Assembly (NCBI RefSeq): GCF_018350175.1 | Contig: NC_058377.1 | Span: 101,060,001-101,124,000, forward strand | Origin: Felis catus | Lineage: Eukaryota | Reading direction: 5' to 3' | DNA length: 64,000 nt | Shown: one piece after another, positions 1 to 64,000 of the stretch | How positions within the stretch are numbered: the stretch's first letter is position 1 | How the letters are laid out: every line of letters starts with the position of its first letter | Program-made: the position numbers and the translations under genes | The notes under the pieces: generated by a model | What the model was told of the DNA's origin: nothing | Seen by the model: the letters and a program-made list of their open reading frames with translations, nothing else | Database searches by the model: none

Positions 1-167
1 CCTAAGCAGGGGAGAGGCAGAGAGAGGAGGAGACACAGAATCCGAAGCAGGCTCCAGGCTCAGAGCTGTCAGCACAGAGCCCCATGTGGGGCTTGAACTC
101 AGGAACAGTGAGATCATGACCTGAGCCAAAATCAAACACTTAACTGCCTGAGCCACCCAGGTGCTCC
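1..167 (-). mobile_element. Can-SINE (cut by window edge)
   Basis: Antisense tRNA-derived head (ctgagccacccaggtgc) and (AG)n. Confidence 0.9.
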
Positions 168-420
168 TTTTTTTTCTTACACTAGTACGTTAAACTCACT
201 TATTTGATTATCTCATATACATAAATTTTGCGAATCAGTTAAAATTACAAACAACAAGATGAAGGCACAAAAGAGGTTCCAATTTGAATCTTATAAACAC
301 AGTGTGGGAGAAATTTATAATTTGGCCATTTGTTCACACCCCTTATCGCACACTTCATTCTCTTTTTCCAAGTTAGCATAAAAATCACTAGGCAACATCT
401 ACTGAAACAATGAAAAACAA

Positions 421-582
421 TGTTTTCAATGTATTTTTGAGAGAGTGAGCACCAATGGGGGAGCAGCAGAGGGAGAGGAACATAGGATCCAAAGCCTGAT
501 GAAGGGCTCGAATGCAAAACCTGGAGATAATGACCTCTGCTGAAGTCAGTAGCTCAACCAACTGAGCCACCCAGGTGCTTCC
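421..582 (-). mobile_element. Can-SINE (old)
   Basis: actgagccacccaggtgc head. Confidence 0.8.
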
Positions 583-1124
583 CCAAATCAGCATTTTACA
601 GTGTGAAATACTCTTCTCTAAAGGATGAATTGCAATCTGTCATAGCCGCGTATAAACATAGGGATTACTCACCTATCATCGCAGATATTCTACATCTTAC
701 ACAGTTGCCTCGTTTCCTACTATTTTAGTAATTTTGCAATGTTTTTTTTTTTCGGAGTTTGACATCCTGTACCCAAGAAATAGTCTCTCAGTGAAAGGAT
801 GATGAAGCCATCAAGAGTGTCTCCCTTTATCCTATAGAAGTAAAACTGTATTATTGTGAACTGTTTAAAATATTTAGTTTTATATTCTATATAGATGTAG
901 AAAGATAGCTATATTTTTTCAAACAAAATATAGTAATAATCAACAACTGTCCATTAAGTGGAAAAGACTTTGCATAGCTCAGGAAACATGCTGCCACATC
1001 CAAAAAATACTGTAAAAAAGTATCTGTATGTTTTATAGTTTTGCTTTACTTTATAGGTTTACTTAGCTCTTTCTCAAAAAGGTATAAAAATTCTGTTTCT
1101 TGAATCTTTTGAGTAAGGTATTTC

Positions 1125-1342
1125 TTTTTTTTTATTTTTATAAACTTTATTTATTTTTGAGAGAGATGGAGACAGGTGAGAGGGGAGAGGGGCAGAGAGA
1201 GATAGAAAGAGAGAATATCAAGCAGGCTCCACGCTGTCAGGATAGAGTCTGATGTGGGGCTCGGACTCACGAAACCATGAGATCATGATCTGAGCCAAAA
1301 CCAAGAGTCAGATGCTCAACTGACTGAACCACCCATATGCCC
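1125..1342 (-). mobile_element. Can-SINE
   Basis: T-tail, (AG)n, head; TSD gtaag(g/a)tatttct. Confidence 0.9.
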
Positions 1343-1675
1343 TGTAAGATATTTCTATTTGATATCAAAAGCTAAGTATAAGTTGATGATAAGTTACTGT
1401 TCATCAGGTTTTGCGTTCCAGCTCAGAGTATCCATCTCTCGTTTCCAGTGGACATTTTTCTAAGAAGCCAATGCCTTTGGCTATTTTACAAGGATGACCA
1501 CAATTTTTGTGGATGTTAGGGCTTTATCATTCATCACATCCAGCATTCAAAAAATGTGGAGCATGAACTAAATGTGAAGGCTTAAGTGGATTTCTTCGTT
1601 CAAATGGTATAGTACAGTTAATTCTTATATCTTGTTGTATTTGGCATTAGCTACCATTAAACCCAAAGCGAGAAA

Positions 1676-1897
1676 TTTATTTTTTTTAATTTTTTAAAGC
1701 TCTATTTATTTATTTTGAGAGAGACAGTGCAAGTCAGGGAGGGGCAGAGAGAGAGAGAGAGACAAAGAATCCCAAGCAGGCTCTACACTGTCAGCATGGA
1801 GCCTGACCTGGGGCTCAGACTCATGAAACCATGAGATCATGACCCGAGGTGAAACTGAGAATTGGTTGCTTAATCAACTGAGCCACTCAGGAGCCCC
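1676..1897 (-). mobile_element. Can-SINE
   Basis: TSD caaag(c/t)gagaa. Confidence 0.9.
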
Positions 1898-2290
1898 CCA
1901 AAGTGAGAAGGTTAAAAGAACTTCAATGAGACCACAGATTAAAGTTCTAACCTTATTTAGTACGCTTTATTAACTGGACTTTGCTTTGCATATTTTAGAA
2001 TAAAATTCGCTTTAGTTTTTTTTCTTTTCTTCACATAAAAACATAAACACTTGAATGCGTCCTGAAACTAAGACCCTAATGTTTTCTTTTCTCGCTCATG
2101 GAATTTCCTTAAAAAATAAACTAATAAACAGTCCTTGAAGAGATTAGAGACCTTCTAGTTAAAACAACCAGAAAAGAAAAATCAACAGCTCAGGTTGCCA
2201 GATAGGGATTCCAAATAGGCTTGATGGTGTGGCATGATTATTCTCAATTTATTCCAGTCTTATCATTAACAGGTGCCAAGAAACACACGC

Positions 2291-3229
2291 ATGGCTGATG
2301 ATAATTTGACATTGGTTACAGAGTTTATCCTTTTGGGACTGACAGACCGTCCTGAACTGAAAGTGGTCCTCTTTACGCCGTTCCTTCTGATCTACACCAT
2401 ATCTTTGGTGGGGAATATAGGAATGCTCTTTCTAATCCAAATAACTCCCAAACTCCACACACCCATGTATCATTTCCTTAGCTGCCTGTCATTTGTTGAT
2501 GCCTGTTATTCGTCCGTCTTTGCACCGAAAATGCTGCTCAACTTCTTTGCTGAACGGGAGACAATCTCATTCTCTGCATGCATCGTGCAATATTTTTTCT
2601 TTGTGTCACTCCTTACCACTGAGGGCTTCTTGCTGGCGGCAATGGCTTATGACCGCTACGTGGCCATCGTGAACCCTTTACTTTATACAGTGGCGATGAC
2701 TAAAATAGTTTGTGTTGTCCTGGTCATTGGGTCATGTGTAGGAGGCTTAATCAACTCGTTGACACACACAATTGGCTTGGTGAAATTGTCTTTCTGTGGG
2801 CCAAACATCATCAGTCACTTCTTCTGTGACCTTCCCCCACTGTTGAAGCTGTCGTGTTCTGACACGTCCCTGAATGAACTGTTGCTTTTAATCTTTTCTG
2901 GAATTATTGCCATCGTCACTTTCTTGACTGTGATGATCTCCTACATCTTCATTGTTGCCGCCATCCTCAGGATCCGCTCAGCAGCAGGAAGACAAAAAGC
3001 CTTCTCTACCTGTGCTTCGCATCTAACGGCCGTGACTTTATTCTATGGCTCTATAAGCTTTAGTTACATTCAACCAAGTTCCCAATATTCCTTAGAACAA
3101 GAGAAGGTGGTGTCTGTGCTTTATACCTTGGTGATTCCTATGTTAAACCCAATGATTTACAGCCTGAGGAATAAGGAAGTAAAGGATGCCGTGAAAAAGG
3201 CTATAGAAATGAAATACTTCCCTTGTTAA
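2291..3229 (+). CDS. Olfactory receptor, OR5J subfamily (OR5J1/OR5J2-like), intact, 312 aa
   Basis: ATG at 2291 (MADDNLT, N-glycosylation sequon); [48 protein letters not shown]; C-terminus AIEMKYFPC resembles recalled human OR5J2. The ORF-track GTG start at 2273 is not used. Confidence 0.93.
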
Positions 3230-3687
3230 TTTCACACCATCTGCATCCCAAAATAGCATACAAAGAGGCACTCTGGATAAGAATGTTTATACGAATTTGT
3301 TAAAGTTTTGAGCCCACAGGAATCCTAGACTTTATTTAATGGGAACCTATGATTTATAGCAGAAGAAAAATGGCTAGAAGAATGTAACATGTTATAAGAG
3401 ATATGTCTGGCTATTGTGTAAACAAACCTAAAAACCATAGTAAGATCTAGGCTTTTTATTAGTGGACAATTGAAGACACTTTCATTCCTGCATATGGGTA
3501 GAAGTGAGTACATACAAATAGATATACAGACACATAAACACACACACAAATAGATAAATACAAACATAAGATTAATAAGTCATAAAATATATCTTAACTC
3601 CATCTTTCTATTAAGCACAGAAATAAGTAATAACTTTCAAAGCAAAAAGTATTGGTACTTGAATTATCCACAAACCTGGCATGTGCG

Positions 3688-3913
3688 TTTTTTTTTTCTC
3701 TCTTTTTTTTAAATGTTTATTTATTTTTGAGTGACAGAGAGAGAAAGAGAGACAGAGCATGAGCAAGGAAAGGGCAGAGAGAGAGGGAGACACAGAATCT
3801 GAAGCAAGCTCCAGGCTCGGAGCTGTCTCACAGAGTCTGATGGGGGATTTGAACTCATGGACTGTGAGATCATGACCTGAGCCTGAAGTTGGATGCTTAA
3901 CCGACTGAGCCCT
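3688..3913 (-). mobile_element. Can-SINE
   Basis: TSD ctggcatgtgc. Confidence 0.9.
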
Positions 3914-4010
3914 CTGGCATGTGCATTTTCTAAAATTAGCCTGGATTATTTATAGCCAGACATTTTTCAAAACAAATGTAGGTACTCAAAAATAGTAAGA
4001 AAGAAAACTT

Positions 4011-4212
4011 GTGGAGACCTGTGGCTCAGTCAGTTAAGCACCTGACTCGATTTTGGCTCAGGTCATGATCTCACTGGTTTGTGAGATTGACCCCCCAGTC
4101 GGGCTCCTTGCTGACAGTGCAGTGCCTGCTTGGGATTCTCTTTCTGCCCCTTCCCACTTGCTCTCTCTTTTTTTCTCGCTCTCTCTCTCAAAGTAAATAA
4201 ACATTAAAAAAA
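4011..4212 (+). mobile_element. Can-SINE
   Basis: gtggctcagtcagttaagc head, (CT)n, A tail. Confidence 0.88.
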
Positions 4213-4435
4213 GAGAGAGAGAACTTGAGTTCTAGATTGCCTGTGCAATTTCACTTGTAGTCGTCATTGTGAACTATTTCCCTATCCCCAGCCTTGGTTT
4301 CCATTACTACGTATGAATCTGAACAAGAAAAAAAGCCACTGTTTTACTACTGCTCATTGTGGAAGGGTCACTAATACTCACAGAAAACTTACTCTGAAAG
4401 GTTTTACTTCCTGTTTGGAAAGAAGGTTTCCAAGA

Positions 4436-4700
4436 TAACTAGGGAGTCATTAAAAAATCAGACTCATTTCCCTTTTTCCGTTAAGGATTTTCCAAAATCT
4501 TCTTTAGATATTAAACAAGAAATTCCCTGAAGGTATTGTATGCAGGGGAACACCTGTGCTGTGTATTCCAGGTAGAGAAAATACGTGAAGCCAATTGTTT
4601 TCCCTTTGATTCAAATTATTTGTATAAGTGCATAATGATGAAATCAGGCCCATAGATACTGATTGTTCCATAGAGACCTCTTCCCCTGAAATGCTATAAA
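4436..4700. promoter_or_regulatory. Candidate OR enhancer/promoter with adjacent homeodomain and O/E-like sites
   Basis: Minus strand GATTTTTTAATGA-C-TCCCTAGTTA at 4436-4459; further TCCC-type half sites (4524, 4682) and TAATGA at 4633, in unique sequence. Confidence 0.35.
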
Positions 4701-6054
4701 GTCTTCTATCTGGAAACAAAACAGTATTCTAGAAAATATCTTCATTTACAAATAAACTTATATTTAATTTTTTGAGATTCTTTTAAATACTTAAATAACA
4801 AGAGGCATCTAGGCTAATCAGCAAATTAAGACAGTTGAATCCTCTGTAGGGATGAATTCATGGTTTTACATGGAAAGCTAGATTAAGCTTTTATTTTTTT
4901 CCTCTCAATGACAGCAAAACTCATGAGTGAATGGCTCCAATGTTTGTGAAGTCATCAGATTGAAATGTGTGAAAAAGAAAGATAGCAAATTGACATCCTC
5001 ATTGTATTAGACACCCATGCAAAGAAATTCAGAGGAAAGGTTGCTTTTCAGAATGAAATAATAGCACCACCACCAACAAAATAAGAACATCATATAACAT
5101 TGGTAGAGCCCTTTATGATTTTCCAAAATCACTGAATATATTATTTGAAATTGAGGCCCGTAATGCTACATCTATGTGACATTTATACATAAGAGGCATT
5201 CATATAAATGAAGGACAAGTTTTAGTTTTCAGAAAAAATAAAAACAAATAATAATGATAGGTAAATCTGATTTTATATCATGCTTCACAGTTTTTTCAAA
5301 AGCATTCAATATCTTATACACTAGAGTATCAAACACAAGGAATGATATACAGGCGAGATATTTAAAACTCAGAAAGACAAAACTAATCTGTTAAATACTC
5401 TCCTCATAAAATAAGGGGCTGGCCAGAATGCAGATAACAGCATACTATGTGGGTATGTGTGGGAGACGAGTCATTCTATAGAAAAAAAACTAGGATATTT
5501 GTTTATGTTTAATATTGACCTTCAACAAAAGGTTACTGTATTATATACAGTAACTATATTATACTATAAAGTCACTGGATACTAAAATAAGGGGGGGGGG
5601 AAAGTCCATTTTCTAAACTGTGAAGCAAATGAAGGGTGTGTGGCAGATTTGTTGAACGAAGATTGGAAAATGAGTAATATATTCTAGATAATGGGTAATA
5701 TACCTTATATAATGAGTAATATACTGTCTATATATACCTGAGTGATCTCTATATATGTGTGTATCAATAAATGCAACTCAGTTAAACAGATTCCAAATGT
5801 CCTTAAATGGTTGATATAGTTAGTCAATAAGAAATAAATGAGGACTTCATGAGTGAAATATCTGATGCTATGCCATCAATTTTCCTGTAAAATATCAGGA
5901 CAAATTTGAGAATGGGCACTTTCAGTTCCAGTCCCTTTACCCCATCTATAAAACTGGTTATTGCTCAACATCAACACTTGGAGAAATCAGAACTTAGCAG
6001 ATGTCTATCAAACATAACTTTCCTCTCAGTTCACAGAGATTCTCTACTAAATAT

Positions 6055-6056
<2 letters not shown>

Positions 6057-6089
<33 letters not shown>
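6057..6089. repeat. (TAT)n microsatellite
   Basis: Seen directly. Confidence 0.95.
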
Positions 6090-7425
6090 TAATTTCATGT
6101 GTGTAGGTTTGGAGTGTGCAGCTTGGAAATTGGCCTAACTCATCAAGGAAATAAGTTACTGACACTATTTGGATCAGTCATGGGTACAGTTGCACCATGG
6201 TCAGGTTTGTTATTTGTTAAGAGACCCATAAACCAGTGTGATGAATTTATGGTTTCCAAGATCTGAGATTTGTCTTGTGCTGTGAACACAATAATTGATC
6301 CCAGCTTTGATGACAATTTTCATTTGCCTTTGGTCAAATGTGGCCTGTGAACAAATTGCAACTTCCAGAATTAAGGATACCTAAGGCTCATATTGTCATC
6401 CCAATGAAACCCTAATCTGATATAGAATACCCTATAAAAATGGTCTAATGGCTATCATCTTTCTCCTATAAACTAACTTATTCAATTTTGCCAATTAAAT
6501 ATAACCTTTTTTTCAGTTTGAGCAAGACCTTTCTTTTTAGAGCCAATATCAACAAGTCTTCAATACACCTTATGAAGTCTTAAAATTCATAAATTCTCAC
6601 TCTTTATTCTTAGGTGGCTCAGATGTTCAGTTTTTGCTAGAATACTGTCCTGAGTCTAATTTTTCTCACACTGGAAATTTCCTATATTTTCCACTATTCT
6701 TCATGCAATATGGTTTCCAATTCCATCATTTTTATGTTCACTCCTTAGTCTGTCAATATTGAAAGTCTGTCTAGAATAAATACTAAAAGCAGCACAAAGT
6801 TTTACTTCGGGAAATCACTGTATTAAGGTACTGTTCAACCATTTCCTAAAGTGTAAACTTAGACAATTCCTTTAAATATGCTGGGCCACGTATAATGTAA
6901 ATCATATGGATCAGAATATTCAATTAAGTAAAATTACATAATGATTAGAGATAATAGTTGTGAAGTGGCTGGAACATATTGGCATTTAATACATAAAAAG
7001 CATTCCAACGAGGCTCCTACTTAATATTTAGTTGCCAAAGAAAAAGAAATACGCTTGTTAGTAAAATTAATTATAATATTCCCTGTGTGTCAGTCTGTTT
7101 TAACTATGTAGTCTGTTGGTCTCATTTTAAAATTCCTGCAAATTTTCACCACCTTGTTCTTATATAGCTGTGTTTATTGGTTTGGATGCATTTGACCTGT
7201 ATCAGTGACTTATTCATTCTTATTTGCCCCCTTTCCCTTTTTTATCATATGTAAATGCCTACCATTTCACTGTGATTTACTACCTTTTATATTTTTCATT
7301 CTATCCTCCAAATAGCAGCCTGCCTAGAATTTCTAGAAATTACATTTATGTTCAACCAGTACAGTGACAAAAATGTTAAACTTGAGATAAATTCCCTCCT
7401 AACTAAAGTGTAATCTGGTGTATGA

Positions 7426-7458
<33 letters not shown>

Positions 7459-7459
7459 C
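7426..7459. repeat. (CA)n microsatellite
   Basis: Seen directly. Confidence 0.95.
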
Positions 7460-7684
7460 CTCTGAATTCTATCTAGTGATTGCTGATTGCTTACGCTTCT
7501 CTTGAGTTACCTTACATTGAAATATAGGATATTTTCTATAACTGCTACCAAATATAATGTATGTATATAGAAGCATATGGTCATCAACAAATGGAACTTA
7601 GCACTCTTTAAAAAATGATATACATAAAATATTCATAACTATATTATGCAAATTGTAATAACAAACACCGATGGTGTTCATTTT

Positions 7685-7947
7685 TAATAATGAGGCTCAT
7701 ATAGGTAAGACACAAATTTATGTGATGACTTTCTCTAAAACTGAGAAAGGGCAAATACATGAATTGCTACAATTTGGAAAGATAGTGCTGGGACCTTGGC
7801 TTCCCCTGGTCTCTCTTTGCTCTTTTAATGAAACGTAGTATCACAGAATCATTGGGGATTCCATTCTCCAAAGACCCTGAGCCAAATATAAATGCAAGTC
7901 AGGAAACTAAAAGAAAGGGCTAAGCTTCCTCTCAACAGCAGGTAGGT
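7685..7947 (+). promoter_or_regulatory. Candidate promoter and non-coding exon 1 of the OR5BE-like gene
   Basis: TAATGA x2 (one as CTTTTAATGA at 7822), TTCCCCTGG at 7801, TATAAAT near 7887, donor CAG|GTAGGT at 7941/7942; acceptor ends at 10146. Confidence 0.4.
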
Positions 7948-8628
7948 GTTACATTTCTGTGTTTTAACAAAGGAATTATAAATGCCTCTCTAGTTTTCCA
8001 AAACAGCAACTCTTGACACATGCTATGAATGCAAGACAAAGAAAAATCACATGCTTCAAATCCCTTCCAATTATTGAGATAAGGGAGATAAAATTAGACC
8101 ATCGCCACATCAGATGGCTCTCTTAAGTAATTAGTGGGTTAATTCCCTATTTCCTTAGGTAGCTGTGTAGCTATGTGAATTACATATAGCTATGTAAATT
8201 ACAAAAGGGAATTTAAAGACATTCTTTAAAATTTAAGTTTGATTATTACAAGCTGTTGAATTGTGTTAGATCTGAGGAAGAGAGTGGTGACTTTTGGCCC
8301 TTTAACCAGAGCTAATTTTTAGACTCAATGCTTTATAGCGTTAGAAAAGTGGTGTGAAAGGCAGTCCAGATGAAAATTACTGCTAATTAAATGAAAATCA
8401 AAGAAACAAACATGAAATCAGTGAGATAAGAAGAAACTCATCATCATATTAACAAATTGGTTTGCTTAAAAACAAAGTCAATGGAAGGAAAGCTATTTAA
8501 ACAAAATGAAACAAACAACAAAAAAGCAAAGATCCAAAAAATTACTTCCTTCAAAAGCCATTTGTCCAGTGTGTCAATAGTCCAGTTTCTGTTTTAGCTA
8601 TTTGTTTCACTTTGACTCTACAGCAAAC

Positions 8629-8703
8629 ATTTAGGGAGTGTGCCAGTTTTAACATATTTTCTTATTTAGGGAGTGTGCCAGTTTTAACATATTTTCTTAT
8701 TTA
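8629..8703. repeat. Perfect 35-bp tandem duplication
   Basis: atttagggagtgtgccagttttaacatattttctt x2, then attta. Confidence 0.95.
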
Positions 8704-9608
8704 ATTATTTCAACTACCTCCTGAGGAAGGTTCACAGAAACCAGTAGTAAAGCTAGCAACTAAGGCTGAGAAGTGAAATCACAGGTTTTGTGGCAAAAAA
8801 GAACTAGTCATTCCTTTTCACGTCTGGCATTTCAGTAAAGTAGACATGATCAAAGCAATCTTGTCCCAAGGTTTGCAACATTTGAATTGTTACTAAATAA
8901 CTTTACGTCACACTGGGAAAAGGGTAGAGATCCAAACCTATGTCTTTCTCACTTTTTATTCAACACCAGGGAAATATTCTCAAAGCCTGGATTGTGGAAT
9001 ACCATATCCATTACTGTTCAGTGAAAATAAATTCAGCTGTCAAATTAACGTGAAGCATGCTTTATATTTACTTCTCCCCAAACTCCCCAGATATAATAGT
9101 GGACTATAGAGTCCTATAAATTCTGCAGTAAAGAAAACTTTCCTTTAAAAAGATTTAATCAAATATGTCCCTAATATATCTGCTATTATAATCTTATTTT
9201 TCATGTATTCTGGTGTGTATGATGAAGCCCAAGATAAAATTAATTTAATAATCTTTTTCTCAATAAAAACCTATGACCTAATGAACCAAAAACATATTCA
9301 CGGTCCTTGAAATTAGACTTGTAATCTGTTGACTGCAGGATCAAAACATATTGAAAAGTTTCTTGATTCAATCTTATGAAAAAAATCTGATATGGACTAA
9401 TCCAAGCCATTGGATAATAAATGCTCTAGGAAATCAGAAAATAGAATGGTAAGTTATTTGTTGGAACAGCAAAGAATGACTTCCTGCAACAAGGGAGTTT
9501 TAACAAAAAGTAATGTTATGATAGAAAATGTTTGATTTTTTTTTAATTCTCTATGCTAGACATCCCTAATTTCTCATTTTCCATTTTTATGGACCATCTA
9601 TAAATTTA

Positions 9609-9611
<3 letters not shown>

Positions 9612-9646
<35 letters not shown>
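9612..9646. repeat. (TA)n microsatellite
   Basis: Seen directly. Confidence 0.95.
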
Positions 9647-9649
<3 letters not shown>

Positions 9650-10170
9650 TATGCATATTATTGTGAAACATGTGTCATGTATTGCTTGTCTAAGTTAAAA
9701 AGACATCATAGACAATAATTTTGTCTCAGAAATTGATCTGTTAATATTGAGGTGTTTTTTGTTTTGTTTTGTTTTGTTTGTTTGTTTGTTTTAAGGGATG
9801 TTTTTCTTACAATATGGGGTCCTTGCCTTATGTTCTAGAATCTGGAATATATTGTTATCCAGGGTCCATGTCTTAAACTTTCTGTTAAACCAGCATTCCC
9901 ATGAGGCTTTCCAAGGGGGCTTAATTTCTCCCGGGTTCTTACGATGCATAATGCCAGTTTACATCAAAGTCCCTGATGGGACTTCGATTCAGCCCAAGTC
10001 TCTTATCAGGCTGACTTGTCACAGTTGTGAGAATTGAATTTCCCGTGGACTGTGATTGTTAACTAAGACCATTCAGTTTTCTAAAGATACTAGTAGATTG
10101 AATGCATATATTCGGGTTGTTATCATTGCCCTCTTGTTCCCTCCAGGGCCCCCACTGGGGAGACACACAG

Positions 10171-11109
10171 ATGGCCAACAGAAATGTCAGTGTGGTAACT
10201 GAATTCATCCTCCTTGGGCTGACCGATAACCCTGAACTGAATACTGTCCTTTTTGTGCTGTTTCTCTCCATTTATTTTGTCACCGTGGTGGGCAATGTTT
10301 GGATTATAGCAATAATCTGGGCTAGTACCCAGCTCCATTCCCCCAAATACTTCTTCCTTTGCCAGCTGGCTTTCTTGGATTTCTGCTATTCGTCAGTCTT
10401 TATTCCTAAAATGTTGGTGAATTACCTAGCAGGACAGAAAGTCATCTCCTATCACGGTTGCCTCCTTCAGTATTCCTTTGTCAGCATGATCCTGACCACT
10501 GAATGTTTCCTGCTGGCGGCCATGGCCTATGACCGCTATGTCGCCATTTGCCGCCCGCTTCACTACAAAGGCCTCATGACCCCCACGTTCTGCACCCACT
10601 TGGTGGCTGCTTGCTACCTGCTAGGTTCTGCCAGCTCACTCACCCACCTGAGAGGCTTGCTCAGCCTGTCTTTCTGTGGGCCCAACATCATCAACCATTA
10701 CTTCTGTGACATCCCACTGCTCTTTCAACTGTCCTGTTCGGACACCCAACACAACAAGATTTTACTTACCGTCCTCTCTGGAATGACATCGGTGACCACC
10801 TTCCTGATGGTGGTTGGTTCCTATGTGGGAATCCTGCTCACTGTCCTGAAGTCACCCTCCACAAGGAGCAGATATAAAGCGTTCTCCACGTGTGTATCTC
10901 ACCTAACAGTAGTGACTCTCTTCTACGGAACAGTGATATTTACTTATCTGGGAAGCAGTTCCAGCTCCGCACCAGATAGAGCCAAAATCCTGTCCATGTT
11001 TTACACCCTTTTGCTGCCAATCCTAAATTTCCTGATATACAGTGTGAGAAACACAGAGGCCAACGAAGCAATGAAAAGAATTATTGTGAGAAAAATATTT
11101 GCTCTCTGA
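10171..11109 (+). CDS. Olfactory receptor family 5, probably OR5BE-like; open 312-aa frame with atypical motifs
   Basis: ATG 10171 (MANRNVS) follows a polypyrimidine tract/CAG ending 10146; [31 protein letters not shown]. Subfamily call is inferred mainly from the position between OR5J and OR8I2 in the recalled human order OR5J1P-OR5BE1P-OR8I2-OR8H2. Confidence 0.85.
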   Translation: MANRNVSVVTEFILLGLTDNPELNTVLFVLFLSIYFVTVVGNVWIIAIIWASTQLHSPKYFFLCQLAFLDFCYSSVFIPKMLVNYLAGQKVISYHGCLLQYSFVSMILTTECFLLAAMAYDRYVAICRPLHYKGLMTPTFCTHLVAACYLLGSASSLTHLRGLLSLSFCGPNIINHYFCDIPLLFQLSCSDTQHNKILLTVLSGMTSVTTFLMVVGSYVGILLTVLKSPSTRSRYKAFSTCVSHLTVVTLFYGTVIFTYLGSSSSSAPDRAKILSMFYTLLLPILNFLIYSVRNTEANEAMKRIIVRKIFAL

Positions 11110-11316
11110 CTATGAATTTTTAAGAAGTGACATTTAAGGAATGTTTATTGATTCTATAGACAGGTGCATTGTTTAATACCTGTGAGACTTGTTGGAGGAA
11201 AAAAAATGGTGTTTTCAAAGTATATATTCATTATTGGCTTTTGGAAACACACAGACATATATTATATATGTATTATGTATTATGCACATATGAACATATA
11301 CATATGCAATACATTC

Positions 11317-11787
11317 TGTCTGGTAAGGAAGACATTTCCTCTGTCCTCTTAGGTTTACTGTTTGAGGACCTGTGAACTAAACTGACAGGCGACAGACTAT
11401 CAGGTGAATAGACAAAGTTTCCTCGTATGTATATAAGATGCACACACAAAAAAGTGGCTTGCTCAGTAATTAGAGGTGGGGTTTATATACTTAATTTAGC
11501 AGAGGAAATGCTTCTATGGGAAGAATAAAATGGCTTTTGAGGGAAAAAATGAGAGATAAATTTTGTGATATTGTTTACCAAGGGGCAAGTGGTCTCCTCA
11601 GTCTTCTTTCTTGTCAGACAACCCCCCCCCCTGGGGAGAGAGCAGTTATAGGCAGCCTCACTCTCAAAATTCCTGCCTTAAATCAGATAAGAGAAGTTCT
11701 GCAAAAGCCTCTTTGTGCATCTATTGAATCCTAAGTGTCTCCAGTTTAAAATAAGTTTATGTCACTATTTAATTTGGATCCCTTACA
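11317..11787 (-). mobile_element. Solo ERV1 LTR, MER34-like
   Basis: Ends ..atcccttaca; antisense similarity to the outer LTR at 32293-33326; TSD not clear. Confidence 0.6.
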
Positions 11788-11796
11788 TTCACAAAT

Positions 11797-12021
11797 TATT
11801 ATTTTTTTAATTTTAATGTATTTTTTAAATTTATTATTGAGAGAGAAAGAGAGAGCATGAGCAGGGAGGGGCAGAGAGAGACAGAGACACAGAATCCAAA
11901 GCAGGGTCCAGGCTCCCAGCTGTCAGAGCAGAGCCAGACGCGGGGCTCTAACTCACCAGCCATGAGATCATGACCTGAGCCAAAGTTGGACACTTAACCG
12001 ACTGAGCCACCCAGGCGCCCC
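11797..12021 (-). mobile_element. Can-SINE
   Basis: TSD caaattatta. Confidence 0.9.
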
Positions 12022-12222
12022 TCCCAAATTATTATTTTGAATCTCTACTAACTCAGTAAAATCCATTGCAAAGAATGCCGGAGACTTCCTTATTCTTTAC
12101 GACTCTAGAGGAGCTGCCCTGTTTTACAGATGAGACGACAAAGGACCAATGGAGTTGAAAGCTCACCCAAGCTCAGACAAGATGAACATTTGAGACGTAG
12201 AATCCAAGCACACAAGCATACA

Positions 12223-12401
12223 TGGCACCAGGGTGGCTTAGTCCATTGAAAGTCCCACTCTTGATTTCACCACAGCTCCTGAGAGTCAACCCTGTGTCGG
12301 GCCTCCATGCTGAGTGTGGAGCCTACTTAGGATTCTCTCTCTCCCTCAGACCCTCTCCACCTCTCTTCTCTCTCTCTCTTTCTCCCTAATTAAAAAAAAA
12401 A
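12223..12401 (+). mobile_element. Can-SINE (old)
   Basis: Degenerate head, (CT)n, A tail. Confidence 0.75.
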
Positions 12402-12548
12402 TCAAGTATACATATATCCATATACTTGTACACAGGCCTCCTCCCATTTTACATAAACAAATAGAAGTTCCTATACGCATTTTGTATGCCATTTTTGCCT
12501 AGAACCATTACAATTTGAATATTTACCTTAAAAAATAATTCCACAGGT

Positions 12549-12768
12549 GGGGCTCCTGGGTGGCTCAGTCGGTTAGGTGTCCGACTTTAGCTCAGGTCAT
12601 GATCTCACAGTCTGTGAGTTTGAGCCCTGCATCAGGGTCTGTGCTGACACCTCAGAGCCTGGAGCCTGCTTCAGATTCTGGGTCTCCCTCTCTCTGCCCC
12701 TCCCCCGCTTATGCCTCTGTCTCTCTCTCTCTCAAAAGTAAATAAACGTTAAAATGACAAAAAAAAAA
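12549..12768 (+). mobile_element. Can-SINE
   Basis: TSD aataattccacag. Confidence 0.9.
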
Positions 12769-13410
12769 TAATAATTCCACAGACTTCTTTTTTATGGCGA
12801 TTCCATTTCTCCCAGTTGTTTAAAAGAAGTACCAAAATGGCAATGCAAAGGGATTCTGTCATATCGGAGTACATTGGATTCACTTAAAATCAGCCCTTAG
12901 GAAACTTCCACAAAAGAGTACTGCCACTTAAAAATGCTGATAGTTTTTTAAACAAAATGACTGTTGGTATTATATGTGTTCCTCATTGCATATAGTGTTT
13001 ATTGTTCTGCTTACTCAGACATGGATCAGAAACTGTCCGGTATCATTGTTAAAACCACAATTGCTAAGCAAGCAAGCATAACTTTGGTTAACGGCACTTT
13101 CGCAGTATGTAGCTAACAATGGTTTTGAGTTTATGAGAATGTTTATCAAACGGAATGATATTTAGCTCATGCCAGTAAATTTTTCCTGCTAAAACCTATT
13201 AACTTATGGAGTGTTTTTTTCTTATTTCTGAATAGTCAAATTTAGGTAAATATGTAATATAATGTGTTAAAGCAAATTTTATTTTACTGCTTCTATATGG
13301 CCCATATTTCTTTCCAGAATAATCCCACTGTCATATATTTTAACATAATAGCTATTCATTTTCCAAAATATAACTAATCACTGTTGTTGTTATAAATAAA
13401 CTTCCAATAA

Positions 13411-13605
13411 GGATGCCTGAGTGGCTCAGTTGGAAAAGTGTCAGACTCTTGACTTTGGCTCAGGTCATGATCTCGCGGTTCCTGAGCTGGGACCCTGCAC
13501 TGGGCTCTACACTGTCAGTGCCTGGGATTCTCCCTCTCTCACTCTCTCTCTGCCCCTCCCCTGTTCACTCTCTCTCTCAAAAATAAATAAATAAACCTTA
13601 AAAAA
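13411..13605 (+). mobile_element. Can-SINE
   Basis: TSD aaacttccaat. Confidence 0.88.
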
Positions 13606-14580
13606 TCAAACTTCCAATTGTAAAACTATTACCAAGGAAGGAAGATTTTAGGCAATGGCAAGCAGTTTTCTGGATATCCCATAATTACAGACTAAAATTT
13701 CATTCAGTGTCGGCCCTACTAAATATCCATCTCCCGGTGTCATATGCTTAAAGTTTATATGTTTTACAAAGAAATTGAGATAATAATGAAAAAGTTTGTG
13801 TATAAATCTTTATTTTTGTAATTGGATTCGTCTCAATAAATTACTTTGGAAAATTCATAGAAAAAAACTTATTTTGATACTATCCTAAATGACTTTCCAA
13901 GAGACTTGTATGCAACCTGATTCCTTCATCAATACAATTATATTTATTTAAAATTTGAGTTATTATAGCTTTATAGAAATAAATAATAAATGCTCTGCAT
14001 AATAAAATCTCATAAATAGGAAGTCAAAACCAATAATCTGAAAATTAATGAGGATACAATGAGAGATCGTACTTTTCTTTCCCCAAATTATCGATTGATT
14101 TCATGAGAAGCAATATGAGGACATTAAGTTTCCTTTGTTCTTTTTACTAAAAAAAAAGGGACTTGAAAATATGGTCATTGAACCAAAGTCAATAAACCGG
14201 AACATATTAAATCAAATGGAAGGGATAGGATAAAGGAAATTGGCATTCTGAAATATTATAAAGTTGCAGAGAGAGGGACTGTTTAAGAATACCATTGAAA
14301 CCACAAAGAACCCAGATGCAGTGAGACCTTAGTTATCTACAATGATAGTTCCTCAAACAATCAGTAAACTACCTTAAGCAAAGTTCACCCTGAAGTTTGC
14401 CTCATCTACTTCTGCACTTTGTGATGATCTTGTTTCTGGCAATATATTTATGCTTTTTAAAATTAAGCCAGTAATTTAGTATACTTTTATGGCATGTGAT
14501 TGAATATAGTTTATTTCTGTAGACGTATAGCCAGTCTGAAGATATGTGTTTGATTTTGTTGTTATTAAATGCCTCTGTTA

Positions 14581-15053
14581 ATAGCCAAATTATGGAAAGA
14601 GCCTAAATGTCCATCAACTGATGAATGGATAAAAAAATTGTGGTTTATATACACAATGGAGTACTACGTGGCAATGAGAAAGAATGAAATATGGCCCTTT
14701 GTAGCAACGTATATGGAACTGGAGAGTGTTATGTTAAGTGAAATAAGCCATACAGAGAAAGACAGATACCATATGTTTTCACTCTTAGGTGGATCCTGAG
14801 AAACTTAACAGAAACCCATGGGGGAGGGGAAGGAAAAAAAAAAAGGAGGTTGGAGTGGGAGACAGCCAAAGCATAAGAGACTCTTAAAAACTGAGAACAA
14901 ACTGAGGGTTGATGGGGGGTGGGAGGGAGGGGAGGGTGGGTGATGGGTATTGAGGAGGGCGCCTTTTGGGATGAGCATTGGGTGTTGTATGGAAACAAAT
15001 TTGACAATAAACTTCATATATTGAAAAAAAATAAAATTTAAAAAATAAAAAAA
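14581..15053 (+). mobile_element. 5'-truncated young felid L1 (end of ORF2, 3'UTR, poly-A)
   Basis: IAKLWKEPKCPSTDEWIKKLW...YHMFSL ORF2 C-terminus, G-rich 3'UTR, A tail; TSD gc(c/t)tctgtta on both sides. Confidence 0.93.
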
Positions 15054-16059
15054 GCTTCTGTTAGTGCAATGCTGATAATATGTAACTATATCTATATCTA
15101 ATCTATATCTGTATCTATATCTATATCTATATATCTAAATATGTCTACAAATCTGTTTCCCTGCCTATACAGAGATAGATACACTGTATGGTAAAATTAA
15201 GGTATTAAGGTGTTAAGTTCTACTTTAATCCACAGTAGTCAAACAATCCTAAATTAATATATGTAGGTGTGACTATCACATATTTCAATGTTCCAATTTG
15301 TTTAAGTGCTTTTGTAGGGGAAAGCATATCATCCTGATGAATTAAACATTAAAAGAGGACACCCATTATAATTGCCTCATTATTCATTATTGGAGAAATG
15401 TCATAAAAAGAAGAAATTAGGTATGTCTTACAGGGTTTGAAAGAACACAATTATAAGAATTAAAAAAAACATTTGAACTAAATGCATTTGAAAATCAAAG
15501 AAATGTATCTTTAATGCTACCCTGACTTCTTAGAAGCTGTGTGGAAATACATTTCAACTCAACATAATGAGGCTTTGCAATATATGATATCCTGAGATCA
15601 GATGAGATGCAAGAGAATAAAGATTGCTTAGAAGATTCAAGCCAAAGAGGACAACAATTTGGTAAGAATTTGTAGGGAGCATTTTAAGTACCAGATTAAT
15701 GGTATGTGTATTGGCCTCCAAGTGTCATTTTGAACAATGAGGAATTCTGCTGATGGATATTAAATAGTTTATAACTTATGAATTTCAAAGAGCTGAAAAT
15801 GGTCTTTTCTTTGGTGCCATGTTCTTTCAGAATCATAGAAATTTCTAATTGAATCGGCCATTGTAATCTGTTCTGGTGAAAAAGCCAAGTACTGAAGAGA
15901 AGAAAATGCAACTATATACTATAAATGCATTTGGGCTCATTACTCATTGTGTAATTAGTGACTGTCTGAATTTCAGTTCTGTTCTCTCATATTGGATTAA
16001 GTATTATTGACTCTGGTTCCCAAATACCCGTAAAACAAGTTTTCTCTTCATTAATCATC

Positions 16060-16550
16060 AGCACTGCTGTCTCAGTTCAGGCCCTATGTTCTCGAATCCT
16101 AACTATTGAAATAGCCTTCTGACTTCTTCCATTGCCACTTTACCTTCAGTGTGTTTCTATTCTTACCTCAGAAACACACGTTGGTCATAATTCTTTCCTT
16201 AATGTCACATATGTTCTCTTATCTTAGTAGGAAGTCCACATTCCCTGAACTGTTTATACTTCTCTTTAATCATTCTCAAGGGCCAAGAGCAAGAATTCTC
16301 ATATTTCCCAAGATTTTCTTGATAATATCCTTGAGAAAATTAGATTATTTCCTCCATTGTTCTATCATTGTGCACTGTATTGTAACAGTGGATTGTGAAC
16401 TTTTGTTTTCACTTCTGATTCCTCTTCTGAACTGTTTAATCCTGTGAGGAAAAGACTGCGTCTTATTCAAGGACTTTTGGGATAGTTTCAGGATTTCTGG
16501 GATAGTGATTACTACATAGTAGGTACACAATAGTGACTTGTTTAATAAAT
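16060..16550 (+). mobile_element. L2 3' fragment
   Basis: tagccttctgact..; ends tacatagtaggtacacaatagtgacttgtttaataaat. Confidence 0.55.
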
Positions 16551-17950
16551 CAGGGTGTTAATTATTTCAGAATGTTTTTCTTTTTTACCTGTGTGATAAT
16601 GGCATGTTTGATATTAAGGAGTAAATAAAGATAAGTTTTAAATTAGAAGTTTTTCCATCTAGTATACTTTTTTTAAAAAAATTAGCTATTTATAGGAGTC
16701 AGGTTCTCAAAAACATATAAAGTGGTGTGCATATAAATAGTAAGCAAAAATATAAGGAAGTTTTCTTGATGCATAGTAACTAAATAAATACCTAATAAAA
16801 TAACTTCTGATTTATAAAGCTATTGAGCTTTATTATATATGGAGCTTGAGGAGATGTAAATGATTAATGGAGGCAAGGTTATTATGACACTGATGATCAG
16901 GGACAAAGCTCATGGAAATTAAAATTTTCCAGACCTCTCTAGAACGCCTCCCAGTGACAGGTCACAGAAAGTAGTAATGCTTCAGGTTATTTAACTGAAG
17001 GAAACAAATTAATGTGCATTCTTAATTATTATTTTTTTAAAGAGATATCATGATGAATGTAAATGTCCAATGGTGAAAGAAACAGCTTAATAGACATGGG
17101 TGTATAGATATAATAGATTATTGCAAATTTCATTTATATTAAAGACATGAAACAGATGTCAATTGAATACCTAGTCTATCTTCAATATTATAACATATGT
17201 ATTATAACATAACATCTTGCACTATATATATATATATATATGATATTTAGTTTTATTTTCAAAAACCATGAGGAAGGTACGACCATTGTACTATTGTCAC
17301 TTTGAAGATGATGGATGCTGAAGATTAAAGACATTACAAAATTTTCACATGGTCATAAAGGCAGTAAATGGTATTTCAAGACACAAACTCAGAATTATGA
17401 CTCCCAAATCTAAACGTTTTCAACTATAACACCGTCTTCTTTTGAAAAGTTATAATTACAAAGACTTGGACATTTAAAAGCATTGAAAATATGTGTGACA
17501 TATTCTCAAGGGAAAAACATGGGTGCACACACAAAAATAGAATCTGTGGTCCAGATTCAGGTTTCCAAATACCATCCTCCCGTAAAAGATGGCAAGGATC
17601 CTTGGAGAGGCAGTTGTTTCTAGAGCTGAGTCTGGGAAAATAGAAGATGAGCCTGGAATATACTGTGCTGCCAGATTTAAGAGGTGAAAAACAAACACAA
17701 AACAAAACAAACCAAAACAAAACAAAAAGACAAGAGCATGACCAAAGACCAAAGAGCAAAGTGCACAGAAACTAATTCAGTAATGGTTCCATTAGCAGAG
17801 CTATTTGAGCAATAAAATAAATGAAGGGGGTGTTGGATAACCCAAAGGAAAATAATTCCGAGTACATATTCGTACAACTATCTAACCAAATAAATACATA
17901 AAGAAGAAAGAACAACTCTTCCTTACAGAATCATTTCAGTTAAAATATCC

Positions 17951-18160
17951 GGGCACCTGCGTGGCTCAGGGTGTTGAGAGCCAACTTCGTCTGAGGGCAT
18001 GATCTCATGGTTCGTGGGTTCGAGCCCTGAGTCAGGCTCTGTGCTGATAGCTTAGAGCCTGGAACCTGCTTTGGATTCTGTGCCTCCCTCTCTCTCTCTG
18101 CCCTCCCCTGCTTGCATTCTGCCTCTCTCTCAGAAATAAATAAACATTAAGAAAAATTAA
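17951..18160 (+). mobile_element. Can-SINE followed by (TA)n
   Basis: Head, (CT)n, A tail, TA run to 18210. Confidence 0.9.
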
Positions 18161-18162
18161 AT

Positions 18163-18214
<52 letters not shown>

Positions 18215-18220
18215 TGAAGG

Positions 18221-18812
18221 CCCTTTCATGCAGATGGCTGAAGCTGAAGAAGGAAGCTCATCCCCCTCAAAAAGCCACAGCCAAAGCAAAGTCTTTGAAG
18301 GCCAAGAAAGTGGTACTGAAAGGTGTCCACAGTCACACAAAAAAGATCTGCAGGTCATGTACCTTTCCAGGATCCAAGGCACTGAAGGCAGCCCAGATAT
18401 CCTCTAAAAAGCACCCCCAGGAGAAACAAGCTTGACCACTAGGCCATCATTAAGTTCCCCCTGACTATAGATGGAGTCAGCCGTGAAGAAAATAGAAGAC
18501 AACACTCCTGTGCTCATTGTGGATGCCAAGGCCAACAAGCACCAGGCCCAACAGGCTTTGAAGAAGTTTTACCGCATTGACTTGTCCAAGGTCAACACCC
18601 TGATTAGGCTGGATGGAAAGAAGAAAGCGTGTGTTCCACTGGCTCCCAAGTATGACACTTTGGATGTTGACAACAAAATTGGGTTTATCTAAATTGAGTC
18701 CAGCAGGCTAAATCTAAATCTAAATTTTTTCACCAAAATAAATAAAATAAAGTAAAATAATAAAATAACATAACATAAAAAAATAAAAATAAAAAAATGA
18801 AATAAAATAAAA
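18221..18812 (+). pseudogene. RPL23A: RPL23A (uL23) processed pseudogene
   Basis: Intronless; pieces [30 protein letters not shown] and [34 protein letters not shown]; ATG 18234, stop 18692; frameshifts and an internal TAG; short 3'UTR and decayed poly(A) 18735-18812. Confidence 0.95.
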
Positions 18813-19509
18813 TAGTTGAAAGAATGGGAACATGGAAATTTGCCACAAAAACACCACAGTAATAATAGGTAGAGGCAACATATTGATGGGTGCTGAAAAG
18901 AATAAATGGAATATTTGCATACCCTAAATTATCTTCCCCAAGTATACATAAACTACAAAGAAAAATCCTAAATTTATAGTGAAAAAGGCAGGCAGACACT
19001 ATGTTAAGTAAATGATCAAGTTTAAATCACTGGTAATATCACTCAGTGACATCATGTATCCTTGGAGAAGATGAAAAGACATGCATACCACCTCTCTGGC
19101 ACTTTTCCCCATAATCAATTACCTCAATTTCATCATGAGAAAAATATCATGTAAACTTACATGCAGGGACATTGTACAAAATATTTGATGAGTAATCTTG
19201 ACAAATATCACAGTAGTGAAAGAAAAGGAAAGAAAATGGGACAGTCACAGATCTCAGGAGATGAGACAAAGGTAACAGTAATGGCAGCATGATGTTCTAG
19301 ATTGCACCATAGTGACCCAGAGCCCTTATGCCAGTTATGTACTGGCAACCAGTATACTTACACCTCTAGGCTCACCAAAGATAAGACTACCAAAGAGCTG
19401 AGCCAAATTTTGAATCTCAAAAGAGGCAGTTAACTCTAAGTAATGGAAAAGCAACAGCAGTATCCTTCTTATCTTTGCAATCATACACAAAGCTGACATC
19501 CCCAGAGTC

Positions 19510-19593
19510 CACTTGGGATTCTCTTTCCTCCTCTCTCTGCCCCTCCTCTTCTCATGGTCTATCTCTCTCTCTCTCAAAAAATAAATGAATAAA
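19510..19593 (+). mobile_element. Can-SINE 3' half
   Basis: cttgggattctc..(CT)n..aaaaataaatgaataaac. Confidence 0.7.
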
Positions 19594-19598
19594 CTTTT

Positions 19599-20435
19599 CA
19601 TTCACACCTCAGAGACCTTGTGCATTCAGTTCCAGACCACTGAAATAAAGTGGGTCAAATGAATTTTTTGGTTTCCCAGTGCCTATGAAAGTTATGTTTG
19701 CATTATGCTGTAGTCTATTAAGAGTAAAACGTGCTTTACTGCTAAAAATGTTAACCATCATCTGAGCTTTCAGTGAGTCGTAATTTTTTTGGAGGGTCTT
19801 GTCTCAGTATTGATGGCTGCTGACTGACCAGGGTGATGGTTGCTGAAGGTTGGGTGGCTGGGGCAATTTCTTAAAATGAGACGACAATGAAGTTTGCTAC
19901 ATCCATTGATTCTTCCTTTAACAAACAATTTCTGCGTAGCGTGTGATTCTTTTTAATATCATTTTACCTACGGTAGAACTTCCTTAAAATTGGAGTCATT
20001 TCTCCCAAAGCCTCCCACTGCTTTATCCACTAAGCGTATGTGATAGTTTAGGTCTTTTTTCGTTTCAACAATCTTGATGGCTTTTTCACTAGGAGTAGAT
20101 CCCATCTCAAGAAAACATTTTCTTTGCTCCTTTTATAAGAAGCAATTATTCATGCATTAAAGCTTTATTATGAGATTATGGCCATTCAAACATAATAATG
20201 AGGAAAAGTTTGAAATATTGCAAAAATTACCAAAATGTGACAAAGAGACACAAAGTGAGTAAAAGATATTTGAAAAATGACACTTCCAGTCTTGCTGACA
20301 ATGAGTCTCCACAAACCTTCAATCTGCAGGCAACCCCCCCCCCCACCAAAAAAAAAAAAAAACCCAAAAACAAAAAAAAAACCAAATGCAATATTGGTGA
20401 TGCGTGGTAAAGTGCAAGAAAACAAGTCCTGTCTG
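19599..20435 (-). mobile_element. Internally deleted Tigger1-family DNA transposon
   Basis: Both degenerate termini present (cattcacacctcagaga..ttccagaccac and caaaccttcaat..aaacaagtcctgtctg|TA); ~840 bp, far shorter than full-length Tigger1. Confidence 0.82.
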
Positions 20436-20755
20436 TATCTGTCATTTAATAGCTTCTTAATAGATGGGTGTGGAAAAAATAAGAATGGATAGGAATTTGA
20501 GATTTCAGGTATACGATCCAAGACTTTCAACGTTTTATTTTTTTCAAGATACATAACAGGGCAAATAAAAAATGTTGTTCTGTTCCTTTTGTCTAAATAT
20601 CTGAGTCTACTGATCATCTGTAAGTGATATGGCACATATATAGTAGATTTTATTCCTTCTTAAAAATCTCTAGTGTGAAACGTAGGATTAGACAGGCATT
20701 TATCCCCTTTCCAATGGAGAATCTATCTTGTTTAATCATTGTAATACTAACTCCC

Positions 20756-20950
20756 TTTATTTTTTAGTGTATTTTTTTAAGCTTATTCATTTATTTTTTG
20801 AGAGAGAGAGAGGTAGACCATGAGAAGAGGAGGGGCAGAGAGAGGAGGAAAGAGAATCCCAAGTGGAGTCTGCAACCCACTCACCATGAGCTCCTGACCT
20901 GAGCCGAAATCAAGAATCAGATGCTCAACGGACAGCCACCCAGGTGCCCT
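20756..20950 (-). mobile_element. Can-SINE
   Basis: Antisense head gccacccaggtgccc. Confidence 0.85.
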
Positions 20951-21354
20951 CTAACCCCTTTTTAGAGATAAGTCAAAAAGAGATGACAATTCCAGTAGAA
21001 AAATAATTTAGACGAGTCTGTGAGGTCCTTCAAACCTGATGTTTGTCAATCATCATCGGACCTGATGCATTTTGAAAAATTTACCTTTGTGGGTCTGATC
21101 CTACTAACCCAGAAATGTTTTAGGGGTGTGGCCTAGGAAATGGCTTTAAAACAGTAAACAAACAACAAATGGAATAATGATGTGAATTGAGTTCCTATCA
21201 GCCATTCCTGAAACTGGGAGTAGAGTTTGAGTTTTTACTTCAGGTTTCTTGTCTATTTTCCTAGATGGCATTTTCATTCTTAGTGATTCCATGTGTGCAT
21301 CATTGAGCGCAGTCAGCAAAAAATCAGAGTACCTGCATTAAAAATAAATACATA

Positions 21355-21560
21355 GTGGCCCCTGGGTGGTTCAGTCCGTTAGGCGCTGACTTCAGCTCTG
21401 GTCATGATCTTGCAGTCCATGAGTTCCAGCCCTGCGAGGGGCTCTGTGCTGACAGCTCAGAGACTAGAGCCTGCTTTGGATTCTGTGTCTCCCTCTCTCT
21501 CTCCCCTCCCCTGCTTGTGCTCTGTCTCTGTCTCTGAAAAAATGAATACACCTTAAAAAA
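21355..21560 (+). mobile_element. Can-SINE
   Basis: TSD acatacatag-like. Confidence 0.88.
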
Positions 21561-21994
21561 CATACATAGATGATTTGTTGACATCACGGTAATGTAATTT
21601 CAATGTATAATAACACCATTTAATCAGTAGATAGGAAAAGCTCACTTTTCCTTGCTGGGAGAGTTGTCTGAGAAGCCCAGGCGGAGGCAACAGTGATCTG
21701 ATATTCTCTAACATCATGTATCTCATATATTTTCATGGTGGTCAGTGTTTTAGAAAATCTTCATATATTTACATATTTTTTATATATACCTTATATTATA
21801 GTTGTATTACATATACATATATATTGCACTGTTATCATATATGTGACATGATATATAACATGATTATATATTATATTTTATCACATCATATGAATTATAC
21901 ATTATATATCATATAATCATATAACATCATATATCATGATACCATACTATATATTCTATATGAATGTATTATATGTAAAATATTTTTTCAATAT

Positions 21995-22212
21995 ATTTTT
22001 TAACAATTTTTTAATGTTTATTTTTTTTTGAGAAAGAGAGACGGAGTGTGAGTGGGGAGGGACAGAGAGAGAGAGGGAGACAGAATTCAAAGCAGGCTCC
22101 AGGTTCTGACCTATCAGCATAGAGCCCAAGGTGGGGCTTGAACTCACGAACCATGAGATCATAACCTGAGCTGAAGTCAGTGGCTTAACCAACTGAGCCA
22201 CCCACGTACCCC
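21995..22212 (-). mobile_element. Can-SINE within AT-rich low-complexity tract
   Basis: TSD tcaatatatttt. Confidence 0.9.
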
Positions 22213-23281
22213 TCAATATATTTTATATGAGTAGATAAAATATATGATTAGAACATATTTTATAATAAAATAGATTTTATATAGAAAATATATGAATAGA
22301 ATATATTTTTCCTATATTCTGTATGTATATATTATTATATATGATTTATATTCTATAAACATGTATTGTGTATATATTATATATTATGTATATATTATAT
22401 AAATGCTAATAATATAAAAAAATGACTTTCAAAACTATATCAATTATATTTTTTCAGTATATCCATTGCCATTTAAAGTGAAATACACAAAAGGAAGGGG
22501 TATGTATTTCTGAACATTTCCATTGGAAATGTATCCCAGGCAAATTAAGAATAAGCCTTTGGGTACAATTAAAATGCAAATCTCAAGAGATCAAAGATGC
22601 TAATTGATCAATTCCTTTATGATATGAGTTTGAGATTTGGGAAGAGATGTTGCTATAAGAAGAGTGTTAACACACTACATTTCCGAAGACAATTCTTTGT
22701 CCTGGGACTGCATTAGAAATACAGGAAGAACAACACAAATCCTGAATGTGAATCTAGCTTTGAGCTAAAGCAAGAGATATTAATTCTCAACAAGGCACAT
22801 GAAAATAAATAGTTATTGTAGTTAACTTGGGTGTCATTTCCATTCTATCAATGAAAGATAATAGAGACATTACCCAGAACTCTCCTCAACACCAGCAATT
22901 TTTTTCATCAACTTCATAATATTAATAGAGTTCCATTATATAGGAAATAGAGCTCTGTGCTAAACCACAGCAACAGATGAAAGCTGTCGCATTAACAATT
23001 CATGAGATCCAGAACTGCAAATAAGGGAAATATATGTCAAAAACTAATGGTGAATTTGGTGAATATTGAATGATGTCTTCTCTTCCTGTCATCTGATAAT
23101 AAACCTCAAAATCACAGGAAGATGACTGAAAGAGGCTTCGTTTGGATGACTAAATCTCAGGTTAAGTCTAATCTTCTCTTCTTTCTGAAAATGTGTGCAC
23201 GTGTTTTTCACACTGAAAACCTTTCTCTTCCTCTTTTTACATGACTGCATCTTTCAGTAAACCTTAAGAAAAGTGCCTCCA

Positions 23282-23480
23282 GGGGTGCCTGGGTGACTCT
23301 GGCAGTTGAGCTTCTGACTTGATTTCATCTCAGGTCATGATCTCAGTTTGTGGGGTTGAGCCCTGCGTCGGGCTCAGCAATGGCAGGGCAGAGCATGTTT
23401 GAGATTCTTTCTCCCTCTGCCCCTCTATCCTGCTTTCTCGATTTCTCTCTCTCAAAATAAATAAATAAACAAGAAGAAAA
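23282..23480 (+). mobile_element. Can-SINE
   Basis: TSD aaagtgcct. Confidence 0.85.
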
Positions 23481-24022
23481 CTAAAGTGCCTGTAATGAAA
23501 GGCCAGAAAAAATGCCTTCATTGATTAAATGCTTGTTAAATGGATTGGTGATGAATAGGCACCCTCGAGAGGGTGGGAGACACTAAATGATCAAGTCTCC
23601 TTAATACAACATCAAGTCCCTTTGGATCACTCGGGTGGAGTGTTAAACATCTGAAACAAACTTGCATTAACCATCATATTTATGTCACCTGAATTAGGCA
23701 AATAACTTCTCTAATTTCTAATAAGATCACCTTGTTTTAATACTTGGTTGTAAATCACATTTATTTTACTATTTTTAGCCTTTTATTTTTGACTTGGAAA
23801 CTACTGTTTTTGGCAATGAATTGTGTGTTGCCTGATGTCACAGATAATCATGTGCTTTATTTAGGAGCAAACATGTTTGCTGAGCGCATGCACAAAACAA
23901 TTTGGCTATGTTATAGATTAACTCTCATGTTTGGTCTTTCTTTACTCACCAATAGAAAGGGTATGTGACAAAAAAGGTGTAAAGAATTTTATCATTAACG
24001 TGTAAAGTAAGCAGGATTTTTC

Positions 24023-24073
24023 ATATATATATATACACGAATATATATGTGTGTGTATATATATCTATATATC

Positions 24074-24112
<39 letters not shown>
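24023..24112. repeat. Compound (TA)n/(TG)n microsatellite
   Basis: Seen directly. Confidence 0.9.
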
Positions 24113-24115
<3 letters not shown>

Positions 24116-24555
24116 TTCTTTAAAAAATTTAGCAAAGCTTTATTAACTACAAGAAACTATTAGGTGTGCTCATATAAGATCTTGTTAAGCTCCTAAAATG
24201 ACCCTTTAAAGTATCTGTTAGGTGTTGACAAATTAAAACTGCCACACAAAGGTATCACTGAATTCACAAATTATAGAACTTTCTTTCCTAAATAGCCTTT
24301 ATATTCTCTAAGAGCATCATATAATTGATTCCAGTAGGTAAGTTGCAAAAGGTATGATTTGGGGCCCAATGGTAGACTGGAGTAGATGGTAGTATATTCC
24401 AGGAAGAATCTCTTCCAAAATCATTCTGCCATCTTTGACCCTCTCATTATTGGAGTCTAGGTCAACTCTGGGTACTAAGTCTTTAAGCTTGAATTCTTTT
24501 CTGACTTTTGTTTCTGCTTTTCAGCAGGTAAGGTAAAAGGCCTGAGTTGATAAAA

Positions 24556-25488
24556 ATGACTGGGAACAATTTCACTGAGATCACTCTCTTCATCCTCTCT
24601 GGATTTGCAAATCACCCGGAACTACAAGTCAGTCTTTTCTTAATGTTCCTCTTTATTTATCTGTTCACTGTTCTGGGGAACCTTGGGCTGATCATGTTAA
24701 TCAGAATTGACTCTCATCTTCGCACACCTATGTACTTTTTTCTTAGCAACTTAGCATTTATTGACATATTTTATTCTTCCACTGTAACACCCAAGGCGCT
24801 GGTAAATTTCCAATCCAAACAGAAAACCATCTCTTTTGTTGCCTGCTTTGTTCAGATGTACTTTTTTGTGGGTTTGGTGTGTAGTGAGTGTTTTCTTTTG
24901 GGATCAATGGCCTATGACCGCTACGTAGCAATCTGCAATCCCTTATTGTACTCAGTGGTTATGTCCCGGAAAGTGTGCAACGGGCTGGGAGTCATGCCAT
25001 ATGCAATAGGCTTCACGAATTCTCTGGTATCCGTCTGTGTGATAAGCAGCTTGGCATTCTGTGATTCCAGCATCAATCATTTCTTCTGTGATACCACAGC
25101 TCTTTTGGCCCTGTCTTGTGCGGATGCGTTCAGCACAGAAATGGTGATCTTTGTCTTAGCTGGGACCACCCTTCTTAGCTCTCTGCTCATCATCACAGTC
25201 ACTTACGTTGCCATCATCTCGGCCATTCTCAAGATCCAGTCTGCAGCAGGCAGACAGAAGGCCTTTTCCACCTGTGCTTCCCACCTCATGGGCGTCACTA
25301 TCTTCTATGGGTCCCTGATTTTCACGTATTTGCAGCCTGATAACACATCATCCCTGACCCAGGCACAGGTGGCGTCCGTATTCTATACCATCGTCATTCC
25401 GATGTTGAATCCACTGATCTATAGTCTGAGGAACAGAGATGTGAAAAATGCTCTCCTGAGAGTCATGCATAGAAAACTTTTTTCATGA
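24556..25488 (+). CDS. OR8I2: Olfactory receptor 8I2 orthologue, intact, 310 aa
   Basis: [44 protein letters not shown] and [18 protein letters not shown] match recalled human OR8I2; canonical OR motifs; splice acceptor near 24500-24524. Confidence 0.92.
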
Positions 25489-26208
25489 CAAATCTGTGCA
25501 TGTTACAATTAAAACTCACCTGGGTGGTTTCAGGCATTCAATTACCGCAACAATCAGGAAAATCGGAAAATGAACCCAAAAGGCTTACGCAAACTAAATC
25601 ATAACTTAGAGTCTTGAAATTTGGGAAGCAAAATATTATTTTATTTGTTTATGCAGAGTACTGAATCAGCGCACGAGGAATTCGTTTCAGCATATAGATT
25701 ATATATACTGTCTACACAGTGAGTTGCAAATACAATGTCAACGGACACTGGGTGATATAGGCAATCTCTTGATCATGTGAATTCATTTGGCCACATAGTT
25801 AAACGTGAGCTTTGATGTCTATGTGGCGGAGTATGGTCTTAAACTCAAACACAGCAGAGTTTTATTTCAAAAAAACCATAATGTGCCTCCCAAACTTCAA
25901 ACACTTGGTAAACATTTAAATGCCTGTGTGTGTCGGTAAAGCAGCAGCTGTGGCACAATTCCTGAGTCATTTGGAAGTATATTACAACGATTCTTGTCTT
26001 TCCAAATCAGGCAGACATGCTCGGTGAAGTCTATGGTTTTAAAAGGAGAAACTGGGCTTTTATTTTGTTTTTCCTTGAAAAGGGACTCCGTTTAATGGAC
26101 TCCCTCAGGCACTGTTACAAATGACCACTGGAAAGAACATGTCCTTCAGTACTGCCTTTGTTGTGCATAAGTCACCGAGCAGTAGTCAAAGTCGCTGGCA
26201 ACCACTTT

Positions 26209-26433
26209 TTTTTTTTTAATTTTTTGTTTTTCAACGTTTATTTATTTTTGGGACAGAGAGAGACAGAGCATGAACGGGGGAGGGGCAGAGAGAGAGGGAG
26301 ACACAGAATCGGAAACAGGCTCCAGGCTCTGAGCCATCAGCCCAGAGCCCGACACGGGGCTTGAACTCACGGACCGCGAGATCGTGACCTGGCTGAAGTC
26401 GGACGCTTAACCGACTGCGCCACCCAGGCGCCC
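26209..26433 (-). mobile_element. Young SINEC_Fc-type SINE
   Basis: CpG-rich, near-identical to other young copies; TSD gctggcaaccactttt. Confidence 0.95.
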
Positions 26434-26465
26434 TGCTGGCAACCACTTTTAAAAAATACGTTGAA

Positions 26466-26690
26466 GGATGCCTGGGTTGCTCAATCCATTGAGCGTCCAA
26501 CGTCAGCTCAGATCATGATCTCAAGGTTCGTGAGTTCGAGCCTTGCATTGGGCTCACTCCTGTCAGTGTGGAGACCACCTCAGATCCTCTGTCTCCCTGC
26601 CCCCCCCCCCACCCCGCTCTCTCTCTCTTCCCCTCATCCACTCATGCTCTCTCTCTCTCAAAAATAAATAAACACTAAAAAATTAAAATA
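26466..26690 (+). mobile_element. Can-SINE
   Basis: Head, (CT)n, A tail. Confidence 0.88.
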
Positions 26691-26698
26691 TACATTGA

Positions 26699-26912
26699 GG
26701 GATGTCTCGGTGGCTTAGTCGGTTAAGCATCTGACTTCAGTTCAAAGTCGTGATCTCAGGGTTCCTAGGTCCCAGGCCCACATTCGGCTTTGCCCTGAGA
26801 GTGCAGAACCTACTTGAGATTCTCTCTGCCCCTCCCCCACCGTGCTTTTTCTCTCTCTCTCTCTGAAAACAAATAATAAACTTAAAAGAAATAAAAAAAT
26901 AAAAAAATAAAA
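26699..26912 (+). mobile_element. Can-SINE
   Basis: Head, (CT)n, A tail. Confidence 0.85.
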
Positions 26913-27647
26913 TATATGCCCAAAGGGACTGAAGATAAATTTGATGAGGCTGTTTTACAAGAACATGTGTGTGATTAATAATATTTCTTTCTGGCCAACA
27001 GGAATGTAAGCTCTTTTAGAGCAGAGTTTACTTATTCATATCTGTGCTCTCCACATTTAGGAAACGTATCATATGCACAACATGTAAGTAAATACTTTCT
27101 TTGCTTTCTGTGTCCTGTACAGTGATGGATGCATAGAGGGGGTAGATTCTGCTTGTCTCCTGTTTGTGTCTTTCTTTGGTAGAAGTCAGATGGTCACGTG
27201 CATATTGATATTCAACAACATTAGTAGAAAGTTCCATTTCTAGAATTCTTTCAAAAAACATGGCTTATTTATAAATTAAAACTGGCATAATGACTAGCAG
27301 ATAGACTTCTTTTCAAAGGGCTTTTTTTCCTTCAACAGTTAGGATGTATAAATAAATACACTCTGAATTATACTTGGTATAAATAATTTTAAATAATTGG
27401 CGTAAGTTGGAGGGGCTTCTCATAGGTCACACATCACAAACAAAGTAAATGAAGAATCCCAGTTTTCAGTCTTGGGAGAGGCTGAAGGGATCTGTGTGTG
27501 CCCATATATGTATTTGCTTTGCAATTTTTAATTTTCTTCTCTGATCTATATTACTGGGCTCTGACTCTTGCAACCTTCATTTTTGAAAGCAATATCTTAT
27601 GTTATAAACTATGGTAAGTGACACCTTATGAGACATACTATGCTTTA

Positions 27648-27730
27648 TTTTTTATTTTTTTTAATATGAATTTTGTTGTCAAATCGGGTTCCATACAACA
27701 CCCGGTGCTCATCCCAACAGGTGCCCCCCT
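27648..27730 (-). mobile_element. 83-bp L1 3' tip
   Basis: L1 3'UTR end plus T-tail; perfect TSD tactatgcttta at 27636-27647 and 27731-27742. Confidence 0.85.
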
Positions 27731-28904
27731 TACTATGCTTTAATTTATGGGCCTTTTGAGGCTACTGTTTCTCTAGCTCATCATTCATTCTCTTTCATTA
27801 AGCCTATGTGAGTTTTTTCTTCCTTCAGAGCACAGCGTCTAACTCAGATTGATTGCTCTGAAGGTTTTTCACCAGCAGCTTTGAAAACTATTCAACTGAT
27901 TATATTTCCTTTTTCCTCCCCTCTTTCCACCAAGGATTTTCATTCATGCATTCTAAGTACACTGTTCAATTTTTTTGTAATTGTGTGGCTTTTGCACGTG
28001 ACTTATATTTACCCTGGATTTAATTGTATGTATTATTTTTATTTTCTTGCATTGCAAGTATATTCTGCTGTAAATAATTTCAAGATTTAACATTTATTTA
28101 GCATTAATAAAACTATGTATTTAATTGCTCTTTTGTGTTAATATTTTTTGCTGTTCTTGGTCTAGGAGCAAAAACATAACACACTTTTCTTGCCCAGCAT
28201 AAGAAGTAGTAGTGTATTTTATTTGCCCACACTTATGCCCAAATGTCCATCTTTGTTTTTCAATATGTTCTTCATATTTGTTGCTGGTATACTTTCCCTT
28301 ATACTAGTCTATCTTCTAGCTACTCTTTCTGTACCTTCTCTTTGGACCCTGTAATACAAATCTTTCCATAATAGGTCATGCATGCCTTTGTCGTTTCTTC
28401 AGTCCTTTTTTTCTGCCAGGCTCTCCCAAAACTTTTGCCCTTGACCAATCCAGATAATCCACTCCCTCATATCTGGGACCATGTCCCAGAACTTATCAGG
28501 GCATATTTAATTTGCCAGATATCTTCTTTTAAAAAATATGCTAAAAAACTATTCAATTTAAAATATATGATGCACTGGGCTTCAATATGAAAATGCAGAG
28601 TGTTTTTGTTTTTCCCATCTGTTAAACTTACGGTGCCCTTATAATATTCCTGTTGACCATTTGTGTTCCTTGAGCTTGCCTTCTGTGTCACAACCTTTAA
28701 CATACCTTTATATCAAGATAAAAAATCATAAGCTTATTCTTCTTGTTTTATTTTAAGAAGTATTGCAGGAACTCCTGAAGAAACAATTTACTCAATGAAA
28801 ATAAAACATGTAGAATGAAATTGACTTATTGATATCGGGTAGTGTTAGACTCACACTTGTGCTCATACACAAAGATCAGAGGCTTATTCAGAAATAAATT
28901 TCAG

Positions 28905-29105
28905 AGGCACCTGCATGGTTCAGTTGGTTAAGCATCTGACTCTTGATTTCGGCACAGGCCATGATCTCAGGATTGTGAGATTGAGCCCAGTGTTGGGCTC
29001 TGCACTGAATGTGGAGCTTGCTTAAGATTCTCTCTCTTCCCCTCCCTATGCCCCTCTCCCTTGCTCAAGCTCTCTCTCTCTCTCTAAAATAATTTTTAAA
29101 AAAAA
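28905..29105 (+). mobile_element. Can-SINE
   Basis: TSD agaaataaatttcaga. Confidence 0.9.
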
Positions 29106-29485
29106 TTAGAAATAAATTTCAGAATATTGTTTGATAATGGGAGAAATAAGTGTAGAATAATTTAGGACTTTGCACTGGATAACTGTCTTTCAAAGTATGG
29201 GGCAGAGAATGGGTAGATCAAACTATCTAAAAATAACTAAAAGGCAACACGTAAAAAAGAAAAAATCATTTCAGGAAAGGAAACTAAAAATATAGGTGTT
29301 GTGAGAAAATATAAGTTATTTTGCATTTATTCAGTGTAATACATTCCCTTAAAAGGACGAAAATTGTAAAAGTGAGTCAAAACGCAACTCTCTGGTGTTT
29401 ATAGCAGCTTTATCGACAATTGTCAAATTATGGAAAGAGCCCAAATGTTCATCAACTGAGGGATAGATAAAGAAGATGTGGTGTA

Positions 29486-29697
29486 GGGGCGCCTGGGTGG
29501 CGCACTTGGTTAAGCGTCCAACTTCAGCCAGGTCACGATCTCGCGGTCCGTGAGTTCGAGCCCCGCGTCGGGCTCTGGGCTGATGGCTCAGAGCCTGGAG
29601 CCTGTTTCCGATTCTGTGTCTCCCTCTCTCACTGCCCCTGCCCCGTTCATGCTCTGTCTCTCTCTGTCCCAAAAATAAATAAACGTTGAAAGAAAAA
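29486..29697 (+). mobile_element. Young SINEC_Fc-type SINE
   Basis: ggggcgcctgggtggcgc head; A tail runs into the gap. Confidence 0.95.
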
Positions 29698-29829
29698 NNN
29701 NNNNNNNNNNNNNNNNNNNNNNNNNNNNNNNNNNNNNNNNNNNNNNNNNNNNNNNNNNNNNNNNNNNNNNNNNNNNNNNNNNNNNNNNNNNNNNNNNNNN
29801 NNNNNNNNNNNNNNNNNNNNNNNNNNNNN
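29698..29829. other. Assembly gap (132 N)
   Basis: Run of n. Confidence 1.
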
Positions 29830-30021
29830 TTTTTAATGTTTTTATTTTTGAGAGAGACAGTGTGAGTGGGGATGAGAGACAGGGAGACACAGAATCTGAA
29901 GCAGGCTCCAGGCTCTGAGCTGTCAGCACAGAGCCCGATGCAGGGTTTAGACTCACAAACTGTGAGATCATGACCTGAGTCAAAGTTGGTCGCTTAACCC
30001 ACAGAGCCAATTAGGCGCCCC
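29830..30021 (-). mobile_element. Can-SINE
   Basis: T tail emerges from the gap; head ends ggcgcccc. Confidence 0.92.
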
Positions 30022-30509
30022 AAGAAAGAATGAAATCTTAACATTTGCAACAACGTGGATGGAGCTAGAGGGTATTAGACTAAGTGAAATAAGTTAGTCA
30101 GAGAAAGACAAATAGTATATGATTCCAATCATGTAGAATTTAAGAAATGAAACAAATGAACACAGGAATAAAAAATAAAGAGAAGGAGAGAGAGAGAGAG
30201 AGAGAGAGAGAGGCAAACCAAGAAACAGACTCTTAACTATAGATAACAAACTGATGGTTACTGGAGGGGAGGTGGGTGGGGGGTTGAGGAAATAGTTGTT
30301 GGGTATTAAGGGGGGCACTTGTTGTAATGAGAATTGGGAGTTGTATGTAAGTGATGAATTGCTAAATTCTACACAAGAAACCAATAGCACACTGTGTGTC
30401 AACTACCTGGAATTTAAATAAAAATTTAGAGGAAAAAAACCCAAAATACAAACTCCAGTATATCTTTACACAATTTTTGCCAAAATTAAGTGAGGTAAAA
30501 CATTAGGAA

Positions 30510-31009
30510 TGTAACCAAACCAAAGGAGAGTTTCTCCAACTCATGCACAGCAAGCCAATAAAAATGGACACCGAGGCTTTGCCTGGAGAAAGAGGCTATT
30601 TATTGGTGTAGCACCACCCAGAAGAACAGGGAGCTAATGCTCTAAAGTCTTGAGCTCGCTGATACCTTGAAAGTGAGGATGTTTAAGGGTAAAATTTGTG
30701 GCAGTGGTCCCTGGGAAGGTGGATGCATTGACTGGAGGCCCATGCGGTCATGCTAGCATGCTCTGAGACTTGGGATGTGAAAATATATCTTTACTCCTTA
30801 TGTTGGAGAGCTCATTAGGCATGTCTGATGATTATATCCCTAGGGTGATTCTGGTTAACTACTTGTCCTACATACAGGCTCCTTTGAATGATAAGCAGGC
30901 TTCTTTACCCGTTGAGCTCAGTGTCCCTTGACCGGCCCCATACCTGGAGCTGATAGAACCTCTGGTGTTCATCCTTCCATCTGAACTGACAAGATGGACG
31001 CTGGCTTCA
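30510..31009 (-). mobile_element. Solo ERV LTR, 500 bp
   Basis: TG...CA termini with perfect 4-bp TSD GGAA (30506-30509 and 31010-31013); antisense AATAAA (tttatt near 30599). Confidence 0.8.
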
Positions 31010-31169
31010 GGAAGAAGGAAATCATTGTATAGAACATTATTTCTACTATTCCATTGGCCTGCTCCTCACTTCCTCCAGATATTTTTGTGTGTCTCCACAT
31101 CTTTCAGTGTGACCCTATCACTAAAGGTTTCTCTGAGAATAAAGGTTATTTGAAGATAGTAAGTCCAAC

Positions 31170-31700
31170 TGTCTCCATGCTCTCTTCACTTTGCTCTTCC
31201 TCACTGCCTTTGTCACCATTGACATCCAGGTACTTCACTGTTATTTCTCTGGTCACCTCTGCTCCCACAATAGAATGATACTTACTACACAGTATTTGCT
31301 ATTCCTCCAACTGCATGGTCCATCAACTGATGTTCCCAATGGTCTGAAACACTTTTGTCCAAGTACCTACATGACTAACTCTTCCTTCCTTCAAATCTTT
31401 GCTCAAATGCCAACGTTTCATTGAAGTCTACCTTGACCACTCTATGTCTGGTTGCTTCCTCATGCCCCTACTCCGTCACTTAAGCTGTTTTACATTTTAT
31501 TTTTTTACGGCACTTCTCACCTCCTAACATGTTGTATCACTGATTTTCGTATTTTTGTTTGTTTCCCCCTGCTGAGAATTTACAATCTATAAATACTATA
31601 GTTGGTAAGCCAGACTTCCATATCAACATATAAGCCTTTCTTTCCTGGCATATATGAGTTGCTTATACTAATTGATTGCAATTAATCCATAAATATCAAT
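31170..31700 (+). mobile_element. L2 3' fragment
   Basis: cctacatgactaactcttccttccttcaaatctttgctcaaatgcc motif. Confidence 0.55.
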
Positions 31701-31772
31701 AAATTTACACATTTAACTTAAAAGAGGTCACATTTTCTGCATGCATGCAACACAATTTAAAATTAATATTTG

Positions 31773-32013
31773 AGGGTTACCTGGGTGGCTCAGTCAGTTG
31801 AGCATCCAACTTCGGCTCAGGTCATGATCTCACAGCTCGTGAGGTTGAGCCCTGCGTCAGGCTCTGTGCTGACCGCTCGGAGCCTGGAGCCTGCTTCAGA
31901 TTCTGTGCCTCCCTCTCTCTCTGCCCCAACCCACTCACATTCTGTCTCTGTCTCTCTCAAAAATATATAAACATTAAAAAATAAAATAAAATTAATATTA
32001 AAAAAAGAAAAAA
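31773..32013 (+). mobile_element. Can-SINE
   Basis: TSD taaaattaatatt. Confidence 0.9.
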
Positions 32014-32292
32014 ATGTGTCATTTAGCTTGCAAATTAAAAACACAGACTTTTTAAAATATTGAATTATTATTAGTCAAGTAAGAAATAAAAAAATATAAC
32101 TTTACCTTATCTAATAATAGGCCACAATGGGAATAATTAATATCACTACATATAAGTTAAAAGTGAAGTAACACTCAGATTAATAATGCAAATATTAATT
32201 TCCTGTATTATTAAACAGATAGCAAAATGTGAATAAAACAAGAAGTCATTACTAGGTGCAGAAGCAAAAACAAACAAAAAATTAATTGAACC

Positions 32293-33326
32293 TGAAGGGA
32301 AGTGGAATTTGCCACTCCCAAAATATGTCTCTTTGGAGTAAGCGTTTTTCTTGTGCTGGTGATTTTTAAGAAATAGTAGACACAACAGAAGCTCTGAAAA
32401 CCAAGTAGAACTCACTGTTTTGTAAAAGACATTTACATTTATAAGGAAAAAGTCCATTGATGTAAATGTCTCCCTCTTTGTACCAGGAAGAAGAGAACTA
32501 AATCTCTAGAAACTACCAAGAATGGAGAAGGCATGAATTTAAATCTGAATAAGGAGCATGCCCTTTTTTTTCTGTGATTTTCCTAGTAACTTCCTACAAC
32601 TGGCTTCCATCTTTTGTGTTTAACAGGAGATAGTGTTTAAGGTGGTGACTTGGGCCACTTGGGGAGTTAGTTTTCTTGGTCATCTTGTCACCTGAAACTA
32701 GGTTCACCTCTTGGTGGGTGTGGAGCCAAAAGATACAACCATGTCAAGGAGTAGAAAGGAAGGATTTTACTTGCAACAAGTAAAATAGAACACTGGGGAT
32801 ATTTCCCTAAACAGTCTCCTCAGACAACAAAATTGGGGAAGTTTTAAGCTAAGGGTGCATGCATATTCATGAAGGGGCTGACACAATGGGAGATTCAGCA
32901 TAGAATTGGGGCAAAAGTCACCTTAAGGTGATAGAGTCTGTCATAGTTGACCAAAGTTGAGTGGGCGGGCAAGAGTCAGTATCATCAATTCCCTGGCTCC
33001 AACTGGTCCAGTGTTTGAGGGCTCAAAGAAACTTAAATCCTGCAAAAATAACTCAAAAATATGTTTGGGGTAAGATGTGCTGGTCAGGCATAGATCACAA
33101 GATGGCCAAGACCTAAAATGATTTTTCTTATGTTAAGAAAGCGCTCTCTTTTTCTGGGGCCACCTAACTCTTTCTGGTTACAATCTCCCATGTATACAAT
33201 AAATATGCAAGTTATAACACTTCTGTTTGTTTTTCTTTTGTTAATATGTCTTTTATTATGAGAGGAGGGGGTGTCTCAGCCAAGAATCTAGAAAGGTAGA
33301 GGAAAAATTATTTTTCCTTGCCCGTA
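32293..33326 (+). mobile_element. MER34-like ERV1 solo LTR interrupted by a second LTR
   Basis: Starts tgaagggaag..gccactcccaaaatatgtctctttgg; ends ttttccttgcccgta; near-TSD AACC/AGCC. Confidence 0.72.
32686..33182. mobile_element. Nested solo LTR
   Basis: TGTCAC...GTTACA termini with perfect 4-bp TSD ATCT (32682-32685 and 33183-33186). Confidence 0.82.
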
Positions 33327-33539
33327 AGCCTTATAAAATAGGAGAAATAAAATGGTAAAACTTTGATATAAATTGATGTATTGAACACAAGAAAGAATAG
33401 AAATAACTTCTTCACCATCCCAGTCAAAAATTTAGAGCATCCCAAAAGAAAATCACCCCATCAGACTCTTCATTGTGTGACTTCTAAGGAAAAAGACAAC
33501 TATTTTCTCAAACCTATCATAGCTACATTTAGTCCTTGA

Positions 33540-33667
33540 ACTTTTGTCCTTGGAGACATGCCAAGCAATCTTCCTTAGAAATTGGTCCACAGGGATGACC
33601 AAATGTTGCATTATCTTCAGTCCCCAGTACATGAGGTGTCCTGGAATTATCAGGATGACAGGTAAGA
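33540..33667 (+). promoter_or_regulatory. Candidate promoter/exon 1 of the OR8H-like gene
   Basis: O/E-like TCCTTGGAGA (33547) and TCCACAGGGA (33586); donor CAG|GTAAGA at 33661/33662; acceptors at 34355 and 34805. Confidence 0.5.
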
Positions 33668-34389
33668 CATATTCTTCTCTGCTTATGTTCAGAATAGATT
33701 CCTGATATTCTTTTTAGAAATAATTTTCCTGTTTGACCAGGACCTGAACAAAATTTCCAGGTTGATTATTTTTTATTTCAGAATAAAATAAAATGAATGC
33801 ACTAAAATTTAAAGAGAACTTAAAGAAAACAAATATTATATTACAGAAATTTTCAGCTCAAATGTTTTTCATATTTGATTTGTGAGCAGAACTTGAGGTT
33901 GACAAACTTCTAGGCGGATCGTGTTGGAAGAAAGGTTTTTTTCCCCTCCAACTTTGGTTCACAGTAAGTATTATTCTCTCAAAATTAGAGGTCTTAATTT
34001 AGTTGGGATCAAATATAATGGAGACATTATCAGAACAGTATGCATGCACATGTCATTTAGACTTTCCCCAAATAATGTCAGGATTTGTGGAATCAGAAAT
34101 ATAGAGTTAGTGGAATCAGGGTCTATGAGTAATGCATATATTTTCAAACTTTTATTTTAAATGTTCAGATTAGGAAAACACACCTTTTGGAAACTAAAAC
34201 TAATATGGGGTCTACAATTTTAATACACTTAACTAAAGTCCTCTAAGTTTGAAATTTGTCATTTGTATTAAATAATATTGAAAAAAAAGGACACTGAATG
34301 ATGCGTTAAAATTGTTTTTATACCATCATTTATGATTTATCTAACTTTTTTTCAGGTTTGCTGAAATTAATTATAAACAAGAATATAGT

Positions 34390-34600
34390 AGTATGAGCAT
34401 GCTCTCTGGAGTCAATCTAACTTGTAGAATCACAGAGCAACATTTAATAGTTCTGACTCTGAATAAGTTTCTTGAACTTTTTCTCATATAAAAAATGTGG
34501 CTAAGAGTAGTCGCACCTGGGGTACAATATGTCACATGGACTAAATACATTAAGAAGCATTTAGAACAGACTGGGCTCATTTTAATTATTCAACATGTTA
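34390..34600. mobile_element. MIR
   Basis: gagcatgctctctggagtca..tttctcatataaaaaatg..aagcatttagaacag. Confidence 0.5.
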
Positions 34601-34824
34601 GCTTTCATTATCTTGTATTCAAAGGTGAATTTATTTCCATTTTTTTTGGCAATCAAATTAAGATTTTTTTCAGTCATATTTTATAAATCACTCATTATCA
34701 TCAATTTCTAGAAACACCCCACTAATGTAAATACACCATGTCATTCACATAAACACACTTTTTGAAGTCATTCCTGTTAAGGGTCAACTTTGATTTTTTT
34801 CACAGTTCAAAGCAGTTGAAAGCT

Positions 34825-35772
34825 ATGGGTAGAAAGAATAACACACATGTGCCTGACTTCATCCTTATGGGGCTGACAGATTCTGAAGAGGTCCAGCTGG
34901 TCCTTTTCATGCTGTTTCTCCTGATATACCTGGTTACTGTGCTGGGAAATGCAGGGATGATATTGATCATCCGCCTGGATCTCCAGCTTCACACCCCCAT
35001 GTATTTTTTCCTCCGTCACCTGTCATTTCTTGACCTCAGTTACTCAACTGTCATCACACCTAAAACCTTACAGAACTTACTGACTTCCACCAAGTATATT
35101 TCATACACGAGCTGCTTCACCCAGATGTCCTTTTTTGTCTTCTTGGGCGCCACTGAATGTTTCCTTCTCTCCTCAATGGCCTATGATCGCTATGTCGCTA
35201 TCTGCGATCCTCTGCACTACCCAGTGGTTATGTCCTCAAGGTTCTGCTCTCACCTCATCTTTGGGTCCTATATGATTGGCTTTGTGGACTCCTTTGTCAA
35301 TGGGCTTTGCATGAGCAGGTTGCATTTCTGCGACTCCAATGTAATCCATCACTTTTTCTGTGACACAACCCCAGTTTTAGCCTTGTCTTGCACTGACACA
35401 CATGACATTGAAATCATGATATTTATTGTCGCTGGCTCCACTCTAATGGTGTCTCTTATCACAATATCTGTGTCCTATGTGTCCATTCTGTCTACTATCC
35501 TGAAAATTACTTCCACTTCAGGAAAGAAAAAAGCCTTCTCTACTTGTGCCTCTCATCTCCTGGGAGTCGCCATCTTTTATGGCACTATGATTTTTACTTA
35601 TTTAAAGCCAAGTAAGTCTTATTCCTTGGGAAAGGATCAAGTGGCTTCTGTTTTTTATACTATTGTGATCCCCATGCTGAATCCACTCATTTATAGTCTC
35701 AGGAACAAAGAAGTGAAAAACGCTCTCCTTAGAGTCATGCGGAAGGGCGAGGGCTCTGGGCAGTTGAAATAG
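34825..35772 (+). CDS. Olfactory receptor OR8H subfamily (OR8H1/2/3-like), intact, 315 aa
   Basis: [34 protein letters not shown] and [15 protein letters not shown] are typical of OR8H; acceptor TTTTTTTCACAG ends at 34805. Confidence 0.92.
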
Positions 35773-36011
35773 GTGATGCTCAACTTTTCAGTTCATTGCT
35801 CTTCTTCTTCCATATAGTGTATTTCTTTTGTCTCTCTCCAAAAACTCCTTTAATTTGTTTGTATTTCCATTGAACCATTCTTTACTTGACCAAATATGAT
35901 CTCGGACATTTCCAGGAAGATGTCTTTAGAAATTCCATGTTGTAATTGAAAACCATGAAATATGTTTTAAATCTATGGTCTAACCGCGTGTTTTTTTTTC
36001 AGTGTTGAATG

Positions 36012-36526
36012 TTTTTATTTATTTTTATTTATTGTCAGTTAACAAACATACAGTGTAGTCTTGGCTTCAGGAGTAGATTCCCAGGATTCATCACTTATAT
36101 ACAACACCTAGTGCTTATCAGAACAAGTGCCCTTCTCAATGCCCATCATCCATTTTTCCCACCCCCCACTGCCATCAATACTCAGTTTATTCTCTGTATT
36201 TAAAAGTCTCTTAAGGTTTGTCTCTCTCTCTGTTTGTATCTTATTTTTCCTTCCCTTTCCCTGTGGTCTTCTGTTAAGTTTCTCAAGTTCCACATATGAA
36301 TCATATCTTATGATATCTGTCTTTCTCTGATTGACTTATTTCACTTGGCATAATAACTTCCAGTTCCATCCACGTTGTTGCAAATGGCAAGATTTTATTC
36401 TTTTTCATCACCAAGTAGCATTCCATTGTGTATATATACCACATCTTCTTTACCCATTCATCAGTTGATGGACATGTGGACTTTTTCCATAATTTGGCTA
36501 TTGTTGATAGTGCTTCTATAAACATT
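36012..36526 (-). mobile_element. Carnivore L1 3' end
   Basis: Minus-strand ORF IAKLWKKSTCPSTDEWVKKMW...; 3'UTR and T-tail. Confidence 0.9.
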
Positions 36527-36719
36527 ATGGTAAATGCATGTGTTTTAAGGGCAACTGATGTGCAAAATGAGACAATATAGTTGTCATCTTTTAAACTCTA
36601 TCAAACAAATTCCCATGAATAGAGTTCTTCAGAGATCTTTATTATGGAAAAGAACTCCATTTTTGGCACGATACCAGTTTCAGAAATCATTTTGTTTGTT
36701 ATATAGAGAAAAAATTGGC

Positions 36720-36950
36720 AGAGTGATTATGAGAACTTGCTGTGAAACCAAACATTCAAGTATTTGGATTCTACACTACCCTTTTAGCTGTATAACCCTC
36801 AATGGATCACTGAAAATCTAAGCCTCAGTTTTCTCAACTGTACAAGATAAATAATAATACCAGGGCTATCTAGTTAATTATAAAGATTAGATCAGATAAT
36901 AGATGTGAAGCATTCAAGGCAGTCCTAATAAATGTGGGCCATTATCATTA
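36720..36950. mobile_element. MIR
   Basis: ctaagcctcagttttctcaactgtacaag core. Confidence 0.6.
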
Positions 36951-37106
36951 GAAGGCTTACATTCCTGCAATATTGTCAATGCACAATGGCTTTTTCTTAA
37001 AGAATTTTCACTCGTGTTTTATAAATTACTTTTTGCCAACTTAACTGACAAACAACTAAGGAAAAGCTCAGCATTTCACAGTTTTGGATTTAAAATGGTT
37101 TATGTT

Positions 37107-37335
37107 GGGGCGCCTGGGTGGCTCAGTCGGTTGGGCGTCCGACTTCGGCTCAGGTCATGATCTCACAGCTCGTGAGTTCGAGCCCCGCATCGGGCTCTGT
37201 GCTGATGGCTCAGAGCCTGGAGCCTGCTTCTGCTTCTGCGTCTCCCTCTCTCTCTCTGCCCCTAACCCACTCGCATTCTGTCTCTGTCTCTGTCTCTGTC
37301 AAAAATAAATAAACATTAAAAAAAATAAAAAAATA
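37107..37335 (+). mobile_element. Can-SINE
   Basis: TSD taaaatggtttatgtt. Confidence 0.93.
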
Positions 37336-37875
37336 AAATGGTTTATGTTAACATTGGAGAATGCTTGGAAACCACGGAAAAGAGGAAGGAAATAGAAATG
37401 CCTTAACAGTCTTTAACAGTTTTGCGTGTGTTCTTCTGGATCTATAGTTATGTACGCATGTGCGTATATTACATACATAAGCAAAATTTCTGTCATTTTC
37501 CATGTGTTTTTCTACACTTTCTGTACACACTTGAAAGTTTAACTTTTGATAATTCCTTTATCGTTGAAATCTGAGATGAACATGTTCTGAATATTTGGGA
37601 AAAAATTAAGAGTCTCATGTTGCAGTGCTTTGGATCTGAAATGTAAATGTACCAACTTAAAAATCTGTATGCAGTGACATCTCTTTGGTGGCTACCTGCT
37701 AAACATTTAAAAACCTTACCTTTCTGTGACATTTAATAAGCTTCAGTAGACAGCTGCTTTGTTGAAGCTTTGTGTGTTTTCTCAAAACTCATTGCTTTTC
37801 TCCTCATTTTTATAGATTTGCTATGGTCACTAAAAATAAATGTTGAATTAAGTGTTCGACTCATTTGTTTTAATA

Positions 37876-38110
37876 TTTTTTTTCAACTTTTTTTTTGTTT
37901 TTTTTGTTCTTTTTGTTTTTTATTTTTGGGACAGAGAGAGACAGAGCATGAACGGGGGAGGGACAGAGAGAGGGAGACACAGAATCGGAAACAGGCTCCA
38001 GGCTCCGAGCCGTCAGCCCAGAGCCTGACGCGGGGCTCGAACTCACAGACCGCGAGATCGTGACCTGGCTGAAGTCGGACGCTTAACCGACTGCGCCACC
38101 CAGGCGCCCC
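37876..38110 (-). mobile_element. Young SINEC_Fc-type SINE
   Basis: CpG-rich; TSD tgttttaat. Confidence 0.95.
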
Positions 38111-38517
38111 TGTTTTAATTTTTTAACAGAGACAAGCTGTAAAGCCAAGAAATGACAAAGAGTTCAGAATTTGTGGCAGCCCGTAAACTGTAGTCATACT
38201 GCTGAAATTTCCTTTATTTTTACATTTTCTCTCTCCATAATCTGAATTACAATTTTAGTTTTCTCTGCTATGTAAATGTTAAGAATGTATTTTTCCACTT
38301 TCCAAGTATCTGTTTCTTTTGTTTAAACTTTTGTAACTAGATAGTTTTCATTCAAGCAATAATTTTATAACATTTTCACTTTTTGAAATGTATCACATTT
38401 TTTGTATAACTATAGTTCATTATTTTTCCTACATGCTTTTTTAAGTGTTCAAAATAAAGTGCAAAAGTGTAAACTTTCTTTTAGAAGTTAAAAGTTTAAA
38501 AATTTTTCACTAATTCA

Positions 38518-38716
38518 GAGCGCCCGGTGGCTCAGTCGGTTGAACGTCTGACTTCAGCTCAGGTCATGATCTTACGGCTTGTGAGTTCCAGTCCCGTGTC
38601 CCTCTCGTTAACAACCGGAACCTGCTTCGGATTCTGTGTCTCCCTCTCTCTCTGCCCCTCCCCTGCTCGTGCTCCATCTCTCTCTCAAAAATAAACATTA
38701 AAAAATTTTTAAAAAA
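38518..38716 (+). mobile_element. Can-SINE
   Basis: TSD tttttcactaattca. Confidence 0.88.
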
Positions 38717-39510
38717 TTGTTTTCACTAATTCAAAAGTACCGAAAAACCTATTCAAACCTTCTAAATATGCATTATTTTCCTCCACTTAATTTATTTTAC
38801 AAGTTTCCTGCTCATATATCATGCCATTTAAAATTATTGTGACTTAGTTTTTGCTTTGATATCCATGTGGTCTAGACTCTTTCTTTAGAGCTATTGTTAC
38901 CTGTTTTTGTTTGCAATTGGTAACGAGTGTATGATAAACACTTGTTGATAACAAGTGTATGATAAATACCATATTATTGTTGAATAATATACTTTTTGGC
39001 TGCTTTTTCATCTTTTACATGCACTATGTCATTTAATACATTTACCGGTCTTTTCATTTTTCTGATCTTTTTTATAAACTATCTTTTCACCTTGTTTTCA
39101 TTTAGGTCTACTTCTGTGATTAGGAAATGCACTCTGCTGGCTTGAATTGGCAAAGATGGCCAATAGATTCTGTGATTGTGCAGACAGCACTTAGGTTGAA
39201 CACATGCTAATTAAATTATATTAAATTTCTAATTAAAATAGAACTACTGTAATTTTTTATAATACAATTTGGAAAGCATTATGTATTACATACATGTAAC
39301 TATAATCTATGCACAATATGAAAGATTTAGACTGTTTGTGTTTGCCCTATAAAATTCCCTGTTACGTAAGTGCATATCATATTTTATGTAAAATGTGGTC
39401 TAGACATAATTTAAGACGTACTATTTTTGCTTTTGGTGCCATGCCAAAATGCTATTTAATACAAATATGTTAAAGAAATAAGAGTAGAATAGAGTATGTC
39501 AAAAATACAA

Positions 39511-39715
39511 GGGGTGTGTGAGTGGCTCAGTTGATTAAGCAACTGACCCTTGATCTCAGCTCAGGTCATGATCTCATGGGTTTGTGAGTTCAAGCCCTGC
39601 ATTGGGCCACACGCTGTCAGTGTGGAACCTGCTTGAGATTCTCTTTCTCTCTCTCTCTGTCTCTCTGTTTCTCTCTGTCTCTCTCCATCCCTCCCCCCAC
39701 CTCGTCTCTTTCTGC

Positions 39716-39748
<33 letters not shown>

Positions 39749-39772
39749 AACTTAAAAATACATTAGAAAAAA
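39511..39772 (+). mobile_element. Can-SINE
   Basis: TSD agag(t/c)atgtcaaaaata. Confidence 0.88.
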
Positions 39773-40084
39773 AGAGCATGTCAAAAATATGAAAAGCTGT
39801 GCCTGCTTCCAGGTAATTGATAGTGTTGGTAATAGCATATTTTGTTGAGCACTTACCATGTGCCAGACAATATTCAAAGGATATAACATATCCTCACAAG
39901 ATAACTTTTAGGTAGGTACTAGCAATATCCAAATGTTAATCTCACATAACAGAAAGCAATCCTTCTATCCCTTCAGGTGGAGATGTAAGAATAATCCTAT
40001 AATTTTCTTTATAGAAAATCACACCTAGTTCAGCTGCATACTATGTTGACTCTAGATACAGAATATATCTAGAGTCTATCTCTC

Positions 40085-40740
40085 AGCACATTCTCTGCCA
40101 CCACATTGGCCCAAGGGACCTGGTCTCAGAATTATTGCTGCAGCCTTTCACTTTGGCCTTACCCATCATGAGTCTGATCTTGCTGTAAAAGCCAGGGTGA
40201 TACTCTAAACCAGTAAATTGGATCATACCCACTTTCACAAATCCTACCAGACTTCTCATCCCTCTAAGAATAGAAACCAAAACTTTTACAAGCACCTATT
40301 GGTCCCAAATGATCTTGTGCCCCCTCCTTACATATAATAACTCATTCCTTAGAGTTCTGTCCATCATGCTTACTTTGTTTCAATAACATGCCCTCCTACC
40401 TCTGCTTGTACACGTTAGTCTTCACACTGCCTGGAATTTTCTCTTTTCTCCTCTTCACCCTGACACTTCCGACAACTGCATGACTTGGTCCTTACTCTGT
40501 TCTGAAGAATATCCCTTACCACCCGATTTAAAATTTTACCCATTCCTAGCCCTCTTTCATGCTCCATTTATTTCCCATAATGTTTTCTCTCCAACTAACA
40601 TTTTATGTATTTAGCTCACGCCTTTTCTTTCTTATATCCCTCCTCTTCTGCCCTTGCACCCTGTAAGCTCTATGAGCGCAGGATTTTTACTTGTTTGTTC
40701 AATGTCATACCCCCATCACCTAGGGAACGGCCTCAACAGC
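40085..40740 (+). mobile_element. L2 fragment
   Basis: ctgcctggaat.., tgtaagctctatgagcgcaggattttt..ttgttcaatg..ccccatcacctag. Confidence 0.6.
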
Positions 40741-41369
40741 TGTATCTGAAGGCTGCATTTTGCAGCTAATAAACCTAGAGCACAAAGAGATTAACTAACT
40801 GGTTCATAACTACTCCGTGTTAAAGAACAAGCTCACGTTGGAGCTCAGAGACTTTTCTCAGAGGTGAAAAAACAGAATTCATTGTTATATTAAAGCAAGC
40901 GTTAAATAATATACCAGGAGCTATATTGTCGGCACTCTAGAATTGCTGATGGAAGGCAGTGTGATTTTGACGATACTAGCTAAATTTTCTCAAACGGGTA
41001 CAGTCCTACTTACCAAAAGAGAGATTCTGGAAAAGAAAGAACAACTTATCAGATGATGGTATGGTTCTGGAGAGAGAACCTGTAATAGTCAGGGCACAGG
41101 CTATGGTACTGTAATGAAGGGATTCAGAAATCAAGTGTCCCAACAAAGACAAAAACAAGTACCCTCAGTTATAACATTGCAGAGTTTAGCTGGCTAAGGT
41201 TTGTGGATGGCTCTTTTTCACCAGGTCATCCTGGGACCTGGGTTTCTTCTATGTTGTTGAATTGGTGTCGCCCAGATCTGTCCTCCTGTGCATCAGGGAA
41301 GAGGGTTCACCCAGCACTCTGCATATTGCGGTCTGGGAGAAAGGGGCAATTTTCACAATGGGAAAGCAA

Positions 41370-43385
41370 TTCCCCTATTTTTGTTCATACAGACTTTTAA
41401 GGAGTTATTCAATTCATTTAATACATATAGGACTGTTCAGGTCACCCGTTTCTTCCGAAGTGACTATCTTTATGCAACTGCACGTTTCATTTAATTTTCA
41501 AAATTATTAACAGAGTTGTTTATACTATTCTATCATTACCCTTTTACTATTTCTGGGGACAAAGTGGCGCCCCTTCTTTCCCTCCTGATGTGGGTAATAT
41601 GTATCTTCTGTCTTTACAATGGTGACCACGGGAATTATAATATGCATGTTTAGTATAGTACAGTTTACCTAAAATAATATAAAATACAACTTTTAATGTC
41701 AGAAACCCAAAGCAGTAAAGACCCACTTCTTCTCTCTTTTTCTTTCTTTTGTTGTCACAAATTTTACTTTTATGCCTGGTTTAAGCCAATAACGCATCAG
41801 CATAGTTTTACCTCATTTATTCTTTAAAGCACTTAGAATTAAGTGTCCAATATGTGTTAAATTTATCTTCATTGTAACATTTTTGGTATTACTCATATCC
41901 TTGTGTAGACACAAATTTTCTTCTGTTATCGTGCTTCCATTGTCCGGAAAAGTGTGGAAACATGTTTCCTGGCTATAAATTATTTCAGTGTGTGTATATT
42001 TATTTCCAGAAAGATTCTGTTTTGTTTTTTATCTTTTGAAGATTTTTAAAATATTTCCATGCGTATTACATTCTGATTGACAGTGATTATATTTCACTAC
42101 TTTAAATGTTTCTTCATTATATCTGGTATGAATCATTTCTGATGGCATCTTCTATAATTCATATAATTTTTACTGTGTATGTGACATGCATTTTCCTCTG
42201 AATGCTATCATAATTATCTATTTATCTTCATTATTAATCAGTGGGACTAATGAGTCTAGGTGTGTTTTGTTTGTTGATCGGTTTGCTGTTTGTATTTTTC
42301 CTGTCTAGGGTCCACTGACCTTGGACCCATGGTTCGATGTTCCCTTAATTTTAGAAAAGTCATGGCCATTATCTTTTTAAATATTTCTTCTGATTAATTC
42401 CTTCTCTATTTTGTTCTGGATATTAGACTCTTTGATATTGTGCCATGATTATTAGATACTTTTATTCTCACTTTTTCTATAGCTTTCATTCTGTTGGCTT
42501 AATTCCTGTAGTTTATCTTCCAGTTTTCTGCCTGTTTCTCAACCTCTTTGATATACTGAGGAACCTGTTGAAGGAATTATTTGTCTCTGGTACTGTGAGT
42601 GTGTAGGTGTGTGTTTATTTCTAGAGTTTCACTGGACACTTCTTCATGGTTTCCATCCATCTGATGAAATACATACTCACTTATCTAATGTTACTGTCTC
42701 TACTAGATCTTTCGACCTAGTAATTTCAATGTTTAGTCAAGACCCCCAGCAACACCTGCTTTTAAAAAGTTGATTTACTACGATTCTTATGAGCTATTCT
42801 TACTATTTTTGGCTGGAGGCTGCAGAGAAAACTACAGTGAAGCCAAAACTTCTCTTTCTAGGCTCCTCTGCTTTCCCCAATCTCCCAAACCTGGCTTTCA
42901 TGTACACATATACATACATGTATTTAAAAAATAACATTTTTATTTATTTTTGAGAGACAGAGAGAGACAGAGCATGAGTGGGGGAGGAACAGAGAGAGAG
43001 GGAGATACAGAATCCAAAGCAGGCTCCAGACTCCGAGCTGTCAGCACAGAGCCCGACGCGGGGCTCGAACTCACAAACCGTGAGATCATGACCTGAGCCG
43101 AAGTCAGACGCTTAACTGACTGAGCCACCTAGGCCCCCTGATATATTTAATTTAGTTACTTTCTTCCTACCTTCTTGCCTGGTGGTTATATCTTTCTCCC
43201 ACCTTTTACAAAGGTGAAACAGTTCATGTGTCTCATCTCCTCCTGGAGGAACTTGTCTCCCCTTTCGATTCAGATTACTTGGATGTTTGCAAATTCTGCT
43301 TTCTGATAGACTCATGAAAAGTTATAATTGTGTAGATTGGCTGGATTTTTAAAAACATTATTTGCAGCTTTCTAAACCCAAGTGG
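41370..43385 (-). mobile_element. Degenerate old L1M fragments
   Basis: T-rich antisense L1-like text (ggccattatctttttaaatatttcttct, ttcagattact..aattctgct..ctgat); boundaries approximate. Confidence 0.5.
42936..43138 (-). mobile_element. Can-SINE
   Basis: T tail, (AG)n, head. Confidence 0.92.
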
Positions 43386-43394
43386 AAGTGGAAA

Positions 43395-43395
43395 T

Positions 43396-43435
<40 letters not shown>

Positions 43436-43566
43436 AATTTTAATTCCAGTGTAGTTACGATACAGTGTTATGTTAGTTTCAGGTATAGGGTATAACGATT
43501 CAACAATTCCATTTAGTACTCAGCGTTCATCAAGATAAGTGTTCTCTTAATCCCCTTCACCTATTT
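43395..43566 (-). mobile_element. Short L1 3' end with (ATTT)n tail
   Basis: tacagtgttatgttagtttcaggt..gattcaacaattcc L1 3'UTR motif. Confidence 0.75.
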
Positions 43567-44076
43567 ATATACTCTTTTAAGTCCCATCCAGTGGGGTAAT
43601 TTCAAATATCTCCTTTCTAGATAATGCCACATGTATAGTGCAATATTTACCTGGCATTCCAGTTCTGCACCTTGAATATATAATGAAATTTCAGAATCAG
43701 CATAGATATAACTGACAACACTGATCTCCTTTCTTCCTTTCTTCCTCCCTCTCTCCCCTCTCTTTTTCTTGACTTTTTATTCTGTCTTCATCTTATTAAT
43801 CATCCACGCTCAAAAGCTGAACATTCTACATGTTTCAATAAATGGAATAAATTTTGAAATCTAGTGGAAACCATTTTAAATGTATTCCTTTTTATTTCTG
43901 CCAATGACTTAAAGAAGATTTTTACTACTTCCGAAATTACGGGCTGGAAGCCAGATAATGCAGTTGGCAAAGTGAAAAACTTAGTGTATTCTTCCATTCC
44001 ATGTCACAATGTGCTTAAAAGCAGGGACAGACATCCAACATACTTTTCAGTTTTGCTTAATGGAAAAAGTGTCCTT

Positions 44077-44290
44077 GGGGCACCTGGGTGGCTCAGTCAG
44101 TTAAGAGACTTCAGCTTAGGTCATGATCTCACAGTCCCTGGGTTTGAGCCCCACGTTGCGCTCTGTGCTGACAGCTCAGAGCCTGGAGCCTGCTTCGGAT
44201 TCTGTGTCTCCCTCTCTCTCTCTCTCTCTCTGTCCCTCCTCAGCTCAAGCTCTGTCTCTCTCAAAAAAAAAAAAAAGATAATAAACAAAT
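44077..44290 (+). mobile_element. Can-SINE
   Basis: ggggcacctgggtggctcagtc head. Confidence 0.9.
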
Positions 44291-44707
44291 AAGCGTTAAA
44301 AATGGTAAAAATATCCTTTTTTATGAACTAATTTCTTTTGAAATTGCTTTTCATTGCCTCTTTTAATGTTTGATCCTGGAACTGTAAGGTGATAGGTACA
44401 GGAAGCAAAATTGTAGGGGGCGGTCACTAAGGATAGTAGTGAGTGGTACCACTCCCATTTCAACCTTTGGATTCTTGGACCTGTGAATCCTGGCTCTGGG
44501 AGACCTGGTACCATATACTAGATGATAAATGAGAGCATATATAGCCTTTATCTATGATCTTTATTGAAAATGTCCAAGAAGAGAAAGACACTAAAAACAA
44601 ACAAAATATTTTTTATTGTAACTTTTTCAAGTGGAGACAATATACGTCATTCTTAATTTTTGAAATTTAATGTGAAATTTAATGTAAATTTAATATGAAC
44701 AATACAA

Positions 44708-45640
44708 TTAATTGATAAACCAATTTTTTTGAAACACTCTTTTCATTGCCTCTTTTACATCTTTGTTCCTTAAACTGTAGATGATGGGATTCAGCATGGG
44801 AATCACAATGCTGTAAAACATTGACACTATCACGTCATGGTCCAGAGCATAGCTGGAACTCGGTCTCACATACATGAAGAGGATGGTTCCATGATATATT
44901 GACACTCCAGTTAGGTGAGAGCCACATGTAGAAAAGACTTTCCGCCTCCCTGCAGCAGAATGAATCTTCAGAATGGCCAACAAAATGAAACCATAGGAGA
45001 TCAGAACTGTCAGGATAGTGACGATCTCAATGGAGCCCACAAGGTAGAAGAGCAGGAGCTGGTTTGTGTGAGTGTCAGAACAAGAAATGGCGAGGAGAGG
45101 AGGGATGTCACAAAAGACATGTCTAATTTCATTGGATGCGCAGAAGGACAGGCTGAATGTGGCCACTGTGTGTACGGAAGCATGCAAAATGCCACCCACG
45201 CAGGAAGCAATGATGAGTGGCACATAGACTCTGGGTGACATGCTCACTGAGTACAGGAGAGGGTTGTAGATGGCGACATAGCGGTCATATGCCATTGCAG
45301 CCAAGAGAAAGCATTCTGTGGTCCCAAAGGTAACAGCCAGAAACATCTGTGTTGCACATCCAAGGAATGAAATGATTTTATTCTTTGACATGAAATCTAC
45401 TAACATATTTGGAGTAATAACTGAGGAAAAACAAGCATCCACAGATGATAACACACTTAGAAAATAGTACATGGGATTGTGGAGCCGGGAATCCCCAATG
45501 ACTAATGAAACTAAAACCAAATTCCCCATCATAGTAAAGAGGTAGATTGCTAGAAACAGGAAGAATAAGATTGTCTGCAGCTCAAGCTTATCTGTGAAGC
45601 CCTTCAGTACAAATATGGTGACTTCCGTGTGATTCTTCAT
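44708..45640 (-). CDS. Olfactory receptor OR5T subfamily with OR5T2-like N-terminal half, intact, 310 aa
   Basis: [23 protein letters not shown] and [17 protein letters not shown] resemble recalled OR5T2; [24 protein letters not shown] and KVFSTCGSH are OR5T signatures. Confidence 0.92.
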
Positions 45641-47401
45641 GTCGAAACCTCATGGAACAAACTTGAAGATACTAATACAATTGTAATTCATATTAATATG
45701 ATAAAAGTGGCCATTCGTGTGACTCATGGAAAGTGAACTCTGTCCTCGTATTTATTTCTTGGCAATGAATAATATCCCATTAGTTGATGAGGAGACAGTG
45801 ACACGATGATGGATCAGAGGTTGAATGCACTCACTGTAGAATTAAATGGAAGATTGGAGATTTTACTCATCGGCTCAACTTAGGTCATTTCTAAAACTGA
45901 GGCCAAATGGGTGATTTACAACTGATTTCTATTAGCTGTTTTCCTATTAAATCACAGTGCACTGCTATGTATGTTTTTCTTACAACATAAAAACGAAGAT
46001 AGTGTATCAATGAACACAACATTGGAATTCACATCAGAATTCTAAACGTTTCAGCAAGTGTGTAAAATTATTTGCTATAATCTACTCACCTATAGCATTA
46101 TGACATCAATATTTATCTCAAAACATTGGAACAAATATTGAAGAAAATGTGTTAATGAAATTAAATATTCAAATTAATTTAAAATAGAGAATATACTAAA
46201 TTAGGTTAGTTTGACAGATTAACAGCCAATTGGATCGTAATATTTTAGAGGTTTAAATCTAAAAGCTTTCTAACTCCATTAAGTTATTTTGAACAGAACA
46301 AACCAAGACTGTTTTCAAGAATATGGACCATGATTAGATATAAAATTCTATGACAACATATGTTTCATTCAATGTGTTTTTGAAATACATATTATTCTTT
46401 GGAAGATAAATATTTGGTCATTTGTATGGGTTTTGGAGGTCTACATTATTGATAATGTATGTTTTTCTCTTCTTTCGGAATTCTATGTTGAAAATGAAAG
46501 AATTATAATAAAAAAATAGGAAATCTGTTTTTTTTTTCTTTCAGTATATTACACTTGATTATATAATGTTGATTTGGGATTCAGTGAATGAATAACTAGG
46601 TTATTATTATATAAAAGTAACAAATTCAGAAAATCAGTAATTAAAAATGTAACAAAAAATCTTCACACCTAGACATTACACTTAATATTTAAAAGAAGAA
46701 ATAGTAGCAAGAAATGAAAGCTAGAATATGTAGAAAAAAAACTTTTCAGGCATAGTGTCGTGGTTAATCAAACTAGGAGTCAAAGTATTAGCTGAACCTG
46801 AATTCAAAGTTCCATTATTTGCCCATAATATAACAATAGTTGGAGAATAGGTTTTACAAATTATTACACTTAATTTTTTTTTAGATATTCACCCATAGGA
46901 CATGTGAATCAGTCCTGAGGGCACATAATCTGCGGCAGATAATATTTGGTTAATTATTTAAATTCATAATGCAAGTCGAGCCCTAGTTTCAATACATTGA
47001 CATGGGTACCATCAGTAAGAGAGACAGCCATTTGACAACGAATCGTGATAGAAAAAGAGGAAAGTGAATCCCAGCAACCTTCTAGGAACAGTAAAGTCAG
47101 TATCACTTAGAATTGTCAATATCGGCAGAAAACATTTTCATAGATTATTAGAAAGATTAAATGCAGAGAAAACCAGAAAAACACATCTGAGACATCAAAA
47201 AAAAAAAAGCAAATTTAAGGTGAATCCTATGTATTGGGAATAAAAGTTACAACAAAACAAATTAAGACGCTCAAACAAACCACTTATCCTAATTAACTGA
47301 ATATTTTTGAGCTTCTTTAACATAATGAAATGCTTTTAAATATATCATTTCATTAAAAAAACAAAAAACAAAACAAAACAAAACAAAAAAAAACAACCTT
47401 G

Positions 47402-47607
47402 GGGCACCAGGGTGGCCCAGTCGGTTAAGCGTCTAACTTTGGCTTAGGTTATGATCTTACAGTTCATGGGTTCCAGCCCCGTGTCAGGCTCTGTGCTGAC
47501 AGCTTGGACACTAGAACCTGCTTTGGATTCTGTGTCTCCCTTTCTCTCTCTGCCCCTCCCCTGCTGGCATTCTCTCTCTCTCAAATATAAATGAACATTT
47601 AAAAAAG
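47402..47607 (+). mobile_element. Can-SINE
   Basis: Head, (CT)n, A tail. Confidence 0.88.
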
Positions 47608-47723
47608 AAGTAGGAGGATGGCTCCCCTCCCGGCAAAAAACAAAAACAAAAAAACCAAAAAACACCTTAATGAATTGACTGTGAAAACCTGAATACATTT
47701 TTTTCTTATGTTAGAAAAAAGGA

Positions 47724-47940
47724 AGAGTGCCTGGGTGGCTCAGCCCATTGAGCATCCAACTTTGGCTCAAATCATGATGTCATGATTCCTAAGTTCGAAC
47801 CCCTCATCAGGCTCTCTGCTGTCATTGCAGAGCCTGCATCAGATCCTCTGTCCTCCTCTCTCTGCCCCTCCGTGCTCACACTGTCTCCCTCTCTCTCAAA
47901 AACAAATAAACATTTAAAAATTTTTAAAAAAGAAAAAAAA
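47724..47940 (+). mobile_element. Can-SINE
   Basis: Head, (CT)n, A tail. Confidence 0.85.
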
Positions 47941-48252
47941 CGCCATGGGGAAAATATCATGAATATTTACCAAAGGAAGGTTCAGATAAGAGTTTATGTA
48001 GATGAGGTAAAAACAGAAAAGAAAAAAAAAAAACCAGACTTTCATAAATATGATGAAACCAATCTATGTTTTAATGCAGCAAAGAGTCACATGAAAAAGC
48101 TCAACCCCAATACAACTCACGGCATCAGGTCAATGATATACTGGGTACAGGGACAATTACATAGATTTGGAATTTGGAAGTATGTTTTCTTCATTCAGCT
48201 CCATTAGTAAAAGCCATGTGTGATACCAGACTTTCTCTCCAAAGCAACCCTT

Positions 48253-48346
48253 CTTCTTTTTTTTTTCTTTAAGGTATTTTATTTCATTTTCAGTATAGTT
48301 ATATTGTGTTATGTTAGTTTCAGGTGTAGGATACAGTGATTCAACT
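48253..48346 (-). mobile_element. Short L1 3' end
   Basis: tgttagtttcaggtgtag..acagtgattcaac motif after a T-run. Confidence 0.65.
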
Positions 48347-49929
48347 CCTCTTTCAAAGAGCTGTAAATCTAAGTGACAAAGTGGATACAAAAATGTACAA
48401 CCAGGCAGACTAAGCATGTAAAACAATAAATATTTCAAGCCATTTTCTTTAAATACGCCCATTTTTAATAATTTTAAGATTCATATAATTAAATTTGCCA
48501 TCAATATATTATTTTTTTTAAATAGTAAATATATGAGCACAACACCAATGTTACAGCTACATCATTGAAAACCAACGGACCAGAGCCTTGAACTAGATAT
48601 TTTATTCTTTAGCTACATGTAACACATTTTTTTCTGATTGCTAATATGTACTTAAACATTTTTCCAGTAGATTAAATCCAGTGATTTATATTATGATTCT
48701 GTTTTTCCCTCTGCACACAATTTATGTCTAGATTAGAGACTAGTTTTGTGAATTGCATGATCCATTAATAATAACAACAAAAACAAAAAATAAAAATGCA
48801 CACACAGATCCCCATAATCCTATGTGTCACATTACAGTGGGCTTAATTTTCTTTTTTTTTTGGGGGGGGGGGTAAATAAGATAATAAAAAAATTACAATA
48901 TTTAACACTTCATTTAAATATTATATGAAACTATCTTTCTGTTAGGTGAGTATAACTAAATCAATATTAGTACATATATCAGACCCAGACTTACGAAGAG
49001 AGACTGTATTCTTAAAGAATTTAATAATGTATGATCAACATTTATAATTAATTCAAAGTCACTTCCAAAAATATAACTTTCATAGAAGGCAGAATACTCC
49101 AAATATTTTGGGCTCACTACTGAAGCTCTAAATTCACAAAGGAGTAGAGAACAGAGAACTAACATTTATTGAGCTGTAGGAATGGACTTTTGCACACATT
49201 ACTTTATTTCCCTTTTGTAATAACTCTCACAGATAACAAGTGCCACAGCCAAGATTCAGTCTCAAGTGTCCTTCAGAGAGCACCCACTTTTCACCTTTTT
49301 TCATTGCTTCTTATTATGCCATAGCTTCATTCTGCAATTGACTTCCCTCCCCAGGACCTCCATTGGAATAAAACAAAATGTGTTTTTTTTTAATGTATTT
49401 AAATATTTTTAAGTCATCAAGACAAGAGAAACACTATGAAATAAGTCGTCATCTGAAGTGGCCAGCAAAATAAAATGAAAGGAATTATTATTTGCCTTAT
49501 TATATTAAAATATAATATAAAATATAATATAAAATATTATTTGCCTTATTATATTAAAATATAAGTGCCCAGAGAGTTGAAAGAGTTAAATGTTTCCTTG
49601 CCCTCGATTGAAACATTTTATCTTGTTTCACTTTGAACTGGTCTGCCTTCTGACATCAAGAAAATGAAAATATAGATGTATTTGGAGACTTCTAATTGCT
49701 TTTACAAATTCAAATTCATTATTTTCCATTTCTTTTGTTTTATTCCAGGAAGTGTTGTTATCCAATTTTTAGACAGATCTGCATAAGTCCAGTTTGTGAA
49801 GAATGTATTCTATTCACCTGTACAATAGGCAACAAGTAAAAGCTTTAATATGAGGGATTTCATCACATATTTGACCTTGATGTTTTAGGTTTCATTTCCT
49901 AAATATTCTGCAAATTATCTGAAAACTTC

Positions 49930-50200
49930 TCTTACCTACAGAACAGCAAAGGCAGGTTTAGGTACCTTATGAATGTAGTTCATTTAGATTGCTTATATCC
50001 ACTTACTCAGCTGTTGATAAAACTCAGAGGAGATGCCCTAATGGGAATATGGTCCAATTATCTCCTGGTTCAAAATAGCAATACAAGGATTTACTCAATA
50101 ATAAAGAAGTAAGTAGTCTGGAATAATGTACTGTATGTTAATATTACAGAAAATAAATAGTTGTTTGATCCCTGGTTTAAAATAATGCCCTAAAGATGTA
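49930..50200 (-). promoter_or_regulatory. Candidate promoter/exon 1 of the OR5T2-like gene
   Basis: Minus-strand donors AG|GTAAG (49931-49937) and GA|GTAAGT (near 50001); CAATTA next to TCTCCTGG near 50055; TCCCTGG near 50169; minus-strand acceptor TTTAATTCTACAG ending 45834. Confidence 0.4.
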
Positions 50201-52914
50201 TACAGACACTAGATAAAAAGTCTTTAGAACTGAGACATGCTCTTAATATAATAGCTCTGACACTGGGTTAGAGCTAACTTCTCTGAGAATCAATTCCCTC
50301 ATCTGGGCAATATAAGCCATTTTTTTTAATTGTGACAGGTCAGTAAACATGGTAAACTAAAATGATGTAAAACTACAATATATCTCCTGCAGAATCTAGC
50401 AGATGGATTTATAGTCAATGAAAGGTATTACACGTTTACTCTGTACAAATCATAGAGTACATGGGTTTGATGAATACATTTAGAAGTGTGCCGTCTAAGC
50501 TTGCTGGAAGATTGATCATTATTCAAGGTAATAAGAAAAATCCAAAAACTCCCATAGGAATGTGGAGGAGACATTAAAAGTTTGAAGCTCTGTGGGACTT
50601 CATAAATCATGTAATTTTGTGACTACTAAATGTTAATGTAGTGTTTATTCAAATTAAATAAAAATATCTATCGATTGGTTGACAAACAGATGTTTATCAC
50701 GTATACACGTGCAGTTCACTCATACACACACATACCGCTGGGACCAAAATAGAGACATTTAACATTTTTATTTTTTTTTTATTTTTCTTTAATTTTTTTA
50801 GGTGTCCCCCACTCTTACACAGGCTTAATCATGTTACAAAGGGTCCATAAAAAACTGGAATAGATCTCAGAAGTATGCCGTACATACTTGCTTTGGAAAA
50901 GACAGGGCTTCACTTAGAAGAAAAGCTGAGAATCATGTCAATTGAGTAAGGTAAATACGCTAGGAAAGTAAGTTTCAACAAGGGAGGGGTCTTCTGGAAA
51001 ATGCAGGACTTATAAAGGATTGCTAGAGCAATACACAAGTCTAAAGTGTAGGGTAATCCTTTACAAGGCAACATCTGCTGTGGCACTTAAAGTAGCTGTA
51101 CAATAATATTTTAAGACCTTCATAAAAACATGAGTCATCTTTGAACACAAAGCTGGAAAAGCTACTTGATATATCTCCAACTTCACATGCGCCTCCTGAT
51201 AGTCAAAATGCCCATCCTATTGACACATTGAATGAATCAAAGGATTATTATTGAACTCTTTATAATTACATTTAAATTGCAAAAGGGTAAAAATAACCAA
51301 ATAATGTTCAAAAGTTACCAAAATCAGAGCATCGACCCAGGCCATAAGGAATCAAATGAACCACATCAAATACATCTTAATATAAAACAAACAAAAAAAA
51401 AAATTAAATGACTGATGACTCAAGAATATCAAAGGTATCAGAAATGAGAATACAAGATATCAGAAGGATGAGGACATATGCTACAAAGAACTCAGAATAA
51501 TAAACCAGAAAATGGAAATAAGGCAAAAACAGTAATCAAGAGTAATTTAATACATAGAAATTTAATACAAGAGTGGATGGTCACTACTGAAAGCATAATT
51601 AAGAAAGAGAAGAGAAAGAGAGATGAAGAAAAATCAGTTTCAAGTAAATAAGAGAATTAAGAATTTGATAGAAAATGACAGATCTAAAAGTACTAAGATA
51701 TAATTTAAAAAACAGTAGAAATGTGACTCATACAAATATAAAATTGACATACAAAAATTTATAACTATCTGAATGAGTATATCAATAAAATGAGAGATAT
51801 AGAATTTTTAAGAAATAAGGGTTTATGACATTTATTTGGAAAAGTTACAATAAAATATTTAGTTTCCTTTTTAATTTTATTGAAAAAATGTACACATAGA
51901 AAAGTACATACATCTCAAGAGTACAGCTTGATGAATTTTTAAATTGAACATACCCTTATAAACAAGCCCAAGAGAAAGAACATTTCCAGAACCCAGGGAA
52001 CCTCCTGTATTCTTCCAGTCACTCTCTCCCATGTAAAGATAGCTATAGTATGAAACAGAGACTAATTTATGTAATAGCTAGTTTTTTTCAAGGACAGAGT
52101 TATCGCATTTTAATAAAATACAAAAAAAATCTACCATTTATATGTGCCAGTTACATAAATTTGAATAGACACACACAACTGTGTAACAATAACCACATTA
52201 TGGGCAATAGAAATATTCTATATTGTAGAATTGTGGAATTCCTTTGTTAATTTCTACAAAAATGCTTTTCTTGGTTTTAACTCGGGTTGCATTGAATATA
52301 TAGATAATTTGCAATTACATTTAATTAATAGATCAGTATCTTCTTTATCCCTTTCTTTCTTTCATTCTTTTGTTCTTAAATTCAAATCCCATGACCAACA
52401 TTCCGTATCTATTAATTTAGTCTCCCCAGGTGTTGAGCTCAGGCACCTATGTATTTTAAACACATTTTTGAATAATTTATTTAAGTACATAGCCATGAAC
52501 TAGTTTATAGATGAGTATACAAGATTTCCAAGACAAGACCCTGACCGACACAAAAAGTTTGACCTTTATCTCTGCCAGATCTCTCATATTTTGTTTATTA
52601 CATAGAATATTAAATTTATCTATATAGTGTCCCATCTCTGCTTTCAATACTTCCTGTTTATGTATTCATATATTTTCTCCCTATTAAACTCTCAGTGAGT
52701 TTCAAGTATTTTTCATGCCACTTTAAAAGTTAAGTAAATATAGTAATCTTTATTAAATGATTATGAAGTTTGTCATACCTTATTTTGAGACAAGTAAACA
52801 GGTTATGTTCTCAGGAAGAAAGAACTGGGTTTTAGAGAATTTAAGTCATAAACCCAATGGCATATATTTATTTAGTATCTGAGCCAGGATTGTGTCCTGT
52901 AGCATTAGATTGTT

Positions 52915-53205
52915 TTCCAGCCCTATGTATTGCTCTGCCCTGAGGGCTATTTTATACCAGAGGCCAAAGTGTATTCATGTGATCATTTTTATCATGTAGC
53001 TCATGGTTCCAGAGCCACTCATTTACTATGAAAGAAACACATTAAATTATCTGTCTTTTCCGTCCCAGAAGATAATTACCTTATTTTCTCCTTGGAGCAT
53101 CCCTGTGGACATCAAGAAGAGCTTGAAAGTCTGCTATAAAACTCCAAATGATCAGTGATCATAGGGTATGTTAGCTGAATGAGCAGTTCATTTCCACAGG
53201 TAAGA
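52915..53205 (+). promoter_or_regulatory. Candidate promoter/exon 1 of the + strand OR5T gene
   Basis: TCCCAGAAGA-TAATTA (53063), CTCCTTGGAG, TCCCTGTGGA, TATAAAA 53135-53141, donor CAG|GTAAGA at 53199/53200; acceptor ending 55511. Confidence 0.55.
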
Positions 53206-54269
53206 GGAAAGTGTTTCTTATTACTTACAGAATTCTTCAGAAGTCATAACCTTGAATCTCAAACTAGATTCCACATTATAATATTTAAATCTGAGATGGA
53301 AATTTCTAGTTAACTGAGAATTAAATTAAAATTGAACAAGGAAATTCCAGGGAACATTACAAGGATAATAGGAAAGACTCCTTGCATGTTTAGGTCAACA
53401 GATTTGGAAATTAGACATTTTATTTCACTTTCTTGATGGAATGTAACAGCTGGAATAAAGGTAGTTGAAATAAAGGGATGTATTACAAATTTAGGAAAAT
53501 TATTAAATAGAGAGCAAATTAACTATCAACCAATCATCAGATACATGCCAGTTGAGGATCATAATTTGTTTTTCTAATGCAAACACATAAATGAATTTTA
53601 AATTTGTTTTACTGGTTAGCTGCTTGCTGAAGAAGCCACTTTAGTTTTATTTTCTTTTTTTTTAAGTCATGGTCTGCTTAAACTTGATGGCTTTATAAAA
53701 GAATTCAAACACACGAGGATGTTATTTTGTATTGTTTCCAGAAGACAACCTTTCCAGAATTATGGCATATCAAAATGAATTGCAACGTAGTCAACTGCCC
53801 ATAGCTTATTTTTTAATCATTACAAAAATGATTTTGTATCATTTATTTAACAAAAGGTTCAATATGAAAATGCACATAACCTGATTTTTATATTGTAGTA
53901 AACAGGTGCTATGGGGAGGGGACATGTGGAAGCCATTTTGATTTCTTCTGATGAACACACACGTTGTTTATATTCGTTCCAAAGCTTCTAACATGATGAT
54001 GCTATTTCCTCGTATACCACCATTCCAATGCTGCTCTTTTGCCCACTAGTTGCCATTTGCACACTTCCATCTATCATAAAGGGATTGAACCCCTGCAATG
54101 GTCCTTGGACATGTCTGCCATTTGATTTCAATGATAGTTTCTTGTCCATAATTTTTTTTTTCAACTCGGGAGGGTGAGCTTTGTTCATGGTGTCTACTCG
54201 ACCACCTCAAAGATGCCTCCAAATGGAATGCACGGTGTTCTTCATGCTCCCGCTAGACACAGCTGCAAG

Positions 54270-54490
54270 TGTGGGACAGAGAAACCTGGTCTTCAATCCT
54301 GTCTTTGCTTCTAATTATCGGTATGACCACGGCCCGGTTATAGGTCAGGCTGTTTCTCAGTTTTCTCATCTATAAAAGGATGCTAAATTATTAATTTTGC
54401 AGGTTGCTATGCAAATGACATAAGATAATGTACACGCAATTTTTAACCCTCAGTAGCCACTTAATATCATGTGGTTGCAGCTATTATTGC
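54270..54490. mobile_element. MIR
   Basis: tctcagttttctcatctataaaag..gataatgta core. Confidence 0.6.
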
Positions 54491-54925
54491 TGTCCTTCTC
54501 AAGCTTAGCATTTATGACATTGTTCTCATAGATGTGCCCTGTGTATGTTTTCCAACTGTATTACAGGTGAAGAATTGAAACAATTAGTCTTCCAGATTGG
54601 TCTATTTTGTTAAAATTGAGAGTTTGTATTTTTGTCTATCTAATCTCTATCTCCTAAGATGAAATGAGCTAGATAAGGAAAAAAATTATTATGGACAAAA
54701 TCATCAGGGGGATGTAAGTAGACATACTATCATTTTTCTGACATGACCAAAGTACAATGCAATGATAGCAATGAATTTCTAAGATGCCTGACACCATAGA
54801 GTATTGTGATGGTCAGAGAGGGCTGCCATGTATGACAAGGGCTAATATCTAAATCTAACATCCTATATTGTACTCATTTGTGAATATTTTGAATTCAAAT
54901 AATTTTCACACTGTATTTCTCATTT

Positions 54926-55153
54926 ATTTATTTTTTTTTAAATTTTTTTTCAACGTTTATTTATTTTTGGGACAGAGAGAGACAGAGCATGAACGGGGGA
55001 GGGGCAGAGAGAGAGGGAGACACAGAATCGGAAACAGGCTCCAGGCTCTGAGCCATCAGCCCAGAGCCTGATGCGGGGCTCGAACTCCCGGACCGCGAGA
55101 TCGTGACCTGGCTGAAGTCGGACGCTTAACCGACTGTGCCACCCAGGCGCCCC
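54926..55153 (-). mobile_element. Young SINEC_Fc-type SINE
   Basis: TSD ctgtatttctcattt. Confidence 0.95.
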
Positions 55154-55216
55154 TGTATTTCTCATTTAAATGCATCCCAGGGATACACATTTAGTTGGTC
55201 CCACTTTAACAACTGG

Positions 55217-55229
55217 ACGCACACACACA

Positions 55230-55263
<34 letters not shown>
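55217..55263. repeat. (CA)n microsatellite
   Basis: Seen directly. Confidence 0.95.
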
Positions 55264-55264
<1 letters not shown>

Positions 55265-55667
55265 GGAATTTCACACACATTTTACAAAATCTAGGACTAG
55301 TAACAGGTATGTAATTTTTATTATAATATTTTCAAATTTTTAAATTTCTATATTCATTCATATTTGAAGATTTTCAGACGATGCAATTGGAAGCAAGGTG
55401 GGAGAAAATTTAACAGAAAACAACTGGAAATTAACCCAATAATTGGCATAATTTGTTTAACATGAAAAATTTAACCAACAACTTAATAAAATAAGTTCTT
55501 TATTTATGCAGGATAATGTATCCTCTGGGACACAACTTCTTCATCACTGCCTTTTCTTTCACTGACAAAGATTTCAACGTGTCCTTCTAAGAAACAAACA
55601 TGAGAATACATAAAGTGGATTCTATTTTCAAAAATATCGCCTTTAAAACCTGCAAATAAACACTAAA

Positions 55668-56660
55668 ATGCCAGGGTTGACATTGGATTTAGATTTGTAC
55701 ACAATTAAGTTGAAAAATGTAACTGAGTTCACTACATTTATATTGACGGGTTTCACAGATAATTTTGAGGTGCAAATCTTCCTCTTTTTACTATTTCTAG
55801 CAATCTACCTTTTTACTCTGGTAGGAAATTTGGGGCTAGTTCTATTAGTCATTGGGGATTCTCGGCTACACAACCCCATGTACTACTTTCTGAGCGTATT
55901 GTCTTTCCTGGATGCCTGTTATTCTTCAGTTGTCACCCCAAAAATGTTGGTCAATTTCCTCGCAGAGAATAAAGCCATTTCCTATGTTGGATGTGCAGCG
56001 CAGATGCTTCTCTTTGTTACCTTTGGGACCACAGAATGCTTTCTCTTGGCTGCGATGGCATATGACCGCTATGTCGCCATCTACAACCCTCTCCTGTACT
56101 CAGTGAGCATGTCACCCAGAGTCTATGTGCCACTCATCGTTGCTTCCTACGTGGGTGGCATTTTGCATGCTTCCGTACACACCGTGGCCACATTCAGCCT
56201 GTCCTTCTGCGCATCCAATGAAATTAGACATGTCTTTTGTGACATCCCTCCTCTCCTCGCCATTTCTTGTTCTGACACTCACACAAACCAGCTCCTGCTC
56301 TTCTACCTTGTGGGCTCCATTGAGATCGTCACTATCCTGACAGTTCTGATCTCCTATGGTTTCATTTTGTTGGCCATTCGGAAGATTCATTCTGCTGCAG
56401 GGAGGCAGAAAGTCTTTTCTACATGTGGCTCTCACCTAACCGGAGTGTCAATATATCATGGAACCATCCTCTTCACGTACGTGAGACCGAGTTCCAGCTA
56501 TGCTCTGGACCATGACATGATAGTCTCAACATTTTACACGATTGTGATTCCCATGCTGAATCCCATCATCTACAGTTTAAGGAACAAAGATGTAAAAGAA
56601 GCAATGAAAAAACTGTTTGGTAAAAATTGGTATATCAATAAAGTCTACTTTTCACATTGA
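55668..56660 (+). CDS. Olfactory receptor OR5T subfamily (OR5T1/OR5T3-like), intact, 330 aa
   Basis: Extended N-terminus [15 protein letters not shown] as in OR5T1/3; canonical OR motifs throughout. Confidence 0.93.
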
Positions 56661-56928
56661 CCATTAAATTGAGAAAATTATGAATGCTATTGAGCATCTC
56701 CATATTAAAATAGAAATGTTTTGCTTTAGTTTATTTGTGTCTTTGTCTTCTTGCTATTTATTTTTATTTAAAGATTGTGGTCACATCTCACCTGTACATT
56801 TTTCACATATGTAGAAAATCTCTGTCATTCCTTTGCTTCTTCCTTAATTCATCTGGAAATACACACAGGCGCACACATACATTTATACACACATGTGTAA
56901 ATACACATGCATCTGTGATGAGGCTGAT

Positions 56929-57275
56929 TGTATTAACTTGCTCAGGCTGTCATAACAAAGTGCCACAGACTGGTGGCTTTCACAGCAGCAACCTATTGCT
57001 AACCGTTACAGAATCTGTAAGTCTGAAGGTGAAACGGAGTGAATTTCTTCCTCGTCCTCTCTCCTTCACTTGTAGATGGCAGTCTTCTCTTTCTGTCTCC
57101 ACATGGTCATTCCTCTCTGTGTTTCTGCGTTCTGATCTCTTTTTATGATACCAGTGATCTTGGATTAGGGTCCACTCTAACGACCTCATTTTAAGTTAAT
57201 TATCTCCTCAAAGGCTTTATTGTCAAATATAGTCATATTCTGAAGTATGGGGAGTTAGGTTTTCACATATGAATA
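56929..57275 (-). mobile_element. MLT1 (MaLR) LTR
   Basis: ggctgtcataacaaagtgccacagactggtggc ... ggattagggtccactctaacgacctcatttta ... atagtcatattctgaagta. Confidence 0.85.
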
Positions 57276-58095
57276 TTGGTATATATACCAATACATATAC
57301 ACATTATATATACATATATATACACGTATATATGTGTGTCTGTGCATGTACATGTGCACAAATGCATATATTCATTACATATAGATATATTTGCATATAG
57401 ACACATACATATATTTATTATTTGTAAGTATATTTATAAATACAGAGTCACATATGTATGTGATCTTTACTTTAAAATGTATAGTATTACCTTTCATCCT
57501 CATATGAGTCAAACTGGATACTCTCCCATAGTTGCAATTATACATAACTTGAAGATCATATCTGAATAGCTTGAGCAAATACTACGTCACTGGGAAAAAA
57601 AACCAAGCTCACATAATCCCAGTCCACTTTCATTGAGTCACTGGTATCTGACTCCTGATAAAATAACTCCGCTCCATCCTTAAAATCCATGCACTGACAG
57701 CAGGGACCATAGATAATATATTTAAATCCCTGGTGTCATTACCACGCTGCTTGTGAGAGTACGTCTCTCCTCTTTTTGTTATTTCATTCAAAGCATGGAC
57801 ATTAAATCCATTTTTCTTCCTCACAGAATACAGAATACAGAATACAGAATTCAGACGTTAGCACTGATCAAGATTATACTTAAACTCAAGAGCAACAAAA
57901 AACAAGCACAATTCAGAGAGTGAGTTACAGCTGGCTGGCAGAAGCTGAGTTAAGCTGCAGCCCAACTTTATGGGCTTTCCTACTAACCTGGTATAGACTC
58001 AGCTTCGGCTCTCTTTTCTTCTGACCACTACCACCTTATTATGGTCTTACAGACGCCACTACTCCTCGGTGCCCAGACCCAAGAACCAAGGCATA

Positions 58096-58290
58096 GGGGT
58101 GCCTGGTGGCTCAGCTGGTTAAGCGACCGATTTCAGCTCAGGTCACGATCTCATGGTCTGTGAGTTCGAGCACCCCATCGGACTCTGTGCTGACAGCTTA
58201 GAGCTGCTTCAGATTCTGTGTCTCCCTCTCGCTCTCTGTCCCTCCCCAGCTAGTGATCGATCTCTCTCTCTCTTTCTATCAAAACTAAGA
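58096..58290 (+). mobile_element. Can-SINE
   Basis: ggggtgcctggtggctcag head. Confidence 0.85.
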
Positions 58291-58432
58291 AGCATTATTT
58301 TTTTTTTAAAGAACCATCCCAACTATACTCATGTTTAGCCCTGTTTCCAACAGACCTCATTTTAATTGCAAGGACATGTGTCCTTCAAAGTTAATTCATT
58401 GTAAGTGGTTGTGTTTTTCAATCCTTCCTTCC

Positions 58433-58646
58433 TTTTTTTTTTTAAAGTTTTATTTTTACTTATATTGAAAGAGAGAGAGAGTGAGCAAGCAAGGGAGGGC
58501 AGAGAGAGAGGGAGACAGAATCCCAAGCAGGGCCCACGCATCAGTGCTGAGTTCCACACAGGGCCCTAACCTACAAACTGCGAGATCACAACCGGAGCTG
58601 AGACCAAGAGTCAGATGCTTAACTGACTGAGCCCCCCTGGTGCCCC
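58433..58646 (-). mobile_element. Can-SINE
   Basis: TSD tccttcc. Confidence 0.85.
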
Positions 58647-58697
58647 TCCATCCTTCCCTCTTACATTTCATTATCATCATCATCATCATCATCACTA

Positions 58698-58890
58698 TTA
58701 TTTTTTTATTTATTTTGAGAGAGGGAGAGAGAGAGACTGGGGAGGGGCAGAGAGGGAGACAGAGAATCCCAAAGCAGGCTCCACAATGTCAGTGCAGAGC
58801 CACAAGCAGGGCTTGAACTCACAAAACATGAGATAGTTACCTGAGCCAAAATCAAGAGTCAGACACTTAACTGAGCCAACCCAGAGCCCC
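58698..58890 (-). mobile_element. Can-SINE
   Basis: Flanked by ctattatt; the right copy has expanded to (TAT)n. Confidence 0.85.
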
Positions 58891-59929
58891 TATTATTATT
58901 ATTATTATTATTATTGTTATTATTATTATTATTATGTGTTGAATCCCTTTGGTTCCAACAAGATGATCTCCTTAGAACACAGAGTACTACTGAAGGCTAT
59001 TTCCCTAAAGAGGGATCATTACGTACAAATAACACCTTAACTGTATAAACATAGATAATCTTTTACCACAATATATATGCCCCAACAATTTTTCTGCATT
59101 TTTTTTCCTTCTGTTTGCAAGGTTTTCTGGGCTGTCATTCACATAACTCCTGTTTTTAAATGCCTATTCTTAGTGAGGAGTTCATTGACTACATTATGAT
59201 AATTAGAATTTACTTCCTTTGAATATCCTCATATTCTTTCCTTCTTAAATACACTCCTTTCACTTATCACAATTTCATATAACATGCATTTAATTTATAT
59301 TTGATTTATTGTCTGATCTATTTTCCAGACATATGTGTCTGGAATTTTATCTCACACATATTGTGGCTCAATCAACATTCCCTAAATGAACAAATTGTGT
59401 ATATAAGAAATTGTCAAAAAGATTTTATTTAACTCAATGAAGGGATGCATGTGAAAAAGAATGTTATTAGGTACTGCCTTAGATTTTCTAATTTACATTT
59501 TTCCTTTAAAATCTATCCTCTCTCTCTCTTGATCACTTTGCTATTTTTTTCTATCTTTCTCATTTGGGTACAAATTTTCCAGTGAATATTATGTCAGTGG
59601 AATCACGCATATTTCAGCACTTCATGTTTTCATAATCAGTATTTCTGATTTTTTCCCATTTCTTTTGACTTAAGGATAGTTTAGTAACATACAAAAATGC
59701 TTAAATGAACACATTGAGAGGTTTTTTTTTTTTTTTTTTTTACATTTGTCCTTCATTTCTAAATAGAATGAGATTTTGAGAAACTTTTTTATTCAGGTCT
59801 TAGTCATCACTAATGTATGGAAGGTTTCATAAATGCTGCACTACACTTGTAAAGACAATTATCACAAAGCTTTTCTACATACTTACCTACAAAAATAACC
59901 TTATTGAAGGTTTAAAGTCTTTATGTACG

Positions 59930-60145
59930 TTTTAAAAAAAATTTGAATGTTTATTTTCGAGAGAGAGAAAGAGACCGAGCATGAGTGGGGAGGGGCAGAG
60001 AGAGAGGGAGACACAGAATCTGAAGCAGGCTCCAGGCTCTGAGCTGTCATCACAGAGCCTGACCTGGGGTTCAAACTTGCAAAATGTGAGATCATGACCT
60101 GAGCCAAAGTCTGATGCTTAGCAGACTGAGCCACCCAGGTGCCCC
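59930..60145 (-). mobile_element. Can-SINE
   Basis: TSD aagtctttatgt. Confidence 0.92.
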
Positions 60146-60329
60146 TAAGTCTTTATGTCTTAATTAAAGTTTTCTTACTTGAAAACAATACAGGCGTATA
60201 AAGTTTTCCTAAAGTTAGCAGGCTTTGTTCCATTTCTCTCGTTGCATCTCCTGTATGAGAAGTTTCCTGTTTGGGATAGATATTGCTACATAACCATTTG
60301 CATAGACAACATTCACTCTGGAGAGGTAG

Positions 60330-61101
60330 AGTCCAAGTGGAGGCATCCACCTGCAAGGACAGAGGGATGTGGTTACCCCCTAGGACGGTGGACTCAAAGC
60401 AGCAATCAGAATTGTCTTGCCCATTTATAAGCAAGGCAATGGCAAGTTGATCATGGTATTTCTAGAAGTGAAAGAGATGAAAAAACACTGAATTCTGACT
60501 TGATCTATATAAGCAGGTTAAGTGAACAAAAGTCGAACTTGAATCATAAAAACTGTCATTGTGGGAGCTCAGCAATCAGTTTGTGAACTGAGGAAGATTT
60601 TAGCCCTAGAACCTCTTCAGCGAAGGGAGGTCAGGTACCCTTGAGGGATGAACCTTGCATATTACCAAAAAATTTAAACTATCAATCTTTCTCCAAGCCT
60701 TTGCCAAAGGGACTTTGGACATTTACCAGGGTAACGGTGCATTAGTGAAAAAGAAATAACCAGGTCTTTGGGAACTACTGGATACTAGTTCTGAACTGAT
60801 GATGATAATTCTAGAAAACCCAAAACATCACTGTGTGTTTGTGTTTTTGTGATCCAAGAGTCAGGGGAGGGGCTTGTGGAGGTCAGGTGATCAATGGAGT
60901 TTTACTTCTGGCCGATGTCGCAGTGAGGCCAGTGTGTCCCTGGCCCATCCTCTGGTTATTTCTCCAGTTCCAGAATGTGTAATTGGAATAAAACAACTGA
61001 GACCCTGGAAGAATCCCCACATTGGTTCCCTGACATGTGAGTTCGGGTTATCATGATGGAAAAAGCCTAGTGGGAGCAACTCTAACTGTCTCAACCAAGA
61101 A
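60330..61101 (+). mobile_element. ERVL internal remnant (gag/protease region)
   Basis: ctactggatactagttctgaactg = LLDTSSEL (ERVL protease LLDTGSEL); [26 protein letters not shown] matches recalled HERVL pol; 5' boundary approximate. Confidence 0.8.
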
Positions 61102-61346
61102 ACCATACGATTGCTATATAGCAATCTACAACCCTCTCTTGTACTCAGTGAGCATGTCACCCAGAGTCTATGTAACACACTCAGTGTTTCTTCCTATGTG
61201 GGTGGCATTTTGCATGCTTTTGTACACACAGTGATGACATTCAGCCTGTCCTTCCATGCATCCAATGAAATTATACATGTCTTTTGTGGCATCCCTCCAC
61301 TACTTGCCTTTTTTAAATTATATTTTAGATGTTTTTAATGTTTATT

Positions 61347-61400
<54 letters not shown>

Positions 61401-61606
61401 TGGGAGAGGGGAAGAAGAGAGGGAGACATAGATTCTGAAACAGGCTCCAGGCTCTGAGCTGTCAGCGCAGAGCTTGATGCAGGGCTCGAACTCACGAACT
61501 GTGAGATTACGACCTGAGCTGAAATCAAAACTCAGATACTTAACCGACTGAGCCACCCAGGCACCCCACTACTTGCCATTTTTTGTTCTGACACTCACAC
61601 AAACCA
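61102..61606 (+). pseudogene. Internal OR5T fragment (end of TM3 to ECL2), frameshifted and SINE-interrupted
   Basis: Reads [23 protein letters not shown] / [39 protein letters not shown] [SINE] IFCSDTHTN; no TM1-2 or TM5-7 nearby. Confidence 0.9.
61309..61567 (-). mobile_element. Can-SINE inserted in the OR5T fragment
   Basis: TSD actacttgcc (61299-61308 and 61568-61577); long (AG)n. Confidence 0.93.
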
Positions 61607-61799
61607 TATATACATACATAAATGCATATATGATGTATGTATGTATAATATGTTTATATATCATGTATGTATATAATGTAGATATAAGGTACACACAGAC
61701 ATATTATATATACATATATTTATATATTTGAACCGTTGTTGCTTTTCTCTCAGCTCTATTTCTATTTGTCTTTCACGACACTTAAATACACCATCAATA

Positions 61800-62020
61800 G
61801 GGGGTGCCTGGGTGGCTTAGTTGGTTAAGCGTCTGACTTCTGCCCAGGTCATGATCTCACAGCTCGTGGATTCGAGCCCCGCATCGGGCTCTGGGCTGAC
61901 AGCTCAGACCCTGGGGCCTGCTTCAGATTCTGTGTCTGCCTCTCTCTCTGCCCCTCCCCCACTCGCACTTTGTCTCCCTCTCAAAAATAAATAAACATTA
62001 AAATTTTTTTTTTTAAATAA
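61800..62020 (+). mobile_element. Can-SINE
   Basis: TSD taaatacac(c/t)atcaata. Confidence 0.92.
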
Positions 62021-62169
62021 ATACACTATCAATAAATGTTACTGTTCTATGACTGGACAGTAATAAGAAAAGATTCTGATAATGGAATAAAGATATATAA
62101 TGTTGAGCCAAACAGTGGAAATGCCATGGCAATAAGCCTGGATGGATCTTACTCCAAAATAAGGCAAAT

Positions 62170-62404
62170 GGGGGCGCCTGGGTGGCTCAGTCGGTTAAGC
62201 GTCAGACTTCGACTCAGGTCATGATCTCGCGGTCCCTGAGTTCGAGCCCCGAATTCGGGCCCTGTGCTGACGGCTCAGAGCCTGGAGCCTGTTTCAGATT
62301 CTGTGTCTCCCTCTCTTTCTGACCATCCCCCATTCATGCTCTGTCTCTCTCTGTCTCAAAAATAAATAAACATTAAAAAAAATTAATAAAAATTAAAAAA
62401 AAAA
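62170..62404 (+). mobile_element. Can-SINE
   Basis: TSD ataaggcaaatg. Confidence 0.93.
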
Positions 62405-62815
62405 CATAAGGCAAATGAAGTAACATTAAGGTCTTCACAGGACTCCAGAATGGAGAAGTAACCTCATAATGAGTGCTAAAGACTATCAGCTGTGTGAACA
62501 TGTTCTAATCCATAGGATCCCGAGAACATAAACCATAGTAGTAGTCAGTGCAAATCGCATTCCGCAATGATGGACAACAACAATACACTTACATCAATTA
62601 ATATTTAATATGAATCCATTTGAACACAATAAAAGTAAACAGATGATAAAAATTATCTATATTTGTAAAATGCTGTGTTCAAAGGCTGATAAATGCTTTG
62701 TTGGAAAATATTCTAGGATATACAAGCACTGTTACTGCAACCAAGACATTTTCTTTAGTTTCTGAGCAAAGAGACTTGGACTGGTATGAAACTCAGTGTT
62801 GAAAATGTATTTTAC

Positions 62816-63781
62816 TTAGGAACCAATTTTTACCAATTTTTTCATTGCTTCTTTTACATCTTTGTTCCTTAAACTGTAGATGATGGGATTCAGCATGGGA
62901 ATCACAATCGTGTAAAATGTTGAGACTATCATGTCATGGTCCAGAGCATAGCTGGAACTCGGTCTCACGTACGTGAAGAGGATGGTTCCATGATATATTG
63001 ACACTCCGGTTAGGTGAGAGCCACATGTAGAAAAGACTTTCTGCCTCCCTGCAGCAGAATGAATCTTCCGAATGGCCAACAAAATGAAACCATAGGAGAT
63101 CAGAACTGTCAGGATAGTGACGATCTCAATGGAGCCCACAAGGTAGAAGAGCAGGAGCTGGTTTGTGTGAGTGTCAGAACAAGAAATGGCGAGGAGAGGA
63201 GGGATGTCACAAAAGACATGTCTAATTTCATTGGATGCGCAGAAGGACAGGCTGAATGTGGCCACGGTGTGTATGGAAGCATGCAAAATGCCACCCACGT
63301 AGGAAGCAACGATGAGTGGCACATAGACTCTGGGTGACATGCTCACTGAGTACAGGAGAGGGTTGTAGATGGCGACATAGCGGTCATATGCCATTGCAGC
63401 CAAGAGAAAGCATTCTGTGGTCCCAAAGGTAACAAAGAGAAGCATCTGCGCTGCACATCCAACATAGGAAATGGCTTTATTCTCTGCGAGGAAATTGACC
63501 AACATTTTTGGGGTGACAACTGAAGAATAACAGGCATCCAGGAAAGACAATACGCTCAGAAAGTAGTACATGGGGTTGTGTAGCCGAGAATCCCCAATGA
63601 CTAATAGAACTAGCCCCAAATTTCCTACCAGAGTAAAAAGGTAGATTGCTAGAAATAGTAAAAAGAGGAAGATTTGCACCTCAAAATCATCTGTGAAACC
63701 CGTCAATATAAACATGGTGACTTTGGTCACATTTTCCATCTGAATGCTGTGTAAATTTAAATCTGATGTGAACCCTGACAT
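62816..63781 (-). CDS. Olfactory receptor OR5T subfamily (OR5T1-like), 321 aa, C-tail altered by a 4-bp deletion
   Basis: [15 protein letters not shown]-terminus; 7TM core nearly identical to the gene at 55668-56660. Confidence 0.92.
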
Positions 63782-64000
63782 CTCACTTTCTATTTGTAGG
63801 TACTAAAGACAATATCTTGTGAAAATAGAGTCCATCCAATCATATTCTCATATTTTTTTCTTAGCAGGGTATAAAGATTTCCTTGGCAGTGATAAAATAG
63901 GCAGTGATAATGATATTGTACCCAAGTGGTTGCATTTCGCTGTTAAATAAAAGGACGAAATGATTATATTCAGTCATTGAGTGCATTTATCAAGTGGAAA

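Follow-up and report, generated by a model that had tools for sequence, protein, structure and literature searches.

Near-identical cores in two convergent OR5T-like olfactory receptor genes of the cat, most likely maintained by repeated interlocus gene conversion

Birth-and-death evolution is the usual description of the olfactory receptor family. In mammals, interlocus gene conversion between paralogues of this family was reportedly found by Sharon et al. in 1999; in this process adjacent paralogues of one cluster swap coding segments, which leads to mosaic genes and obscured orthology. A general statement on interlocus gene conversion between olfactory receptor paralogues is also contained in PMC7055050. 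The two genes described here, A and B, resemble these cases and differ from them in being one convergent pair in which 292 codons are homogenised and which is maintained in this state in felids, canids and pinnipeds. Our literature search for gene conversion in OR5T genes found no paper, and PMC3308321 and PMC10463633 contributed no specific information. Outside the receptors, concerted evolution of HSPA1A/HSPA1B is described in PMC2989893 (citing Kudla et al. 2004). These are likewise single-exon neighbours with a homogenised coding region and distinct promoters and UTRs, and a third neighbour is partly converted, HSPA1L there and gene C here; however, the HSPA1 genes are arranged in tandem and homogenised over the whole coding sequence, whereas A and B form an inverted pair whose first 23 codons and tail remain unhomogenised in felids. 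PMC3961182 reports recurrent inversions mediated by inverted repeats in humans. As there, near-identical inverted arms around a kilobase-scale spacer are substrates for non-allelic recombination, but the arms of A/B are shorter than 1 kb, are coding sequence and not segmental duplications, and the second orientation is unseen. Gene conversion is a known process, and the A/B pair is most likely a further case of it.

The window, that is the whole stretch of 64,000 nucleotides of Felis catus DNA that was analysed, contains the following features.

44708-45640, minus strand: gene C, OR5T-like, 310 aa, with runs identical to A and B
55407-55736, plus strand: 5′ flank and head (codons 1-23) of A, unconverted and about 70% identical to the head and flank of B
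55668-56660, plus strand: gene A, intact OR5T-like olfactory receptor, 330 aa (open reading frame, Pfam 7tm_4)
55737-56612, plus strand: left arm of the repeat, the homogenised tract in A (codons 24-315), with 873/876 positions as in the right arm
56613-62836, no strand: spacer, 6224 bp, with both C-tails and 3′ ends, SINEs and an OR5T fragment (self-BLAST, sequence)
61104-61606, plus strand: broken OR5T fragment interrupted by a SINE (blastn, tblastn)
62816-63781, minus strand: gene B, intact OR5T-like receptor, 321 aa (open reading frame, Pfam 7tm_4)
62837-63712, minus strand: right arm of the repeat, the homogenised tract in B (codons 24-315), with 873/876 positions as in the left arm

Genes A and B lie on opposite strands in convergent orientation, and both single-exon reading frames match Pfam 7tm_4 (E 3e-48 for A and 2e-47 for B). 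Their best matches are proteins named ‘olfactory receptor 5T1-like/5T3-like’ with 93-98% identity in feliforms, the names being automatic annotation; the protein of gene A is 97-98% identical to felid ‘OR5T1-like’ proteins, and the felid orthologues of gene B carry the name ‘OR5T3-like’. The C-tail of B is shorter than that of A through a 4-bp indel, and another reading frame of the B tail encodes the longer tail found in Lynx proteins.

An earlier note on this DNA had described an inverted repeat of 876 bp with three differences. Our recount gave exactly this result: when 55737-56612 (+) is set without gaps against the reverse complement of 62837-63712, 873 of 876 positions are identical (99.7%), the differences being located at 55761 (A/G, N32/D32), 56054 (G/A, silent) and 56175 (G/A, V170/I170). 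The repeat is confined to coding sequence as claimed; the tract is, however, shorter than the coding sequence and excludes the first 23 codons and the C-tail. The described drop of identity is present at both ends. In the head (codons 1-23) A and B agree at 49 of 69 positions and in the 5′ flank (55407-55667) at 181 of 261 (69-73%), and the tails agree at 32 of 44 positions with the 4-bp indel lying exactly at the 3′ edge of the tract. Past the stop codons SINEs alone align, the 3′ flanks being otherwise unalignable. The divergence is 0.3% in the tract versus 29-31% in the homologous head and 5′ flank, where the Jukes–Cantor (JC) distance between A and B is 0.37-0.39 and that to the paralogue E is 0.22-0.45; the divergence outside the tract is old. 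Flanks as similar as the gene, the mark of a recent segmental (inverted) duplication, are thus not found for A/B.

The near-identity of the two cores is very probably due to repeated interlocus gene conversion acting since before the radiation of the cat family. An old duplication with recent or recurrent conversion, as the earlier note had proposed, is supported by the divergence of the flanks, the synonymous sites, the cross-species trees and independent contigs.

For the cross-species comparison only protein sequences were used. Thirteen felid species have both A and B; so do 16 caniforms when tail class is the criterion, the caniform A/B labels being assigned by hand from tails of 10-15 residues. 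Ensembl-type duplicates, three ENA records, the clouded leopard (A only), hyaenas, meerkat, panda, foxes and the extra caniform copies P0050, P0023, P0184 and P0186 were left out of this comparison and of the trees. P0038 and P0132, in which a B head is followed by later C-type residues and a C tail, were regarded as chimeric gene models and kept outside the pair counts; errors of this kind are described in PMC7055050. A comparison of A with B inside each of these 13 felids gives 12-15 differing residues in the head and only 1-6 among the 290 of the core (mean 3.5), which is below the mean core difference between orthologues of different felids (6.5 for A versus A and 5.5 for B versus B). All 12 residues that are diagnostic for the locus across the 13 felids fall within codons 4-23, and none within the core. 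Moreover, in 12 of the 13 species there are residues common to the species' own A and B but unlike the felid majority, for example T103, L220 (both Prionailurus species), V218 (snow leopard) and L59 (window); several shared residues (S212, L238, A286 and Q247), however, reappear in more than one lineage. The end of the tract varies between lineages: N315 is an A marker in most felids, the window and the cheetah being exceptions, and in the B gene of the leopard cat A-type residues extend across the indel.

In the core protein tree of 61 rows the family label requires five changes, which is the minimum, and the locus label 17, and a clade of all A sequences is rejected (delta lnL 289, AU p 2.8e-70); 34 of 57 inner branches have a support below 80, and within felids most branches are weakly supported. 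The cores group by lineage. At the protein level the paralogues of a duplication older than the species cluster by lineage within the tract and by locus elsewhere, as judged from the 12 diagnostic residues in the felid head versus none in the core, the grouping by family and the AU rejection. In caniforms the heads are homogenised too (0-5 of 24 residues differ). Homogenisation is kept in canids and pinnipeds; bears (22-23/290 differences) and five of six mustelids (9-16/290) are far less homogenised. Outside Carnivora we saw no strong homogenisation in the few pairs compared, the pairing being uncertain: of about 290 residues 25 differ in lemur, 40 in rabbit, 49 in tamandua and 15 in aye-aye.

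The pair is not special in its cluster. Gene C has a 5′ third from another lineage, and from about codon 116 to codon 315 it is largely the same as A and B. In coordinates of A, it is identical to B in 56015-56138 and to both A and B in 56184-56379. Fourfold sites differ between C and A at 15 of 29 positions in codons 24-115 and at 2 of 65 in codons 116-238, and in every felid checked C shows 25-27 differences in residues 25-115 and 2-3 in 116-237. Gene F, like C, has partial tracts in common with the pair. The OR5T fragment in the spacer, 86% identical to A over 209 bp, has escaped homogenisation. A region of 890 kb contains 70 receptors; of their 20 closest pairs, 14 show the coding-limited pattern (12 of these are co-oriented), and 22 of the receptors belong to pairs with this signature. 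Another pair of the cluster (55/60) is 93-100% identical throughout and is a true recent duplicate. The partial tracts of C and F, the Carnivora-wide pattern and its commonness in the cluster are absent from the earlier note.

Possibly conversion is real but kept by selection in favour of having one receptor at two loci, giving more neurons per odorant; a raised representation among sensory neurons had been suggested in the earlier note. In favour of this, the reading frames of both genes are intact in all 13 felid species for which both models exist, canids and pinnipeds retain the homogenisation, and the 437-bp identical run of A/B is the longest among 59 pairs aligned. However, since most of the closest pairs in the cluster are equally coding-limited a special cause for A/B is unnecessary, and bears let the pair diverge; we regard such selection as unlikely. 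A broader scheme appears rather unlikely: an OR5T conversion network would predate Carnivora, and selection would set the tract edges, hold A and B as one receptor with a doubled neuron share and purge crossovers or leave a rare inversion, with C keeping its own TM1-TM3 third.

The earlier note had further regarded the arms as substrates for inversion. The geometry of the arms permits crossing over, so that the 6.2-kb spacer could be a polymorphic or recurrent inversion; inversions mediated by inverted repeats recur in humans. The only joining of A's head to B's tail is found in one of three ENA records (P0142, a contig of 1157 bp), which is possibly chimeric; a short-read assembler is unable to phase an 876-bp repeat, and another record, P0134, is a C/AB/C mosaic that is also expected from chimeric assembly. 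In contrast, a search for a fixed inversion among the named gene models of 13 felid species gave no head–tail swap: 10 models with an A head end in A's tail and 13 with a B head in B-class tails, three spliced models being uninformative. Hyaenas and meerkat also retain an A-like head with an A-type tail. A polymorphic or recurrent inversion of the spacer is quite improbable. Models of 355 aa from Canada lynx, bobcat and leopard cat combine an A head with a foreign tail, which maps to 62637-62762 (+) of the window, antisense to the 3′ end of B. These are probably spliced models: the junction is compatible with an AT-AC intron, and P0133, another Canada lynx model that carries the same private residues, has the ordinary tail of A. 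On these two grounds a rearrangement (deletion or inversion) was set aside as their source.

The presence of three differences only and the sharp edges could also suggest that in this lineage a piece of 876 bp was recently duplicated, once and in inverted orientation, into a receptor gene of greater age. Since in 13 felid species both genes have their own heads and tails next to near-identical cores, and the residues shared by A and B differ between lineages, one event is insufficient; an in-register replacement would moreover be gene conversion under another name. The felid comparison largely refutes this explanation, which is very improbable.

Mis-polishing, with reads of one gene overwriting the other, would also yield near-identical arms. 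The search for sequencing runs with this sequence was directed at DNA, and none of the 20 runs that contain it is registered as RNA. We compared the window with contigs of four runs from separate studies, a check that covers 55200-56000 and thus the 5′ third of the tract, with contigs that drop rare variants and leave the arms unphased. In all four both heads merge into one common arm at 55737; the contig with the B head joins there and has one deviating letter, and from 55762 onwards the arm is represented by a single contig. In three runs the depth of this shared contig roughly equals that of both heads added together (61 vs 27+35; 54 vs 36+25; 35 vs 15.5+16), and in run X12 it is single and not summed. 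Given these independent contigs for the 5′ third and the near-identical A/B cores in 12 other felid species, we reject an assembly artefact as hardly credible.

The probability of at most three differences in 876 positions is 9e-57 at 15% divergence, the core divergence of paralogue E from the pair, and 5e-16 at 5%. A Sawyer-type permutation gave p = 1e-4 for A-B, the floor of 10,000 shuffles, and the same value for A-C, B-C and C-F. The synonymous sites are homogenised: fourfold sites differ at 1 of 144 positions between A and B versus 43 of 117 between A and the equally old paralogue E. Purifying selection alone, to which the restriction of the identity to the transmembrane core as the zone of highest constraint might point, cannot account for this and has a negligible probability unless synonymous sites are extremely constrained in A/B only.

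For the preferred explanation, gene conversion between A and B, we infer a mechanism in which a break in one arm would be repaired from the other arm 6 kb away without crossover, the template being the same chromatid, the sister or the homologue; from sequence a double crossover would be indistinguishable from conversion. Purifying selection would keep the core without indels and hence pairable, and extension of the tract may be blocked by the many substitutions in the head on one side and by the 4-bp indel at codon 316 on the other. The tract was likely built by many short overlapping events and not by one event of 876 bp, and C and F would take part with shorter segments. This would probably leave two loci that have their own promoters and almost the same receptor core, for which a benefit need not be invoked.

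The A/B pair represents clean, long-lived concerted evolution in a family that is normally seen as evolving by birth and death. Converted pairs confuse orthology, read mapping and gene models, and as they mimic recent lineage-specific duplications in olfactory receptor trees, gain counts are inflated. If selection on dosage or a live inversion were true, the locus would be a natural test of the effect of copy number and 3′ ends on receptor choice.

Two OR5T-like olfactory receptor genes, A and B, lie tail to tail, and the spacer of 6224 bp between them contains SINEs. These genes and two related features of the window are:

55668-56660, + strand: gene A, 330 aa, Pfam 7tm_4 receptor
62816-63781, - strand: gene B, 321 aa, Pfam 7tm_4 receptor
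61104-61606, same strand as A: broken OR5T fragment within the spacer, interrupted by a SINE; 86% identity to each of A, B and C
44708-45640: gene C, a paralogue with a partial tract shared with A (identity to A 96-100% over 56050-56499, 73-85% over 55750-56049)

The nearest named relatives of A and B are felid OR5T1-like and OR5T3-like proteins, and the UniRef Felis catus model P0149 equals the core of A residue for residue. As the earlier note had claimed, A and B are nearly identical over 876 bp (codons 24-315 of each), where they differ only at 55761, 56054 and 56175; two of these three differences are CG/CA changes. The OR5T fragment in the spacer is no longer in the conversion network. 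Residue 15 of A is Leu where B, C and the more distant paralogue E have the usual start Met (window 55668-55712); judged from the sequence, A therefore likely depends on an upstream ATG, giving an N-terminus 14 residues longer.

An assembly artefact is argued against by Logan contigs from four runs of four studies placed on 55200-56000, which reach the 5' third of the tract and leave the arms unphased. In all four runs the A flank continues up to 55791 on one contig, a second contig has the B head as a loose end and joins at 55737 with one other letter; from 55762 the arm is a single contig, so that two heads join one shared arm. The depth of the shared-arm contig was about that of both heads summed in three of the four runs and single in run X12. 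An A>G variant at 55569, in the 5' flank of A, was seen in three of the four runs.

Conservation of the protein alone is ruled out by the fourfold sites, of which 1 of 144 differs between A and B and 43 of 117 between A and E. A recent duplication with flanks as similar as the tract was not borne out either: the 5' flanks agree at 181 of 261 positions (JC 0.39), the heads (codons 1-23) at 49 of 69 (JC 0.37), and 3' of the stop codons nothing aligns between A and B except SINEs. Paralogue E, 127 kb distant, serves as an internal control, being separated from A and B by a JC distance of 0.22-0.45 in head and flank, comparable to A-B, with a core differing by 15% from both; without exchange the cores of A and B should have diverged to a similar extent. 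At a neutral rate near 2e-9 per site per year, the A/B flank distance corresponds to some 90-100 million years, a rough estimate drawn from 261 sites. A Sawyer-type test on polymorphic sites gave p = 1e-4 for A-B, the floor of 10,000 shuffles, and no signal for A-E or B-E.

The cross-species evidence comes from proteins only, with A and B paired for 13 felid species, one of them represented by the window. In these species the heads of A and B differ at 12-15 residues and the cores at 1-6 of 290 (mean 3.5), below the between-species core means of 6.5 for A orthologues and 5.5 for B orthologues. All 12 locus-diagnostic positions fall in codons 4-23, and none was found in the core. In twelve of the 13 species A and B share residues that depart from the felid majority; some of these residues turn up in several lineages and, taken one by one, are weak evidence. 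Dogs, bears, mustelids and seals also have the B tail class (the tail being the C-terminal end beyond codon 315) alongside an A-type one, and in 16 caniform species A and B were paired by hand by tail class. Here the cores differ at 1-7 residues in canids, pinnipeds and mink, at 9-16 in five other mustelids and at 22-23 in bears, and the heads are homogenised as well. On a core tree of 61 rows grouping by family requires 5 changes, the minimum, and grouping by locus 17; an all-A clade was rejected with an AU p of 2.8e-70 in a test resting on the hand-assigned tail labels. Old flanks, a young core and, at the protein level, grouping by lineage support the proposal of an old duplication followed by gene conversion.

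The homogenisation probably came about as one arm was repeatedly repaired from the other, 6 kb away, without crossover, the tract being presumably limited by the divergent head on one side and by a 4-bp indel on the other; the indel lies exactly at the 3' edge of the tract. As conversion tracts in mammals typically span a few hundred bases and rarely exceed 1 kb (PMC3961182), overlapping conversion events are more likely than a single one. The tract ends vary by lineage, as shown by N315, which marks A in most felids and neither in the window nor in cheetah, and by leopard cat B, which has A-type residues across the indel. Compared with most felids, N32 occurs in A alone and I170 in B alone, which fits new mutations after the last homogenisation.

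In most felids the 4-bp indel shifts the frame of the B tail (window 62790-62836), whereas three Lynx species have it unshifted and leopard cat has a different shift; in another frame it equals the longer tail of Lynx. Similar short tails end lemur, rabbit and reindeer proteins.

It had also been suggested that inversion of the spacer would exchange C-tails and 3'UTRs. A crossover between the arms would indeed exchange tails and 3' ends, but a swapped head and tail was found in none of the 13 felid species in named models, at one assembly per species, where a rare polymorphism would escape. Ten A models have the A tail, three are spliced and uninformative, and all 13 B heads have B-class tails. 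Two ENA records are composite, P0142 (a 1157-bp contig) joining the head of A to the tail of B and P0134 being a C/AB/C mosaic; short-read chimerism accounts for both equally as well as biology. The Canada lynx, bobcat and leopard cat models in RefSeq continue from A into a frame of 40 codons at window 62637-62765 (+), which is antisense to the 3' end of B and whose junction fits an AT-AC intron. These models are probably a propagated annotation error; if the read-through were real, the transcript would contain the two arms, which could pair with each other in a fold-back.

Gene C is stably mosaic: up to about codon 115, roughly its first third, it belongs to the lineage of C and F, and the remainder is shared with A/B. 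The split is retained in all six felid C-type proteins checked and is weaker in one bat and one pig protein. From topology, the first third presumably runs through TM3 residues differing from A/B, and the mosaic edge could be set by sequence divergence acting as a barrier or by selection for receptor specificity. Paralogue F, 17 kb beyond B, has shorter shared runs with the A/B pair.

The 890 kb round the window hold 70 intact OR-like ORFs; of their 2415 pairs, the 59 that came through a shared-word filter were aligned. A 300-bp window of at least 97% identity occurs in 20 of these, and in 14 of the 20, involving 22 genes, both flanks are below 85% (bins at -600 and +700). Of these 14 pairs, 12 are co-oriented. 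With the longest identical run among the aligned pairs (437 bp), A/B is the cleanest case, yet neither the pattern nor the inverted orientation is special. At G000:C21:100772251-100801961 (L018-L021) four co-oriented ORs share flanks in varying combinations, ORs 8/9 and 7/11 having a common 5' flank and ORs 7/8 a common 3' flank, the outcome expected of unequal crossover among direct copies. At G000:C21:101364016-101455749 the pair 55/60 is a recent duplication (93-100% identity across both flanks), ORs 56/57 have the 5' flank and CDS in common and not the 3' flank, and ORs 58/59/61 form a further coding-limited set.

Gene conversion among OR paralogues is said to have been described by Sharon in 1999. 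Excerpts of PMC7055050 and PMC1794568 present it as established, and the HSPA1A/B/L genes, in the excerpted text of PMC2989893, offer a parallel with homogenisation limited to the coding sequence and a third neighbour partly converted. No report of OR5T conversion in carnivores was found in the literature searched, which covered few subscription journals; two matches to OR5T and gene conversion look unrelated. The homogenisation of A and B is real and well explained, and it is a tidy new example of a known phenomenon.
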